NCBI GenBank assembly: GCA_046759305.1 | Contig: JBHIBY010000001.1 | Span: forward strand, 4,339-68,338 | DNA length: 64,000 nucleotides | Direction of reading: 5' to 3' | Origin: Anaerolineales bacterium | GTDB taxonomy: Bacteria; Chloroflexota; Anaerolineae; Anaerolineales; E44-bin32 | Shown: positions 1-64,000 of the stretch, one piece after another | How positions within the stretch are numbered: position 1 is the stretch's first letter | How the letters are laid out: each line of letters opens with the position of its first letter | Position numbers and translations under genes: made by a program | The notes under the pieces: generated by a model | Told to the model about the DNA's origin: nothing | Databases searched by the model: none | Seen by the model: only the letters and a program-made list of their open reading frames with translations

Positions 1-1569
1 TGGGACGCTCTGTCTGGTGAGTGCCAAAGCGGTCGGACTGGATGAACGTTGCAGCGCTGCGAGCCAGGCGTACGCGGTTTCATTGGCGTCACCCGGCCGA
101 ATCACCGTTAGATTGGGGATCGCTCTCAAGCCGGGTAGTTGCTCGATGGGCTGGTGCGTGGGTCCGTCTTCGCCAAGCCCGATCGAATCATGCGTAAACA
201 CATAAATGACCTGCTGACGCATTAAGGCTGCCAACCGAATGGAATGCTTCATGTAGTCGGAGAATATCAGGAACGTCCCTCCGTATGGTATCAAGCCTCC
301 ATAGAGCGCCATGCCGCTCAGCATGCCGCCCATTGCATGTTCGCGCACGCCAAAATGAATGTAGCGGCCTTCCCGATTTTCAAGCGAGAAGGATTCTTCG
401 CCTTGAATGTCAGTCTTGTTCGATCCGGTCAGATCTGCCGAGCCGCCAATCAGCTCTGGCAAGGCTTTTGCCAGGGCGTTCAGCACCTTGCCGGAGGAAG
501 CCCTAGTAGCCATTCCATCGGCATCAAATACAGGCAACTGTGCTTCGATTTCCTGAGGCAGATGCCCTGCCTGCACTCGATCCCAGGTCTCGGCCAATTC
601 TCCGTTCGCAGCGCGATATTCGTTCATCATCTCGAGCCAGGCCCGCCGCTTTTCGCGTCCCTGATCCGCTGCGGAGGCAAAGTGCTCTCCAACATCCTCC
701 GGCACAAGGAACTGTGGTTCTAATGGCCAGCCAAGATTCTCTTTTGCGGCCTCCAGCTCTTCATCTCCCGGTGGCTCGCCATGTGCGGCTGCAGTGTCTT
801 GTTTATTCGGCATTCCGTACCCGATGTGAGTCCTGCAAACAATTAAGGATGGCCTGGGATCCTGCTTTGCAGCAACGATTGCGCGATCGACTTCATCTAG
901 CTTGAGCACGTCTTCGACAAACGATAGGTGCCACCCGTAGGCTTCAAATCGAGCCGCGCGGTTCTCCGTGAAGGTAAGCTCGGTGCTGCCATCGATAGAG
1001 ATGCGGTTGTCGTCATAGAGATAGACGAGGCGTCCTAGCTTTAGATGTCCCGCAAGAGAAGCTGCTTCTGAAGCAATGCCTTCCATTAGATCGCCATCAG
1101 AGACGATGGCATAGACATTGTGGTCAATGATGGGAAAGCCATCGCGATTGTAAGTAGCTGCCATGTGCTCTGCGGCAAGAGCCATACCGGCTCCGTTTGC
1201 AAATCCCTGGCCAAGCGGCCCGGTCGTTGTTTCCACTCCCGGGGCTTCGCCGTATTCGGGGTGGCCGGGTGTCATGCTCCCCCACTGTCGGAATCGTTGA
1301 ATTTCTTTCATCGGCAACTCGTATCCTACGAGATGCAGCATTGAATAGAGCAGCATGGACCCATGTCCGGCCGAGAGCACAAAGCGGTCTCGATTCGGCC
1401 AATTTGGATCTTGAGGGTCGAAATTCATGTGACGCGTCCAAAGGATGTAGGCAAGTGGAGCCACGCCCATCGGTAGTCCAGGGTGTCCAGAATTAGCTTT
1501 CTGTACCGCGTCTGCGGCCAAAAAGCGGATGGTGTTGATAGATCGGTTGGCGAGTTCGGTCTCCGTCAT
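1..1569 (-). CDS. tkt: Transketolase, N-terminal 523 codons (C-terminus runs off the left edge)
   Basis: Absent from the supplied ORF track because it has no stop inside the window. Manual minus-strand translation from the ATG at 1569..1567 is uninterrupted to position 1: [35 protein letters not shown]...[13 protein letters not shown]...[19 protein letters not shown]. These are classic transketolase TPP-binding signatures. Confidence 0.93.
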
Positions 1570-1579
1570 TGCACTCTCA

Positions 1580-2257
1580 CTAGGTGGGTTGTTTGTCCCT
1601 CTCTTCTGGTACGGGAAATTCGGTGCTTAGCCAGGATTTGAGATTCTTGAGGCATTGCACCCCAAGCTTGTGGCCAACGTCGGCTTCGCAAAACGTTACG
1701 GGAACCTCTTCTTTTCGAAGACGTTCAGCATCCGAGCGAGCAATGTCAATTGGAATAAAAGTGTCTTTCGTGCCATGACCCCAGTAAACGGGAATGCCGC
1801 GCAATGGTGAGAGGTCGCCCTTTGGAAGGTGACCTGATATGCCAATAATCCCGGCAGGCGGACGTGACATTGGCTTCATCGAAGCCGCGAAAGACATGGC
1901 GGTCCCATTGCTAAAGCCCATGAGAATCATGCGCTCGCTCGCGATATCGAAATTGACTTCTAAATAGTTAAAAAGTTCCTCGATCAGGCCGATCGCCTCA
2001 TCAAATTCTGAAATCGATGGTGGCCACGCTTTGATGGTTGGATTCCATGCATACCCCCCTTGCAGCACCGCATGAGGTGCCCTTGGCGCCACCACCAAAC
2101 CGGATTTGGGAAGAGCCGATTCGAGGCTCCACATCACATTCTCGTCTCCGCTCAGCCCGTGCAGCATCACAATGGGTGGGATTTGATCGTCCTCGGCCAA
2201 TCTCAGGCGGAAGGCAAGGGGCGCCTGATCGGTGCCCACTTCAACGAATCGGCTCAC
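1580..2257 (-). CDS. Alpha/beta hydrolase, phospholipase/carboxylesterase-like
   Basis: 225-aa ORF with a GTG start preceded by AAGG-N7. It has a GFSNG nucleophile elbow, an HG oxyanion motif ([10 protein letters not shown]) and a C-terminal GHK histidine. It ends 10 nt upstream of the tkt start. Confidence 0.75.
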
Positions 2258-2319
2258 AGCAGAACCTTGGGGATTGATAAAGACGCCCAGTCGGTGCCCG
2301 CCTCAGGGTATCGGCTCAC
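2254..2319 (-). CDS. Mini-ORF (21 codons, [21 protein letters not shown]), paralogous to the esterase N-terminus
   Basis: GTG start at 2319 with AAGG 7 nt upstream. Its TGA stop overlaps the esterase GTG start as GTGA. Translation is unproven. Confidence 0.25.
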   Translation of the reverse strand: MSRYPEAGTDWASLSIPKVLL

Positions 2320-2384
2320 CCGATAACCTTGGAGGGTGGAAGGGGTGTCTTGTCGTGGGATCCTACTTGATCGAATCGGTTCAC
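2316..2384 (-). CDS. Mini-ORF (22 codons, MNRFDQVGSHDKTPLPPSKVIG), paralogous to the esterase N-terminus
   Basis: GTG start at 2384 with AAGG 7 nt upstream. Its TGA stop overlaps the next GTG as GTGA. Translation is unproven. Confidence 0.25.
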   Translation of the reverse strand: MNRFDQVGSHDKTPLPPSKVIG

Positions 2385-2419
2385 AGACTAACCTTTGGGG
2401 TCGGAGAAATTTCGTTCAT
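2381..2419 (-). CDS. Mini-ORF (12 codons, MNEISPTPKVSL)
   Basis: ATG at 2419. The TGA stop overlaps the GTG at 2384 (GTGA). It shares the C-terminal PKV-x-L ending with the other mini-ORFs because it ends inside the repeat unit. Confidence 0.2.
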   Translation of the reverse strand: MNEISPTPKVSL

Positions 2420-2435
2420 CCAAGCCAGTCGAGGA

Positions 2436-2774
2436 TCAATCGGTGTCACCAAGTAAGCGCGCTACGATCAGTTCGGCATCCTTTAGCGGATCTTCCGAGT
2501 GCGGAAGCTCGTGATCCTCGCTAACCTGTTCGGTTAGACGCCCAGCCGCGGATCGTAGTTCTTGCGAGACCTCTGTGTTGCTCTCCAGCCAACGAAGGTG
2601 CGAATAAGCACCTCGACTGCGGCTTTTTGGATAGCTGGTGGCGATGGCCCACCCGGCTGCGCGCCGAGCACACACTCGAGCGCGGCCCTCTTTTCCGTGT
2701 TCCCTTGCAGCCCGAGCGTAGGCAAGCTCGGCCTCGATTCGTGCTCTGGAATCTACCGGCTTTGATGCTACCAC
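2436..2774 (-). CDS. Hypothetical protein, all-helical (possibly a HEPN-like bundle)
   Basis: 112-aa ORF in the track. I recognise no diagnostic motif, and the start codon is uncertain. Confidence 0.4.
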   Translation of the reverse strand: MVASKPVDSRARIEAELAYARAAREHGKEGRARVCARRAAGWAIATSYPKSRSRGAYSHLRWLESNTEVSQELRSAAGRLTEQVSEDHELPHSEDPLKDAELIVARLLGDTD

Positions 2775-2877
2775 AGGGCAGAGTTTCGGTTCCTCGGCTG
2801 ATCCAAACGCATGCGAGGCGAGCCACTTGCCCGCCTCGCGGTTGTCCGCTTTTTGCTATGCCAATTTCATCAATTGC

Positions 2878-3540
2878 TCAGAAAGTAATTCCCACACTCC
2901 CGCGCGCAATATGATCCAAAAATTCCTTGCGGGTCACTTCGTTGTTGGAAAAGGTCCCGCAGAGCGCGCTCGTTACCATACGGGCATTGGCCTTCTTCAC
3001 CCCGCGCATCATCGAACAAAGGTGAAGTCCATCGATCACAACTGCGACTCCATGTGGATGTAACGCAGTTTCCAGAAAGTCTGAGATTTGGCGCGTCATG
3101 CGCTCCTGCACCTGCAAGCGTCTGGCAAATAGATCCACAACCCGCGGAATCTTTGAGAGCCCGATGACTTTGCCTTTAGGCAGATATGCCACGTGGGCCT
3201 TCCCGATGAAGGGAAGCATGTGATGTTCACACATGCTGTAAAACTCGATATCCCTCACCAGCACCATCTCATCATAATCAACATCGAAGATGGCATCGTT
3301 GATCATCTTGTCAGGATCTACACGGTAGCCGGCGAGCAGTTCGTCATACATGCGCGCTACTCGCTCGGGGGTGCGTTGCAGACCTTCCCGACCTATATCT
3401 TCTCCTACAGCTCCAAGGAGCTCGCGCACCGCGTCTTCAATTTCAGGTCGCGTGACTCCCACGCCACCAAAGAGCTCAGCAGCGGCTTCGATCTCCTTCT
3501 TATGTTCAAGGGTATTTAGATGATCGCGTATTTCCGTCAT
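2878..3540 (-). CDS. folE: GTP cyclohydrolase I
   Basis: Has the CEHHMLPF zinc/active-site motif and [14 protein letters not shown] prefer the ATG at 3540, which is preceded by GGAGGATAGC, over the track's TTG at 3552, which lies inside that SD. Confidence 0.93.
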
Positions 3541-3722
3541 GCTATCCTCCAAGATAGTTAGACGCCGTCATGATGTCGGAGCTTACCATAATTCGGTCCG
3601 CACCCAGGGCATCAGCATCGACTGCTCGGTACCGAATAATCTTATCGACAACTTTGAACCTTAGGTATCACAAACAATCGTTTTATGTCGGGCCGCTGTC
3701 ATGCCCGAAGTAGAATACCAAT

Positions 3723-4457
3723 ATGCCTGCGAAATTCAACTTGAAGGGGCATTCCGCGATCGTAACCGGCGCCGGCCGCAGGCTGGGTCGGGCTTTTGCA
3801 GAAGCTCTCGCTAAAAATGGCGCCAACGTTGTGGTGCACTATGGTAGTTCGGCGGAAGAGGCCGAGGAGGTCGTGCGAGGCTTATTGGAACACGGTGTAC
3901 GGGCCACCGAAGTTCAAGCGGATCTCGCTGATCCAGCTGAGGCCATTGAGCTCGTAGGCCGCGCCACAGAAGCCATTGGCGAAGTAGATTTACTGGTCAA
4001 TAATGCGGCAACCTTTGGCCCCGTTGAAGCTCTAGATACCAGCATCGAAGATTGGCAATTGCATCTGAATGTGAATCTAACCGCGCCTTTTTTGATTGCA
4101 CAGCAATTCGCCCGATCTCGGCAAGGTGCGCGAGGTTCAATCGTAAACCTGCTCGATTGGCGCGCATTGCGTCCAGGAGCAGATCACTTCCCCTACACCA
4201 TCAGCAAGGCCGCGCTGGCGGCGCTCACCCGTGGTCTGGCAGTTTCGCTAGCTCCACATATTCGCGTGAACGGACTGGCACTTGGAGCAATCTTGCCTCC
4301 CTCGGATGGCGGTACTGATGACCCGTTGGAGGGGGTGCCTTCTAGGCGGTGGGGGACAGTCGAAGAAGCCATTGAGGCGCTCTTGTTTTTGCTTGCTGGA
4401 CCCGAATACGTGACGGGAGAAATTTTGCATGTCGATGGGGGTCGGCATCTAACTTGA
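3723..4457 (+). CDS. Short-chain dehydrogenase/reductase, pteridine reductase / FolM-like
   Basis: The cofactor motif VTGAGRRLG fits the TGxxxRxG signature of the PTR1/FolM subgroup rather than the canonical TGxxxGxG. It has the YxxxK catalytic pair (YTISK). It lies directly upstream of folB-folK and divergent from folE. Confidence 0.7.
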   Translation: MPAKFNLKGHSAIVTGAGRRLGRAFAEALAKNGANVVVHYGSSAEEAEEVVRGLLEHGVRATEVQADLADPAEAIELVGRATEAIGEVDLLVNNAATFGPVEALDTSIEDWQLHLNVNLTAPFLIAQQFARSRQGARGSIVNLLDWRALRPGADHFPYTISKAALAALTRGLAVSLAPHIRVNGLALGAILPPSDGGTDDPLEGVPSRRWGTVEEAIEALLFLLAGPEYVTGEILHVDGGRHLT

Positions 4458-4510
4458 TCATTCAACAGTCGTAAAATACATTCAACATTTTGAAGAATCG
4501 AGGCTAGTCT

Positions 4511-4870
4511 ATGCCCGAGGACCGCATTCTGATTAAGGATCTGCTGCTGCGGGGCATCATCGGCATCAACGATTGGGAACGCGAAGCAGAACAAGATATC
4601 CTGATAAACATATCGCTAACCACAGATCTCGCAGAGGCTGGCAAAACCGACTCGATCGAACGTTCAGTCAACTATCGGACGATCACCAAACAGATCATCC
4701 ATCACGTGGAAGAAAGCCAGCGATTCACCGTCGAAGCCCTGGCGGCAGATATTGCCAGGATTTGTCTCTCCTATGAGGACGTCACGCACGCCAAGGTTCG
4801 AGTGGAAAAGCCGGGCGCGCTTCGATTCGCGCGCTCCGTTGGAGTCGAGATTGAGCGATCAGCCGGTTGA
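4511..4870 (+). CDS. folB: Dihydroneopterin aldolase
   Basis: 119 aa with a typical N-terminus (ILIKDLLLRGIIGINDWERE) and a typical size. It is followed by folK with an overlap. Confidence 0.85.
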   Translation: MPEDRILIKDLLLRGIIGINDWEREAEQDILINISLTTDLAEAGKTDSIERSVNYRTITKQIIHHVEESQRFTVEALAADIARICLSYEDVTHAKVRVEKPGALRFARSVGVEIERSAG

Positions 4871-5369
4871 ATTAGCCTTTGTCGCCGTTGGATCCAATAT
4901 CTCGCCAGAGGTTCACCTTCCGGCATCGATTGAGCATCTTCACTCCCTGGGTCAGGTGAAGGCAATTTCCAATGCATACAAGAGCAATCCGGTGGGCGGC
5001 AGAAACCAACCCGATTTCCTGAATGCCGCCGTACTTATCGGTGCTACGGAAGAGCCTGCACCCATTCGAGATCATCTGCGGGAAATTGAAAGCGCACTGG
5101 GAAGGGTACGAACCGAAGATAGATACGCTTCCAGAACGATAGATTTGGATCTCGTTATGTACGGGGATCGGGTGGATCCAGAGTTTCCTTTGCCTGATCC
5201 TGAAATCCTGACCCGGGATTTTGTGGCGGTCCCTTTGGCCGAACTTGCGCCAGATTTCTGCCATCCGATCACGGGCGAAGCCCTCGGAGCCATCGCAGCC
5301 CGGCTTAGAAGTAGTGAGCTCCGGCAAGTCGCAAAGCTATCTCAGCGCCTGCTGGATCTCCTGACATAG
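4851..5369 (+). CDS. folK: 6-hydroxymethyl-7,8-dihydropterin pyrophosphokinase (HPPK)
   Basis: Contains AFVAVGSNISP, FLNAAV and RTIDLDLVMYG. I chose the TTG at 4851. The track's start at 4752 would overlap folB by about 120 nt in another frame. Confidence 0.82.
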   Translation: MSDQPVELAFVAVGSNISPEVHLPASIEHLHSLGQVKAISNAYKSNPVGGRNQPDFLNAAVLIGATEEPAPIRDHLREIESALGRVRTEDRYASRTIDLDLVMYGDRVDPEFPLPDPEILTRDFVAVPLAELAPDFCHPITGEALGAIAARLRSSELRQVAKLSQRLLDLLT

Positions 5370-5516
5370 GCAGGGAAAGCTGATAACGGCAAATCGCGTG
5401 AGTCCATGCGCATTTTGTGATGTTGTGTCGCCCGCATAAGCCGGATCTGTATTCGCAGCCCGGGCAGCAAGCTTGAGAATTCCGTGTAGAGCGAACCCAG
5501 GTACGCAATCCGAGAC

Positions 5517-6905
5517 ATGCAAATGAATTCGCAATCCGCTGAAGTCGTCATTTGTGGCGCTGGGATAGCCGGGATTTCGACTGCCTATCACTTGACAGTT
5601 GAAAAGGGCGTCGAGGACGTGATCGTTGTGGACGAGCGGCCTCCCCTTTCACTTACGAGCGACAAGTCTACGGAGTGCTATCGCAATTGGTGGCCAGGGC
5701 CGGGTGACGCGATGGTTGCGCTCATGAATCGCAGCATCGACATCCTTGAAGACCTCTCGGATAAACACGGCGACCCCTTTAATCTCAACCGGCGCGGCTA
5801 TTTGTTTGCCACAGCAAGTGCGGATCGGATCGAGGATTTCAAAGCACAGGGCCAGGAAGCTGCATCCCTTGGAGCGGGCCCCCTCCGCCTTCACGATGGT
5901 ACTTCGTCCGCACCCGCCTACCACCCGGCTCCGGCTTCCGGCTTCAAGGATCAACCAACTGGATCCGATCTCATCACGGATCGCGCGCTGATTGGTGAAC
6001 TCTTTCCCTACTTAACGGAAGAAACGCTCGGGGTGCTACATGCTCGGCGAGCCGGCTGGTTCGACGGTCAGCAGTTGGGTCGGCTTCTGCTAGAGCAGGC
6101 TCGTTTCAATGGAGCGCGGCTCATTGAAGGTCGCGCAACAGGGATAGACACGGAGGGTGGACGAGTGAACGCGGTCGACGTTGACACCGCAGATGGACCA
6201 CTTAAGATCAACACCCACCATTTCGTCAATGCTGCCGGGCCGTTTCTGAAGGAGGTCGGCGCGTTTGTCGGTGTCGACCTGCCAGTATTCGCCGAGCTCC
6301 ATGCTAAGGTGGCTATTCAGGATCGACTGGGTGTATTCCCGCGCGAAGCGCCGATGCTAATCTGGACCGATCCTCAGCATTTACCTTGGCGGCAGGAGGA
6401 GCGGGAGGCGCTCCTCGACGATCCGGACGCACAATTTCTGCTTGAAGAATTTCCGCAGGGCGCACACGGACGCCCAGAAGGTCCGTCCGACAGTCCGATC
6501 ATCCTTCTCGTTTGGACCTACGAGACTCAACAGCTTGAGCCGACATTTCCATTGAGATTCGACCCCAACTACCCCGAAATTGCTATGCGAGGTATCGCAA
6601 CTCTCTTGCCGGCCATGGGCGAATATTTCGACTCACCACCGCGACCGATTGTTGACGGCGGCTACTATTTGAAGACTGAGGAAAACCGGCCATTGATTGG
6701 CTCAATCGGAGTTGAAGGTGCCTGGATCATTGGGGCACTCTCAGGTTTCGGTTTGATGGCCTCGCCCGCGGCTGGAGAGCTTCTTGCCAGCCATATTGTT
6801 GGGGAAAAGCCGCCGGAATTTGGGCGTTGGTTCTATCTAGATCGTTATGTCGATCCGGAGTATAAGGCGCTGCTCGCGGATTGGGGATTCAGCGGGCAAC
6901 TCTAG
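5517..6905 (+). CDS. FAD-dependent oxidoreductase (DAO / glycine-D-amino-acid oxidase superfamily)
   Basis: N-terminal Rossmann dinucleotide motif VVICGAGIAGISTAYHL. 462 aa. Confidence 0.8.
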   Translation: MQMNSQSAEVVICGAGIAGISTAYHLTVEKGVEDVIVVDERPPLSLTSDKSTECYRNWWPGPGDAMVALMNRSIDILEDLSDKHGDPFNLNRRGYLFATASADRIEDFKAQGQEAASLGAGPLRLHDGTSSAPAYHPAPASGFKDQPTGSDLITDRALIGELFPYLTEETLGVLHARRAGWFDGQQLGRLLLEQARFNGARLIEGRATGIDTEGGRVNAVDVDTADGPLKINTHHFVNAAGPFLKEVGAFVGVDLPVFAELHAKVAIQDRLGVFPREAPMLIWTDPQHLPWRQEEREALLDDPDAQFLLEEFPQGAHGRPEGPSDSPIILLVWTYETQQLEPTFPLRFDPNYPEIAMRGIATLLPAMGEYFDSPPRPIVDGGYYLKTEENRPLIGSIGVEGAWIIGALSGFGLMASPAAGELLASHIVGEKPPEFGRWFYLDRYVDPEYKALLADWGFSGQL

Positions 6906-7021
6906 CTACGTACCCTTCGCCACCGGGCCAACCACCGTGACAAACAGAGCGACAACCCTCGGAGCACGGCAATCGAACACATGATTTGATAAATCAGGAG
7001 CCCTAGGGTCAGAGCCGAAGC

Positions 7022-7909
7022 TCAGAGCAAATCGGCTTCAACCAAGGTACGTTCGAGAATGGCGTGCTCTTCGCTAGTGATCGCCTGAAGCGGCGCCCGC
7101 ACCGGGCCGCCGTAGTAGCCTACGAGATCAAGAGCCGCCTTTAATCCGGCGATTCCAAACTTGGATGTAGTGACTTCATTCGGTCTGACGAGTCTCGCCT
7201 GAATATCTCGCGCCGAATCTAGGTCCCCAGATTCGAAGGCCACAATGAGAGAGTTAATTTGCTCGGCCGCCAGACAACCCAATGCGGGAACGACTCCAAC
7301 CGCCCCCACAACGAGCGCAGCGAGGAAAAAGCTCGCCGAGCCCGAAAGCACTTGAAAATCATTCGGGGTTCCACTCACCATTTTGTCGATCTTGGCAATG
7401 CTTCCGCCACTCTCTTTGATCCCGATGATGTTGTCGTGAGTCGCCAGGCGCTGCACGACGGATACGGGCAAATCGAGGCCGGTGTAAACAGGCACGTTGT
7501 ACAGAATAACCGGAAGTTCAGAGGCGTCAGCGACTCTGCGATAGTGAGCCAGGAGTGCAGCACTATCGAGACGCGGTCCGTAATAGCTAGGCGTCACCAC
7601 GATCACTGCATCCGCGCCTTCTTGCATCATGCCCGCTGCAATTGCATTCGTCTGCCTCGTCGATTCAGCCCCGGCTCCCGCGATCAGTAATCGGTCCTGC
7701 GGGATCGCCGCTCGGGTTGCGGCCACCAGCTCGAATCGCTCCTCGTAGCTCAATGCCACCGCCTCGCCATTGGAACCGGCCACGACATATCCTGCAAGTG
7801 GCTGATCGTTCCAGCGTGCGAGGTTTGCGTTCAGATTGTCGAAATCGAGAGATTCGTCGCTCTTAAAGGGTGTCGGGATGGGAGGAAAAATGCCGCGCAG
7901 GGAGAGCAT
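7022..7909 (-). CDS. DapA/NAL-family class I aldolase (dihydrodipicolinate synthase family)
   Basis: Has GSNGEAVALSYEER, a tyrosine-bearing YNVP motif and the Schiff-base lysine context IIGIKESGG. Confidence 0.8.
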   Translation of the reverse strand: MLSLRGIFPPIPTPFKSDESLDFDNLNANLARWNDQPLAGYVVAGSNGEAVALSYEERFELVAATRAAIPQDRLLIAGAGAESTRQTNAIAAGMMQEGADAVIVVTPSYYGPRLDSAALLAHYRRVADASELPVILYNVPVYTGLDLPVSVVQRLATHDNIIGIKESGGSIAKIDKMVSGTPNDFQVLSGSASFFLAALVVGAVGVVPALGCLAAEQINSLIVAFESGDLDSARDIQARLVRPNEVTTSKFGIAGLKAALDLVGYYGGPVRAPLQAITSEEHAILERTLVEADLL

Positions 7910-7914
7910 GAGAG

Positions 7915-8304
7915 CTATTGATTGAAGGATTCAACGGCCTTTGAAATAGCAGACCGTATGCGCTCATCCGGAATCAGATCGAGATCAGAATAACTCTGGT
8001 CATTGATCCATATCACCAAGCCTTCGTTGGGGCCGGTCGCAAAGTCGAGCTTCACATCGGCAAGATCAGGATGAGAAGCGAGACTCTGTTTCACCATTTC
8101 TTCTATTTGCTCGCTAACCAGCGAGGCTGGCTGCTCATCTGCCTCGTATCTAGCCTGTTTGACCGCGTCCAGCGACTCCGGTGGAAGCTCGCCTTGCTCG
8201 ACTTCTGCGGTTCTCCTACGAATAAGTACGGCCCAGACGATAAGCAGGAGCACGATCCCAATAAGCAAGCCTGCGAGTATGCCAACTACACTAGACATAT
8301 CCAT
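7915..8304 (-). CDS. Single-pass membrane-anchored hypothetical protein
   Basis: N-terminal hydrophobic helix VVGILAGLLIGIVLLLIVWAVLI, followed by RRR and an acidic soluble domain. It lies 5 nt upstream of the DapA-family gene. Confidence 0.55.
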   Translation of the reverse strand: MDMSSVVGILAGLLIGIVLLLIVWAVLIRRRTAEVEQGELPPESLDAVKQARYEADEQPASLVSEQIEEMVKQSLASHPDLADVKLDFATGPNEGLVIWINDQSYSDLDLIPDERIRSAISKAVESFNQ

Positions 8305-8328
8305 GTTCCGCCCCTTTCGACCCGATCT

Positions 8329-8961
8329 CTATACTCCGACCAAGATAGCGCGGGCAGGCGCGCCATCGCTCCCCATGAGCTTGATCGGCAAGCAGTAGAG
8401 CGTGTACCTACCCTTCGAAACCTTCGACAGGTTCAGACCTTCAACGACCACTATTCCGGCTTCGAGCAGTATGCGGTGAGTTTCGGCAGCCGCTCGAAAA
8501 GGAGCTACGGAAAGATAATCCACCCCGACCAATTTAACCCCCTTTTTGACCAACCATTCCGCGCCAGTTGCGTCTACCGCAACGTAGTCGCGTTGGAACT
8601 TGCTCTCTCCATTAGCCCAGTGTTGGGAGTTTCGAGTTTTGAATAGAAGGCGCCTTGTTCGAGGGGGAATGCGAGCCGAATCCATAGTGTCGGCATCGAG
8701 CAGGTCGGCCTTTCTGAGATCCACGACATAGGCCCGACCAATGAGCGAATTCAGAGGGATGGCATCGACGCTTCGGCCACCTTCGACAAAGTGCAGAGGA
8801 GCATCTATGTGAGTGCCCACATGGACGCCAGACCGGAGCTGGGAAACATTGGCTTCCTCTCCAGCCTCGATGGACCTGATCCGTTCCAGCTTCACCGGCG
8901 GATCCCCGGGCCATACCGGAATATCGGGAGTTACGCCAACGGAGATGTCATACATCCGCAT
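8329..8961 (-). CDS. Cyclase-family protein / kynurenine (aryl)formamidase-like
   Basis: Has the HxGTHxDxPxH metal motif (HVGTHIDAPLHF). Confidence 0.8.
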   Translation of the reverse strand: MRMYDISVGVTPDIPVWPGDPPVKLERIRSIEAGEEANVSQLRSGVHVGTHIDAPLHFVEGGRSVDAIPLNSLIGRAYVVDLRKADLLDADTMDSARIPPRTRRLLFKTRNSQHWANGESKFQRDYVAVDATGAEWLVKKGVKLVGVDYLSVAPFRAAAETHRILLEAGIVVVEGLNLSKVSKGRYTLYCLPIKLMGSDGAPARAILVGV

Positions 8962-9044
8962 GCGCGGATTATAGATTCGAACCTGACATAAAGCGAAAAC
9001 ACTTCGTAATATGCGGGGCTATAATCAGCGGGTTAGGAGGGCCA

Positions 9045-10412
9045 ATGACGTCCTGGCACACGATCGATGAAGCTATTGATCGCAAGCTTGGCGCATCTCT
9101 TGATGAACTGGGGAGTTTGTGTGCTGTGCCAAGTGTTTCTGCTCAGGGTACCGCGATGCGCGAATGTGCAGTGCTGGTGGTCAACATGCTGGAGGCCAGG
9201 GGATTTGAAGCGCGGATCATCGCGACCGATGGACACCCTATCGTCTATGCCGAGCGCTCTGGGAAAAGTGACCGCACGTTGCTTCTTTACAACCACTACG
9301 ACGTGCAGCCTGCTGAGCCGCTAGACCTGTGGGAGACGCCTCCCTTTGAACCTAGCCGCCGCGATGGCAAGATGTTTGCTCGCGGTGTCAGTGATGACAA
9401 AGGGCATATCCAATGCCGGCTCGCGGCCATCGACGCATTTCTGGAGATCGAGGGAGAGCTACCTTGCAACGTGAAATTCATTATTGAGGGTGAAGAGGAG
9501 ACCGGGAGCGTACACCTACCGGCGTTCATTCAAGAGCACAAAGAACTGCTAGCGGCAGATGCTTGCCTATGGGAGTTCGGAGGAGTGAATGTGGAGGGGG
9601 ATCCTGTACAGTACGCGGGGATGCGCGGCATTTGCTACTTTGAGCTTAGCGTTGAGACCGCCTCGCAAGACTCACACTCTGGCGAAACCGGGTCCATTTT
9701 TCAAAATGCGGCCTGGCGGCTTATTTGGGCTTTGCGGTCACTGAAGGGAACCGATGAGCTCATTCGTCTTCCAGGCTTTTATGATCGGGTGATCCCACCC
9801 TCCGATCGGGATCTGGAGTTGCTCTCAGGACTTCCCGACCCGACTAGCTATTATCAGGAACACTACGGAATCAAAGACTATCTCAAGGGCGTTGAAGGTG
9901 GCTTGGAATTGCGCAAAGAAATGGTCTTTGTGCCTACCTGCACCGTGTGTGGGCTCACGGCCGGGTATCAAGGTGCCGGCAGTAAAACTGTCCTTCCCGC
10001 TCGTGCAAGTGCCAAAGTGGATTTTCGTCTGGTTCCAGACCAGCGACCTGATGAGGTCCTGGAGCAGCTCCGCAGTCATCTCGACCAAGGCGGATTCACC
10101 GATGTCGAGATCGAGTGGTTGGGCGGTGGCCCACCAGGTCGGACGGACCCGGACGATGCGTTCCTGCAACTGGTGGTCAAAACTGCCGAAGATGTCTATG
10201 GCACGCCGCAGATCATTGAGCCTTTAACAGGTGGTTCGGGGCCGAACCATACGTTCCTTCATGATCTTGGCTTACCGGTAGCAACCGCAGGTATTGGATA
10301 CCCTGGTACACGGGCGCACGCACCGAACGAAAACATCGTAATCGACAATTTCGTCAAGGGTGCCCGGCATACCGCGCGTATATTGGGCGAGTTTGGTAAC
10401 GGGGAGGAATAG
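9045..10412 (+). CDS. M20-family metallopeptidase (dipeptidase/deacylase)
   Basis: Has NHYDVQP, SDDKG and EGEEETGS metal/catalytic motifs. The SD AGGAGGG precedes the ATG. Confidence 0.85.
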   Translation: MTSWHTIDEAIDRKLGASLDELGSLCAVPSVSAQGTAMRECAVLVVNMLEARGFEARIIATDGHPIVYAERSGKSDRTLLLYNHYDVQPAEPLDLWETPPFEPSRRDGKMFARGVSDDKGHIQCRLAAIDAFLEIEGELPCNVKFIIEGEEETGSVHLPAFIQEHKELLAADACLWEFGGVNVEGDPVQYAGMRGICYFELSVETASQDSHSGETGSIFQNAAWRLIWALRSLKGTDELIRLPGFYDRVIPPSDRDLELLSGLPDPTSYYQEHYGIKDYLKGVEGGLELRKEMVFVPTCTVCGLTAGYQGAGSKTVLPARASAKVDFRLVPDQRPDEVLEQLRSHLDQGGFTDVEIEWLGGGPPGRTDPDDAFLQLVVKTAEDVYGTPQIIEPLTGGSGPNHTFLHDLGLPVATAGIGYPGTRAHAPNENIVIDNFVKGARHTARILGEFGNGEE

Positions 10413-10476
10413 CCATTGATTCCCTATTTCCCGCCGGGTTCTCTCGCCCGTCAACTGGAACTTTGAGGTTCTGGAC

Positions 10477-10482
10477 TATAAT
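10477..10482 (+). promoter_or_regulatory. Candidate -10 box (TATAAT) for tRNA-Pro
   Basis: A perfect TATAAT lies 13 nt upstream of the mature tRNA 5' end. I found no convincing -35. Confidence 0.3.
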
Positions 10483-10495
10483 CCTTGCCGAACAT

Positions 10496-10569
10496 CGGGG
10501 CGTGGCGCAGCCCGGTAGCGCACCTGCATGGGGTGCAGGGGGTCGGCGGTTCAAATCCGCCCGCCCCGA
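10496..10569 (+). tRNA. tRNA-Pro (anticodon GGG)
   Basis: Hand-folded cloverleaf: acceptor CGGGGCG/CGCCCCG, D stem GCGC/GCGC, anticodon stem CCTGC/GCAGG with loop AT-GGG-GT, T arm GGCGG-TTCAAAT-CCGCC. No encoded CCA. Confidence 0.9.
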
Positions 10570-10573
10570 CTGG

Positions 10574-10603
10574 AGACCGTCGAGAACATTCGACGGTCTT
10601 TCA
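10574..10603 (+). terminator. Hairpin terminator after tRNA-Pro
   Basis: AGACCGTCGA-GAACAT-TCGACGGTCT (10-bp perfect stem) followed by TTC. The T-tract is short. Confidence 0.5.
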
Positions 10604-10614
10604 CGTTAGGTGAC

Positions 10615-11343
10615 ATGAGAGTTCAGCTTCTCGCAACCTGCATCGTCGACAGTCTCTTTCCGGAAATCGGGGAGGCGACAGTCGAAGTGCTGGCGAGGGC
10701 CGGCGCAAGCCCGAGCTTTCCATCTGCGCAGACCTGCTGTGGGCAGCCGCTGCTGAATGCTGGATACCCCGCCGAGGCTCGCAATCTCGCTGAGCACACG
10801 ATTGAAGCATTTTCGGATGACGCACCCGTCGTCGTCCCTTCTGGTTCCTGCACGGACATGATCCGTCACCGCTACCCCGAATTATTCGCAAACGATCCAA
10901 AGATGTTGCGAAGGGCGCGCGAACTCGCAGAGCGGACCTATGAATTGAGCGAATTTCTGATCGACCAGTTGATGATCTCCGATGTGGAATCTCCCTCCAC
11001 GATGTACATCGCCTACCACCCCGCATGCCACCTGCTGCGGGGACTGGGCATCGATCGGCAGCCCATCGAATTACTGCAAGCGATTCCTGGAAGTTCGGTT
11101 GAACGCCTCGAGCCAGAGTGCTGCGGATTTGGGGGGTTGTTCTCCGTGGATCACGCTCCCATCTCGAAAGAGATGCTAGCGAGAACGATTCAAAAGATCG
11201 AAGATTCGGGTGCGGAAGTAGTCGTGGGTTGCGACGCGAGCTGTCTGATGCAGATCGAGGGTGGCCTTCGAAGCGCTGGATCCAGTTTGCGCTGTTCACA
11301 TCTCTCGCAGGTACTGGCAGGTCAAGAGCCCGGATTGAGATGA
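10615..11343 (+). CDS. lutA: Lactate utilization protein A (Fe-S oxidoreductase, CCG-domain)
   Basis: MRVQLLATCIVDSLFPE, with two CCG motifs (TCCGQP, ECCGFGG). The track's start at 10528 would overlap the tRNA, so the ATG at 10615 is used. Confidence 0.85.
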   Translation: MRVQLLATCIVDSLFPEIGEATVEVLARAGASPSFPSAQTCCGQPLLNAGYPAEARNLAEHTIEAFSDDAPVVVPSGSCTDMIRHRYPELFANDPKMLRRARELAERTYELSEFLIDQLMISDVESPSTMYIAYHPACHLLRGLGIDRQPIELLQAIPGSSVERLEPECCGFGGLFSVDHAPISKEMLARTIQKIEDSGAEVVVGCDASCLMQIEGGLRSAGSSLRCSHLSQVLAGQEPGLR

Positions 11344-13355
11344 ATTCTCCTTTCCTGACAAAAGCTCAAAAGGCGATTCAAGACCCTCAGCTTCAGGAGC
11401 TGCTCGATAGAAATGCGGACTCGCGTCGTCAGCGACGGGAGTCCGCCCTCCACCAACTACCAGATGCGACGGAACTCCGCCAGCAAGCCAAAACAATTCG
11501 CCGTGCGACCATTTCGAATCTTGCTTCCCACTTAGAGACATTCGCAACTCGCTTAGGTGAGAACGGCATCAAAGTCCACAGAGCAGCGGACGGGGCGGAA
11601 GCCGGTCGAATTGTGATTCAGATCGCTGAGCAACACGGCGCCAAGCTTGTCGCCAAATCGAAATCAATGGTGACCGAGGAGATCGGCCTCAACAAAACAT
11701 TGGAATCCGCGGGAATCCAGGCGGTCGAAACTGACTTGGGGGAGTACATCGTGCAGCTTCGGGGTGAGCCTCCGGCGCATATCCTGACACCTGCACTTCA
11801 CCTGACAAAAGAGCAGGTTGCTGAGACATTCAACGAAAAGCTTGATTTAGAGGTGTTTCCAGACGTCGTAGAAATCAACCGCGCTGCACGCAACAATCTG
11901 CGCGAGGTGTTCTTCACGGCTCCGATCGGCCTCACGGGTGTGAATTTCGGTGTTGCTGAGACCGGGACGCTTTGCCTCGTGACCAATGAAGGCAACGGAC
12001 GAATGGTCAACTCGCTGCCCCCTATACACATCGCGGTGATGGGGATCGAGAGGCTGGTGCCCACAATGGAAGACCTGGCAGTGATGCTCCGCTTACTGCC
12101 CCGCTCGGCGACCGGGCAGAAAATCACCAACTACGTTTCACTTGTCAGCGCGCCGCGCCGCGACACAGAGCCGGATGGCGCAGATGAGCGGCATGTGATC
12201 CTGGTAGACAACGGTCGCGGTGCGTTGTTGAGTACGCCCCTCGCTGAATCCTTGGACTGCATCCGCTGCGGGGCATGTCTCAACGCATGCCCAGTCTTTC
12301 GCGAGACTGGAGGTCATTCCTACGGTAGCGTTTATTCTGGCCCGATCGGATCAGTAGTTTCGCCCGCGCTCTTTGGGATGGCCGAATTTGGCCACCTTGC
12401 TAAAGCCTCTTCTTTGTGTGGCGCCTGCATGGACGCTTGTCCGGTAGGGATCGACATACCCGGCATGCTCCTGAGAGTCCGATCGGCAACTCCATCGACA
12501 ATCCCACCGATTGAACGCGGTCTCAAAACATACGCTTGGCTTGCCCGATCGCCCCGGCGGTTCCGCTGGGCACAGCGAATAGCAGCTCTCGCACCCCGAT
12601 TCTTGCCGATACAGGCAGACTGGATCACATCACTCCCTGGTCCTTTAGCTGAATGGACAAATTTCCGGCATTTTCCTGGATTTGCGGTTCGTCCTTTGCG
12701 CGCGAGGTTGCGCAAAATGAGACTAGATGTTCAACCTCGCAACCCCGAGATACAGCCACCCGCGGAGACCGTTCCCCTTCCGGAGCTAGATGTAGACGAA
12801 ACGAAAGTGGACGATTTCGAGCTTGAGCTGAAAGAGCTGGGCGGCGAAGTCATTCGCTGTTCCGAGAGCGATGCAGTAGATCGCATTGTGGGCGAGCTTT
12901 ACGTTCTGGGAGCCTCGCGGGTGCTGAGCTGGGGTAAGGTGGAGCCGATCCTCTTCACCATGTTGCAGAGGCTTGAGGAGGAATTCCAAGTTACATATCC
13001 TGAGCTGGCATCTGGACGAAAAAGAAGCTCTACCCTGACTGAATTGGATCAGTCGCAGGTAGGGATAACCGGCTCAATTGCTGCTTTTGCAGATACAGGC
13101 ACCGTCGTGCTTTCAACCGCTAGCCGGCGCTCTCTAATCCCATCGATGCTTCCGGCAACGCATCTTGTCATCGTACGTACAAAAGACATCTATCCAAACT
13201 TGGAGGCCTGGCTCGAAGCCGGCGGTAGGCACTACGTAGCGAACAGTTCTAACGTTGTTTTCATTAGTGGCCCATCGAGAACTGCAGACATTGAGATGAG
13301 CCTGACCATAGGGGTTCACGGTCCCGGTCAGGTGGTTGCAGTTGTGATCGAGTAG
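11340..13355 (+). CDS. lutB: Fused lactate utilization protein B-C (4Fe-4S LutB domain plus C-terminal LUD/LutC domain)
   Basis: The ATG overlaps the lutA stop (ATGA). Ferredoxin motifs CIRCGACLNACP and CGACMDACP lie mid-protein. The C-terminal ~200 aa end with FISGPSRTADIE, which is typical of LutC. Confidence 0.82.
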   Translation: MNSPFLTKAQKAIQDPQLQELLDRNADSRRQRRESALHQLPDATELRQQAKTIRRATISNLASHLETFATRLGENGIKVHRAADGAEAGRIVIQIAEQHGAKLVAKSKSMVTEEIGLNKTLESAGIQAVETDLGEYIVQLRGEPPAHILTPALHLTKEQVAETFNEKLDLEVFPDVVEINRAARNNLREVFFTAPIGLTGVNFGVAETGTLCLVTNEGNGRMVNSLPPIHIAVMGIERLVPTMEDLAVMLRLLPRSATGQKITNYVSLVSAPRRDTEPDGADERHVILVDNGRGALLSTPLAESLDCIRCGACLNACPVFRETGGHSYGSVYSGPIGSVVSPALFGMAEFGHLAKASSLCGACMDACPVGIDIPGMLLRVRSATPSTIPPIERGLKTYAWLARSPRRFRWAQRIAALAPRFLPIQADWITSLPGPLAEWTNFRHFPGFAVRPLRARLRKMRLDVQPRNPEIQPPAETVPLPELDVDETKVDDFELELKELGGEVIRCSESDAVDRIVGELYVLGASRVLSWGKVEPILFTMLQRLEEEFQVTYPELASGRKRSSTLTELDQSQVGITGSIAAFADTGTVVLSTASRRSLIPSMLPATHLVIVRTKDIYPNLEAWLEAGGRHYVANSSNVVFISGPSRTADIEMSLTIGVHGPGQVVAVVIE

Positions 13356-13424
13356 TCACGCTCCTGGGATCTGACACGCTTTGACCCATAAGCTTTGCTG
13401 AATGATTTATTCACAGCAGGCTTA

Positions 13425-14321
13425 CTACTCGATCTCCCCGAGCTGCTTTCCCACCAGCGTTTCAAGAACGCCCACCACCGCAGAATTATCCAGATCACGC
13501 ATTCCGAGTTGAAGCATGGCTTCATACATCTGCATGTGGCTAGCAGTAGCCGGCAGCGGCATGCCGTATGACCTGGCGGTATCGAGCACAATGCCAAGAT
13601 CCTTGTGCATCATGTAAGCCTTAAACCCTGGGCCACGCTCACCCGCAAACAGCCGCGGTGGCTTCATATCGAGTGCCCAGCACTGGGCGGCGCCACCTTG
13701 GATGGCCTCTACAACTCTTTCGGGCGACACGCCGGCTCTTTGTGCGAGCATCAGCAGCTCGCCCATTGCCACCATTTGAGCCGCTACCATCACCTGATTG
13801 CAAGCCTTGGCCACCTGGCCGGCTCCGCTTTCCCCAACGTAGGTGATTGTTTCTCCCATAGCTTCGAATACCGGCAGCGCCTGATCAAATGCCTCTCTCG
13901 GTCCACCGACCATGATCGCTAAGGTCCCCGCCTTGGCTCCGACATCACCACCGGATACGGGTGCATCCAGCGCCGACACGCCGTTTTCGGACAGCGCTTG
14001 GGCTATGCCTCGCGCAGTTTCAGGTTTGATGGTGCTGTTGTCTATATAGATCGTTCCCTGGGAGGCACCCTCCAATATGCCATCAGACCCCAGGACGACT
14101 TTCTCAACGTCAGGAGAATCCGGCAAATTAGTGATGACAACTTTGCTGGCTTCGGCGACCTCGCGCGGCGACTGGGCTTGTGAGGCGCCCAGTGAAACCA
14201 AATCCTCAACTGCCTCGCGGGATCGATTATGTACGGTCAGTTCAAAACCGGATTTCAGCAAATTCAAAGCGATGGGTTTCCCCATCAATCCCAGGCCGAT
14301 GTAGCCAATTCGTCTAACCAT
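13425..14321 (-). CDS. Beta-hydroxyacid dehydrogenase (3-hydroxyisobutyrate / tartronate semialdehyde reductase family)
   Basis: IGYIGLGLMGKPIALNL NAD-binding motif, and a later SGG/KACNQ region. I prefer the ATG at 14321, preceded by GGAGG-N7, over the track's TTG at 14342. Confidence 0.85.
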   Translation of the reverse strand: MVRRIGYIGLGLMGKPIALNLLKSGFELTVHNRSREAVEDLVSLGASQAQSPREVAEASKVVITNLPDSPDVEKVVLGSDGILEGASQGTIYIDNSTIKPETARGIAQALSENGVSALDAPVSGGDVGAKAGTLAIMVGGPREAFDQALPVFEAMGETITYVGESGAGQVAKACNQVMVAAQMVAMGELLMLAQRAGVSPERVVEAIQGGAAQCWALDMKPPRLFAGERGPGFKAYMMHKDLGIVLDTARSYGMPLPATASHMQMYEAMLQLGMRDLDNSAVVGVLETLVGKQLGEIE

Positions 14322-14362
14322 TCGGTGACCTCCAGATATCAAGTATTTTTACTTAAGTGGCA

Positions 14363-14383
14363 ACGCCGCGCAGGGCGCGGCGT
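14363..14383 (-). terminator. GC-rich hairpin downstream of the YtfJ-like gene
   Basis: ACGCCGCG-CAGGG-CGCGGCGT, an 8-bp stem. There is no clear U-tract. Confidence 0.35.
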
Positions 14384-14404
14384 CGTATGGACTGGGTACT
14401 ACAC

Positions 14405-14815
14405 TTACGTTAAACGTTTGCGGCTCATCCTCAACAGCATCCCAAGCATGAAGCCGGCCGCTGTGATCGCAGCTAGTGCCACCTTGGTTGGATCCATTAC
14501 AGGCTCAACATATGCTCCCTCAGGCGTAACTACGACGATAGCGACCGGTCGAGAGAGTGTGCGTCCACCTCCGCCACCACCGCCACCGGTTCCGACCTCC
14601 CCCTTTCCGCTCGTATCCACGCCTGCACCAGCTCCAACGCCAAAACCCAACAGGGTCAAATTCTCGGAGGCCGGAATCACAGCGATGTCACCCTGCTTGA
14701 TCGGACGGCCATAGACTTTCGAAACATCCGCCGCCTCGATCAGTTTCGATAGCGTTTCTTGAACCACCTCGTTTGCGCTATCGATATCAGGGAGTTCGAC
14801 TTCTTTGTCTGTCAT
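14405..14815 (-). CDS. YtfJ/GerW-family protein
   Basis: YGRPIKQGDIAVIPASE..GFGVGAGAG..GGGGGGGG..RPVAIVVV pattern, followed by a C-terminal hydrophobic helix. This resembles the Bacillus YtfJ/GerW family. Confidence 0.65.
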   Translation of the reverse strand: MTDKEVELPDIDSANEVVQETLSKLIEAADVSKVYGRPIKQGDIAVIPASENLTLLGFGVGAGAGVDTSGKGEVGTGGGGGGGGRTLSRPVAIVVVTPEGAYVEPVMDPTKVALAAITAAGFMLGMLLRMSRKRLT

Positions 14816-15111
14816 CGTTTATTCTCCATTGAGTTACCGCGCCCAAGCAGCAACCAAGCGGCCAGTCCCCCTAGGAATCCCATTGCCAGCAGTGCGACCT
14901 GGGCGATGCGAGTGACATCACGGATTGGTAATACAGCTTCGGTCCCATCGCTCCAATTCACTAAAACTCCGGCCGGCCGGTTCCAAACCAGACCCCCTGA
15001 AACTCCAGGCAACTGTACGATCGTCGCGCGCGATTGGGGAGTGATTTCGCCCTCTCCGAGCTTCAAGAACTTACCCAAATGATCTCTGGTGTCTACGTAT
15101 GGTCGGAGCAT
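14812..15111 (-). CDS. Hypothetical protein with C-terminal transmembrane helix
   Basis: 99-aa ORF. Its stop overlaps the YtfJ-like start (ATGA). C-terminal helix VALLAMGFLGGLAAWLLL. Confidence 0.45.
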   Translation of the reverse strand: MLRPYVDTRDHLGKFLKLGEGEITPQSRATIVQLPGVSGGLVWNRPAGVLVNWSDGTEAVLPIRDVTRIAQVALLAMGFLGGLAAWLLLGRGNSMENKR

Positions 15112-15164
15112 ATTCCAATAATAACAAAGACCGGACCCGGTAACATGTCGCTTTCAGACTCGCC

Positions 15165-17234
15165 TCAGTTGCTTGGAGAATCCGGTTTCGGTATCTCGTA
15201 GACGAGACCTGCGACGGAGCCCAGCTCACCTCCGACGACCAGCGGTAACTCCAACCGTACCTGGTCAAATAAGCAGAGCTCTTCCGCAACGGCTTTGCAA
15301 TAGTAGAGGTTGAGATCGGCGACTAGCTTCCCCCCACCCTCCCTAAAGCTGACTTCGAATTCCATCGGAAAGGTCGGACCCGGTATCGTCACATTTGCTT
15401 CATCCGGAATATCTGCGACATCTCCTTCAACGCTCCAGGTGACGGAAGTGGGGGCAAGATCATTGAACTTGTAGCCCTCAGGCGTTTGGACATCGATGAC
15501 TAGCGTGCCGGCACCGCCGGCAACCGTCGCAGGCTTGAGGGTCAATACAGCTCCTTGGTAATCAGCGGCGGCAGGCATAAATGCCTCGATCCCGCTTATC
15601 ACCAGGGTCGAGGTCTCACCCGTCTTTATATCAACCAAGCGGACAGCATGATTGTTTGTGTCCGCTACATACAGTACGTCCTCAACGAGATCCAGGCCCC
15701 CGGGTTCGTAGAAAAGAGGTTCCTCACCGTCTCGCCATCCATGATCCTCACCCAACCACGTTGTGACCTCTCCCGTGTCAGGATCAATGCGCTTAATCTT
15801 GCTGTTGTAGGTATCCGCGACATATATCAGCTCTCCGTCCGACACGACTCCGAGAGGGTGCTGCATGAGCGCTCCGGCCCCCACACCATCGAGATCGCCG
15901 AATTGAAACAGGTTCTGATCGCCGCCTGCCAGCGTACCTACCTCGGGAGAGTTACCAGTCAGCTCGACCCAGCGGATGCTGCTGCTTTCCGAATCTGCGA
16001 AATACAATCGGTCATTTGGTCCGAAGGCTAGGCCGCTCGGCTGCGCCAATTCTGCCCCCGCGCGCGGTCCATTCAGGGTGCCCTCCCCGCCGCTCCCAGC
16101 GGTTGGTTCGACAACACCATCGCTCAATCCAAGTTGCCAGATCTGATGCGAGCCCGCCATAGCGATGTAGAGATGATTTCCGTCCAGAGCTAGATCCCAG
16201 GGTGAGTTGAGCTCCACATCGGGCGCCAGACCCGCCATTGGCGGATAGCGATTGGCCTGGCTACCGGTGCCGACTACCGTATCCACCGTGCCGCCAACCA
16301 GATCGATGGCGCGGATCGCATGGTTGTCTACATCCGCCACATACAAGGTGTCTCCAGCAAGTGCCATGCCCTGCGGGTTGTAGAACTGTGCTTCCAAAGC
16401 TGCTCCATCCTGCAGGCCAGTCACGCCGGAGCCGAACACGGCCTGCACTTGCCCGTTCTCAATGTTGACTTGAAGGATCCGATGATGGTTTGTGTCCGCG
16501 ACGAACAGTCGACCTGCTGCTGGGTCCGCCAGCACTTTGCCTGGAAAGGACAGCACGGTGGAGGGCAAACCCTCTTTCTCTAGTTTGAGTTCGAGAGGAG
16601 TACGGTCCAAGATCTTCACCTCGTCGAATTCCTTCACGAGCGCAGCAATTACAGGCTTGAAGACCGGATACACACCCTCTCCGGAATGACCGCCGACCAC
16701 GTTTCCACTGGGATCAATCAGCACAAGCGTCGGCCAGGCACGAGCCCCCCAAGTGTTCCAGACAGTAAACTCATGATCGTTGATAACTGGATGTTCGAGA
16801 TCGTAGCGCAGGATGATCTGACGGATATTTTCTGTGTCCCCCTCATTCTCGAATTTCGCTGAATGCACCCCAACGACCACCAGTTCATTCGCGTATTCGG
16901 CTTCAAGTTGCTTGAGTCCGGGAAAGTTATGCATGCAGTTGATGCAGCCATAGGTCCAGAAATCCAGCAGGACCACCTTGCCGCGCAGATCTGCGATGGC
17001 CAGCGGCTGCTCGGTGTTAAGCCAGTCGAGGCCATCTGGGAATTCGGGGGCTGGAACGGTTCCTGCATACGATCGCACCTCTTCATCGACGACTTCATCA
17101 TTCTGCCTGCTCGATTCAGGGGCGCTAGACTCTGTGTGTTCCGCGACGGTCACGTCTTCACCGGTGGTCTCACCAACCGTGGGCGCGCATGCCGCAATTA
17201 TGAGAAAAGGGATTATTGGCAGACTGCGAATCAT
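15165..17234 (-). CDS. Thioredoxin-like (redoxin) domain plus NHL beta-propeller repeat lipoprotein
   Basis: The start at MIRSLPIIPFLIIAAC gives a signal peptide with a lipobox. Redoxin motif FWTYGCINC. It has multiple NHL-type repeats (LYVADxxNHxIR). Confidence 0.8.
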   Translation of the reverse strand: MIRSLPIIPFLIIAACAPTVGETTGEDVTVAEHTESSAPESSRQNDEVVDEEVRSYAGTVPAPEFPDGLDWLNTEQPLAIADLRGKVVLLDFWTYGCINCMHNFPGLKQLEAEYANELVVVGVHSAKFENEGDTENIRQIILRYDLEHPVINDHEFTVWNTWGARAWPTLVLIDPSGNVVGGHSGEGVYPVFKPVIAALVKEFDEVKILDRTPLELKLEKEGLPSTVLSFPGKVLADPAAGRLFVADTNHHRILQVNIENGQVQAVFGSGVTGLQDGAALEAQFYNPQGMALAGDTLYVADVDNHAIRAIDLVGGTVDTVVGTGSQANRYPPMAGLAPDVELNSPWDLALDGNHLYIAMAGSHQIWQLGLSDGVVEPTAGSGGEGTLNGPRAGAELAQPSGLAFGPNDRLYFADSESSSIRWVELTGNSPEVGTLAGGDQNLFQFGDLDGVGAGALMQHPLGVVSDGELIYVADTYNSKIKRIDPDTGEVTTWLGEDHGWRDGEEPLFYEPGGLDLVEDVLYVADTNNHAVRLVDIKTGETSTLVISGIEAFMPAAADYQGAVLTLKPATVAGGAGTLVIDVQTPEGYKFNDLAPTSVTWSVEGDVADIPDEANVTIPGPTFPMEFEVSFREGGGKLVADLNLYYCKAVAEELCLFDQVRLELPLVVGGELGSVAGLVYEIPKPDSPSN

Positions 17235-17289
17235 CCTCGAGACACCATGACTATGTCGAGTTTTGTAGCACCTTTGCATTAACAAATGC

Positions 17290-17319
17290 TTACCGCCGCT
17301 CGATCGGTTGGGATAGAAT
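17290..17319 (+). promoter_or_regulatory. Candidate promoter for tRNA-Arg
   Basis: TTACCG, an 18-nt spacer, then TAGAAT. The -10 ends 9 nt before the tRNA 5' end. Confidence 0.3.
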
Positions 17320-17328
17320 TTGACTAAC

Positions 17329-17401
17329 GCCCCTGTAGCTCAGTTGGATAGAGCACCGCCCTCCGGAGGCGGGTGCCGGCGTTCGAGTCGCCGCAGGGGT
17401 A
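17329..17401 (+). tRNA. tRNA-Arg (anticodon CCG)
   Basis: Hand-folded: acceptor GCCCCTG/CAGGGGT (G1:U72 wobble), D stem GCTC/GAGC, anticodon stem CCGCC/GGCGG with loop CT-CCG-GA, T arm CGGCG-TTCGAGT-CGCCG. Confidence 0.88.
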
Positions 17402-17583
17402 CTTTTGCAGGAAATAGAACAGGCCCCATGCGTTGCGTGGGGTCGTTCGCTTCTAATTGATGCTAATCACGCGATGGGGTCGATCTATGGCGATGTAATC
17501 CACATGATGCGTGAAGCCGTTTCATCCTTGGTCACGCAATCCGCGCTTCTTGCCGTGAGCTTCCCGCTTGCGTTTGGGTGGGC

Positions 17584-18621
17584 TCAGCTCTTGCCTAGCC
17601 TTACTTTTAGGGTTGCTATGAGCGCGGGAACGATATCATAGAGATCCCCCACAATTCCAAAGTGCGCCAGTTTGAAGATGGGCGCCTCGGAGTCTTTGTT
17701 GATGGCCACGATAGTCTTCGCGGTTCTCATTCCTGCCAAATGCTGGATCGCTCCTGATATGCCGCAGGCGATGTAGAGATCAGGCGACACGACCTTGCCA
17801 GTCTGGCCTACCTGATGTGAATACGGGATGTAGCCTGCATCGACTGCCGCACGACTCGCTCCAACGGCCGCGCCTAACACCTTGGCAAGCTCACCGATCA
17901 GCTCGAAGCCCTGCTGTGCCCTCCAGATCTCCTGGTCCTTTTCGTCGGCGATCTCGGCCGGAGGCTCGAGGTTTGGGTTGTTGGAGGTGCCGCGGCCGCC
18001 CGACACAATAACTGCTGCATCGGCCAGGCTTACCCCCACTTCTGACTCCTTGTAGCCCTGCACCTCTGTGAGCGGTTCGGACAATTCAAGATCGAGCTTT
18101 GTGAGCCCGTCTGGAGCTGCCGACGTCTTTTCAGGTGCCGGAAAGGCACGCGAGCGAATGGTCAGGATCTGAGGTCGCCGCTCGTTATTCACTTCTTTGA
18201 CCAGCAGCTTGCCGGCATAGATCGGGCGCATGGCAACAACGGCATTGCCGTCCAGCTCATATTCAACGATATCAGGTGAGACACCGGTCTCCAGATCGAT
18301 GGCCAGCATTCCCCCAAGCTCTCGGGTTCGACTTGTAGTCGGAAGAAGCACAATGTCGGCGCCTTGCTCCTTTACGATCTGTGTCACTGCCTCCGTGTAT
18401 AGCTCAGGTCGGAAGTGCTCGAGCTCAGGCAAATCGACGTAGAAGACCTCGCTGGCTCCATAGACCAGCGCCTCCTGAGCGAGGGCCTCCACGCCACTTC
18501 CCAACACAATTGCCTTAACTTCCACACCCGTGGCCTCGGCCATACTCCGTCCCACTCCAAGGCTTTCCCACGAGGCGGGGATCGCGCGATCGTCGAAGTG
18601 ATCGATATAGACGAGAACCAT
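17584..18621 (-). CDS. etfA: Electron transfer flavoprotein alpha subunit
   Basis: C-terminal FAD-binding signature [15 protein letters not shown]. The start overlaps the etfB stop (ATGA). Confidence 0.9.
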
Positions 18622-19403
18622 CAGATCACCTTCTGCTCAATGAGGCGATCCGCAAGATTTGCTGTGATTTCTTCCGCATTGCTGCCCTCGATAAACTCGC
18701 ACTGGGCTTGCCCCTTCTCCGGGGCAATAATCTTCGTCCAGGCGAGCGCCGGTTGGGAACTCCCATCCAGTCCGATGTCCACACCCGTCCATCGAGGTAT
18801 TTCTGCCTTGGATGCCTTACGAATTCCCATGAAAGACGGGTAGCGAGGTTCATTGATCTCCTTCACAACGCTCACGACACCCGGCAGGGATCCGCTGACG
18901 ATTTGCCGGCCCTCCTCAAGTAGCCGCTCCACAGTAATCTTTTTGCCGCCGGCATCGAGCTCAGAGATAGCTGCTACAAGATTGAAAGATGGCCAACCAA
19001 GCCGCCGCGCCACCTGCGGTCCGGTGATACCCGTATCGGTGTCCACCGCCGCCTTGCCACAGAAGACGAGCTCGGTTGAGTCCAACATTTGTATTGCTGC
19101 CGCCAGAATGCTGGATGCCACAAGAGAATCAGCCGTCTCATAGGCAGAATCTCGGATGAGGATGGCTTCATCGCAGCCCATGGCGAGAGCCTGCTTGAGT
19201 GCTTCTTCAGCCGCATCGGTCCCCAGGCAGATGGCGGTAACCTTTCCACCCTCCGCCTCTTTAGTGAGCAGTGCCTGCTCCACCGCATACTCGTCCCAGG
19301 GATTGAGTACCAGGGGAGCATCACCCCATGATGCTTTGCCATCAACGACGGACAGCGTAGCTGCCGTGTCGGGCGTCTGTTTGACGCAGACTACGATATT
19401 CAA
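18621..19403 (-). CDS. etfB: Electron transfer flavoprotein beta subunit
   Basis: MNIVVCVKQTPDT N-terminus, typical of EtfB/FixA. Confidence 0.9.
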   Translation of the reverse strand: MNIVVCVKQTPDTAATLSVVDGKASWGDAPLVLNPWDEYAVEQALLTKEAEGGKVTAICLGTDAAEEALKQALAMGCDEAILIRDSAYETADSLVASSILAAAIQMLDSTELVFCGKAAVDTDTGITGPQVARRLGWPSFNLVAAISELDAGGKKITVERLLEEGRQIVSGSLPGVVSVVKEINEPRYPSFMGIRKASKAEIPRWTGVDIGLDGSSQPALAWTKIIAPEKGQAQCEFIEGSNAEEITANLADRLIEQKVI

Positions 19404-19517
19404 TCTACCCTCCTAGTAGGTAATCTCACCGCGGGATTGAGCTGATTTCGTGTCGCTCAAGGTATGCACCCTGGCGACAGAGTTTGGAGATCCCGCAATC
19501 GATGGATTGGGGAATCG

Positions 19518-20729
19518 CTATTCGGATTGCCACACGTCCGCGTCGTAGGCCGGCATCTCACGCCGGAGGGGCCGATCCGCGCGTGATCCCAACGCATAAC
19601 CTGCCTGGATCAGGGAATGTATTTCGTTAGTCCCTTCGTAAATCATGGCCCCCCTCGAATTCCGTAAGTATCGTTCAACCGCATACTCGTCACTGTATCC
19701 GTAAGCACCATGTACGGCGATGGCCTCTGAGGCGGCGGCAAAGGAAGCATCGGTTGCGAATTGCTTTGCCATCGAAGTTTGAACCGTATTTCGCAAGCCC
19801 CGATTCTTGAGCCATCCGGCTTTCAGGTAGAGCAGCTTAGCAATCTCATAGTCCTGAGACATGCGGGCAATTTTTACCTGCACCAATTGGTGGTTTGCAA
19901 TCGGTCGTCCGAATGCTTTGCGCTCGTTGGCATAAGCCACGCTAGCTTCCAGGCAAGCGCGGATCAAACCCGCCGCACCTGCTCCCACGGTATAGCGACC
20001 GCTGTCGAATCCGGACATCGTAATCTTAAAGCCCTCGCCTTCTTCACCCACTAAGCTGTCCCCAGGAAGGCGCACATCGTGCAGGGAAATCCAGCCCGTG
20101 GAACCTGCACGCACGCCGAGCTTTCCTTTTATATCGCCGGTGGTCACGCCTTCGCTCTTCAAGTCCACAATGAAAGAGGACAACGCTTCGCTCGGCCGAT
20201 CCGGCTCGAAATTGGTACGCGCGGTAAGCAAGGCGTAATCTGCCTTGGCTGCGAGCGAGATCCACATCTTTTCACCATTGAGCACGTAATCACTTCCGTC
20301 CTTTTTAGCCGTGGTCTGCATGCTCGCCACGTCGGAGCCCATTCCCGATTCCGTGAATGCGCCACAGCCAATCTTCTCGCCTTTCGCGAGTGGTATCAGA
20401 TACTTCTCCTTTTGTTCCTCCGTGCCCCATTGCAGTAAAGTCAAGCTAGAGAGGCCGACGTGAACCGACATGATGACCCGCAAAGTCGAGTCGACGGCCT
20501 CCAGTTCCTCGCAAGCGAGGCCAAGTGAGATGAAGTCGAATCCCTGGCCGCCGAAACGGACTGGCAAACAAACACCCAGGATGCCAAGCTCGGCCATCCT
20601 GGGCAGTATCTCAGGTGCCATTTCTTGCTTTCGGTCCCACTCACCGATGTTTGGGGCTATCTCTTTTTGAGCAAAATCACGTACCATCTTTTGAGACATC
20701 TCGTGCTCTTCGGTGAGACCAAATTCCAT
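19518..20729 (-). CDS. Acyl-CoA dehydrogenase
   Basis: MEFGLTEEHEMSQKMVRDFAQKEIAP..., and a C-terminal YEGTNEI motif. The ATG at 20729 is preceded by GGAGGG. The track's start at 20849 adds an implausible 40-aa extension. Confidence 0.9.
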   Translation of the reverse strand: MEFGLTEEHEMSQKMVRDFAQKEIAPNIGEWDRKQEMAPEILPRMAELGILGVCLPVRFGGQGFDFISLGLACEELEAVDSTLRVIMSVHVGLSSLTLLQWGTEEQKEKYLIPLAKGEKIGCGAFTESGMGSDVASMQTTAKKDGSDYVLNGEKMWISLAAKADYALLTARTNFEPDRPSEALSSFIVDLKSEGVTTGDIKGKLGVRAGSTGWISLHDVRLPGDSLVGEEGEGFKITMSGFDSGRYTVGAGAAGLIRACLEASVAYANERKAFGRPIANHQLVQVKIARMSQDYEIAKLLYLKAGWLKNRGLRNTVQTSMAKQFATDASFAAASEAIAVHGAYGYSDEYAVERYLRNSRGAMIYEGTNEIHSLIQAGYALGSRADRPLRREMPAYDADVWQSE

Positions 20730-20837
20730 CGTGCAACCCTCCGGAAATCGACCGTTATTATAGCTGTGTGAGCGTATGGACAATTCATCCAGTGGGAACC
20801 ATCCGTTGCTGAGGGAACAGGAGGCGAGCCAAATCTG

Positions 20838-21779
20838 ATGGAAGAGCAAATTATCGACTGGCTACTTGAGGGCGACGTCTCGATCCAATACCAGGCCTGG
20901 CGTGATCTCCTTGATCAAGAGCGGCCGGATCTGCGTGGACAAATTGCTACCGAGGGCTGGGGCGCGCGCTTTCTCAGCCTGCGCAACGACAATGGACATT
21001 GGGGGAGAGCCTACTACCAGCCGAAATGGATCTCCACCCACTACACGATCTTGGATCTCAAGAACCTTGGGATATCTCCAGCAGTGCCGGCGATCCACGA
21101 GACGCTGCGCGACGTTCTTGAGCACCAAAAAGGGCCTGACGGAGGGATCAATACGTCCCCTACGATCAAGCAAAGTGACGTCTGCTTGAATGGTATGTTC
21201 CTCAACTTTGCTGCCTATTTCGAGATGTCAGTGGAATCGCTTCAGTCCATCGTCGATTTCATTCTTAGCGAGCACATGAATGATGGGGGGTTCAACTGCG
21301 ATGCCAGCCGGTGGGGTGCGGTGCACAGTTCGCTACACTCGACTCTATCGATTCTGGAAGGAATCTTGGAGTTCACCGCAAACGGATATTCTTACCGGAC
21401 TCCAGAGCTCCTTCAGGTTGCGGCGGCAGCAAGGGAATTTATTCTCCAGCATCGTCTCTATAAGTCCGACCGCACTGGTGAGATCATTGACAAGCGGATG
21501 CTGCTTCTCTCCTACCCTGCGCGCTGGTATTACGACATACTCCGCGCGCTAGATTACTTCCAATGCGCGGGAGTCGAATTTGATCCAAGAATGCAGGACG
21601 CACTGGACGTATTGATCAAGAAGCGTCGCAAGGACGGCAAGTGGCCGGTGCAGGGAAAGCATCCAGGTCAGACACACTTCGAGATGGAGCTCCCTCGTGA
21701 GCCGAGTCGTTGGAACACATTGCGCGCGTTGCGGGTACTGAAGCATTTTGATCTGATGACGCGACCCGGCGTGCGATAG
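20838..21779 (+). CDS. Hypothetical protein, possibly an alpha/alpha-toroid (prenyltransferase/terpene-cyclase-like repeat) fold
   Basis: 313-aa ORF with recurring xDGGF / NGHWG-type aromatic-Gly repeat motifs (NDNGHWG, GPDGGI, NDGGFN, KDGKWP). The fold call is pattern-based only. Confidence 0.5.
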   Translation: MEEQIIDWLLEGDVSIQYQAWRDLLDQERPDLRGQIATEGWGARFLSLRNDNGHWGRAYYQPKWISTHYTILDLKNLGISPAVPAIHETLRDVLEHQKGPDGGINTSPTIKQSDVCLNGMFLNFAAYFEMSVESLQSIVDFILSEHMNDGGFNCDASRWGAVHSSLHSTLSILEGILEFTANGYSYRTPELLQVAAAAREFILQHRLYKSDRTGEIIDKRMLLLSYPARWYYDILRALDYFQCAGVEFDPRMQDALDVLIKKRRKDGKWPVQGKHPGQTHFEMELPREPSRWNTLRALRVLKHFDLMTRPGVR

Positions 21780-21858
21780 TATCTCGTCGGCTCGCAATCT
21801 CCAACGCTGTTTGCCGTCATAGATCCGGCATGAAGCCCTCGGCAATCTGTCAAGGGCG

Positions 21859-23277
21859 TTGTATTATCGTGCGACAATGGAACTCTTTCGCAGGCGTGGG
21901 CTCCACGTTGCAGCCGTACTCATCCTCGTCGTGGCGCTCGGAGTCACCGCATATCCTGCCAGCTGGACCGAAAATCTCGAGGCAGCAAGCACGGCTATTC
22001 TCGCAGGGCGATTGGATCTCGCGCTGCCAGCCCTGGCGGATGCGATTGCGCTCGAGCCTGAGGTACCAGCACTGCACATGCGAGCAGCTCAGGGTGCACT
22101 TGCATCCGATGAAGCCAACCAAGCCATCGACTATCTGAGTCAGGTGCCCGGGAACGAGTCGCGCATCGAGTGTCTGGAGCTGGGTGTAAAGATTCGGGCT
22201 GGCCTTATTGAGGAGGCACTTGATCAGCTGGAGCGAGCACGCTGCCCAGACCAGGCAGTCCTACTGCGAGAAGAAGCAAACCTGCTGTTCGCCGCGGGCG
22301 ACTATCAGGAAGCCAAACAAATACTCGATGTATTGCAGATCTCGCTTCCTGCAACCCCAGAAGCCAGCGAAATGTTGGGGACACTAATTGCCGTGCACGA
22401 CCCCGAAAATGCACTGAGTTTTCTAAGGCTAGCAATTGACCTCGACCCAGAAGGCGCAAGCCTGGCGTATGAGCTTATCAAAGCCATAGAATCTGCTCGA
22501 AGCGAGGAGAACGCCTCCTTTACACTCGCCCAGGTGGGTCAGACGCTTGCAAGGGCAGAAATGTGGTCGCTGGCTGCCACCGCATTTGAGAATGCCTTGT
22601 TGCATGATCCCGACTATACGGAGGCAAGGGCGTACTACGGGCTGGCGTTGGATCGATCCGGTCAGGATGGCCTTTCGGAACTTGAGCGTGCTGCAGCCGA
22701 AGCGCCTCAGGCTTCGCTGCCCCGCGTGCTCCTTGGAAAACATTGGTTGATTAGTGGAGAGCCAATTCGTGCTGTAGAGGCATACGAACAGGCCGCCGTC
22801 CTTGCACCTGAGGATCCATTCGTCGCAGTGGATCTCGGGGCTGCGTATGCGGCCACGGGCGACATGTCGGCCGCCCGCTTGGCCTATCTGTACGCTGCAA
22901 ACCTTGCGCCGGACGATGCTGCTCTATGGTCGCTACTCGCCCAATTTTCACTGGACTATGAGATTGACCTGGATGAGATCGGGTTGCCAGCCGCTCGCCA
23001 AGTGGTGATGCTCCAGCCACGGGATGCGGCTGCACTCGACCGACTTGGATTCACTCACTTCCTGCTTGGGAATTGGGTCCTGGCTGAGCGGTTTATTATG
23101 GAGGCCATACAAGTCGATAGCAGTTTGGCCAGCGCACAGTATCATCTGGGTCTGCTCCGGCTTGCTGCTGGAGATATCGCGGGGGGGCGCTCCGCACTTG
23201 CCTCCGCTACGGCGCTCGATCCTGATGGACGTCTCGGTAACCTCGCTCGACGCTCGCTTGAGAACCTAAACCCTTGA
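21859..23277 (+). CDS. Membrane-anchored TPR-repeat protein
   Basis: N-terminal helix VAAVLILVVALGV followed by many Ala/Leu-rich 34-aa TPR-like repeats (AxxAYxxALxxDPD). Confidence 0.72.
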   Translation: MYYRATMELFRRRGLHVAAVLILVVALGVTAYPASWTENLEAASTAILAGRLDLALPALADAIALEPEVPALHMRAAQGALASDEANQAIDYLSQVPGNESRIECLELGVKIRAGLIEEALDQLERARCPDQAVLLREEANLLFAAGDYQEAKQILDVLQISLPATPEASEMLGTLIAVHDPENALSFLRLAIDLDPEGASLAYELIKAIESARSEENASFTLAQVGQTLARAEMWSLAATAFENALLHDPDYTEARAYYGLALDRSGQDGLSELERAAAEAPQASLPRVLLGKHWLISGEPIRAVEAYEQAAVLAPEDPFVAVDLGAAYAATGDMSAARLAYLYAANLAPDDAALWSLLAQFSLDYEIDLDEIGLPAARQVVMLQPRDAAALDRLGFTHFLLGNWVLAERFIMEAIQVDSSLASAQYHLGLLRLAAGDIAGGRSALASATALDPDGRLGNLARRSLENLNP

Positions 23278-23296
23278 ACCCGTCCGACGGAAAAGC

Positions 23297-23938
23297 ATGA
23301 ACCTATCTCGAGCGACTCTGCTAGTCTTGGGGTCGTTAGTGGCTGCCGCGTGTGGTGTGTCGTCGGATCCGGGAGAAGTCATCTTTCAGGACGATTTCTC
23401 GAGACCGGTTAGCGGTTGGGATCGATACTACGATTCGACCTATTCCTCTGATTATCACGAGGGAGGCTACCGGATACACGTTCTTGAATCGACTACCGAT
23501 GCATGGGCGGTCCCTCATCTAGATCTGGCAGATGTACAGATTGAAGTAGATGCCACAAAGCTCGGTGGACCGGAGGACAACGTATACGGTGTGCTGTGTC
23601 GGTATCAGGATGCGCGCAATTTCTATTTCTTTCTGATATCTAGCGACGGGTACTCGGGAATTGGGGTGTACAAGGACGGTCGCCGCAGACTGCTTACTGA
23701 TGAAAGCCTGCTCCCCTCTGAAGCTGTCAATCACGGTGAGACCCCTAATCACATTCGGGCCGATTGCAGCGGATATCAACTACGACTATTGGTAAATGGA
23801 ATTCTTGTCGCCGAGACGCAGGCTGCAGAATGGCCCAGTGGAGATGTGGGACTGATAGCGGGCACCTATGGGCAAGCCGGGACAGAGATTCTTTTCGACA
23901 ACTTTTCTGTACTTCAGTCCGATCCCCAGACGCCATAA
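23297..23938 (+). CDS. Putative lipoprotein of unknown function
   Basis: Signal peptide with lipobox LVAAAC. The mature part is beta-rich. It lies 19 nt downstream of the TPR gene. Confidence 0.6.
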   Translation: MNLSRATLLVLGSLVAAACGVSSDPGEVIFQDDFSRPVSGWDRYYDSTYSSDYHEGGYRIHVLESTTDAWAVPHLDLADVQIEVDATKLGGPEDNVYGVLCRYQDARNFYFFLISSDGYSGIGVYKDGRRRLLTDESLLPSEAVNHGETPNHIRADCSGYQLRLLVNGILVAETQAAEWPSGDVGLIAGTYGQAGTEILFDNFSVLQSDPQTP

Positions 23939-24039
23939 TGCCCAACAATCGAGCCCTGTCTGGCAAATTGATAGTTATGTTAGGTACAAAGCTTGAGATA
24001 TAGCTCTGATTACCTTCCGGATCTCTGCGCCAACTGCTC

Positions 24040-24501
24040 ATGTATAATCGCGGCATGTTAACGAAGGATGACCTCGAAGCGAGGCTGAAGGCTGCAATTC
24101 GAGGGGGTAGTGACCTCCACAAGCGTACGCTCCGGATGGTGCTTTCAGAATGGAAGCTTGCGGAAATTGAGCGCGGTGGCGAGCTAGACGAGACAGCCGC
24201 CATAGCGCTTCTTCAGAAGCAGGCCAAAGCTCGGCGTGAGGCGATCGCGGATGCTGAGAACGCTGGGCGGGCCGACATCGTAGATTCGACTCAGGAGGAA
24301 CTGACCTACCTTGAAACATTCCTCCCCCAACCCCTTAGCCAGGCCGAGCTTGAGCAGCTGGCTCGAGAATCGATTCTGGAAACGGGCGCAACGGAGCCAG
24401 GGCAGATGGGCATAGTCATGAAGGACCTCATGCCTCGCCTCGGAGGCCGCGCGGAAGGCAAGCAAGCCAGCGAAGTGGTGCTTAGCTTGCTGGGCTCATA
24501 G
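24040..24501 (+). CDS. yqeY: GatB/YqeY domain protein
   Basis: Pattern KAAIRGGSDLHKRTLRMVLSEWKLAEIE ... GQMGIVMKDLMPRLGGRAEGKQASEVV. The true start may be the ATG at 24055. Confidence 0.85.
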   Translation: MYNRGMLTKDDLEARLKAAIRGGSDLHKRTLRMVLSEWKLAEIERGGELDETAAIALLQKQAKARREAIADAENAGRADIVDSTQEELTYLETFLPQPLSQAELEQLARESILETGATEPGQMGIVMKDLMPRLGGRAEGKQASEVVLSLLGS

Positions 24502-24510
24502 AGATCGACC

Positions 24511-26700
24511 ATGGATGATAGGCGCCTTACTTTTCGTCGCCGAATTTCCCGCACTTGGGAAGCTACTCAACTGTGGATCATTTTTGCTTTTGGCTTGATC
24601 GGAACTATTCTGGCCCTCTCAGCTAGCTCAGCTGAAAACGGATCAGCAGTCGCCCTGCAGACTGGGGATGTAGCAGCGCAGGATGTACTGGCGCCCCATG
24701 AGCTAAGTTATGAGAGTTCCGTATTGACGGATCAGGCTAGGACCGCGGCAGAACAAGCAGTGGCGGAAATCTTCGATCCTCCAAATAGCGCAATTGCCAG
24801 ACTTCAACTTGAACGCCTCACAGCTACGCTTAACTTCATCTCTTCGGTTCGAGCCGATGGTTTTGCCACCACGGAGGAACGCCTGCAAGATGTAATGTCG
24901 ATGGAAGATCTGCAGCTGGACCCACCGATGGCCGAGGCGATCTTGGATCTACCAGCTTCACGCTGGGAAGCAGTCCGGCTCGAGTCATTGTCCGTCCTGG
25001 AGCAGGTCATGCGAGGCGAAATCCGAGAAGACCGCGTGGTTGACGCCTCGCGAGGGATTCGTACATTGATCAGCTTTGGAATGGCTGAAGAGCAGGCTCA
25101 ACTCGTGGAAGAACTCGTGGGTGCATTTGTTGTAGCGAACGCGCTCCTCAACGAGGAAGAGACCGCAGCTGCCCGCACATCGGCCCGAGATGCTGTGGCT
25201 CCGGTCACCCGCTCCTTTGCCCCAGGGCAGATTATCGTCGCCCGTGGAGATCCGGTTTCCGCGATCGATTTGGAGGCGCTGAAGTCGTTTGACTTAATAG
25301 AACCTCCGAGTCGATTGCAGGATCTGGCTTTGCTCGCTTTACTGGTAACACTTCTGGGCAGCGCGGTTGCCCTCTTCGCTTACCGTTTCAATCCTGAAAT
25401 GATGCAGAATGTGCGCATCTCCTGGGTCAACGCCGCACTCTTTGTGATCACCTCCTTGGGGCTGGGATATGCGGTGTCGGGCCAGTCCGTACTGCCTTAC
25501 TTCTTCCCTGCCGCTACCTTGCCGATGCTATTTGCGATCCTGGTGGGTCCAGGCATGGGTGTCATGTCGGCACTGGCGCTCGGTGCGCTGGCAGGTTACC
25601 TGGGACTTCGGGGATTGGAAATCGCGCTTTACTTCATGCTGAGCGGCGCGCTTGGAGCCTTGGCAATTGGTCGTGCTGAGCGTTTAGGGATCTTCGCTTG
25701 GGCCGGCCTGGTTGCTAGCCTGGCTGCGATCTCCGTGGTTGTTATCTTTCGAGTTCCGGATCCAGCGGTGGACATCGTTGAGAAAGCCCGCGTGGTGGGT
25801 GGCGCTCTGGTCACCGGTATTCTCTCCGCCGGTTTGGCCTTCGGCGTGCTACTGCTCATCGGAAGCACACTACGAATCACGACGAATATTCAACTCATCG
25901 AAATTTCGCGTCCAGACCATCCTCTGCTGCAACTGCTGCTACGGACCGCACCCGGCACATATCAGCACAGTCTTCAAGTGGCCAACTTAGCGGAGCAAGC
26001 GACAAGGGCAATCGGTGCCAACGCGCTGCTCACGCGGGTGGGCTGCCTCTATCACGACGTTGGCAAGACGGAGCGCCCGCAATTTTTCATCGAGAATCAG
26101 CTTTCAGGACAGAACATCCACGAGCAAATGGATCCCGCGACCAGCGCCAGCATGATCATCGCTCATGTTACGGATGGCCTCGAATTAGCCCGAAAACACA
26201 GGCTACCAAGTGTGGTGACCGACTTCATTCTCGAGCATCATGGAACCATGCGCACCGATTACCAGTATCACCTGGCCCTGAAGACCGCGGGTGACGACCC
26301 GGATAGCGTAGATCCACGTGACTTCACGTATCCCGGTCCCCGACCTCGTTCTAGAGAGACCGCCATTCTGATGCTCGCGGATGGAGTAGAAGCCAAAATC
26401 CGATCCGACAAGCCGGGCGACGAGGCCTCGCTGGATGAATCAGTTGCTTGGGTCATCGAAGACCGGCTTTCCAAGAAACAGTTGGCCCGCACAGATTTGA
26501 CTCTGAAGAATTTGGACACCATTCGCAGATCCTTTGTTAAGACCCTTCGCAGCATTTACCACCCACGAATTCGTTACCCGGAGGCGGCGGATCCACAACT
26601 TGAAGAGCCCGCCGCACCTGTACCTGTGGTCACGGATCCAAGCGATGCTGAATTGCAGGAGACTGAAACAGCTGCCACGGCCGAACCCAAAGAGGCTTGA
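24511..26700 (+). CDS. pgpH: 7TM-receptor HD-domain phosphohydrolase (PgpH/YqfF-like, candidate cyclic-di-AMP phosphodiesterase)
   Basis: Extracellular N-domain, seven hydrophobic helices, then an HD domain (YQHSLQVANLAE, YHDVGK). It has the conserved position upstream of ybeY-dgkA. Confidence 0.82.
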   Translation: MDDRRLTFRRRISRTWEATQLWIIFAFGLIGTILALSASSAENGSAVALQTGDVAAQDVLAPHELSYESSVLTDQARTAAEQAVAEIFDPPNSAIARLQLERLTATLNFISSVRADGFATTEERLQDVMSMEDLQLDPPMAEAILDLPASRWEAVRLESLSVLEQVMRGEIREDRVVDASRGIRTLISFGMAEEQAQLVEELVGAFVVANALLNEEETAAARTSARDAVAPVTRSFAPGQIIVARGDPVSAIDLEALKSFDLIEPPSRLQDLALLALLVTLLGSAVALFAYRFNPEMMQNVRISWVNAALFVITSLGLGYAVSGQSVLPYFFPAATLPMLFAILVGPGMGVMSALALGALAGYLGLRGLEIALYFMLSGALGALAIGRAERLGIFAWAGLVASLAAISVVVIFRVPDPAVDIVEKARVVGGALVTGILSAGLAFGVLLLIGSTLRITTNIQLIEISRPDHPLLQLLLRTAPGTYQHSLQVANLAEQATRAIGANALLTRVGCLYHDVGKTERPQFFIENQLSGQNIHEQMDPATSASMIIAHVTDGLELARKHRLPSVVTDFILEHHGTMRTDYQYHLALKTAGDDPDSVDPRDFTYPGPRPRSRETAILMLADGVEAKIRSDKPGDEASLDESVAWVIEDRLSKKQLARTDLTLKNLDTIRRSFVKTLRSIYHPRIRYPEAADPQLEEPAAPVPVVTDPSDAELQETETAATAEPKEA

Positions 26701-26743
26701 CGCCTTAGGTCACTCGTCATTACGATTCCAAGGTGAGGATTGG

Positions 26744-27202
26744 ATGAGCACAGAAGTACAGGTTCAAGGAGGCCCCTACGGAGCTGGCTTCGATCAATCC
26801 ATCATCGCGGCTGCCGAGGCTACTCTCCAGGATCAGAAGGTTGATTCTGGAACGCTAACGGTTGTTCTCACAGATGAGCCTGGGATCTGCGAATACAACC
26901 TTCGCTATGCCGGGATCAACCAGCCCACGGACGTGCTTTCGTTTCCGGGAGGCGAGACTGATCCTGAGACCGGCGCAGAATACCTTGGAGACGTGATCGT
27001 TTGCCCACCGATAGCCCTGACGGGCGCTGCGATGGGACGGCACGCTTTACTAAATGAGCTGTGTCTGCTGACCGTGCATGGCGTGCTTCATCTACTCAGT
27101 CATGATCATGACAATGAAGAAAGCTACAAGCGGATGTTCGATGCACAAGAGCGAATCTTGCAGCGCCTGGGCGACCCGATCGAGGGCACTTCAGATCGAT
27201 AG
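26744..27202 (+). CDS. ybeY: Endoribonuclease YbeY (rRNA maturation)
   Basis: Zinc motif HGVLHLLSHDH. The ATG at 26744 is preceded by AAGGTGAGG. The track's start at 26534 overlaps pgpH. Confidence 0.9.
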   Translation: MSTEVQVQGGPYGAGFDQSIIAAAEATLQDQKVDSGTLTVVLTDEPGICEYNLRYAGINQPTDVLSFPGGETDPETGAEYLGDVIVCPPIALTGAAMGRHALLNELCLLTVHGVLHLLSHDHDNEESYKRMFDAQERILQRLGDPIEGTSDR

Positions 27203-27255
27203 ACCATTCATGGGTACCCTATTTCGAATTGCACGCCCAAGATAGCGGACATTTC

Positions 27256-27618
27256 ATGCCCCTCCTCGTCAGGTCGTTCCGTGATGCCTTCTCGGGGATA
27301 TCTTATGTGTTGCGTACCCAACGAAACGCTCGAATTCACCTGGCCGCCACAATCGCCTTGCTCCTGTTTGGCGCATGGCTTCGGCTTGAAATCGCGCAGT
27401 GGATTCCGCTGATCATAGCAGCCGGGCTTGTGTGGACGGCTGAGTTCATCAATACAGCCATCGAAGCTGCAGTCGATCTCAGCAGCCCAAGGGAGAATCC
27501 GTTGGCGGGTATCGCTAAAGACGTGAGCGCGGGTGCGGTCTTGCTCGCTGCCCTGGCGGCGGTATTGGTCGGCATCATGATCCTGGGCCCAGCGATGGTC
27601 TCTCGGTTGCTTTCATGA
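27256..27618 (+). CDS. dgkA: Diacylglycerol/undecaprenol kinase
   Basis: Contains RNARIHL and AEFINTAIEAAVD. About 120 aa with three helices. Confidence 0.85.
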   Translation: MPLLVRSFRDAFSGISYVLRTQRNARIHLAATIALLLFGAWLRLEIAQWIPLIIAAGLVWTAEFINTAIEAAVDLSSPRENPLAGIAKDVSAGAVLLAALAAVLVGIMILGPAMVSRLLS

Positions 27619-27736
27619 CTTTTAGGTCAGTTTCGGCTATCTTGGCAGGCCCCCAAAAGCTCTCATTGCAACTGACCATTCGATATGTCATAATCCTCGA
27701 TTGCCACTCCGTGGCTATGGTTCAGCGCGCAAACTC

Positions 27737-30301
27737 ATGACAGAAGACGTACGCGAGATGCAGAGCAACTTGTATCGCGCTGCTACAACCTCCTTCGATT
27801 TTGACAATCCCAGCGAAGCGCTGAGCGAGCTTCTCGCGATGGCCAGCCAGCTGACTGGGGCGGACCGCGCCGCACTATATGAATTTGATGAGGCGAGTTC
27901 GGGCTTCACGCCTCGTTTGGCGGAGGGTATCGCGGTCAGCGAGCTCGGCCGCCTCTCCTCAACTGCTGAGCACCCTGTGCTTAGAGAAGTGATCTCTAGC
28001 CTTCGCGCCGTGGCAACCGACGGAACAGCTGGCTCAATGGGATTGCCCCTCGCGCCGGGTTCAGTTGCCTGCGCGCCGTGCTTTACAGGGGGCAACACCT
28101 TTGGCTTGATGTTCATTTCTAACGACCGTGGAGAGCCATTTACTGAAGAGGATCTATCCACGCTCGAAGTATTGGCTGCCCGCACGGCTGAGGTTTTAGC
28201 ATTTGCGCGCCAGACCGCGAGCCAGAATTATCTCTTCCATAAGCTTTCGCTCTTGTATCAAGCCAGTCATTCGATCACGGGCACTCACGAGCGGGACGAG
28301 GCGATACGTCAGATGGCTGCGCACATGCTGAAGGCTTCCACAGCCAGCATATGTGAGGTCCAGGTACTCGAAGACGGTATGGAGCGCACGAGCCGGTTCC
28401 AGCAACCACTGGGGCAGTCTGTTCCGCACACGATTGTTACGGATGGACCCATTACGGTTCCGGACTATCCAATTCATGAGAAGGTGCTGAGCGAGCTGAT
28501 GCCCGCCACCATCAGCCTTCAGCCGCCAATTGGCTCGGGAGAGGACCTGGCCCTGCTCCAATCCGAGGGATACACCGCGGCAGCAGTGTTTCCGCTTGCA
28601 GTTGGCAATGATCCACTGGGATTGGTACGCATCCTTTATGAGCAGCCGGGTCGGCAAATCGGGGAACAGGAAATGGAACTGGCCCAAGCCATCGTTAATA
28701 TCGGTGCGATTGGGCTACAGGACGCGATCCACCTTGAGACCGCCGAATCACGGGCCAGCCAACTCCAGGTCCTAAGTGAAATCGGTCGAGAAATGACTTC
28801 AACCCTCGACCTGGAAGCAGCGCTAGAAAACTCCATGAGGTACGCGCAGGAAATGCTTCAAGCAGAAGCCTGTGTACTCTTTCTTATGGATGAAGGCGGC
28901 AAGGAGCTCGTCCTGAAGGCCAGCGGTGGGCGCTTCATGCGCGTGAAAGACGTGGCCATTCGACTGGAGGAGGGCATTGCGGGTTGGGTCGCCCGAAACA
29001 AAGCGCCCTTGATCGTCAATGACGTACGTACAAATCCCCTTTATCACAGCGCCATCGATGCGCAAACCGGCATGCTGACTGCCTCCGTTCTCTGCGTACC
29101 ACTAGAGACGCGCGGCGAGATACTGGGCGTGATCGAAGCGATCAACAACCCGCGTGGCGCCTTCAACAAGACCGATCAGCAAATGCTCTCCTCTGTGGCC
29201 TCCTGGGCTGCGATTGCGCTGGACAATGCCAACCTCTTCCAACGCGTTGCGGAAGAGCGAAGTCGCCTGGAAGCCACACTGGTTGAGACCGCAGACGCGG
29301 TGGTGCTTACCACTTTGTCTGGGCATGTCATCCTGATCAATAAGGCTGCCGCGCAGGCATTCCGTATCAACGCTGAGAAAGCTGTAGGGCGCCCAGCGGA
29401 TGACATTTTCTTCGGACACCCGCTTGGCGATGCGCTGATGAGCCAGACCATCGAGCTGCCAACCACATTGGAAGTCACCACGCCCACGGAACGCACGCTT
29501 TACGCAACTATCAGCGAAGTGACTGACGTGGGTCGCGTTGCCGTAATGCAGGACATTACGGCTCTCAAGCAGATCGATAATATGCGTGCCCAGCTCTTGG
29601 GTACAGCGGCGCACGACTTGAAGAACCCGCTCAATGCCATCCGACTTGGAGCCGATCTACTTGCGGACGCGCCCTTCAGCGAACAACAGCGCAAGGCGCT
29701 GAACATGATGCATCGGGCGACCGACAGTATGACCAGCTTGATCACTGGGCTGCTGGAAACCATTCGCGTCGAGTCGACAGCCAATATCCTGTTCGAGCCG
29801 ACCAATATCAACGATCTGATTCGGCGCGCCATTGAGGACCTTCGTCCACTGGCCGACGCGCAAAAACACACCATCAAATACAACCCGCCAGAGGAATCGC
29901 TGCTGATCATGGGTGATCCCAATCGACTCAACTCGGTCATGAGCAACTTGTTAAGCAATGCCATCAAATTTACCGACCCCGGTGGAAAGATTGATGTCAT
30001 TCTGTATTGGGACGACGATGAGATTACGGTTGGTGTCAAAGACAACGGTCCCGGTATTCCGGAAGAAGAGCTTCCGCGCGTATTTGAGCACCTGTTTCGC
30101 GGCCGCGCCGCGGTGCGTGATCCCAACCACCCTATCGATGGAACCGGTCTAGGATTGGCACTCGCTAAAACCGTTATCGAACAGCACGGCGGCCGCCTTT
30201 GGGTAGAAAGCGAAGAGGGCGAGGGCAGCTCTTTCAAGTTTGCCCTGCCGCGCGAAGCAACCCCCAAGACCGGCTCCCTCAGGCCGGACGACGAACGGTA
30301 G
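27737..30301 (+). CDS. Sensor histidine kinase with N-terminal GAF domains, a PAS domain, HisKA and HATPase_c
   Basis: Canonical GAF (EGIAGWVARNKAPLIVNDV), H-box GTAAHDLKNPLNAI, N-box NLLSNAIKFT, G-boxes DNGPGIP and GTGLGLALAK. No transmembrane helices and no adjacent response regulator. Confidence 0.85.
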   Translation: MTEDVREMQSNLYRAATTSFDFDNPSEALSELLAMASQLTGADRAALYEFDEASSGFTPRLAEGIAVSELGRLSSTAEHPVLREVISSLRAVATDGTAGSMGLPLAPGSVACAPCFTGGNTFGLMFISNDRGEPFTEEDLSTLEVLAARTAEVLAFARQTASQNYLFHKLSLLYQASHSITGTHERDEAIRQMAAHMLKASTASICEVQVLEDGMERTSRFQQPLGQSVPHTIVTDGPITVPDYPIHEKVLSELMPATISLQPPIGSGEDLALLQSEGYTAAAVFPLAVGNDPLGLVRILYEQPGRQIGEQEMELAQAIVNIGAIGLQDAIHLETAESRASQLQVLSEIGREMTSTLDLEAALENSMRYAQEMLQAEACVLFLMDEGGKELVLKASGGRFMRVKDVAIRLEEGIAGWVARNKAPLIVNDVRTNPLYHSAIDAQTGMLTASVLCVPLETRGEILGVIEAINNPRGAFNKTDQQMLSSVASWAAIALDNANLFQRVAEERSRLEATLVETADAVVLTTLSGHVILINKAAAQAFRINAEKAVGRPADDIFFGHPLGDALMSQTIELPTTLEVTTPTERTLYATISEVTDVGRVAVMQDITALKQIDNMRAQLLGTAAHDLKNPLNAIRLGADLLADAPFSEQQRKALNMMHRATDSMTSLITGLLETIRVESTANILFEPTNINDLIRRAIEDLRPLADAQKHTIKYNPPEESLLIMGDPNRLNSVMSNLLSNAIKFTDPGGKIDVILYWDDDEITVGVKDNGPGIPEEELPRVFEHLFRGRAAVRDPNHPIDGTGLGLALAKTVIEQHGGRLWVESEEGEGSSFKFALPREATPKTGSLRPDDER

Positions 30302-30327
30302 GCTTCTCAACTCAAATAGACATCATC

Positions 30328-30356
30328 GACCGCCGATATCGGCGGTCTTTTCGTTT
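30328..30356 (+). terminator. Rho-independent terminator after the histidine kinase
   Basis: Perfect 20-nt palindrome GACCGCCGATATCGGCGGTC followed by TTTTCGTTT. Confidence 0.75.
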
Positions 30357-30570
30357 CCCCGAGCCTCGCATAACTGTGCAGCAGGCGATGCTTTTCGCTT
30401 CAAATCGTTGCACGCCCGATATTCATTTTCCATCGAGTGAGTTCCGGTCAGCCGACGAATCTTACAACCTGTGGCTGGACCTGGAATCCCAAATAGCTCT
30501 AGTAGATAGCAGTGCAAACGCGGGTTAGAATTCGATCCTTGTGGTCCCTTCCACATATTGGGAGGATTGG

Positions 30571-31422
30571 GTGGCAAAATCCAAATTTAGGTTTGGAACG
30601 GTTGGAACACCTCGCTCAACGCCGAAAAAGCCGGGCGGCGCGGTTGGGGCAGTCCAGCAGCTGAACCAACTCGGACTGAACGCATTTGAGATCGGCTGGG
30701 TTCGATCCGTGCGAGTGAAAGAGGAAACATGCGCCCTAATCAAGGAAGCCGGCGAGGAGCACGATGTCGCGCTCAGCGTGCATGCTCCTTACTACATCAA
30801 TCTCAACGCCACAGACGAAGAGTGGCCCAAAAGCCGCAAGCGGTTGATGGACGCCGCCCACTATGGAAATCTTGCTGGGGCGACGGACATCATATTCCAT
30901 CCCGGCTCATATTTCGGGCAACCGCCAGAGGAAGTGCTCGAATTCGTTGTTCCGAGGCTCCAAGGCTGCGTGGATGAACTGCGAGCCGCAGAAAATTCGG
31001 CAACGTTGAGGCCGGAAACGATGGGCAAGAGCGCTCAGCTCGGTACGCTTGAGGATGCGCTGGTCATGTCAAAGGAGATCGAGGGAGTCGAACCCTGCGT
31101 GGACGTCTCGCATCTTCACGCACGCGCGGGGGACGGATCGCAAAACTCGTACGAGGAATGGATGGAATCCCTCAGAAGCTACAAGAAGGCTCTCGGAGCA
31201 CGCGCCCTTAAGCGCATGCACGTGCATCTCTCGGGAATCGAGTATGGTCCCAAGGGGGAGAGAAACCATCTGATGCTGGCCGAATCCGATTTCGATCTGA
31301 ATGGGCTGCTTCGCGCCCTGCATGAAATGGGATGCGGTGGCCGGATTGTCTGCGAGAGCCCAATCATGGAAGACGACGCGCTCGTGATCCAGAAGGCCTG
31401 GTCGAAGCTCGCTGACAAATGA
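30571..31422 (+). CDS. Endonuclease IV-like (AP endonuclease family 2 / xylose-isomerase-like TIM barrel)
   Basis: Metal-ligand pattern HAPYYINL, IFHPGSY, CVDVSHLHA, HVHLSG...GERNH. The GTG at 30571 is preceded by GGGAGG. Confidence 0.68.
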   Translation: MAKSKFRFGTVGTPRSTPKKPGGAVGAVQQLNQLGLNAFEIGWVRSVRVKEETCALIKEAGEEHDVALSVHAPYYINLNATDEEWPKSRKRLMDAAHYGNLAGATDIIFHPGSYFGQPPEEVLEFVVPRLQGCVDELRAAENSATLRPETMGKSAQLGTLEDALVMSKEIEGVEPCVDVSHLHARAGDGSQNSYEEWMESLRSYKKALGARALKRMHVHLSGIEYGPKGERNHLMLAESDFDLNGLLRALHEMGCGGRIVCESPIMEDDALVIQKAWSKLADK

Positions 31423-31485
31423 AAGCGGAACTGGACAGAGTTTGAAGAGCAAGCTATCAAATCACTTTCGACCAGCCAAAAAACA

Positions 31486-31510
31486 GCGGGCTGCCCACAT
31501 GGGCAGCCCG
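31486..31510. terminator. Bidirectional hairpin between convergent genes
   Basis: CGGGCTGCCC-ACAT-GGGCAGCCCG, flanked by an A-run upstream and TTTT downstream. Confidence 0.6.
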
Positions 31511-31533
31511 TGATCGATTTTCCGAGATTCTAC

Positions 31534-32706
31534 TTAAGCGCTCACGTCCTGATCTTGACCCGGCTCCCAGCCGGGATCTTTGCGATTCGGTCCGTCTTCG
31601 GGGCGATCCTGCGGGCCTCGCGCTGGTCGATCCTCAGGATTTCTGGCTCCAATGAAGATCGCGAGCAGTCCATCATCGGTTTCGTTGGCGCCCACGGCTG
31701 CCATCATACCGAGCTTCAGTTCTCCAAATCCACTGATGCCCTTGTAGTGGGTGTTCTCGTTCACACCGAACGATAGACGTTTGCCATCTCGGGTCTGGAT
31801 GGTGAAGGAGCCAGTACCTAACGCAACTACTTCGCCGCCCACCTTGACATCCAGTTCCGGTCTGTCCTTGGGATTGCCAACAGCAACAACCAGTGCCAGC
31901 AGCTGACCGCTATCTTGCCTCACTGCACCGACCATGGCCATCATCCCTTTCTTAAGATCGTGGATGTCCTGGATGGAGCCGTCCCGACTGTGGTACTTGG
32001 TCCGTTCACTCGTAGAAAGCGGGAACTCCTCGCCTCCCCGGTTCACGAGCGTGAAGGTGCCTTGGCCGGGGACGACCCCGGTGATCTCGCCCGCCAACCT
32101 CGTGACATCAGGCCGCTCTTTGGGCTCACCAACAGCGACCAATATCGCAAGCGGCGCACCGTCCTCCTGCGGGAGAGCAGCTACTTTCGCGTGCATCCCG
32201 GGCTTAAGACTTTCAAAGCCCTCGATCCCCTCGCCCCGGTATTTGGTACGTTCACCCGTCTGGAATGGGATTGTCTCGCCCTCTCGGGTCTCGAGTGCAA
32301 ATGTCTGGGTACTGGGATCGACTGCCCGGATCTGGCCCGCTACTCTCAGATGATCCGGGAGATCTTCCGGATTTCCGGCTGCCACCATAAGCGCCAGCAA
32401 GCTGCCATCGGTCTGCTCAGCGGCGACGACCAAAGCCTTCATTCCCACTTTCAGGTCATGGATGTCCTCGATCGAACCATTGGGGCTGCGGAACTTCGTG
32501 TTCTCAGCGGTCTGAAACTCAAGCTCCTCGCCACGGCGGGTCATCAGCGTGAATGTCCCCTGCCCGGGAACGACAGCACTAATTTCGCCTACGGCTCGGA
32601 CTCTGCCTTCGGGGTCCTCCAGGGCCTCTTCCTGGGCGAGCACCACGCCCGGCACCAGAAGTGCGACCAGTAGAACTCCTATTGTGGCTATGCGCAACTT
32701 ATTCAT
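31534..32706 (-). CDS. Secreted protein made of four tandem ~85-aa repeats (DUF5666-like)
   Basis: Signal peptide MNKLRIATIGVLLVALLVPGVVLA. Four repeats share the pattern G(E/Q)Ixx(V)xxGxGTFTLxTRxGEExxFxTxExTKYxxxxGxxxxxxDLKxGMxAxVxAxxxxDGxLLALxVAxGNPxDRP. Confidence 0.75.
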   Translation of the reverse strand: MNKLRIATIGVLLVALLVPGVVLAQEEALEDPEGRVRAVGEISAVVPGQGTFTLMTRRGEELEFQTAENTKFRSPNGSIEDIHDLKVGMKALVVAAEQTDGSLLALMVAAGNPEDLPDHLRVAGQIRAVDPSTQTFALETREGETIPFQTGERTKYRGEGIEGFESLKPGMHAKVAALPQEDGAPLAILVAVGEPKERPDVTRLAGEITGVVPGQGTFTLVNRGGEEFPLSTSERTKYHSRDGSIQDIHDLKKGMMAMVGAVRQDSGQLLALVVAVGNPKDRPELDVKVGGEVVALGTGSFTIQTRDGKRLSFGVNENTHYKGISGFGELKLGMMAAVGANETDDGLLAIFIGARNPEDRPARGPQDRPEDGPNRKDPGWEPGQDQDVSA

Positions 32707-32860
32707 CTCGATGTACCTCCCTTTGTCATTACCTAGCGGTCATGATGCGGTAGGTGCGATATAGGGAGTTTGGAACAGTGTAAAAAGGGGGTAAATGTAG
32801 TTGCGGGGGGCTAACGCATAGAAGAGGAAATTTGTTCCATTGGCCCAAGCATGTCCAGTA

Positions 32861-33505
32861 CTAGCTTTCAGGGAAGGCGATCACTTCTTTGCCTGCCAGT
32901 TTGTCCTGGATTCGATCCACCACGATGTCCAGATGGCTCGGGCGGTTCACAAAATCTAGATCGTCGGCACGGATGGTAAGCGTCGGGCACAGGTCAAAAT
33001 CCGCCATCCATTCCTCGTAGTATTTCTCAAGGAGGGTGAGGTATTCCGCGGTGACACCTCCCTCCATGTCCCGTCCACGTGCCTGAATGCGCTCCATCAG
33101 AACCGGCACCGAAGCCTTCAAATAGATCAAAAGATCCGGAGTCGGCAGCAAGTTGACCACCAGATCAAACACCTGGCGATAGGTCGCATAATCTCGGTCT
33201 GATACCGTGCCGAGCTCCAGCGCTGCTCTGGCAAAGATCTCCGCATCTTCGTAAATGGAACGATCGATCATGGCCGAAACCGCTGATCCTGCGAGCGCCC
33301 TATGCTGCTTCGCCCGGTGTCCGAGGAAAAAGATTTGCAGGTAGAAAGCCCAACTCTGCATATCCGCATAGAAGTCCGCAAGATAGGGGTTATCGTCGAC
33401 CGACTCAAATGCCGTTTCCCATCCAAGCCGCTCTCCGAGCTTTTCGGTCAGGGAGGTCTTTCCTGCGCCGATATTTCCGGATACCAGAACGAAGTGCTTA
33501 GCCAT
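32861..33505 (-). CDS. Deoxynucleoside kinase
   Basis: P-loop GNIGAGKTS, DRS motif (MIDRSIYED) and ERIQARGRDME lid. Confidence 0.85.
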   Translation of the reverse strand: MAKHFVLVSGNIGAGKTSLTEKLGERLGWETAFESVDDNPYLADFYADMQSWAFYLQIFFLGHRAKQHRALAGSAVSAMIDRSIYEDAEIFARAALELGTVSDRDYATYRQVFDLVVNLLPTPDLLIYLKASVPVLMERIQARGRDMEGGVTAEYLTLLEKYYEEWMADFDLCPTLTIRADDLDFVNRPSHLDIVVDRIQDKLAGKEVIAFPES

Positions 33506-33638
33506 TCAAACTTTCTCAGTATCTGTAATCGCTGATTGTGGGGACCGTCAAAGCATAGCACGAGTCCCAACTTAGCTAGCTTGACATCTCAGAATACACT
33601 CATCCAATTCATGATCACGATGGGTACACTTGAGCGGC

Positions 33639-34493
33639 ATGTCTGGCCATCTAGCTGGAAAAACAGCTTTAGTAACGGGCGCAACGTCTGGGATTGGATT
33701 CCATACCGCACGGGGATTAGCCCGCAAAGGTGCGAATGTGGTACTCGGCGGCCGATACGAGCATCGTGCGCGGGAGGCGGTCGAGGCAATCCGCAATGAG
33801 TCCACTGTACCTGAAATCAGCTACTTAATAGCCGATATGAGCTCAATGGCGAACGTTCATCGGTTTGCCGAGGCATTTGTCGACCGATATCCACGCCTTG
33901 ACATACTCGTCAATAACGTCGGTGGTTTTTATCTAATGCGTCAGACCAGCGAAGATGGTTATGAGATGACTTTCGCCCTCAACCACCTGAGCCATTTCCT
34001 TTTGACGGAGCGACTTCGGGATCTGTTGATCGCAAGCGCGCCTGCTCGCGTTGTCAATGTGTCATCAACTGCACACCGCAATTCGCGTATCAACTTTGAA
34101 GATCCTCAAATGTCGCGGCGCTATTGGGGCCTGACAGCCTACGGTCAATCGAAGCTGGCCAACGTGCTTTTCACCTATGAGCTCGCGCACCGTCTGGTTG
34201 ATGCTCGCGTAACGGCCAACGCTCTCCATCCGGGATTCGTGCGAACGGGCCTAGCAACCAAGAACCTAAATCCGCTCTTAGCTATGATTGTTAAACTGGG
34301 ATTTCTCGTCGGAGTGAGCCCCGAGGAAGGTTCCCTCACTTCGTTGATGCTCGCAAGTTCGCCCGAGCTCGAAGGCGTTACCGGAAAATACTACAGCGTT
34401 GGGAGACAAGTCCGCTCCTCCGGGCGCTCATACGATAAGGCTTCTGCGGAGCGGCTCTGGGATCTAAGCCTTGAGCTGACTGGGCTTGCCTAG
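33639..34493 (+). CDS. Short-chain dehydrogenase/reductase (retinol-dehydrogenase-like)
   Basis: GKTALVTGATSGIG, NNVG, and a YGQSK catalytic pair. The ATG at 33639 is preferred to the TTG at 33630. Confidence 0.85.
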   Translation: MSGHLAGKTALVTGATSGIGFHTARGLARKGANVVLGGRYEHRAREAVEAIRNESTVPEISYLIADMSSMANVHRFAEAFVDRYPRLDILVNNVGGFYLMRQTSEDGYEMTFALNHLSHFLLTERLRDLLIASAPARVVNVSSTAHRNSRINFEDPQMSRRYWGLTAYGQSKLANVLFTYELAHRLVDARVTANALHPGFVRTGLATKNLNPLLAMIVKLGFLVGVSPEEGSLTSLMLASSPELEGVTGKYYSVGRQVRSSGRSYDKASAERLWDLSLELTGLA

Positions 34494-34514
34494 CCCCATT
34501 CTTCTGAATCAATA

Positions 34515-34538
34515 CGGGCCAGCTTATGGGCTGGCCCG
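34515..34538. terminator. Hairpin between convergent genes
   Basis: CGGGCCAGC-TTATGG-GCTGGCCCG. No U-tract. Confidence 0.4.
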
Positions 34539-34565
34539 CAGGCGCCATTGCGCGCGAATGATTGG

Positions 34566-34772
34566 CTACTTATCACCCATGGTAGCCCGGAGATTCTCTA
34601 GTACCTCCATTGCTTTAGCCCACTTTCCAGGCCAATTTTCCTCGCTGTCAAGGTGATTGTCCTTCCACAGGCGATCGGCCTGATCCTGGCCCGCAAGTTC
34701 GACGGCCTCGCTATAGAGAGCGCCCATATTAAGCTGAACCGTGCGCTTGTCATCTGGCTGGTCTGGTGCCAT
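34566..34772 (-). CDS. Small hypothetical protein (68 aa)
   Basis: ORF only. SD-like GAGGAGG upstream of the ATG. No recognisable motif. Confidence 0.4.
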   Translation of the reverse strand: MAPDQPDDKRTVQLNMGALYSEAVELAGQDQADRLWKDNHLDSEENWPGKWAKAMEVLENLRATMGDK

Positions 34773-34834
34773 TCATGCCTCCTCGCGTGCGGAACGAATC
34801 AATTATGGCACAGTTGATTCTGGTTCGCAGACAG

Positions 34835-36190
34835 CTAAACCGTCACACCCGTGAACCTGAAATCCCGGATCTTCACCGCCGGCGCAGACACAGCCGCGCG
34901 TAGAAAATCATCCACGACTACTCGCGTCTCCAATCCGACAGCCTCCACATTGTGCAATGCCTCAACGTAGGACTGTGTGAAGCGGAAATCTTTTAGTGGA
35001 CACTGAATCTTGCCGCCTTCGACTAAAAAGACGCCGTCACGCGTCATCCCTGTCACTACACAATCTCTTGGATGGACATGCCGTGTGTAGTGAAATCGCG
35101 TAATGTAAAGACCGCGCTCGGTGGATTCGATTAACTCCTGCGTGCTTTTATCACCGGGAGCCATGAATAGATTCGTTGGCAGCGGCGAATACATGCGGAT
35201 CATGGGGGGAAAATCAGGCGAAAGAGCATGCCCAGTGCTGCTTAAGCCCTGTTGGGCAGCTGTCTCACGGTCGTAGGCTGCCCCCTTCACCACTCCCTGG
35301 CTGACGATATCTAGCTTCTGGCGCCCCGTTCCTTCAGCGTCGAATGGCTGGGGAACGCCCCCTAAATCAAAGCCATCGTCCCAAATACTGACCATTTCGT
35401 TCATAGATTGCTTGCCGATGCGCTCTGAGATCCATGAGCGACCTTCGGCAACGGCCCGCCCTCCCATCCCTGGTAGAGCGAGCATCTGGATTAGATCTAC
35501 CGTCGCGTAGGGATCGAGCACAACCGTCATCGGCTCGGCTTCCAAGCTCCCCGGATCTACTCCATCAGCGGCTTTTTGGATGGCTTCCTCACCCAGAGCC
35601 TGAACCGGGACTTCCTCCAATTTCCAATGCGATGCCTGAGCCCAGCCTGAGGAGCCGTTGTTCCGGACCACGATTTGAAAGTCTGCCAATGATCCGGCGT
35701 GGTATCCAAAAAGCCCATTCGAATTTGCGACTGCCAGTTCCGTAGCTTCGACCATATAGGCGCCATAGGCCTCTTGGCCGCTCTCAGCTGCTGCTTGGCA
35801 GACCCTCCCTACTTGCTCGGCTCGTTCATTCGGCGATTGGTCAACCACCGCTTGATCTATGGCAGCGATCGTCGCTAGCTCCTCTTGCTGCGAGAGCGAA
35901 GGAACTTCCGTATGCTCAGGTCCCGCATCAGCATTTTTTGTGGCGCGATCAACCGCTTCTCGCAGTGACCTAGTATCCAGCGCGTTGGTCGAAGCCATGC
36001 CTTCGTGGTTTCCTGCCCACACCTTCAGATGTACTCGCGCTTCTTTTTCTCCGACATTTTGGTGGACAGAGTTCCTGCAGAACCGCGTGAGGTCGCTAGC
36101 CTTAGAGCTAATAACAAGCTCCGCGGCATCGGCGGCACAGTAGCTCAGCACTTTGTCGGCGATAGATCTAGTTTCAGCTTCACCCAGCAT
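34835..36190 (-). CDS. pmbA: PmbA/TldE-family metalloprotease subunit
   Basis: TldD/PmbA-family C-terminal pattern (GLYITRFHYT, GMTRDG). It lies directly downstream of tldD. Confidence 0.82.
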   Translation of the reverse strand: MLGEAETRSIADKVLSYCAADAAELVISSKASDLTRFCRNSVHQNVGEKEARVHLKVWAGNHEGMASTNALDTRSLREAVDRATKNADAGPEHTEVPSLSQQEELATIAAIDQAVVDQSPNERAEQVGRVCQAAAESGQEAYGAYMVEATELAVANSNGLFGYHAGSLADFQIVVRNNGSSGWAQASHWKLEEVPVQALGEEAIQKAADGVDPGSLEAEPMTVVLDPYATVDLIQMLALPGMGGRAVAEGRSWISERIGKQSMNEMVSIWDDGFDLGGVPQPFDAEGTGRQKLDIVSQGVVKGAAYDRETAAQQGLSSTGHALSPDFPPMIRMYSPLPTNLFMAPGDKSTQELIESTERGLYITRFHYTRHVHPRDCVVTGMTRDGVFLVEGGKIQCPLKDFRFTQSYVEALHNVEAVGLETRVVVDDFLRAAVSAPAVKIRDFRFTGVTV

Positions 36191-36204
36191 TCCATACCCT
36201 CATT

Positions 36205-37647
36205 TCATCCTAGTATCCCGACTTGTACGTTTCGGAAACGTGCAGGAGCGGCACCATGACCGGTGTGTGCCGCCTGACCCGGCTGACCCTTGCCACAGTT
36301 CGGAGTTCCCCACATCGTCCAGTGGTCTTCGTTGCCGATCGCATCGCAGCTGTTCCAGAATTCAGGCGTGATCCCGGTGTAAGTTGGGTTGCGCAGCATT
36401 TTGCCAAGCTTCCCATTCTTGATCTCGTAACCCATCTCCGTGCCAAACTGGAAGTTATGGCGTCGATCGTCGATCGACCAGGAGCGGTTGGTTTCCATGT
36501 AGATCCCATCGTCAGTGTCGGCAATGAGGTCATCCAAGGTCCACGATCCCGGTTCCAGGCTGACGTTCGTCATTCGAATTAGCGGGATCCGGTTCCATCC
36601 CGAAGCACGCATGCTTCCATTTGAGGTCAGCCCCAGCCGGGGCGCCGTCTCGCGGGACATCAAATAACCGACAAATTCGCCTTCTTTCACGATCGGGGTG
36701 GATTGCGCCGGCACGCCTTCATCATCCCAGCCAAAAGTACCCAGGCCATTCGGCCTCACGCTTTCAGCGGTGATGTTCACGACCTCCGAACCGTAACGGA
36801 AATTGTTTAGCTTGTCGGTGGTTAAGAATGAAGTTCCCGCGTAAGCTGCCTCGGTTCCGTAAACTCGATCCAACTCGATCGGATGACCGCATGACTCGTG
36901 GATCTGTAGGGCGACTTGATCGCCGCCCAGGATGATGTCTTCAATCCCACTCGGGCATGGATCTGCCTTCAGCAGCGCAACGGCCTCGCTAGTGATCCGC
37001 TCTGCATTACCTGGCAGATCCCAAGCTACGACGGTTTCCCAGCCGGCAGTCACCTGCTGTCGCCCCCAAGATGAAGGGTAGGAGCGCTGCTGTACTTCTC
37101 CTTCTCCTACCGCATACACCACCATGCCTCCACCCGTTTCAATAATGGTCTGCTCCGTGCGCGCTCCCTCGCTATTGGCAAACCATTTCTGCTCCTTGAT
37201 AAAAACAAGATTCAGCGTGCGAGCCTTGATCTCAGGCACCGTTGCCAGGATCTGATCCGTCTCCATCAAGACACTCACCTTTTGATCAAGCGGTACCGTA
37301 AACGGATCGATCTCAACTGGGGTTATGTACCTGCCCTGACTGGTTACCGCAGGTCCGAGATCGACCTCCTCCCCAGGCACGAGGGCCGAGGCTTTGGCGA
37401 TTTCGAAAGCGCGGTCGGCGACTCGGTCGACCGCCTCCAGGCTTAGATCCCGAGTGGATGCAAAACCCCACGCGCCATCCACCAGCACTCTGACTCCGAT
37501 CCCCAGGTTCTTAGAACTCTCAAGCGTTCGCATATCTCCATTTTGGAGAACAAGCGTTTCGGTTTCATTGTCGACGATACGCGCATCCGCATATTGGGCG
37601 CCCCGCGCGTTCGCCAGATCCATGGCACGGTCGAGCAGATCCTTCAT
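36205..37647 (-). CDS. tldD: TldD-family metalloprotease
   Basis: Has the HExxxH-type motif HESCGHPIELDR and the C-terminal GxC motif GTPNCGKG. Confidence 0.9.
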   Translation of the reverse strand: MKDLLDRAMDLANARGAQYADARIVDNETETLVLQNGDMRTLESSKNLGIGVRVLVDGAWGFASTRDLSLEAVDRVADRAFEIAKASALVPGEEVDLGPAVTSQGRYITPVEIDPFTVPLDQKVSVLMETDQILATVPEIKARTLNLVFIKEQKWFANSEGARTEQTIIETGGGMVVYAVGEGEVQQRSYPSSWGRQQVTAGWETVVAWDLPGNAERITSEAVALLKADPCPSGIEDIILGGDQVALQIHESCGHPIELDRVYGTEAAYAGTSFLTTDKLNNFRYGSEVVNITAESVRPNGLGTFGWDDEGVPAQSTPIVKEGEFVGYLMSRETAPRLGLTSNGSMRASGWNRIPLIRMTNVSLEPGSWTLDDLIADTDDGIYMETNRSWSIDDRRHNFQFGTEMGYEIKNGKLGKMLRNPTYTGITPEFWNSCDAIGNEDHWTMWGTPNCGKGQPGQAAHTGHGAAPARFRNVQVGILG

Positions 37648-37711
37648 TCGGCAACTATTTTTCAGCCAGAACTCGTATTCTATTCTGATTGATGGAGGGT
37701 CTGGAAGCGAA

Positions 37712-37990
37712 TCATAAGGTCGAACTGGGGATTTTGAGCAGGATCGTCGTCCCGAGACCAGGTTCGCTCTCCGCTCGAATGGTCCCTCCTTGAGCCTACG
37801 TCAGCGATTTAGCAATTGCGAGCCCGATCCTGCGCCCACGAGGATCCATTTCAACGTTTTTGGCTTCATGTTGTGCTCCTTTCGAAATCTCATTGCGAGG
37901 TCCTCGGACCTAAGCATACGGATATCGGTTCAGAAACTGTTGAGCAGTGGAGTGCTCTTTACAAATTCCTGGACGCTCTCGTCCAGCTGA
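37712..37990 (-). pseudogene. Decayed C-terminal remnant of a histidine kinase (HATPase_c G-boxes)
   Basis: Manual minus-strand translation gives ...RIGLAIAKSLT*AQGGTIRAESEPGLGTTILLKIPSSTL*. There is an in-frame TAG at 37798..37796, and the frame is lost further upstream (EDLAMRF is in another frame). No intact ORF remains. Confidence 0.5.
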
Positions 37991-38041
37991 GAGACTTCAC
38001 CTATTCTTAACAGGATCGCGCTCACAGGGTGTTAGGATCCA

Positions 38042-39238
38042 ATGTGGGATTTACTCGCTTTCGCACAATATGGAATGCTTATGCCTGATTGGCGCGCAGA
38101 GATCCTAAACCCCCAAGGAAGCAAGCTCGATTCATTCCCAGTTAGGTCTCTCGGTCGGCTCACATTACTGGCTCTGCTCGGCTTCTGGATCGCAGCCTCT
38201 AGATCAGCAGAGGCATATAACCCAAAGAATATCCATCAGCAATCTAATCCGATCGCGAGCGAGGTTTTAATCAGTACTCATGGGGAAGGCGCGCCGAGTC
38301 CGCAGAATGCCATAAATGGGCACAATGGCCCCATCACAGACCTTATTTTCTCCCCAGACGGCTCGCTGATAGCAACCGCATCCCAAGACGGAAGCATCCG
38401 AATCTGGGATGCCACGGACGGATCACCGCTCCGAACGTTTACTGACCACCGAGGTGGGGTTAACTCGATTGCATTCTCGCCAAACGGTCAGTTGATGGTC
38501 TCCGGATCGGATGACCGAACTGCAATGCTGTGGAGCGTCGCGGACGGTTCATTGCAGCGGATACTCAATCCCCTGATGGAAAGCAGAGTGGTAAAGGTGG
38601 AATTCTCACCGGACGGCTCCTTGGTAGCTATCGGAGGTAATCGATGTGTTGTGGAGTTACGCCGTGTACCGACCGGAATTCTGAGCCGCACGATCGTACC
38701 TTTAGGTTGTGCGCCGGGGAATTCCGGAGGTTCGGTCGATTTCTGGGGTCTAGTATTTAATTCCGATGGGAGCCGTGTGTTGACCGGGGATGGGCGTCCA
38801 TGCTGTGGTGGTGGCATCCTGCAATGGACGGAGAGCGGGGAGTACAACCCACCAGAAGTCCTAAATACCGGTAATGTCGTTGTCCGCGATATGGCCTTGT
38901 CACCGGACGGATCCGAGATCGCCTTGGCATTGGTCGGTCTCTCCGACTTCTGGCTGCTGGATGCAGCAACTGGCGTGCCGAAGGCAGTTCTCTCCGACCA
39001 CGTTTTTCGAGTTAACGATGTGGAGTATTCGCCCGATGGGTCGCTGCTGGCTTCTGCTTCGAATGATACTGGAATCGGGCTTTGGCGAGCATCGGATGGC
39101 GCCTTGCTTCTAATGCTTCATGAACATCGCATGCAAGCCACTTCCGTCGCCTTCTCCCCAGATGGGCTCCACCTTGCGACGGGATCGCAAGATGGGGAAA
39201 TTCATATCTGGAACATCGAGGATGTGCTTGGACAGTAA
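38042..39238 (+). CDS. WD40-repeat protein with N-terminal membrane anchor/signal
   Basis: Hydrophobic segment LTLLALLGFWIAA, then about 7 repeats of the type FSPDGSLxAxxSxDGxIRIWD. Confidence 0.8.
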   Translation: MWDLLAFAQYGMLMPDWRAEILNPQGSKLDSFPVRSLGRLTLLALLGFWIAASRSAEAYNPKNIHQQSNPIASEVLISTHGEGAPSPQNAINGHNGPITDLIFSPDGSLIATASQDGSIRIWDATDGSPLRTFTDHRGGVNSIAFSPNGQLMVSGSDDRTAMLWSVADGSLQRILNPLMESRVVKVEFSPDGSLVAIGGNRCVVELRRVPTGILSRTIVPLGCAPGNSGGSVDFWGLVFNSDGSRVLTGDGRPCCGGGILQWTESGEYNPPEVLNTGNVVVRDMALSPDGSEIALALVGLSDFWLLDAATGVPKAVLSDHVFRVNDVEYSPDGSLLASASNDTGIGLWRASDGALLLMLHEHRMQATSVAFSPDGLHLATGSQDGEIHIWNIEDVLGQ

Positions 39239-39281
39239 CCGAATATTTTAAGTCTGACATAGCCGCCTCGCATCAAAACAC

Positions 39282-39503
39282 ATGGGACGCGATCTACGAC
39301 GCTACAGCCGCCAGACTTACATCAACCTTTTCGTGGGGTTCATCTTCCTGCTACTGTTGGGAGGGGGCGGTCTTGTGCACTTGATCTACGGATCGAGCGC
39401 TGCGTCCACTGCGGTACTGTGTTTGCTCATCGGGCTCGCGCCGCTAGTCTTGATCGGGCTAGCCCTGTTGAGCATCCAGTGGCTCGCGAATAGAATTGAG
39501 TGA
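39282..39503 (+). CDS. Small two-helix membrane protein
   Basis: 73-aa ORF with two hydrophobic helices. It overlaps the next ORF by 8 nt. Confidence 0.35.
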   Translation: MGRDLRRYSRQTYINLFVGFIFLLLLGGGGLVHLIYGSSAASTAVLCLLIGLAPLVLIGLALLSIQWLANRIE

Positions 39504-39891
39504 AACAATTCGAGAAAACACCTTCCAGCTCACCTCACTTGCTCGCCGCAAGCCAGACCACCTAGTTTCGATTCCCTCGCTACCGGCCATCCGAGCTCAA
39601 TTCCCCAACGTCGAAAACATCGACTTTTGGGTGCGATTCGTCTTAACGCTCCCTCCGCTGTTGATCGCGCTCTCGGCTCCGCTTTCAGGCTACATTGTAG
39701 CTACGATCGGTCGCAAGATTGTGCTCATTACTGCTACGGTCATGGCAGGACTGATCGTAAGTCAACCCGTGATCAGTTCTATTGCTGCTGCAAATACATT
39801 CCTCATCGCTGGCGTGATCCTTTTGGCTTTCGTTCCCTTCATCTTCGTGGGGCGTGGTCGACTGCGGTCGATCGGCACCCAGACTGCTTAG
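39496..39891 (+). CDS. MFS-transporter-like fragment (about 3 helices only; likely truncated or degenerate)
   Basis: Contains the MFS loop 2-3 signature context (LSAPLSGYIVATIGRKIVL) but is only 131 aa, against about 400 aa for a functional MFS protein. Confidence 0.4.
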   Translation: MSETIRENTFQLTSLARRKPDHLVSIPSLPAIRAQFPNVENIDFWVRFVLTLPPLLIALSAPLSGYIVATIGRKIVLITATVMAGLIVSQPVISSIAAANTFLIAGVILLAFVPFIFVGRGRLRSIGTQTA

Positions 39892-39946
39892 ATACCAACC
39901 CTCTCTTTAGACTCAAGAGCTGTGTGTTCGAAAACCTCGGAAGAAG

Positions 39947-40711
39947 CTAGAAAGCCAGGTTCTCTCCGTCAGCCGGGATGTAGACCCGATCGGATAGTCC
40001 GGCCTGCTCGATTGCTTGCGCTAGCGCGGCTCGAGTCAGAACGCAGTGGTTGATGGTTTCCATGTGCACCGCCACAATACGGCTCTGCGGTGCGGCCCGG
40101 GCCACCTTGATAACGTCCTTAGCGTCCATCGTAATCGGATCGCTGTCCAAGAACTGTGCCGCTCCAGCATTCAGCACGATCACATCCGGCTGATGCATCT
40201 TGAGCGCGGATTCGATTTCCGGGCACCATACCGTGTCGCCGGCAATGTACAGGGACAGCTCACCCCGCGACTTGATTACGAAGCCGGATACCGGGCCAAT
40301 TCGCGCGGCGACCTCCCCCGTTCCATGTCTTCCACCCGTTAGCGATATGTTCAGTCCCTCCCATTCGATGCTGGTCTCACCAGGAAGAACCTGAGCAAAC
40401 CCATCCTGATGGATACTATCGACGTCGTTGGGTTGACAGAAGACCTGTATGCCTTTATTCAACTGCTCTTTCGCCGGGTCATCCCAATGATCAGCATGAA
40501 TATGAGTCACAAACACTGCTGCCAACGCGTCTAAGGTGTCTTCAAGTTCATCTTGGCTTATCGGTAGCTCTACCATCGGATTCCGTTTGGGATTGGCGGA
40601 ATTGTTGACAGGATCCCAGGCCTCCGCAGGGCTGAGCATCGGATCCACCAGATAACTCGAGGCCCCTAATTCAACGAGCAACGTTGCATGTCGAATTAAC
40701 TCAACTCTCAC
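39947..40711 (-). CDS. MBL-fold metallo-hydrolase
   Basis: Has HxHxDH (THIHADHW). GTG start. Confidence 0.85.
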   Translation of the reverse strand: MRVELIRHATLLVELGASSYLVDPMLSPAEAWDPVNNSANPKRNPMVELPISQDELEDTLDALAAVFVTHIHADHWDDPAKEQLNKGIQVFCQPNDVDSIHQDGFAQVLPGETSIEWEGLNISLTGGRHGTGEVAARIGPVSGFVIKSRGELSLYIAGDTVWCPEIESALKMHQPDVIVLNAGAAQFLDSDPITMDAKDVIKVARAAPQSRIVAVHMETINHCVLTRAALAQAIEQAGLSDRVYIPADGENLAF

Positions 40712-40827
40712 TTCAGCGTAGCCTCCAGATCGCGGGTACTCATTGTACAGACAGATTACACCGAGAATCGAAAAAGGCGTCAGCCGTGGCGCCTTCCGGT
40801 AATTGATTTCGTTGATAGGCCTGTATC

Positions 40828-41403
40828 TTAAAGGGCTACCTGCTCCGTCAGCACCAAAATAAGCAGGCTGAGTAGCACGCGTGTCTCCTCTGACTGATCC
40901 ATATCCGATTGTTTCTCGATCCTGAAGAGGCTCTCAAATAGCTTTGGTTGTTTTTCAATCCGGACTAGAGTCGCTCCATCTTCTACTCGGACAAGGTACA
41001 CCAGCCGGGGGATCACTGCCCCTACGAGGGGAATCTCTCCCATAATCGCGTCCATGAACTTGGCAACCGAATTTTCCTCGCATATTTGCAGGTTCGGAGG
41101 ATCTCCGTTCATGATCTCGAACCGAGTGTGCCATAGCGATCGTTCACCGTCGCGACGTACAGATCCCAGTAGCTGTCCTTTGTCATCTGAGAAATGGTAT
41201 TGAGCAGAAAAGTCCAAGATCCAATCTGTGCTGATTGTGTAGCGTGGCGTGGTGCGCTCCACATCGGCGTATACAAATACCTTAAAGTCATTCTCGGATG
41301 CTGGGTGATTCATGATGAAAACTAGATTACCGTCAGCGTCTGCGACGGAGACTTGTGGATCTCGTTCATTGGTCTTGTACCTGAGTTCGAGGGGATACTG
41401 CAT
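40828..41403 (-). CDS. Hypothetical protein (possible tubby/scramblase-like beta-barrel with C-terminal hydrophobic helix)
   Basis: The ATG at 41403 is preceded by GGAGG-N5. The protein is beta-rich with a terminal helix RVLLSLLILVL. The fold suggestion is weak. Confidence 0.5.
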   Translation of the reverse strand: MQYPLELRYKTNERDPQVSVADADGNLVFIMNHPASENDFKVFVYADVERTTPRYTISTDWILDFSAQYHFSDDKGQLLGSVRRDGERSLWHTRFEIMNGDPPNLQICEENSVAKFMDAIMGEIPLVGAVIPRLVYLVRVEDGATLVRIEKQPKLFESLFRIEKQSDMDQSEETRVLLSLLILVLTEQVAL

Positions 41404-41516
41404 TGATACCTCCACAACAAGCGCATTGTTTCACTCGCCTTGCTACCGCTCAATAGCAATCTTTTCCCCCCGCGCTCGATTATGATTGTCTGGTTTGATG
41501 GTTGAAGGCTCAATTC

Positions 41517-42428
41517 ATGAATGTGCAGAATGCACTTCTTTACGCGCTTACCTCATTGATCTGGGGCTCGACTTGGTTAGCTATCACATTCCAGCTAGGA
41601 ACCGTCGATCCTGAGATCTCCATCGTTTATCGATTCGCGTTAGCTTCGGGCATCCTGGTCGCGTATTGCCTGATCCGTCGCCTTCGTATGCGATTCAGCC
41701 TCCGCGAGCATGGCTTCATGGCACTCCAAGGGCTGACTCTTTTTTCGATCAACTACATTCTTGTTTATGTGGCCGAGCTGTATCTGGCCAGCGGCTATGT
41801 GGCGATCGTATTCTCGGTCATCGTTGTCTTAAACGTATTCTTCGGTGCAATCTTCCTGAAGGCTCCGATCCGCGCCCGAGTTCTGCTTGGTGCAGCAATC
41901 GGAATCGTCGGACTGATCATGGTCTTTTTGCCAACCCTGGGTGGTCTAAACCTATCCAGCGGCCAGGGGTTGGGGTTGGCGCTTGCGCTGATAGCCACGG
42001 TGGTCGCCTCCCTGGGTAACATGGTGTCGGCTCGCAACCAGCGGCATGAGATTCCTGTTGTTCAGGCTAACGCCTATGGGATGGGGTACGGCGCACTCAT
42101 CACACTCGTCATCGCTGTATTTCGTGGATCGCAGGTGAGCTTTGACGCAAGCCCTGAGTATGTTCTGTCGCTGTTCTATTTGGCAGTATTCGGAACAGTA
42201 ATTGCCTTTGGCAGCTATCTTACAATCCTCGGCCGGATTGGTCCCGATAGAGCGGGCTACATCGCGATCATCTTCCCGATTGTCGCATTGATATTTTCGA
42301 CACTGTTTGAGGGTCTGACGTGGGAGCTCATTACCATCCTGGGAGTAGTGCTGGTGGCTGTGGGGAATGTTATCGCTTTGACGCGAACTCGGCGAGCGCG
42401 CAAGCAAAAACTCCCTTCTACCGCGTAA
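41517..42428 (+). CDS. EamA/DMT-family transporter
   Basis: Ten hydrophobic helices with internal duplication, and the typical LIWGSTW start. Confidence 0.85.
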   Translation: MNVQNALLYALTSLIWGSTWLAITFQLGTVDPEISIVYRFALASGILVAYCLIRRLRMRFSLREHGFMALQGLTLFSINYILVYVAELYLASGYVAIVFSVIVVLNVFFGAIFLKAPIRARVLLGAAIGIVGLIMVFLPTLGGLNLSSGQGLGLALALIATVVASLGNMVSARNQRHEIPVVQANAYGMGYGALITLVIAVFRGSQVSFDASPEYVLSLFYLAVFGTVIAFGSYLTILGRIGPDRAGYIAIIFPIVALIFSTLFEGLTWELITILGVVLVAVGNVIALTRTRRARKQKLPSTA

Positions 42429-42444
42429 TGCTTAACGGTCCAAT

Positions 42445-43137
42445 CTAACCTTCCAATCCGCCTTCGCTCTCGAGCTCGCACTTGAGTGCCTTAAGCTGGC
42501 GCTCAATAGCCGGAGTGTGCGTGAGATCCATTGGGGCTTGACTCTCCATCGTGGTCTCAAGCATACCCTCCGCTACCAGCCGATCGATGGCATATGCCTT
42601 TGCTTGCATGCGCGTCGTCCGCTCCTGGGTTATATCTAGCGATTTCCCTAGATCCGCCAATTCATCTGACAGACCTGAAAGCGCCTCCTGGATCCGTACC
42701 TGCGCCTCCGCTGCGCTGTAGCGGGCCGCGATGACTTCCTGCCGCGCATAGAAGGCTTCGATCCGGCTGGAAAGCCGGCTTTCGACCAGTGCTAGGCGAC
42801 GTTCCTCCAACCCAACTTCTTCTAGCTGTGCCTTGATATTTTCGAGCTCGGATTCAGCTACCGCTCGCCGCTCCAGGGCGTTTCTCGCCAAATCCTCTCG
42901 TCCGCGACTGATCGAGCGCCGAGCCTGGTCCTGCAGAAGCGGAAGCTTCGCGGCCAACCCCTCGGCAACGTTCGCAAGTCTGGCTTCTGTATCCTGGATC
43001 TCTTTCAGTGCCAGCTGAACGCGGGTCAGCATATTTCGCTGCCGCTCGTAGGAGTAAGCAAAGGTCTGGCGAGGGTCCTCCGCAGGTTGGAAGAGCTCCC
43101 TCAGCCAGCCTTTTAAGATCCGAAAAACCAATCCCAA
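42445..43137 (-). CDS. PspA/IM30 (Vipp1/LiaH)-family protein, copy 2
   Basis: TTG start. N-terminal amphipathic MGLVFRILKGWLRELFQPAEDPRQ. Long coiled coil with GREDLAR and ARYSAAEAQVR. Confidence 0.85.
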   Translation of the reverse strand: MGLVFRILKGWLRELFQPAEDPRQTFAYSYERQRNMLTRVQLALKEIQDTEARLANVAEGLAAKLPLLQDQARRSISRGREDLARNALERRAVAESELENIKAQLEEVGLEERRLALVESRLSSRIEAFYARQEVIAARYSAAEAQVRIQEALSGLSDELADLGKSLDITQERTTRMQAKAYAIDRLVAEGMLETTMESQAPMDLTHTPAIERQLKALKCELESEGGLEG

Positions 43138-43141
43138 GAAT

Positions 43142-43729
43142 CTACTCTCCTACTGTAGCTTGAGACCGTGCCAGCCTACGGCGCTGGCGTTGGATACGCC
43201 AGTAGTAAGTGCCCAATCCACCCATTGCCGCGAGTGTGATAAGCCGCGTGATCAGCAGTTCGAAATCGTGGGCGTTCAGGAAGATGCCTGGATCAGACAC
43301 GAAAGTTGCTCCCACGTACGAAAGTAAGGCTAGAGCTGTGTAGAACAGCGTGAAACCCGGCGAAAATACGAAAGCAAACGCTGCCAGTACAGGATAGTAG
43401 AAGATGAAGAACGGGCTATCCAGGCCAGTTTGCCCTCGCCAGGCGAGCACGATCATCGTGATGATGGCCAGATCTATCAGACTGACTGCTGCAGTGAGCA
43501 TTCGATTGATGGGTTTCTGCATCAGATACCGACCGTGAACGAAGAAATTGACCGCCATGAGCGCCACGATGAGCAGGCTAGCTATGGTGAGCTCGCTGAT
43601 GGATTTCGCCGCCCACAGAGCCAGGATCGCCCCAGTCAGGATCACGAACCATCGCGCCCAGATGATCACCACTTGACCAAAGAAGATATCCTCGGCCGCT
43701 TCTTGTTGGGGACTTCGTAATTCCTTCAT
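43142..43729 (-). CDS. Six-helix integral membrane protein, paralog B (unknown family)
   Basis: The ATG at 43729 is preceded by AAGGAG-N6 (the track's TTG at 43759 is also possible). Six hydrophobic segments and a basic tail YYWRIQRQRRR. Confidence 0.6.
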   Translation of the reverse strand: MKELRSPQQEAAEDIFFGQVVIIWARWFVILTGAILALWAAKSISELTIASLLIVALMAVNFFVHGRYLMQKPINRMLTAAVSLIDLAIITMIVLAWRGQTGLDSPFFIFYYPVLAAFAFVFSPGFTLFYTALALLSYVGATFVSDPGIFLNAHDFELLITRLITLAAMGGLGTYYWRIQRQRRRLARSQATVGE

Positions 43730-43755
43730 TTCATTCTCCTTTGCACTAGGTTGCG

Positions 43756-44358
43756 TCAATCGCCAGCGGCCTTTGCTTCTCTCAGCTGAGCAATCAGCCG
43801 CTTGCGGGCTTTGACGGCGGCGCCACGGCGATCCCGCTCAATTCGCCAGTAGATCTGGCCGCACACTGCAACCGCAGTCATCATGATGAGCCGCGCAATC
43901 AGAACCTGGAAATCGATATCGCCAAACAGCGCCGATCCCAGTGAAATGAAAGCGTAGAAGCTAGCTGCGCCTCCCGCAAAGAGCAGGGTCGCCGCTGGTG
44001 AAAAGGCCACCGACAGAGCGAGCATCGCGGGGAAGTAGAACACGTATATGTTCGATTCGAAGCCTCCGCCGAGAATGATCATCACGCTGACTACCACCAG
44101 ATCTGCGGCGCTCGCGAAGTAGACCACCCCGCTGTTGGCCGGTTTCCTCATAAGAAGCTGAGCCTGTAGGTAGAAATTGGCGACCGCGAGCAGCAGGATG
44201 AAGAGAATCTGTATCCGGAGCTCGCTCATCGGTCCAGGATTCCACAGGGCCAGAAATAGCCCGGAAATTACCAGGATCCAGCGCGCGGACACAATCACGG
44301 ATTGTCCATACATCAGGTCTTCCGGATCTTGTGCTGCAATTCGTAGTCTTCCCGTCAT
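43756..44358 (-). CDS. Six-helix integral membrane protein, paralog A (unknown family)
   Basis: Six hydrophobic segments and a basic tail YWRIERDRRGAAVKARKR. It shares ARW, SEL and LMxKP landmarks with paralog B. Confidence 0.6.
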   Translation of the reverse strand: MTGRLRIAAQDPEDLMYGQSVIVSARWILVISGLFLALWNPGPMSELRIQILFILLLAVANFYLQAQLLMRKPANSGVVYFASAADLVVVSVMIILGGGFESNIYVFYFPAMLALSVAFSPAATLLFAGGAASFYAFISLGSALFGDIDFQVLIARLIMMTAVAVCGQIYWRIERDRRGAAVKARKRLIAQLREAKAAGD

Positions 44359-44370
44359 TTTCCCTATCTC

Positions 44371-45096
44371 CTATTCTGAGCTTTCAGGGCGCGGCAGCAT
44401 GTTCAGGTCTTTCCTGAGCTCGTCCAGCTCTTGCTCCACCGCCTGGTGATGAGTCAGCCGCCTGAGCTCGTTCCCCACTGGGTCACGCGTGTCAAGCGGC
44501 AGCCCACCAAGTGAGCCGCTGTCAATCAACGCATCCAATGCACCGGCACGCGCCGTCATCAGCCGCGTTTTCTCCTCTGCCCGACCGAGAGCACGACTGA
44601 GGTCAGCCAGGTCGCCGGAGATCCCGGTCAGCGCTTCGTTGACTCTTACCTGGGCTTCAGCCGCGGTGTAGCGGGCAGAAGCAGCCTCTTTGCGAGTACG
44701 AAAATCATCCATTCGGGATGAAAGCTGGCGTTCAGCAAGCGCCAACTTCTGTTCTTCGTGCTCCGCGCCCGCCAGCTGTCGCTGAAGCGAATCGATTTCT
44801 ACCAGCGCGGTTTGCTTGCGCTGCAAGGCCAAGCGCGCCAGGTCTTCGCGTCCAGCGGTGAGCGCCTGCTCGGCCTGTGCCTCGGTTTTGGGAATGCGCG
44901 CTTGCAGCAGGTCGACCTGCTGCTCAAGCTGTCGTTTGGAAGTCGCCACTTCAACCAGCCCCTGCCTGACCTGCCGCAGGATGACATGCTGCTGTTCGTA
45001 GGCGTAGTCAAAGACCTGGCGAGGGTCTTCCAGCCGATCCAGCGAGGCGCTCGTCTTTATCCTGAACAGCATACGAATTCTTGACCATAAACTCAT
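44371..45096 (-). CDS. PspA/IM30 (Vipp1/LiaH)-family protein, copy 1
   Basis: MSLWSRIRMLFRIKTSASLDRLEDPRQ, GREDLAR, ARYTAAEAQVR. SD AAAGGA upstream. Confidence 0.85.
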   Translation of the reverse strand: MSLWSRIRMLFRIKTSASLDRLEDPRQVFDYAYEQQHVILRQVRQGLVEVATSKRQLEQQVDLLQARIPKTEAQAEQALTAGREDLARLALQRKQTALVEIDSLQRQLAGAEHEEQKLALAERQLSSRMDDFRTRKEAASARYTAAEAQVRVNEALTGISGDLADLSRALGRAEEKTRLMTARAGALDALIDSGSLGGLPLDTRDPVGNELRRLTHHQAVEQELDELRKDLNMLPRPESSE

Positions 45097-45117
45097 GAGG
45101 TAATCCTTTCTGCTAGG

Positions 45118-45132
45118 TTCACTGACAGTGAA
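45118..45132. promoter_or_regulatory. Perfect 15-bp palindrome TTCACTG-A-CAGTGAA in the leader of the PspA cassette (candidate operator)
   Basis: Read directly from the sequence. It lies 22-36 nt upstream of the first pspA-like ATG. Related TAGATTC(A/G) half-sites occur at 45209-45220 and 45243-45251. Confidence 0.35.
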
Positions 45133-45354
45133 TCTAGCCCTCGTGCGTTATGGGGTTGTCTGCTCTTGTGTCTATTTTTCGAGGGAGATTGGAACGCTTG
45201 AGGGGGAAGTCACGAATCTACAAAAACATTATCTGGGCTGATGGTGAATCCGCTATGCACGCCGCGAGCCTTTGGGTATGACGAAGATACCTGGGGGCAG
45301 CTAGCGAGATATAAAACGCAAGTAGGGAACCGCGGTCAGGAAAGTCGTCAAGAG

Positions 45355-45918
45355 CTACCTCGGAGTGGGCGCCTGCTCTTTCAGCCGCTCACTGTATTGC
45401 TTGCGGAACTTCTGTACCTTTGGCGCGATAACGGCTATGCAGTATCCCGCATCGGGATTCTTCTCGTAGTAGTCTTGATGATATTCCTCGGCCTCGTAGA
45501 AGGCGTCATAGGGCTCGATCTCTGTCACGATGGAATTCTGAAAGACCTCTTCGGTTTCCAGACGTTCGATCATAGCCATGGCTGCAGCCTCTTGCTCGGG
45601 ATTGTGGTGAAGAATCAGCGATCGGTATTGGGGTCCGACGTCCGCACCCTGGCGATTAGGCGTGGTCGGATCGTGAACGCTGAAGAACACACCTAAGATC
45701 TCGTTGTATGAGATCACGTTTGGATCGAACGTGATCTGCACCACCTCCGCATGTCCTGTATCGCCACGTCCTACTTCCTGGTAGGAAGGATTATCAACGG
45801 ATCCCCCTGCATAGCCTACGATGACATTATTAATTCCCTGCAGATCCTCAAACACCGGTTCGAGGCACCAAAAGCACCCGCCACCGAGAGTTGCCAATTC
45901 GAATCCACCTACGTTCAT
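45355..45918 (-). CDS. msrA: Peptide methionine-S-sulfoxide reductase
   Basis: Has the GGGCFWC active-site motif. Confidence 0.92.
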   Translation of the reverse strand: MNVGGFELATLGGGCFWCLEPVFEDLQGINNVIVGYAGGSVDNPSYQEVGRGDTGHAEVVQITFDPNVISYNEILGVFFSVHDPTTPNRQGADVGPQYRSLILHHNPEQEAAAMAMIERLETEEVFQNSIVTEIEPYDAFYEAEEYHQDYYEKNPDAGYCIAVIAPKVQKFRKQYSERLKEQAPTPR

Positions 45919-46136
45919 GACTGATTCCTCAACTTCTCAGGACTGCAATTCATAAGCTTGTGCCAACAACCTTAGTAATTGATTATGGACCGCATCTAGC
46001 GAAGTCAGCTTCACGGAATATCAAAATGGATTTGTACCAAATTCTGTCGTTTGTGTGATTCTCTCGTGCTGTATCGGGTCAGGGGACAGGTCACCTGGTT
46101 GAATACATGCTCGACACTTGAAAAGGTGATTCTAAC

Positions 46137-47012
46137 CTAGGGTGCTTCCGGAGGACGGAATCCAGGTAACGGTTCGCACCGATCCAGCCAGTTCTCAGGG
46201 ATTTCCGCGGTCAGAGCCACGATCCCACCCACGATGGCGCAGGTAGTATCTCGATCGCCCAGACCCGCCACCGTGGTCCAGAGGGCTTGCTCGAAGTCAA
46301 ATCCGTGGTGGGCTACCACCCAGAGACAGAAAGGAACTGTGTCAAAGGCTGCGATTTGAGCGCCGGTGCCAAGAACCGAAGCTGCACGGGCGTGTTCTTC
46401 AGGGCCGATTCGCATGGCTTCTTCCATGCCTGCTTTGGTCAGCCCGTCGGGAACGAAAGCCAACAGCGGTTCTAAATACTCCTTCCCCCGGAGTGCCTGC
46501 TTCATTGGCGCAAGAGAGGCAGCCGCAGCAACTGCCATCGCTCCAGCTTTCCCCTCAGGGTGCGCATGAGTCACTGCCGCGGATTTTTCTGCTTCCACAG
46601 ATGCGCGTTCCGGGTCGCCCCAGAAATACCCGCCGATCGGAGCCGCTCGCATCGCAGCCCCATTGCCGTAGGAACCACCATCAAACAGCGTCAGTGATTC
46701 CATGCGCCATTCGGCGCCATCGGAGTAGCTAGAAAGCAGCTTCATCGCACCCGCGCCGTAGCCTCGCCACGGCTCCTCACTGTAGCGATCGCTGAAGCGG
46801 CGTGCGAGCGAATCCTGTTCGATCTCCCCTTGGTCAAGCAGCTCCTCGACGATGGAAAAAGCCATGTGAGTGTCGTCAGTCCACTTCCAGCTACCTTTCG
46901 GGAGCTTGCGCGCCTCGATCTCCCCCCAAGATCGAGTGAAGAATTGTTCACCAAAACCGTCCCCAACGCTCAGGCCGGTGAGCGAGAGAATCGCCCGATC
47001 GCGGTCAGCCAT
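46137..47012 (-). CDS. ADP-ribosylglycohydrolase-family protein
   Basis: GDGFGE and WTDDTHM near the N-terminus, and a C-terminal GDRDTTCAIVGG metal-binding motif. Confidence 0.85.
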   Translation of the reverse strand: MADRDRAILSLTGLSVGDGFGEQFFTRSWGEIEARKLPKGSWKWTDDTHMAFSIVEELLDQGEIEQDSLARRFSDRYSEEPWRGYGAGAMKLLSSYSDGAEWRMESLTLFDGGSYGNGAAMRAAPIGGYFWGDPERASVEAEKSAAVTHAHPEGKAGAMAVAAAASLAPMKQALRGKEYLEPLLAFVPDGLTKAGMEEAMRIGPEEHARAASVLGTGAQIAAFDTVPFCLWVVAHHGFDFEQALWTTVAGLGDRDTTCAIVGGIVALTAEIPENWLDRCEPLPGFRPPEAP

Positions 47013-47109
47013 TAGACGCTATTCGTTGAAACCAAATAGAGATTGATAAGTCCATTTCATGCCTATCGAGGTTGCAGGATCCCTTGCGCATCATCTTACT
47101 CAGGGGTTT

Positions 47110-47144
47110 CAAAAGAGCAAAGCCCGGTAATGCGTCCGGGCTTT
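47110..47144 (-). terminator. Rho-independent terminator after the TfoX-like gene
   Basis: Minus strand: AAAGCCCGG-ACGCATTA-CCGGGCTTT followed by GCTCTTTTG. Confidence 0.7.
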
Positions 47145-47170
47145 GAGATAATCAGTGCGGCGGGGGAAAA

Positions 47171-47500
47171 CTACTTGGCTGGGAGACTCAAAGCGAAATC
47201 GACGCCTCTTTGAACCCACTGATCCAGACCCTCTTCCGTCGTGATCCCCGGATCGCCTACCATCACCCAACCTCTCATTGGACGACCCGTGAAATCGAAA
47301 ATGCGGGCGCCTGGTTCCTGGAGTGCGTCGTCGGTTTCGTCTTTGGCGAGCCGTACCATCATTTCATCACCGATGACCCCCACAGCCATGTTTCCCTGCA
47401 CCATAAAGCCAATCCCGCCAAACATCTCCCTCTCAACCAGGTCGGGCGGCGTTCCTATAACGCCTCGGATCCGATCTGCCAATTCGTCACTGTAGGCCAT
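47171..47500 (-). CDS. TfoX N-terminal-domain protein
   Basis: The pattern LADRIRGVIG...EREMFGGIGFMVQGNMAVGV is typical of TfoX_N. Confidence 0.8.
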   Translation of the reverse strand: MAYSDELADRIRGVIGTPPDLVEREMFGGIGFMVQGNMAVGVIGDEMMVRLAKDETDDALQEPGARIFDFTGRPMRGWVMVGDPGITTEEGLDQWVQRGVDFALSLPAK

Positions 47501-47512
47501 TATTCCCTGCCT

Positions 47513-47890
47513 TTAAATCCACTCCGGATCATTGACGGTTCGCTCCCCACCAGCATCGCCAGTATTGACGGTTTCGACCCGCTCAATCAGCAGAATCTCG
47601 CAACCAGGCTCTGCAACGGGCTTGTGCTCGGCGCCACGCGGTACAACAGCCATCTCGCCTTTTTCAAGCTTCACCGCACCGTCCTGGAAGTCTATCCGCA
47701 TTCTCCCTTCGATAACGAGAAAAAGTTCATCGGTTTCGGGATGGCTGTGCCAGACGAAGTCATCTTCAATCTTCACCAGCTTGATGTAATAGTCGTTCAT
47801 CTTGGCGATGATCTTAGGCGTCCAGAGCGCCTCGATTTTGGCGAGCTTCTCCGTCAGATTGATGGCTGGAGGCATTTTCTGCTCGATCAT
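47513..47890 (-). CDS. Cupin-domain protein
   Basis: [16 protein letters not shown] ... PRGAEHKP cupin motifs 1 and 2. Confidence 0.8.
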
Positions 47891-48005
47891 TTAATTTCCT
47901 CCCAAAAACTCCCCCCGACTTCTAGTCCATCGGCTAATCGATGGACACAGGCGTTGCAGCCGGTCGCCTGATTGATGTCAAGATCGCAGGATGGATTTGA
48001 GTGTG

Positions 48006-49007
48006 CTAGTCTCTCAGGGTAGCTACCATCACTGCCTTGATGGTGTGCAAGCGGTTCTCAGCTTGATCGAATACGATTGAGCGGTCCGATTCGAAGACTT
48101 CTTCGGTTGCTTCGAGCCCGTCCAACTGATATTTCTGAAAGATCTCTTCGCCCACTGTTGTTTCCCGATTGTGGAAAGCTGGCAAACAGTGGAGAAACTT
48201 CGTATCCGGATTTCCTGTTGCTTCGATCGCCTGCCGGTTCACCTGGTATGGCCCTAGCAGTTCGGTCCGGTCCTGCCACACATCGTCCGGCTCTCCCATC
48301 GACACCCACACATCGGTGTACAGAAAGTCTGCTCGAGCAACACCCTCACTGACACTGCTCGTTACGGTAAGGCGCGCGGCGGTTTGCTCAGCGATCTCTT
48401 GGCATGTCCCAACCAACTCGGAATCTGGCCAGAGGGATTCGGGACCGCACAGGCGCACGTCCATACCCAATTTGCAGCCGCCGACCATGAGCGAATTCGA
48501 GACGTTATTATGCGTGTCTCCCAGGTAGCAGAAGACGATCTCCTCCATCGGCTTGTCGGCATGTTCGGACATAGTCATGACGTCGGCCAGAAATTGGGTC
48601 GGGTGGAATTCATCGGTAAGGCCGTTCCATACCGGCACCCCAGCGTATTCGGCCAGTTGTTCGCAGGTTGACTGTGCAAATCCGCGATATTCAATTCCGT
48701 CATACACACGTCCCAGGACACGGGCTGTGTCTTTCATCGATTCCTTATGCCCAATTTGTGATCCGCTAGGCCCGAGATACGTGACATGGGCTCCTTGGTC
48801 GTAGGCCGCAACTTCAAATGAGATGCGTGTACGTGTGGATGACTTCTCGAATATCAGCGCGATATTCTTACCAATGAGCTGCTGCGTTTCAGTTTTATTG
48901 TTCTTGGCAGCCTTCAAATTTGCCGAGAGGCTCAATAAGTATCTGATCTCGTCGGGGCTGAAATCTAATAGCTTGACCAGGTTGCGGCCCTGCAGTTTTG
49001 TGGCCAA
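48006..49007 (-). CDS. argF: Ornithine carbamoyltransferase
   Basis: Has STRTR, HPTQ and HCLP signature motifs. TTG start preceded by AAGGAGG-N7. Confidence 0.9.
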
Positions 49008-49153
49008 CAGCGGCCTCCTTTATTCTGAGCGCTTGCTTCCGCTCGGACGCACCCAATCCTAATTCCGTTCGAGGTGATTTGCTACATTCGATCTGCGCAG
49101 CACCAACCACGGAAGGTGAAGGCCACGCATGGGTAGCTTTATTGGATCGTACC

Positions 49154-49795
<642 letters not shown>

Positions 49796-50151
49796 CTACT
49801 TTGCGGCGTCATCTAGTGATTGTCAGTCTGGCTCATGAGACAATCGGTCCCGCCCTTACCCAGTGATCACGACCCCGGTACTGGACGACGTTCTCGAAGA
49901 AGTTAGCGAGGCAATGGACCACCTCCCTCAGGCTCTCGATTTCCGCATTCTCAAGGTCGTCATTGAACCCTGCGACAGCGATGATCAACATGGCCAGAGC
50001 CATGATGAGGTCTTGCTGGGCTCAATTCCATCGCAGTATCGAATTAGTCTGGCGAGGTGTTACTAACCGCCCGAAGGTGCCGTAGGGAGGGGAAAAGGTT
50101 TGCACGACTCAACCGAGCAGTTTTAATTGCTCTAAATTGTATTGGGTTGAT

Positions 50152-50556
50152 TTAGTAGCTTAGGACCCGAGGTAGCTCCTTGGCTTCTGAAACCCAACTC
50201 GCCACCTGGCTCTCTCCAGGAATGCCTCGCACAAGCTGCTTCTCCTCATTCGTCTGCATAAGTGCTTGATAAAGGTTTTCAGGATTTCGTTGAGCTAGCT
50301 CGGGAACGGTGTCGACTCCACATGCCTCCAACAGATCAGCGTATTCTTCGCTCACACCCTTGATCCTAAACAGGTCGGCCATATTCGTCCAACGCAGGAT
50401 CAATTTCCCACTGATTCCAGTCTCTTCTTCAATAGCCTGGCGCCCGGTTGGCGTCGCGGCTTTATCAAGCAAATCCTCTGTCGTCGAGATCCCAGCCGAG
50501 GACAGCTGGCCCGAATAGGCTTCGCCGATGCCTTCGATAGTCGTCAAACTGGTCAT
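50152..50556 (-). CDS. DUF4332-type helix-hairpin-helix protein
   Basis: Two repeats: IEGIGEAYSGQLSSAGISTTEDLL and IKGVSEEYADLLEACGVDTVPELA. Confidence 0.7.
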   Translation of the reverse strand: MTSLTTIEGIGEAYSGQLSSAGISTTEDLLDKAATPTGRQAIEEETGISGKLILRWTNMADLFRIKGVSEEYADLLEACGVDTVPELAQRNPENLYQALMQTNEEKQLVRGIPGESQVASWVSEAKELPRVLSY

Positions 50557-50724
50557 GTTTAGGTTCCTTCCTTAATGTCCTTGCCAAAAGTGGCGCATTT
50601 GCGGATTGATCATAATCCATGCTGATGCTCCATGCAGGATTACCGCTTCAAGCATTCGCAGAAGGAGTAGCTCGATACCTGAAATGACTGCGTGTTTCGA
50701 TATCAACCAGGTCGTATACTAAGC

Positions 50725-51342
50725 ATGAATCGCGCAAAAGGCTGCCCAATAGACCAACGTACTTTTCACGGCGAGATCACTCCACAAGACTTTGCCGACG
50801 CACTCCTTGCCAAATTCAATCAAGGAGGTATGCGTGCGCAGCAACGAGGGCGCGGCAATAGCCTGGTAGTGCAGATTGGCACAGCCCAGAGAAGACGATC
50901 TGGCGGATCCACCGCGATGACAGTACACCTATCGGAAGTAGAAGATGGAGTTCACGTGAAACTTGGTGAACAGCAGTGGCTGGGGCTCGCGGCCAGCCTC
51001 GGTCAGACCGCGCTAATGACCCTGCTGCGGCCGACCTCCCTTCTCGGGCGTCTGGACGACGTGGCTCAGGACATATCATCGTTGACTTTGGCAGATCGCG
51101 TCATGGACACACTGAAGGATACGGCTGCCGCGCTCGGGGCTTCGTATGAGATCACGCTGCGGTTGCGGCGGTTGACCTGCCCATACTGTGGGACAGCCAA
51201 CCCGGTCGGAGATCCCAGCTGCGTCGCCTGTGGGGGACCATTGGGCTACCGTCAGCCTATCGCGTGTAATAACTGCGGGTTCGTAAGTGAGGTTGGAACT
51301 AAACTTTGTCCGAATTGCGGAGATCCTCTCGAATCAATATGA
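50725..51342 (+). CDS. Hypothetical protein with C-terminal double zinc-ribbon
   Basis: CPYCGTANPVGDPSCVACGGPL and CNNCGFVSEVGTKLCPNCGDPL. The N-terminal domain is unrecognised. The ATG at 50725 is preferred to the track start. Confidence 0.55.
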   Translation: MNRAKGCPIDQRTFHGEITPQDFADALLAKFNQGGMRAQQRGRGNSLVVQIGTAQRRRSGGSTAMTVHLSEVEDGVHVKLGEQQWLGLAASLGQTALMTLLRPTSLLGRLDDVAQDISSLTLADRVMDTLKDTAAALGASYEITLRLRRLTCPYCGTANPVGDPSCVACGGPLGYRQPIACNNCGFVSEVGTKLCPNCGDPLESI

Positions 51343-51443
51343 CGGTCGTGATGTCAATCAACCGTTCCGTCTCATGAACTTTCTGAATCTCGCTTTCCAT
51401 CATCCACCGCCTAATTCACGAGTTACTCTTCTTTGAACCGGCG

Positions 51444-52088
51444 CTAACCTCCTGCATCCTTTGTGATCTTGCGGCCCGTACGCCACAGCCAGATACCGAA
51501 AAGAATCGGCCCGACCCCCATTAAGACGTTGAGAAGGATTGCTGGTGCACCCACAGTGCCGACCGGCAGTACGGCAGCAGACAGCATACTCAACAGCATG
51601 ACCAGACCTATCCAAAGAGGGACGACGCGTGCCAGAGTTACCGACGCAGCAAATACCAGATATCCAACACCCCCAGTTAGATACGAATAGATAAAACCCG
51701 CCCCGAAGACGCCCCACTCTGGACTGCCAAAGTTAGCATCCAGAATCGACGGTGCCGTTGAAGCAAGATAAGGCGACCCGAAGGCGTAAGCCCAGTTACC
51801 CCCGAGAGCTAGCGACATACCCAGGAACGCCAGAAGGAAAGCGACAAACCCTAATTTCCCGGCTCGGGGTGCCTGGACCGCGTAGAGGCCGGTAATTCCC
51901 AGAAGAAAGAGTATCGAACCGATGAGGCCGGGCATCCCGACCCAGAGCACGAAGCGAGGATCAGCCCCGTGGGCGCTTAGGGGAAGGTCTCCGAAGAGTG
52001 CCACCTGGAGCACACGTGCCAGGATGATCATAACCCCGGCGCCGATAGCGGATATCCCGCTCGCTTTGACTAGGCTGCTGTACGACAA
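51444..52088 (-). CDS. Polytopic membrane protein of unknown function
   Basis: 214-aa ORF with about 6 hydrophobic helices. Confidence 0.55.
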   Translation of the reverse strand: MSYSSLVKASGISAIGAGVMIILARVLQVALFGDLPLSAHGADPRFVLWVGMPGLIGSILFLLGITGLYAVQAPRAGKLGFVAFLLAFLGMSLALGGNWAYAFGSPYLASTAPSILDANFGSPEWGVFGAGFIYSYLTGGVGYLVFAASVTLARVVPLWIGLVMLLSMLSAAVLPVGTVGAPAILLNVLMGVGPILFGIWLWRTGRKITKDAGG

Positions 52089-52101
52089 ATGGAAGCCTTC
52101 T

Positions 52102-52773
52102 TCACGCGTCCAGTTCTAGAATCTGATCGGTGACCTTGATTAGGTCGGGACCGATCACGTCCGGTGTGTCATAGAGTGGGTGGATGATCCTTCCACCGCG
52201 CGCAATGAATGCCGCTCTACACCCGGCGCGCAGTGCGCCGAAGACATCCCAATCGTGGGCGGCGATCAGCCGCATCTGGTCTAGACCTACTCCCAGCTTC
52301 GAGGCGGCCAAGTTGTAGGGTTCCGGCGCCGGCTTATAAGCGCCTATTTCGTCAACCGATATGAGCTCCTCGAAAAAGTCGCTCAGCCCGGCATTTGAAA
52401 TCTGATCGGTGACCACCGCTTGAGCGGAGTTGGTCAAGGTTGCCAGACGAAAGCCGGCATCGCGGAGCCGCTCCAGGCTGGGAACTACATCAGGATGAGG
52501 AGGCAGCTCCCGCACTGTTCCGAGGATTGCCCGGCGGTGATCATCGCTAAGGTCTGCCCCCTGCCGTGCAGCCACCACATCCAGGGCCGCCCCAGCCAGA
52601 GCGCCAAAGTTCTGATAAGCATCGGTCACTGTGGTCACCAGCGAGGTATGGAGGAGCACTGCAAACCATGGCTGCATAGCAGCCGATTCGCCAAAGGCCT
52701 CTTCGAAGTGCGGTTGTAGGGCGCTGAGATCAAGTAGCGTTTCGTTTACGTCGCACAAGATGACTTTATTCAT
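52102..52773 (-). CDS. HAD-superfamily hydrolase, haloacid dehalogenase type II-like
   Basis: Motif I variant CDVNETL, a TNS motif II region (LATLTNS), and a C-terminal AAHDWDVxGA that is typical of type II dehalogenases. Confidence 0.72.
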   Translation of the reverse strand: MNKVILCDVNETLLDLSALQPHFEEAFGESAAMQPWFAVLLHTSLVTTVTDAYQNFGALAGAALDVVAARQGADLSDDHRRAILGTVRELPPHPDVVPSLERLRDAGFRLATLTNSAQAVVTDQISNAGLSDFFEELISVDEIGAYKPAPEPYNLAASKLGVGLDQMRLIAAHDWDVFGALRAGCRAAFIARGGRIIHPLYDTPDVIGPDLIKVTDQILELDA

Positions 52774-53022
52774 CGCATTACCTTACATTTCGTGGAAAGT
52801 TGGCTGGGTAGTAGAGGGCGTGCGCGGGCATTCCTGCTGCTAGGATGATCAGGCGGCGGCAATGGTCGGCGTACGAACCCGCCCTCCGCTCCAACGAATA
52901 TTTTGACGGCGGTATGCTCCAGCTACTTGGATTGTAGGGGCTGAATTTGATTAGCTACGAACTCGCGCATCATCAGCGATTCTGATTGAACTAGATAGCT
53001 CTGCGAGTCTCAGCTGAGTGCA

Positions 53023-53391
53023 TTAAAGCGAAGCTCGAGCTTTCTCCAGGTCATTCGTGCCGACTACGAGCCTGGTGCCTGTTGCCAGATATGTGAGGTC
53101 GATGTTAACTCCCTCATTGGCAATCTTACGTGCGACTTCTCCAAAAGCACCCGGTCGGTCTTCGATTTCAACCACCAATACTTCACGCTCTCCACCCACC
53201 TCGATGCCCGCTGCATCTAGGACGCTCCGCGCATTTGCCGCATCTTCAACCAGCACGTGAAAAACCCCCTTGCCTTCGCTCGGAAATCCGCACATGCCAT
53301 CGACGTTGATGCCAGCCCCGCCCAAGGCCTCCCCCAGATCAGCTAGCGTGCCAGGACGGTCTTCCAAGTGAACAGTCAGGTCTGTGGCCAT
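53023..53391 (-). CDS. ACT-domain protein (two ACT-like halves)
   Basis: LEDRPGTLADLGEALGGAGINV and IEDRPGAFGEVARKIANEGVNI. SD GAGGAGGA. Confidence 0.75.
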   Translation of the reverse strand: MATDLTVHLEDRPGTLADLGEALGGAGINVDGMCGFPSEGKGVFHVLVEDAANARSVLDAAGIEVGGEREVLVVEIEDRPGAFGEVARKIANEGVNIDLTYLATGTRLVVGTNDLEKARASL

Positions 53392-53568
53392 TGTCCTCCT
53401 CCGCTTGATCGTCCCCTAGGCGCGGACTCGCCCGGGAACCGGTTCCTTGCTAGCATTATAAGTCCTGGCACTTGCCTAGGTTTGTTATATTGATGTAAAT
53501 AGAAGAGATTCTAAATAGGCCTTGAGATTGTCGAGACTGACGCGCTCCAAACTAGATACGCCGTGCGC

Positions 53569-56049
53569 TCAGCACTCGCTGAAGCCACAAGAATAGCATT
53601 TACGGCAGCCCTCCTCGTTCACCATCGACGCAGCCCCACAATCTGGGCAGAGATCACCAATCACCAACGGGATCAGTTCAGGTTCCGCGGCTTCGAGCTG
53701 CTCCTCGGTTTCACCTAGGTAGTGCGCCAACCCACGGGCCACCCCGTCTGGCAGCGACAACACTCTCTCGGCCCCAAATCCGGTCGGCCTTCCCCCGCCA
53801 ATACCGGAGAGCTGACGGACAACGTCCATCAGTCGATCGCGTGGCATCACTGGAGAGGTCAAGCGCAGGATGTAGGAAATCAAGCGTCCAATTGCCTCTG
53901 ATACGGCCGCAGTTTCTGAACCCGCCTTAGCGGTGGTGATAAACACCTCAAAAGGTTGGTCCCCGCCGTTCTGATTGACGGTGACAAATGCCTTTCCAAC
54001 CGGTGTTTCCATGCTGAACGTTGAGCCATCCAGGCGCTTCGGGCGTGGCTTCTTGCTCGGCATCCACATCCGGAGCTGTGAGGCAGCAAACTCGTCATCT
54101 TCAACATCCGCTGCCAACTGCTTTTCAGCTGTTGATTTGGTCTCGAGAACTACTTTCTGGCGTGAACCGGTCACATACACCGTGAGCCCTCGGCAGCCCA
54201 GCTTCCACGCCTGCAAGTAGGCCTGCGCCACATCATCCACTGCAGCATCCTCTGGAAAGTTACAGGTCTTGGAGAGGCTGTTATCAACAAACGCCTGCAT
54301 GGCTGCCTGCATACGAACATGTTCATCGGCTGAAATATCCTGCGAGACGACGAAGGTGTGCCGAACGTGCTCTGGCACCTCCTCAATATGCTGGCATGTC
54401 CCCGCTTCAATAATCTGTTCGACAATACGCAGCCGGATCTCATCGTCCACGCCCGCATCAAGCAAAGCTTGCTCGAACAGGGGGCTCGCGTAAGTCAGCT
54501 GCAGGTCGGTCCCGTTATCATCCACATGCCGAATATAAGCCAGAGCAAATACCGGCTCGCATCCATAGCCCTCGCAACCTGCCACCGTGGCAATGGTACC
54601 GGTGGGCGCAATCGTTGTCTGCGCTGCGTTCCGGATTCCATGCTTCTTGATTCCGGCAGAAATATCTGTCCAGTCGAGGTCTGGCCTACCAAAATGGCGC
54701 TGATAGGTGGTGAGCGCGGTAGGAGGTGACCAGCGCAGGTCTGCTGGATCGTAGATGCTCCCCTCGATGGCACCGAAAGGGCCGCGAACTTCTGCTAGTT
54801 CGATGCTGGTCTTCATCGAGTGGTAGCGGACGAACTCCATCACCTGCGCTGCAAATTCCTGTGCTTCATCGGAGCCGTAGCGAACCCCAACGTTGTACAT
54901 CAAGTCACCCAAGCCCATGATCCCGAGGCCGATGCGACGTGCGCGAATAGCGGCTTCACGAAGCTGTGGCACGGCAGGTACATAGGCATTCGCGCTGACC
55001 ACGTTGTCGAGAAAGCGCGTGCTGAGAACGAGGCTCTGCTCAAGCCTCTCCCAATCCACAGCACCGCTCGCTCCGCAGTGTTGTGCCAGATTGATAGATC
55101 CCAGGCAGCAGTTCTCGTACGGTCCGAGCCACTGCTCACCACACGGGTTGGTCGCTTCGAGCTCGTAGAGATGAGGTAATGGGTTGTTTCGATTGGCTGA
55201 ATCGAGGAACAGGATGCCTGGTTCACCATTGTTGTGGGCATGCCGGACCAAAAGATCGAATATCTCGCGCGCGGATGCTTTCTCGACCACCTCACCGGAA
55301 TGAGGCGAGATCAAATCATAGAAGGCGTCATCCCGAACGGCCTGCATGAACTCATCCGTCACACCCACCGAGATGTTGAAATTCGTGATCTGATTTTCGT
55401 CAATTTTGCAGGTGATGAAATCGCGAATGTCGGGGTGATCGACGCGGAGAACCGCCATGTTGGCTCCTCTGCGCGTCCCACCTTGTGCAATTTCCCCGAA
55501 GGCCTTGTCGTAGACTCGCAGGAATCCAACGGGTCCAGTGGCCATCCCGGCAGAAGACTTCACCAGTGATCCTTTGTGGCGAAGTTTGCTGAAAGAAAAT
55601 CCGTTCCCCCCACCCGTTTGCTGAATCAGCGCTGCATCACGCAGGGTCTGGAAAATGCCCGACGCATCGCGCCCCATATCGTCCGATATTGGAAGCACAA
55701 AACACGCAGCAAGCTGGCCCAGGGGCGTGCCCGCGCCGGTGAAGGTCGGTGAATTTGGGAAGAACCGTTTAGAAACTAGCAGATCGTAAAACTGTCGAGC
55801 CAGAGCTAGATGATCGCCATCGAATTCAATCTCCGAAGCCGCCACATGGTAGGCAACGCGCCAGAACATCTCGTCAACGGTCTCGCCCGGCTCGCCGTCC
55901 GGCTGGCGCCGCACGTAACGCTTCTGAAGGACCGTGCGAGCGTTATCAGCCAGTTCAATTGTCGGTAGTTCCTCTGGGAGCGGGGGCGTTGGTGAGAGGC
56001 GGAGATCGTCCGCTTGTACCCGCACCTCAGGATCCGAGGTCTCCAGCAT
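53569..56049 (-). CDS. nrdJ: Class II (adenosylcobalamin-dependent) ribonucleotide reductase
   Basis: Has the ATNPCGEQ active-site loop and a C-terminal Cys cluster CPDCG...[12 protein letters not shown]. 826 aa. SD GGAGGAGGG. Confidence 0.92.
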
Positions 56050-56177
56050 TGCACCCTCCTCCGGGCGACTTCCCTCTCCTCCGGTAGAGAAGATCAGATG
56101 ATCGTGCGAGGGTAAGAGACTGATGTCTCCACGGCGTGTGCCCCGCCTGATATCTCGCGACCCAGCGGGCCGCGGCC

Positions 56178-56642
56178 CTATGCGATTTGAATTTCGGCTT
56201 CCAGGAGTTGGTCGATCTCGTTCCGAATGGCTTGCAGATCATCCAATCCCAGATACACGATCGCGTAGCGAATATATGCGATGTGATCCAGCTCCTTCAG
56301 TCCATGGATGACCAGGTCCCCTACCACTCGGGCCGGGATCTCCGGCTTCCCCAGCGATTGCAACCTAGCTTCGACTTCCCCTACCAGCCTATCGATGTCT
56401 GCCGCCGAAACCGGTCGCTTCGCGCAGGCGATCCTGACCCCTCGAGCCAGCTTCTCACGATCGAACGCCTCACGGCTGCTATCGGCCTTGATTAACAGCG
56501 GGGCTGTAAGGATGGCCCGTTCGTAAGTGCTAAACCGCTCGCTGCAGACTTTGCAAACTCGCCGCCTCCGAACGCCCCCCTTGGCATCGTGAGTGGTATC
56601 GATCACTCTGGTGCTGTTGCCTTGGCAGTACGGGCATTGCAT
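56178..56642 (-). CDS. nrdR: Transcriptional repressor NrdR
   Basis: Zinc ribbon MQCPYCQG...RRRVCKVC, followed by an ATP-cone. Confidence 0.93.
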
Positions 56643-56658
56643 TGGCGGCTATCCCGTC

Positions 56659-56719
56659 CCGAACACTTGTTTGGCCCCAGATATTCCGAACACTTGCCAG
56701 CTGACCCAAACATGTTCCG
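56659..56719 (-). promoter_or_regulatory. Three related inverted-repeat boxes (AACA-N0-2-TGTT cores) in the nrdR leader; candidate operator sites
   Basis: Plus-strand CCGAACACTTGTTTGG (56659-56674), CCGAACACTTGCC (56686-56698) and CCAAACATGTTCCG (56706-56719). Confidence 0.3.
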
Positions 56720-56731
56720 TTGGGGTCGGGG

Positions 56732-56760
56732 ATTGTAGCACGGCGAAAATCGCGCGCCAA
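56732..56760 (-). promoter_or_regulatory. Candidate sigma-70-type promoter of nrdR-nrdJ
   Basis: Minus strand: TTGGCG, a 17-nt spacer, then TGC-TACAAT (extended -10). Confidence 0.45.
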
Positions 56761-56811
56761 CCCCCGCGGGGGCGAATCGACCTTAAAGTTTTTAGTACCC
56801 TAGTAATGGAT

Positions 56812-56854
56812 GGAGGAAATTGTGCGGGCGCCGGGAGGAGGTTCCGGCGCCCGC
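56812..56854 (-). terminator. Strong hairpin downstream of ftsZ
   Basis: GCGGGCGCCGG-(9 nt loop)-CCGGCGCCCGC, an 11-bp perfect GC stem, followed on the minus strand by ACAATTTCC (a weak U-tract). Confidence 0.55.
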
Positions 56855-56999
56855 TGCTTGTGGGGTCCCCAAATGACCTCGGGAACCAAGGAGGCTCGGA
56901 GCAGAATCCGCGAGAGACTCGCCAGTGTAAGTGGAACGACCGTGGCTAAGTCCCTTGACCCTTTAGTTTGGAGCTAAGGGAACACGGCCGCGAGCGGGT

Positions 57000-58121
57000 T
57001 TAACGACGCCGCAAGAAAGCCGGGATGTCTAGGTCGTTGACGTCGATGGTCTGCGGCACAAACTCGTCCGCCGGTATCGGTGTTTCGCCGGCCTCCACCA
57101 GCCCCTCTTCCTGGGCCGCGGCGGCTTGAGCGAAGCGCCGCAGACGTGCTGAAGCTCGCTTCGGTCCGCCCGAGCGCTCGAACCCGGTGGCGATGACGGT
57201 CACTCTCAGATCCTCGCCCATGCTTGGGTCGATCACCGCTCCAAAAATCAGATTGACATCTGGATGCGCGGTTTCCTTGATGATGGCAGCCGCCTGATTT
57301 ACCTCAAACAGGCTCAGGTCGGAGCCACCGGTAACGTTAAATAGGATGCCGCGCGCCCCATCGATGGTGATGTCGAGCAGGTGGCTGGAAATGGCCTGTT
57401 CTGCCGCAACTCGAGCACGATCCTCGCCTGCAGCACGACCTACTGCCATTAACGCCGCACCACCCTCGGACATGATCGTTCGGACATCCGCGAAGTCCAG
57501 ATTGATCAGGCCAGGAACGGTAATCAGCTCACTAATGCCCTGGATGCCTTGACGCAACACGTCATCGGCTAGCTTAAAGGACTCCTGTAGGCTGGCGCGT
57601 TTGTCCGCGATCTGGATCAGCCGGTCGTTAGGAATTACGATCAGGGTGTCAACTTGCTCCTTCAATTCGTTGATACCGGCTTCTGCGACCTGCATTCGTT
57701 TGGCGCCTTCGAACGTGAAGGGGCGCGTTACCACGCCGATTGAGAGCGCACCGATTTCCTTCGCGATCTGAGAGATCACAGGTGCGGCACCCGTTCCCGT
57801 CCCACCGCCAATACCGGCCGCGATAAATACCATATCGGAGCCCTTGAGGACCTCATACACATCCTCTGCCGACTCCTCGGCCGCCTTCTGACCGACCTCC
57901 GGATCGCCCCCGGCTCCCAAGCCACGCGTGAGCTTGTCGCCGATGCGAACACGGGTCGGCGCGTCCGAAAGCAGGAGCGCCTGGGCATCGGTGTTGATGG
58001 CCACAAATTCGATGCCGGCCAAGCCCTCCTCGATCATGCGGTTTACAGCATTGCTGCCGCCACCGCCGACGCCAACTACCTTAATTCGTGCAAATGACTC
58101 GATCTGTGGTGCTGGTTGCAT
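57000..58121 (-). CDS. ftsZ: Cell division protein FtsZ
   Basis: Has the tubulin signature [21 protein letters not shown]. Confidence 0.95.
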
Positions 58122-58161
58122 GTTGTCCTCCTCTGACTTGCTCGGTCTCCGATATCGGGCG

Positions 58162-59409
58162 CTAACCCGGTAGTAAGCGTTTCAGCAATCCGGCCGCTCG
58201 ACCAAGATCAAATCGTGGCCATGCCATCGAGTGTTGATCCAGGATGGAATGCTCTTCCTGCAGCCGTCCCCAATGCAGTAATCCCACACTGGTTGCGTAG
58301 GCCGGACTGCCTAATTTGTCCACCAGTCCGCGCAAATGATCGGGCTGAGCGGTACGGACTGGCAGCTGTAGAACGTCGGCAGCTACGAGATCGAGGCCGT
58401 GTAGTTGGCTCGCTCCCCCGGTTAGAACCAGTCCGGCCGGAAGCAGTGCGTCGTAGCCGGAGCGCTTGATCTCCTGGCGTACGAGCGCAAAGATTTCCTC
58501 CGCCCGTGGCTCGAGAATTCCCGCCAGGTCTGCAATCCGAACCTGGACGCTGCTTCCCTGCCCGAACGGCCTCATCGTTACCAGTTGATCGTGGTCAGCC
58601 ATCATGGGGCGGCACGTGCCATGCTGGATCTTGATGCTTTCTGCGGTTTCTTGAGGCAGATGTAAGCCCTGGGCGATATCACTAGTCATGTGATCGCCGC
58701 CAACAGGAACAGCAGCTGTGTGCCAGGAGGCGCCTTCGATATAAACTGCGATATCGCAGGTCCCGCCGCCAATGTCGCAGACGACAGCACCCATCTCCCG
58801 TTCAGTTTCCGAAAGCACGAGTTCTCCTGCAGCGAGAGAGGAAAGCACATAGCCATCGATCGAAATACCAGCCACCTCCACCGCCTTCTCGAGGTTACGA
58901 AGCGAGGTTTGGTTGGCGGTCACGATATGGGTTTCCACTTCCAATCGATAGCCGTACATGCCGATGGCGGAACGTATTCCATCCTGGCCATCCACGACAA
59001 ACCCGCGTGGCACCACATGAACGAGCTCCCGATTGAACGGGATCGCTTCCGCACGCGCCGCGTCCAGTGCACGCGCCACGTCGTCATAGCCTATGGTGCG
59101 GCCGGTGACGCCGGCCATACCACGACTATTCTTTGACTCAATGTGGCTGCCAGACAGGCTGACAAGTGCTGAAGTAATCTCGAACCCAGAAGTGCGCTCC
59201 GCTTTGTCTTTCGCAAGCGAGACCGATTTGCTGAGTGCTTCCAGGTTTACAACGCCACCTTTTCGCATACCCATCGAGGGTACGATCCCCACACCGATTA
59301 CACGCAGGCGGTTCTCAGGATCCAATTGCCCAACCAGCAAGGCCACCTTGGTAGTGCCGATGTCCAGACCAACAAAAACGGTTTCTTCAGGTGAGATGAG
59401 AGTAGCCAC
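58162..59409 (-). CDS. ftsA: Cell division protein FtsA
   Basis: Actin-fold motifs [10 protein letters not shown] and [12 protein letters not shown] start. Confidence 0.9.
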
Positions 59410-59412
59410 GGC

Positions 59413-60348
59413 TTACCTTGTCAACTTGTAATAGGGTGAGACCGGATTTTCGACGCTCACCAATACCGCGCCCTGCCCCTGCTCTACCAGGGAGAGGGCG
59501 ATCGCCTCATACACTTTCACTTTCGTTTCCATATCGCCGCGGTGGCCAAAAAGCACATGCCAACCGCGCGGGTCGTCAAATCCAAATCCATGATCGGAGC
59601 TGTAGGTAAGATCGGTCGCGTATGGCAGCTGCTCGCTCAACATGACCGCGCTCCAGAGCACCGCCGGATCGATTGCCGGCGCTAGGGCATCCTGGCTAAT
59701 CTCCAGCACCGGTTCGGCAGAGGACACTTCGACCATCGCTTTATAGGGCTGGCGCTGGATAAATGCGACGCCGGAAGCGCTTAGCCACCAGGTATCGCCG
59801 CCGTCGTTCCATTCGACGATCGGTCGTCTCTCTTCAACTTCAATCGTTACCTTGTTGCCGGGCCACTGAAATCGGACCTGCGCGCCATCGATCTCCGGAT
59901 ATGCAAGCAGGCGCTGCTCTGCGGCCCTGGTATCCAAGGCAAATATGTGGCTCCCATGCAGTCGCGCGATCGATTCGATCTGTGCCGCGCTCAGCAAGCC
60001 TGCCCCTTCAACCGTGACGGCGCTGATCCGGAATTCATCGCTCACCCAGGCCCGATATGCGGTCATCAACCACGCGAGCAGCAGCAAAAGCGTCAATGTG
60101 CGCTTTCCGATGCGCAAACGCGGAAACGCCGGCAGGCTGATTTCCGCCCCAAGCTCGTCAGGCAGCGGGATCGTGTAGCTTCGTCGTCTACGCACCGGGG
60201 TTCCAAGTGCTTGCGCAGCCTCGCGCCCGATCGGATAGGTCAATGGAATGCGTGTGGAACTGCCCTTGCTCGTTGTGCGAGGTCGCCTGCGCGCTCGCCG
60301 CTGTGAACCACGGCCAAATATCGATGATGGTCGTATCGCCAAACCCAT
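59413..60348 (-). CDS. ftsQ: Cell division protein FtsQ/DivIB (POTRA domain)
   Basis: Arg-rich cytoplasmic N-terminus, a single TM helix (LTLLLLLAWLMTAY), then a POTRA-like VTVEGAGLLSAAQI. Confidence 0.78.
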   Translation of the reverse strand: MGLAIRPSSIFGRGSQRRARRRPRTTSKGSSTRIPLTYPIGREAAQALGTPVRRRRSYTIPLPDELGAEISLPAFPRLRIGKRTLTLLLLLAWLMTAYRAWVSDEFRISAVTVEGAGLLSAAQIESIARLHGSHIFALDTRAAEQRLLAYPEIDGAQVRFQWPGNKVTIEVEERRPIVEWNDGGDTWWLSASGVAFIQRQPYKAMVEVSSAEPVLEISQDALAPAIDPAVLWSAVMLSEQLPYATDLTYSSDHGFGFDDPRGWHVLFGHRGDMETKVKVYEAIALSLVEQGQGAVLVSVENPVSPYYKLTR

Positions 60349-60426
60349 CTAAGCCGTCCCCTCCCATAGGCTGGATGCACCGTTTGCAGCTCCAAACGTT
60401 CGGAGGGATCCAGTCCTCCTGTTCAT

Positions 60427-61533
60427 CTAGGCGGCTCCCTCGTAGGTACGTACCAATCCGTCTTTTTGCACCTTCCGTGCTTGAGCCAGTTCGATAAGAC
60501 GATCCATTAGCTCTGGATATGGAAGGCCGCTGGCTTCCCACAGTTTCGGGTACATGCTGATGCTTGTGAAACCAGGGATAGTATTGACTTCGTTAAGATA
60601 GAGCTGATCTGTGTCCTTTTCCATCAGGAGATCGACCCGGGCCATTCCCTCACCATCGATCACTTTGTAGGCCTCTATCGCCATGCCGCGAGCCTCTTCG
60701 GCCCTCTCGTAGTCAATTGGTGCGGGTATGTGCAGCTCCGACCGATCATCGATGTATTTGGCTCGGTAGCTGTAGTACTCATCGCTGGGAATGACCTCTC
60801 CGGGCACAGAAGCGTCCGGTTTTTCGTTGCCCAATACACTCACTTCGATCTCGCGCGCCTCAATGCCGCGCTCGACAAGAATGCGGCGGTCGTACTGAGC
60901 GGCATCCATCAGACCTTCAACCAGATCAGAACGGCTATGCACCTTTCTCACTCCAACCGAAGAGCCCATGTTGGCGGGCTTTGTAAAAAGCGGATAGTCA
61001 GCGACCGCTTCGGCCGCGTTCAGGGCGGCATCCATGTCGTTTTCAAATGTGCCCTTGCTGATAACGGTGAAATCGAGCACCGGGATGTGGTGTGCACGCA
61101 TTAGCCACTTAAATAGTCCCTTGTCCATGGCGACCGCAGAGGCAAGCACTCCAGCACCCACGTATGCGAGATCGGCCATTTCGAACAGCCCTTGAATCGT
61201 TCCGTCTTCACCGTACGGCCCGTGTAGTATGGGCACCGCCACGTCCAGCTCCGCGAGCTTTGACAGGCTGTCGCCCTCCCCGCGCACATACATGCCTCGA
61301 TCCGACGGCTCTGGGAGCAGAGTCACTGCGTCCAGGCTGTTGGTATCTCCGCGCTCAAAAGCGCCGATGACATCCTCGCCAGTCAACCAATCTCCATCGT
61401 GGGTAATTCCCACTTGATACACCTGGTATTTGTCTTGATCCAGAGCTCCAAGAACCGATCGGGCAGACATTAGTGAAACCTCGTGCTCCCCCGACCGCCC
61501 TCCAAAGAAGACAGCAAGGCTGAGCTTAGCCAT
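60427..61533 (-). CDS. ddl: D-alanine--D-alanine ligase
   Basis: MAKLSLAVFFGGRSGEHEVS and the C-terminal NEVNTIPG. The ATG at 61533 is preceded by GGGAGGGG and overlaps the murB stop. Confidence 0.92.
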   Translation of the reverse strand: MAKLSLAVFFGGRSGEHEVSLMSARSVLGALDQDKYQVYQVGITHDGDWLTGEDVIGAFERGDTNSLDAVTLLPEPSDRGMYVRGEGDSLSKLAELDVAVPILHGPYGEDGTIQGLFEMADLAYVGAGVLASAVAMDKGLFKWLMRAHHIPVLDFTVISKGTFENDMDAALNAAEAVADYPLFTKPANMGSSVGVRKVHSRSDLVEGLMDAAQYDRRILVERGIEAREIEVSVLGNEKPDASVPGEVIPSDEYYSYRAKYIDDRSELHIPAPIDYERAEEARGMAIEAYKVIDGEGMARVDLLMEKDTDQLYLNEVNTIPGFTSISMYPKLWEASGLPYPELMDRLIELAQARKVQKDGLVRTYEGAA

Positions 61534-62434
61534 TCCCCTCCCAATCACCGATGAGCTCTACTTCCAACTCCAATTCCACTCCGAATTCATCAGCCACTCG
61601 CTGCCTGGCTAGCTGGATCAATCCGTAAACATCTGCTGCGCTGGCCCCGCCGCGATTGATGAAGAAGTTGGCATGCTTGTCACTGATTTCGGCTTCCCCG
61701 CGCCGTTCTCCCTTCAACCCAGCCGCATCAATCAGCCGGCCGGCGTGGGCGTCAGGCGGGTTCTTAAACATGGATCCGATGCTGGCGCCCGTGGGTTGTG
61801 TCTGCTGGCGATAGTCGATGAACTCCTCCATCCTGCCGCGCGTTTCAACTGGATCCGACGGTTCCAGGTGGAACTGGCCGGACTCGACAACCGCCTCGCC
61901 GGGGTTGCGCTTGAACCAACTGGTTCGATATCCAAACTCCAATCGCTCCGGTGACCACACTGCCCGTCCTTGCTCCCGGTGGATGACGACGGCCGTCTCA
62001 AGCGAATCGGCAGTATCGCTTCCATGCGCGCCGGCATTCCCCACGATGGCTCCGCCGATGGTTCCGGGCACAGGAGCCGCCCATTCCATACCGCTCAGCC
62101 CTCTGTCCACCGCGCGGCGAGCGACTGAGCTGAGCGATGCACCGGAAAGAGCCCTCACCCCATCGGCCACAAATTTCACTTGCTTGGCCTGGTTTAGCAG
62201 CACGACACCAGAGACTCCTTTGTCGGCCACAAGCACGTTCGAACCTCCACCGAGCACACGGAACTCACGACCCATCTCCCAGAGCAGCTCCACAGCCTTC
62301 GCCAGCTCGCCCGCGGAATGCACGGTCAGCAAATACTGTGCCGGCCCTCCAATGCGAGCCGCGGTGTACTGCGCGAGAGGTGCGTTTTCCAGCAAGTTCT
62401 CTGGAAACGCACGGTGCATTTCTTCGCTCGACAA
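61526..62434 (-). CDS. murB: UDP-N-acetylenolpyruvoylglucosamine reductase
   Basis: FAD-binding GGGSNVL and the C-terminal GSMFKNP. TTG start (the ATG at 62419 is an alternative). Confidence 0.9.
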   Translation of the reverse strand: MSSEEMHRAFPENLLENAPLAQYTAARIGGPAQYLLTVHSAGELAKAVELLWEMGREFRVLGGGSNVLVADKGVSGVVLLNQAKQVKFVADGVRALSGASLSSVARRAVDRGLSGMEWAAPVPGTIGGAIVGNAGAHGSDTADSLETAVVIHREQGRAVWSPERLEFGYRTSWFKRNPGEAVVESGQFHLEPSDPVETRGRMEEFIDYRQQTQPTGASIGSMFKNPPDAHAGRLIDAAGLKGERRGEAEISDKHANFFINRGGASAADVYGLIQLARQRVADEFGVELELEVELIGDWEGNG

Positions 62435-62437
62435 CGA

Positions 62438-62620
62438 TCACAGATCGCGAACTGCTTTGATCAGTTTGCCCAACACCTCGGGTTCCGGCGCTTCGTCCGG
62501 ATCCAGGGCCAACTTCCTGGAAGGCATTTGTCCGTGCAGACGCTTGAGCGCGATCCGCATCTTGAGCTCAACTTTGCGATCTTGCTCCAGCGGCCTGCGC
62601 GACGAGTTTGATCTAAGCAT
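62438..62620 (-). CDS. Small basic protein (60 aa) between murC and murB, unknown function
   Basis: The ATG at 62620 is preceded by AAGGAGG-N5 embedded in the last murC codons. It overlaps the murC stop by 8 nt and stops 3 nt before the murB TTG. Sequence: MLRSNSSRRPLEQDRKVELKMRIALKRLHGQMPSRKLALDPDEAPEPEVLGKLIKAVRDL. Confidence 0.4.
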   Translation of the reverse strand: MLRSNSSRRPLEQDRKVELKMRIALKRLHGQMPSRKLALDPDEAPEPEVLGKLIKAVRDL

Positions 62621-63977
62621 TTGAACCTCCTTGCGATAATCCCTGCAGCACAAGCCGTCCAACGCGATTGGCGTCGCCGGCACTCAAGATAACAATCACT
62701 GAGTTTGGTTTGACATTCGCCAGTAGTTCCTTCGATACATCTTCAAGATCCGCTATGTACCGAATGTCTGGGCCATCAATCTTGTTCGCTAAATCATCCG
62801 CTGAGATCCCAACGGTGGGTTCTTCGCGAGCCGCGTAAATATCGGTCACGATGACATGATCCGCGTCATTAAAGGACTCGGCCAGTGCATCGAAGAGAAC
62901 CGCGGTGCGGGAATAAGTGTGCGGCTGGAAAACGGCCCAAATCTGCTCTGTACCGTAGCGCTGCCGCGCGGCCGCCAGGGTGGCCCGGATCTCGCTTGGG
63001 TGGTGGGCATAGTCATCGATGACCGTGACGCCTTCGATCTCGCCCAGAACCTCGAACCTGCGAGCCACGCCGTGGAAATCTGCCAGGGCGGCTCGGGCGG
63101 TGGCAAAATCGACTTTCAGCGCTTGCACCGCGGCGAGGGCTCCCAGGGCATTGCGTACGTTGTGCTCGCCCGGCAGCCGGAGTCGAACGAGGCCCGTTGT
63201 ACGATCGCCGCGTACCGCAACGAAATCGAGGCCACCCGCGTCGTTCTCGCGTATATCGACTGCGCGCCAATCTGCCTCTTTGTTCAAGCCATATGTGATG
63301 CGCGTCAGGCCGTTTGCAGGTATCGCCGTAGCAATCGGATCGTCCGCTCCAACGATGATGATTTCCTGAACGCCAGAGGCAAATGTCTTGAAAGCGTCTC
63401 GGTAAGTCGCGAAGCTCGGATAGTCATCGGGATGATCGTGTTCCACGTTGGTAATAACTGCGATCGCCGGGTGAAGCCCGAGAAATGCCCGATCGTACTC
63501 ATCGGCTTCGATCACGAAGTGCTCTCCGCTCCCATGGCGGGAGTTGATGCCGAGATCCGTTGGCACTCCGCCTATGATGAAACTGGGCTGCAGGCCGGCT
63601 CGGTCCAGGATCCAGGCAACCATGGCGGTCGTAGTGGTCTTGCCATGCGTGCCGCCGATAGCAACCGTTCGATAACCCTCGACCAGCTCAGGTAGAAATG
63701 CGGGCCTTCGCATCACTCGAATCTCGTTCTCTCGGGCCGCGGCGAGCTCCACATTGGAATCCGGCACGGCGGATGAAGCCAGCACCAGATCTGAACCCGC
63801 GATCGCACCCGCGCTGTGGCCGATCGTGACTGACACGCCCGACTCTGCAAGGGCCTCGGCAAACGGGGACATTGTCAGATCCGAGCCTGACACTTGCTCA
63901 CCCCGCTCTATCAAGACCCTCGCAATAGCTGACATTCCTGCTCCGCCAATTCCCACTACATGTACCTTCCGACTCAT
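62613..63977 (-). CDS. murC: UDP-N-acetylmuramate--L-alanine ligase
   Basis: VHVVGIGGAGMSAIA, GTHGKTTTT P-loop. Confidence 0.93.
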   Translation of the reverse strand: MSRKVHVVGIGGAGMSAIARVLIERGEQVSGSDLTMSPFAEALAESGVSVTIGHSAGAIAGSDLVLASSAVPDSNVELAAARENEIRVMRRPAFLPELVEGYRTVAIGGTHGKTTTTAMVAWILDRAGLQPSFIIGGVPTDLGINSRHGSGEHFVIEADEYDRAFLGLHPAIAVITNVEHDHPDDYPSFATYRDAFKTFASGVQEIIIVGADDPIATAIPANGLTRITYGLNKEADWRAVDIRENDAGGLDFVAVRGDRTTGLVRLRLPGEHNVRNALGALAAVQALKVDFATARAALADFHGVARRFEVLGEIEGVTVIDDYAHHPSEIRATLAAARQRYGTEQIWAVFQPHTYSRTAVLFDALAESFNDADHVIVTDIYAAREEPTVGISADDLANKIDGPDIRYIADLEDVSKELLANVKPNSVIVILSAGDANRVGRLVLQGLSQGGSNA

Positions 63978-64000
63978 ACAAAAACGACGATGATGAAGAC
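63974..64000 (-). CDS. Last 8 codons of an upstream ORF running off the right edge
   Basis: Minus-strand frame ...VFIIVVFV-TGA, with the stop overlapping the murC ATG (ATGA). Identity cannot be determined from 8 codons. Confidence 0.25.
   Translation of the reverse strand, partial: VFIIVVFV

Follow-up and report, generated by a model that had tools for sequence, protein, structure and literature searches.

A diverged tandem triplication of an esterase translation-initiation module forms a candidate termination-reinitiation relay in an Anaerolineales bacterium

Our analysis confirmed that a short array ahead of an esterase gene, in the 64-kb stretch of Anaerolineales DNA studied here (the window), is a tandem triplication of that gene's own translation-initiation module, with similarity between the copies far beyond chance. 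Three copies of a 62-65-nt unit follow one another head to tail on the minus strand and place GTG starts at 2384, 2319 and 2257, with periods of 65 and 62 nt. Each unit corresponds to esterase positions -15 to +50 and carries an SD-like AAGGTT, the GTG, an overlapping TGA and about 16 esterase codons. The best reading of this sequence, to which we give roughly even chances, is that the array would work as a serial termination-reinitiation relay; it probably passes ribosomes along to the esterase.

All features described below lie on the minus strand. Unit A (65 nt, 2335..2399) has its AAGG at 2395-2392 and its GTG at 2384, and unit B (62 nt, 2273..2334) has them at 2330-2327 and 2319. Unit C (2208..2272; AAGG 2268-2265, GTG 2257) is the esterase initiation region with the first 50 nt of coding sequence and served as the reference copy. 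The AAGG stands 7 nt ahead of the GTG in each. Gapped identity is 77% for A-C, 68% for B-C and 62% for A-B, scores that were reached in none of 500 shuffles, and a repeat search delimited a 49-nt core in three copies with ungapped identities of 76% and 67%. TRF did not detect the array because its copies are too diverged. It is the sole local direct repeat of at least 30 nt within the 64-kb window, where the motif CCAAGGTT-N5-GTGAGCCGAT has three matches, all in the array, against 0.02 expected. No dispersed (REP/MITE-like) copies of the motif were found elsewhere in the 64 kb with up to three mismatches allowed. The unit junctions show only CC/CCT-type matches (...CCACCCT/CCAAGG and ...CAATCC/CCAAGG, the slash marking the junction), blurred by divergence.

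The GTGA at 2384, 2319 and 2257 closes the preceding ORF in each case, its TGA overlapping the next GTG. The first of these ORFs is a bridging uORF of 12 codons, MNEISPTPKVSL (2381..2419), which is ancestral; it begins at ATG 2419, ends with its TGA over the unit A GTG, and has alternative upstream starts in the same frame at GTG 2449 and TTG 2452. The unit A GTG opens mini-ORF A (22 codons, MNRFDQVGSHDKTPLPPSKVIG, 2384-2316) and the unit B GTG opens mini-ORF B (21 codons, 2319-2254). Both periods, 65 and 62, equal 2 mod 3, and each upstream ORF therefore stops exactly at the GTGA of the next copy. A first-pass annotation of the window had described the GTG starts, their periods, the AAGG spacing, the GTGA overlaps, the 12-codon ATG ORF and the spacing to tkt, and all of these sequence statements check out. 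Its tandem triplication of an initiation module is borne out by the identities given above, and the four serial stop-start overlaps that it listed exist on the minus strand. It had limited the repeat to the first ~10 codons; the repeat is real, and the homology covers about 16. A fourth unit was also considered, as a GTGA at 2449 lies exactly 65 nt 5' of 2384 and GTGACACCGATTGATC resembles GTGAACCGATTCGATC (1/500 shuffles). This candidate was rejected because the stretch is collinear with the tail of the upstream gene, ORF112, and the spacer of relatives. The equal 65-nt spacing of 2449 and 2384 is left as an unexplained coincidence.

The gene that begins in unit C (1580..2257) encodes a 225-aa protein of the Abhydrolase_2 (phospholipase/carboxylesterase) family (Pfam PF02230, E=4e-14) and is a 100% match to an NCBI entry, 'MAG: alpha/beta hydrolase [Anaerolineales bacterium]'. 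Its homologs are uniformly 225 aa with a conserved N-terminus (MSR[YF]...), and because of this conservation GTG 2257 is taken as the true esterase start. The transketolase gene tkt (1..1569, ATG 1569; Pfam Transketolase_N and Transket_pyr) starts 10 nt past the esterase stop, and its 5' part is present before it runs off the window; relatives have the same 10-nt spacing or a 4-nt overlap. Directly upstream of the array lies ORF112 (2436..2774, TGA 2438-2436), a gene for a conserved small protein. In about 40 loci, tblastn placed a homolog of ORF112, 42-85% identical, directly 5' of the esterase, and the alignment of these homologs contains invariant motifs. The predicted structure (AF2, pLDDT 88) assigns the protein to the four/five-helix HEPN fold, the top Foldseek PDB matches (1wol, 1o3u, 2hsb and 1ufb) being HEPN proteins, at TM 0.55-0.67 and probability 0.98-1.0 with weak E-values of 0.06-0.35. 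R79 is invariant and H88 and H92 are near-invariant, 8 and 12 residues apart from it, where the canonical HEPN motif is Rx4-6H. Searches of Pfam (HEPN included), NCBIfam and PDB sequences gave no match, and the lead comes from the fold comparison only.

The source is a metagenome-assembled genome, and we asked whether the array could be an assembly or sequencing artefact. An independent Logan assembly (L075, SRR29324599) shows 100% identity across 4541 nt that take in the array, and since it matches base for base, the array is no artefact of MAG assembly; the two assemblies probably derive from the same reads, and the array is known from one genome lineage. The copies also differ at 23-38% of positions, which rules out a collapsed or expanded read artefact. 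An artefact of either kind is therefore scarcely credible.

The comparison covered 41 related loci, 21 close and 20 distant, in which the upstream flank is readable and the esterase is 40-78% identical to that of the window. All 41 have one unit. The local-alignment repeat score of the window is z=10.2, that of the 21 close loci is at most z=2.0, and the 20 distant loci have no true repeat; what looked like an upstream repeat in L012/L045 (z about 4) proved to be a chance match inside the ORF112 homolog. As judged from these loci, the triplication is private to the window's lineage. Closer relatives were sought for copy-number intermediates and none was found, the best having 78% identity in the esterase and 85% in ORF112. 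The first-pass annotation had proposed comparing copy number in relatives and held that single units there would speak against its interpretation. Single units are what was found, in a test that is weak, as four-fold sites are saturated even in the nearest relatives, none of which exceeds 78% esterase amino-acid identity. The same annotation offered a recent slippage expansion as one possibility. On sequence comparison the triplication is indeed a lineage-specific expansion, but not a recent one, because its copies are 23-38% diverged.

The relatives are informative about the origin of the junction itself. In at least nine distinct loci (L005, L006, L007, L034, L037-L040 and L012/L045), the stop of the ORF112 homolog overlaps the esterase start by 4 nt. 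In closer relatives, a short bridging uORF ends at the esterase xTGA. This xTGA is kept at the esterase start in 31 of 32 distinct loci, with eight different A-initial second codons. Within the 20 codons upstream in 32 loci, the TGA-terminating frame contains 18 ATGs and 3 stops, compared with 0 and 29 in the esterase frame and 4 and 41 in the third. Over the 14 intergenic codons of 18 close loci, the TGA frame has 8 ATGs, 19 starts and 1 stop, and the other two frames have 0, 2 and 7 and 0, 1 and 13, respectively. In L071, where ORF112 is deleted, the MVAS... start that is left has been joined to the TGA frame, which here too ends at the esterase GTGA. The window's bridging-uORF stretch is collinear with the relatives' spacer from the ORF112 tail to the esterase start. 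By comparison of these predicted frames, it is shown that the (G/A)TGA of the ancestral esterase start was also the stop of an upstream translated frame, either ORF112 or a bridging uORF. This layout is the standard architecture for translational coupling, and ORF112 is the predicted coupling partner of the esterase in relatives. The GTGA is no novelty of the repeat; it is a family-wide ancestral junction between the HEPN-fold gene or uORF and the esterase that was simply copied. With the junction ancestral, the window would therefore have multiplied a pre-existing coupled stop-start junction.

The copies have not diverged evenly. Across the three units, AAGGTT and GTGA are invariant at 10/10 positions, compared with 31/57 overall (P=0.001) and 0/5 in the 5-nt spacer. 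In a neutral-decay simulation, the SD, start, TGA and open frames were all retained in both copies in 0.8% of runs, or in 2.5% when the hairpin changes described below were set aside. These invariance and decay statistics are post hoc, on a feature chosen for looking ordered, and by them the decay of the copies is non-random. The mini-ORF peptides showed no constraint in either A or B; their changes are neutral-like (7N:4S and 11N:5S). The argument that the preserved overlap speaks against random decay thus survives as far as non-random decay is concerned. The in-frame stops are weaker evidence than had been claimed, because they follow automatically from the 2 mod 3 periods and one 3-nt indel.

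Folding predictions set unit B apart. A derived 13-bp hairpin spans the junction of units A and B (2300..2335), with the unit B SD in its 5' arm and GUG(A) in its 5-nt loop. Its predicted energy is -16.1 kcal/mol (z=-3.0), and 2 of 200 shuffles fold as well. The 36-nt element contains 11 differences between B and C, and when unit C was given 11 random substitutions, only 0.28% of the mutants matched the unit B hairpin in folding. Neither unit A nor unit C has this hairpin, nor do 27 relatives. The initiation region of unit A is unstructured (-3.2 kcal/mol) and that of unit C, the esterase, is open (-6.9 kcal/mol, z=-0.3). Shuffled sequences fold as well as the full 371-nt leader (z=0.2), Rfam gave no match at E<=10 across 1500-3700, no terminator-like site was found on the minus strand over 2200-2460 (the unit B hairpin lacks a U-tract), and a sigma-70 promoter scan of the minus strand gave nothing relevant. 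Esterase +3..+13 is perfectly complementary over 11 nt to +135..+145; this pairing was considered as a conserved, long-range start-sequestering stem and rejected, as it is absent from all relatives.

Based on these observations, we can outline how a relay might work. Ribosomes finishing ORF112 and the ancestral uORF would reinitiate at unit A, terminate on the unit B start and reinitiate, then terminate on the esterase start and reinitiate again. A single ancestral coupling step would in this way have become a three-step relay that feeds the esterase and then, 10 nt on, tkt. Once the duplication was fixed, coupling to the esterase would have been possible only via intact copies, and this need may be why the SD, start and overlapping stop stayed intact while peptides and spacers drifted. 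Unit B may later have gained its hairpin, which would keep free ribosomes from initiating there and would be melted by a ribosome that terminates in its loop, an RNA-unfolding type of coupling. Overlaps of the -4 type (ATGA/GTGA), SD-assisted reinitiation and RNA unfolding make such coupling mechanistically plausible (Huber et al. 2019, PMC6728339; review PMC12548453). In many relatives the esterase start lacks an SD, and the esterase SD of the window is weak; both are consistent with dependence on coupling.

Several points count against a relay. All of the SD-like elements are weak, with duplex energies for a generic anti-SD of -5.0, -7.0 and -3.8 kcal/mol in the window's three units (the esterase's own being -3.8) versus -9.3 for folE. 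On the folding predictions, the open unit C could initiate by itself, relay or not. In the close clade, xTGA could persist merely as a mutationally frozen Ser codon (AGC/AGT). Further, each of the three reinitiations in series should cost ribosomes, and it is therefore not obvious what is gained over the single ancestral junction. That the array is a selected multi-stage relay, with one hairpin-gated step, which sets esterase and transketolase output relative to the HEPN-fold gene is a doubtful extension of the reading. Of the mechanisms that the first-pass annotation had named, the relay stands as the best supported, and no sign of leader-peptide or attenuator control was seen, given that regulatory codon runs, a terminator and Rfam matches are lacking and the peptide changes are neutral-like.

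The main competing explanation, which we consider less probable but a serious contender, is that the array is tolerated. Slippage or unequal crossover would have produced a neutral or slightly deleterious duplication that survived only because the 2-mod-3 geometry happens to spare the esterase start. Its upstream copies would be pseudo-starts in decay, not maintained for any role, and the conservation of SD and GTGA would reflect chance or mutation-rate heterogeneity. The single unit in all 41 loci with readable flank, the 23-38% divergence of the copies, the neutral evolution of the mini-peptides, the weak SDs and the esterase's own open initiation region all fit this explanation, and the in-frame stops require just one 1-in-3 event and a 3-nt indel. 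It fits poorly with an SD hexamer and GTGA that are invariant beside a spacer that is not (10/10 versus 0/5, P=0.001), and with a joint retention expected in 0.8-2.5% of neutral runs. The unit B hairpin requires about 10 concordant changes (0.28% of random mutants), which argues for selection on the leader, and the survival of some 130 nt of junk through ~25% per-site divergence would be unusual in a compact bacterial operon.

Another reading, which we regard as improbable, is that the leader RNA matters rather than a relay. The unit B hairpin would then be an element for mRNA stability or processing, or a lock silencing a harmful decoy start, and the tandem AAGGTT-N5-GTGAnCCGAT motifs, about 6 helical turns apart, would be putative sites bound by a regulator, either a protein or a small RNA. 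In favour of this reading, the hairpin is derived and folds strongly, the conserved cores amount to short motifs spaced 62-65 nt, and occlusion of a uRBS has already been described as a mechanism (PMC13285730). Against this, the motif occurs nowhere else in 64 kb and is accounted for by descent from the esterase SD and start, no Rfam family matches, and the 371-nt leader is as structured as its shuffles. A point mutation in the start codon would also be a far cheaper decoy silencer than a 10-change hairpin that spares SD and GTG. Serial short ORFs ahead of a biosynthetic or central-metabolism operon, with a PLPPS in mini-ORF A that could slow ribosomes, bring to mind classical leader-peptide attenuation, or a programmed frameshift or read-through giving an N-terminally extended esterase. 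This very improbable reading is largely refuted by the sequence: MNRFDQVGSHDKTPLPPSKVIG and the mini-ORF B peptide have no regulatory codon or amino-acid runs, there is no terminator/antiterminator and hairpin B has no U-tract, the junctions have no slippery sequences, and the homologs are all 225 aa with the same N-terminus.

If the relay works, the array provides three natural versions of one stop-start junction, with diverged flanks and one of them hairpin-locked. It would offer a test bed for the efficiency and mechanism of termination-reinitiation, especially for 70S/30S scanning versus RNA unfolding, and would document one way in which uORFs originate, when the initiation region of a gene is duplicated next to itself in a coupling-preserving frame. 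If the array is merely tolerated, it would illustrate how reading-frame geometry filters which 5' duplications survive. For the Anaerolineae, the comparison points to a conserved operon logic not described before: translation of an Abhydrolase_2 esterase and transketolase is predicted to be coupled to that of a small HEPN-fold protein.

Slipped-strand mispairing and unequal crossing-over are established routes to tandem duplication, and duplications of that origin are usually short-lived or in frame. The array resembles them in its head-to-tail copies and private copy number. It differs in straddling an SD and start, in being out of frame by exactly the amount that recreates the stop-start overlap, and in keeping its functional core intact at 23-38% divergence. 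The leader of yeast GCN4 has four uORFs, spaced and non-overlapping, and relies on eukaryotic scanning and eIF2-dependent regulation. Several short uORFs in series passed by reinitiation are common to it and the array, and the likeness is one of analogy only. With the trpL/hisL attenuation leaders, the array shares short ORFs in an operon leader; it has neither their regulatory codon runs nor their alternative structures and is not a member of that class. We found no literature precedent for a serial relay, or for an initiation-region duplication that creates coupled uORFs. In bacterial coupled uORFs (the iraD uORF, PMC5574718; S. meliloti uRBS/uORFs, PMC13285730), translation of a short uORF supplies ribosomes to a main ORF whose own SD is weak or missing, a pattern that fits the relatives' bridging uORF and the window's ATG 2419. 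The array departs from it in that no trans-acting regulator (such as CsrA) is implicated and its extra uORFs come from the duplicated initiation region of the main ORF, not de novo. The closest likeness in architecture is with coupled overlapping gene pairs (PMC6728339, PMC12548453), which share with it co-directional ORFs, an xTGA overlap and an SD-like motif that falls within the last part of the preceding ORF. Among the relatives, the junction between ORF112 and the esterase is a textbook case of these, and the unit B start is predicted to be hairpin-buried as in the RNA-unfolding model. What distinguishes the array is a succession of three or four such junctions, whose intermediate 'genes' are not functional proteins but 21-22-codon fragments of the downstream gene's own 5' end.

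All of the coordinates in the first-pass annotation were reproduced when window positions 3600-1 were read on the minus strand and an ORF listing was made. On this strand GTG starts occur at 2384, 2319 and 2257, and AAGG stands 7 nt before each of them. The GTGA of unit A closes a 12-codon ATG ORF (2419-2381), and mini-ORFs A (2384-2316, 22 codons) and B (2319-2254, 21 codons) each have their TGA inside the next GTGA. The esterase gene (2257-1580, Abhydrolase_2) follows, its stop lying 10 nt before the tkt start at 1569. Repeat statistics and a second assembly confirmed the array as a whole. A 49-nt core was found in three copies at spacings of 62 and 65, and the motif CCAAGGTT-N5-GTGAGCCGAT had three matches (0.02 expected) and no match outside the array when the whole 64 kb was scanned; a dispersed repeat was thus rejected. 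Gapped identities of the 62-65-nt units (A-C 77%, B-C 68%, A-B 62%) exceeded those of 500/500 shuffles, and the array is the sole local direct repeat of at least 30 nt in the window. Its copies have diverged too far for TRF, which did not detect it. An assembly artefact, to which we attach practically no probability, is excluded because L075, an independent Logan assembly of run SRR29324599, matches window 1-4541 at 100% identity, array included, and the copies differ from one another at one quarter to one third of positions.

In this window, taken from an Anaerolineales MAG, the GTG at 2257 is the genuine esterase start, since ~30 homologs of 225 aa have a common N-terminus (MSRY[IV][DE]...), and units A and B are fragments of the esterase gene's own 5′ end. 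In esterase coordinates the repeat extends from about -15 to +50, which gives ~16 codons rather than the ~10 first described. Two further head-to-tail copies arose of a 65-nt segment that holds the SD, the GTG with its overlapping TGA, and 50 nt of coding sequence. Unit lengths of 65 and 62 are each 2 mod 3, and therefore each copy's GTG opens a frame reaching the TGA of the next GTGA. An overlap in every unit needs one 1-in-3 event and one 3-nt indel and is therefore largely geometry. The overlaps stressed in the first-pass annotation are present, but they are weaker evidence for function than it supposed. A fourth GTGA (2449, within the ORF112 LLGD codons) lies exactly 65 nt, the repeat period, upstream of unit A's GTGA, and in the related locus L073 a hand count gives the same 65 nt between the GTGA within LLGD and the start of the esterase. 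The spacing could be coincidence or microhomology that seeded the duplication. We also observed that esterase +3..+13 (GAGCCGATTCG, 2245-2255) and codons 45-48 (CGAATCGGCTC, 2113-2123) form a perfect inverted repeat of 11 nt, the downstream arm being 92% complementary to the unit A start region (2371-2382). It is probably chance or lineage-specific, since it was found in none of the relatives.

Directly upstream of the esterase is ORF112 (112 codons, 2774-2436, minus strand), which is a real gene. In ~40 loci a homolog of 42-85% identity directly precedes the esterase, and in matched loci ORF112 is more conserved than the esterase (e.g. 85% vs 73% in L001). ORF112 had no match in Pfam, NCBIfam or PDB sequences. 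Its AlphaFold model (pLDDT 88, five helices) has as best structure matches the HEPN-domain entries 1wol, 1o3u, 2hsb and 1ufb (TM 0.55-0.67), and a HEPN-like fold lacking canonical Rx4-6H spacing is predicted. The family, with homologs in L001-L045 and others, carries the invariant motifs G-x-EG-R-ARV-x-ARRAAG and LPH..DP..DA. It is strongly conserved in Anaerolineae/Chloroflexota and lacks annotation. Because the two genes are almost always adjacent, often with a 4-nt stop-start overlap, we suggest that their products work together.

Several related loci vary at this point. In L070 (352-519), L071 (1796-1955) and L072, three loci from the closest relatives, a deletion has removed the HEPN-fold gene except for its first ~6 codons (VVASKP/MVASQP), which are joined to the spacer; SRR29324599 is the source run of L071, L072 and the window's own population. 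In L002, L004, L023, L024, L028, L032, L033 and L073 the distance from ORF112 stop to esterase start is 42, 51 or 54 nt, a multiple of 3, and the two genes therefore share a frame. Protein P0018 (364 aa, JGI) is an in-frame HEPN-esterase fusion with a sense codon in place of the HEPN gene stop. These cases may reflect stop read-through or an ancestral fusion. A small hairpin, (G)ATCTC-CAGNN-GAGAT(C), stands directly 3′ of the HEPN-fold gene stop in L073 (728-750), L074, L001 and L071. It overlaps the uORF SD (AGGTGA) in L073, has a diverged version in the window (GATCC...GGATG), and may gate uORF initiation.

Further upstream, the pterin/folate cluster (2878-5369) comprises folE (GTP cyclohydrolase I) and then, divergently, SDR, folB (dihydroneopterin aldolase-like) and folK-like ORFs; folB, SDR and folE are part of a layout common to L071 and the window. 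The true folE start is likely ATG 3540, with SD GGAGGA, and not the listed TTG 3552. Just after folE is a GC-rich hairpin (CGCGAGGCGGGCAAGTGGCTCGCCTCGC, ~2815-2850, minus strand), conserved in L070/L071; it carries no T-run and for this reason was passed over by the simple terminator scan. It is likely the folE terminator or an operon boundary, and the promoter of ORF112-esterase-tkt would then lie between it and 2774.

The main new finding of our analysis is that the GTGA junction has an ancestral origin. In L005, L006, L007, L034, L037-L040 and L012/L045 the stop of the ORF112 homolog and the esterase start share 4 nt (ATGA or GTGA), and by architecture the junction in many relatives would be that of an ordinary coupled pair. 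The esterase start is an xTGA in 31 of 32 distinct loci; the second codon varies (AGC, AGT, ACG, ACT, ATG, ATA, ATT, AGG), its first base always being A. The HEPN-fold gene of the closer clade ends 42-151 nt before the esterase, and a short ORF bridges the gap and ends at the TGA of the xTGA (e.g. MEDLPATYP, MEDLSTTNP, MKGLPTNPGSRP, MEYLKAIPGTNL and MERTEAGEELS, each followed by its stop). Over the 20 codons upstream of the esterase in 32 loci, the TGA-terminating frame has 18 ATGs and 3 stops, the esterase frame 0 and 29, and the third frame 4 and 41. For the last 14 codons, intergenic, in 18 close loci, counts of ATGs, all starts and stops are 8, 19 and 1 in the TGA-terminating frame, 0, 2 and 7 in the esterase frame, and 0, 1 and 13 in the third. 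The signal favouring the TGA-terminating frame is strong. Several relatives have an esterase without an SD and a uORF with a good one (e.g. AGGTGAgatctATG in L073, GAGGAagatatATG in L004). In L071 the start of the deleted HEPN gene (MVAS...) is fused to the uORF in the TGA frame, and the 22-codon ORF therefore still ends on the esterase GTGA. Both observations fit dependence on coupling. Bridging peptides differ between clades, and the conserved feature is predicted translation up to the esterase start, not the peptide. The ATG-2419 ORF represents the ancestral bridging uORF, because window 2470-2370 (ORF112 tail, this uORF and the unit A start) aligns collinearly with the relatives' tail, spacer and esterase start. 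It now appears to feed unit A in place of the esterase.

The triplication itself is not conserved. The comparison covered 69 related loci (genomes and metagenomes) and, for the four closest proteins, their contigs. In every locus the -15..+50 segment was aligned with the 400 nt flanking it upstream. The local repeat score was z=10.2 in the window and z≤2.0 in 21 close relatives, and 20 more distant loci had no true upstream repeat, a single z of ~4 being a chance match inside the upstream gene. The nearest relatives have 73-80% protein identity with 51-68% of four-fold sites differing, which is saturation; no closer genome was found in the collections searched. Since the relatives lack the repeat and the units are 23-38% diverged from one another, the duplication postdates the divergence from every sampled relative, yet is not recent. 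Of the proposed recent slippage expansion, the lineage-specific part thus stands and the recent part does not.

The evidence that selection has acted on the copies is moderate. In the three-way alignment 31/57 columns are invariant, including 10/10 in AAGGTT plus GTGA (hypergeometric P=0.001) and 0/5 in the spacer between them, a pattern typical of an initiation site in use. When two copies decayed neutrally with the observed substitution number and the frames given, the SD, start, TGA and open frames were all kept in 0.8% of runs, or 2.5% with the unit B hairpin changes set aside. This hairpin (13 bp, 2335-2300, -16.1 kcal/mol, z=-3.0) has the SD in its stem and the GUG in its loop, and all 11 B-vs-C differences in the 36-nt segment fall within it. 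It is derived and unlikely to be accidental, because just 0.28% of unit C variants carrying 11 random substitutions fold as well and the start regions of units A, C and 27 relatives are unstructured. The mini-ORF peptides drift as neutral sequence (nonsynonymous:synonymous 7:4 and 11:5). All of these tests were post hoc on a feature chosen for its orderly look. They are therefore suggestive rather than decisive, and the non-random decay claimed earlier holds in that sense.

Features known to support termination-reinitiation include -4 overlaps, SDs located in the preceding ORF and start-sequestering structures melted by the terminating ribosome (PMC6728339, PMC12548453). The array matches this description, with -4 overlaps, SDs within upstream ORFs and one putative start-sequestering stage. 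Ribosomes would pass from uORF to A, A to B and B to esterase, then to tkt 10 nt on, and at unit B the terminating ribosome would melt the hairpin. Once the duplication was fixed, coupling would reach the esterase solely through intact copies, and we propose that the initiation cores were kept for this reason. That a single ancestral coupling step became a three-step relay feeding the esterase and then tkt is our best explanation, with odds that we judge to be about even. The architecture and the retention of SD and GTGA favour this relay. Against it, every SD is weak (-3.8 to -7.0 kcal/mol vs -9.3 for folE), and the initiation region of the esterase, being open, could work by itself. Moreover, serial reinitiation is expected to lose ribosomes, a scan of the minus strand located no promoter, and the array is known from one lineage.

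The main rival, a tolerated relic, is plausible though not probable; the neutral peptides agree with it, and the kept initiation cores speak for selection. An RNA-level role of the hairpin or motifs is quite improbable. The derived hairpin speaks for it; the Rfam search, which gave no match and by which a known structured RNA was rejected, speaks against it. We consider attenuation or a frameshift fusion very improbable; leader-peptide-type control had been suggested, but the terminator scan rejected an attenuation leader. Overall, what the first-pass annotation described is confirmed, and its interpretation is supported in part. The fullest form of the relay reading, a selected, hairpin-gated multi-stage relay that would also illustrate how uORFs can be born when a gene duplicates its own start region, seems to us unlikely as a whole.

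A full-text literature search found no precedent for the array. In structure its junctions belong with the stop-start overlapping coupled ORF pairs, and the array resembles the iraD uORF and the S. meliloti uRBSs, in which a uORF is coupled to the main ORF (PMC5574718, PMC13285730). Two traits are unusual here: the junction recurs several times in a row, and the additional uORFs derive from the main gene's own initiation region.
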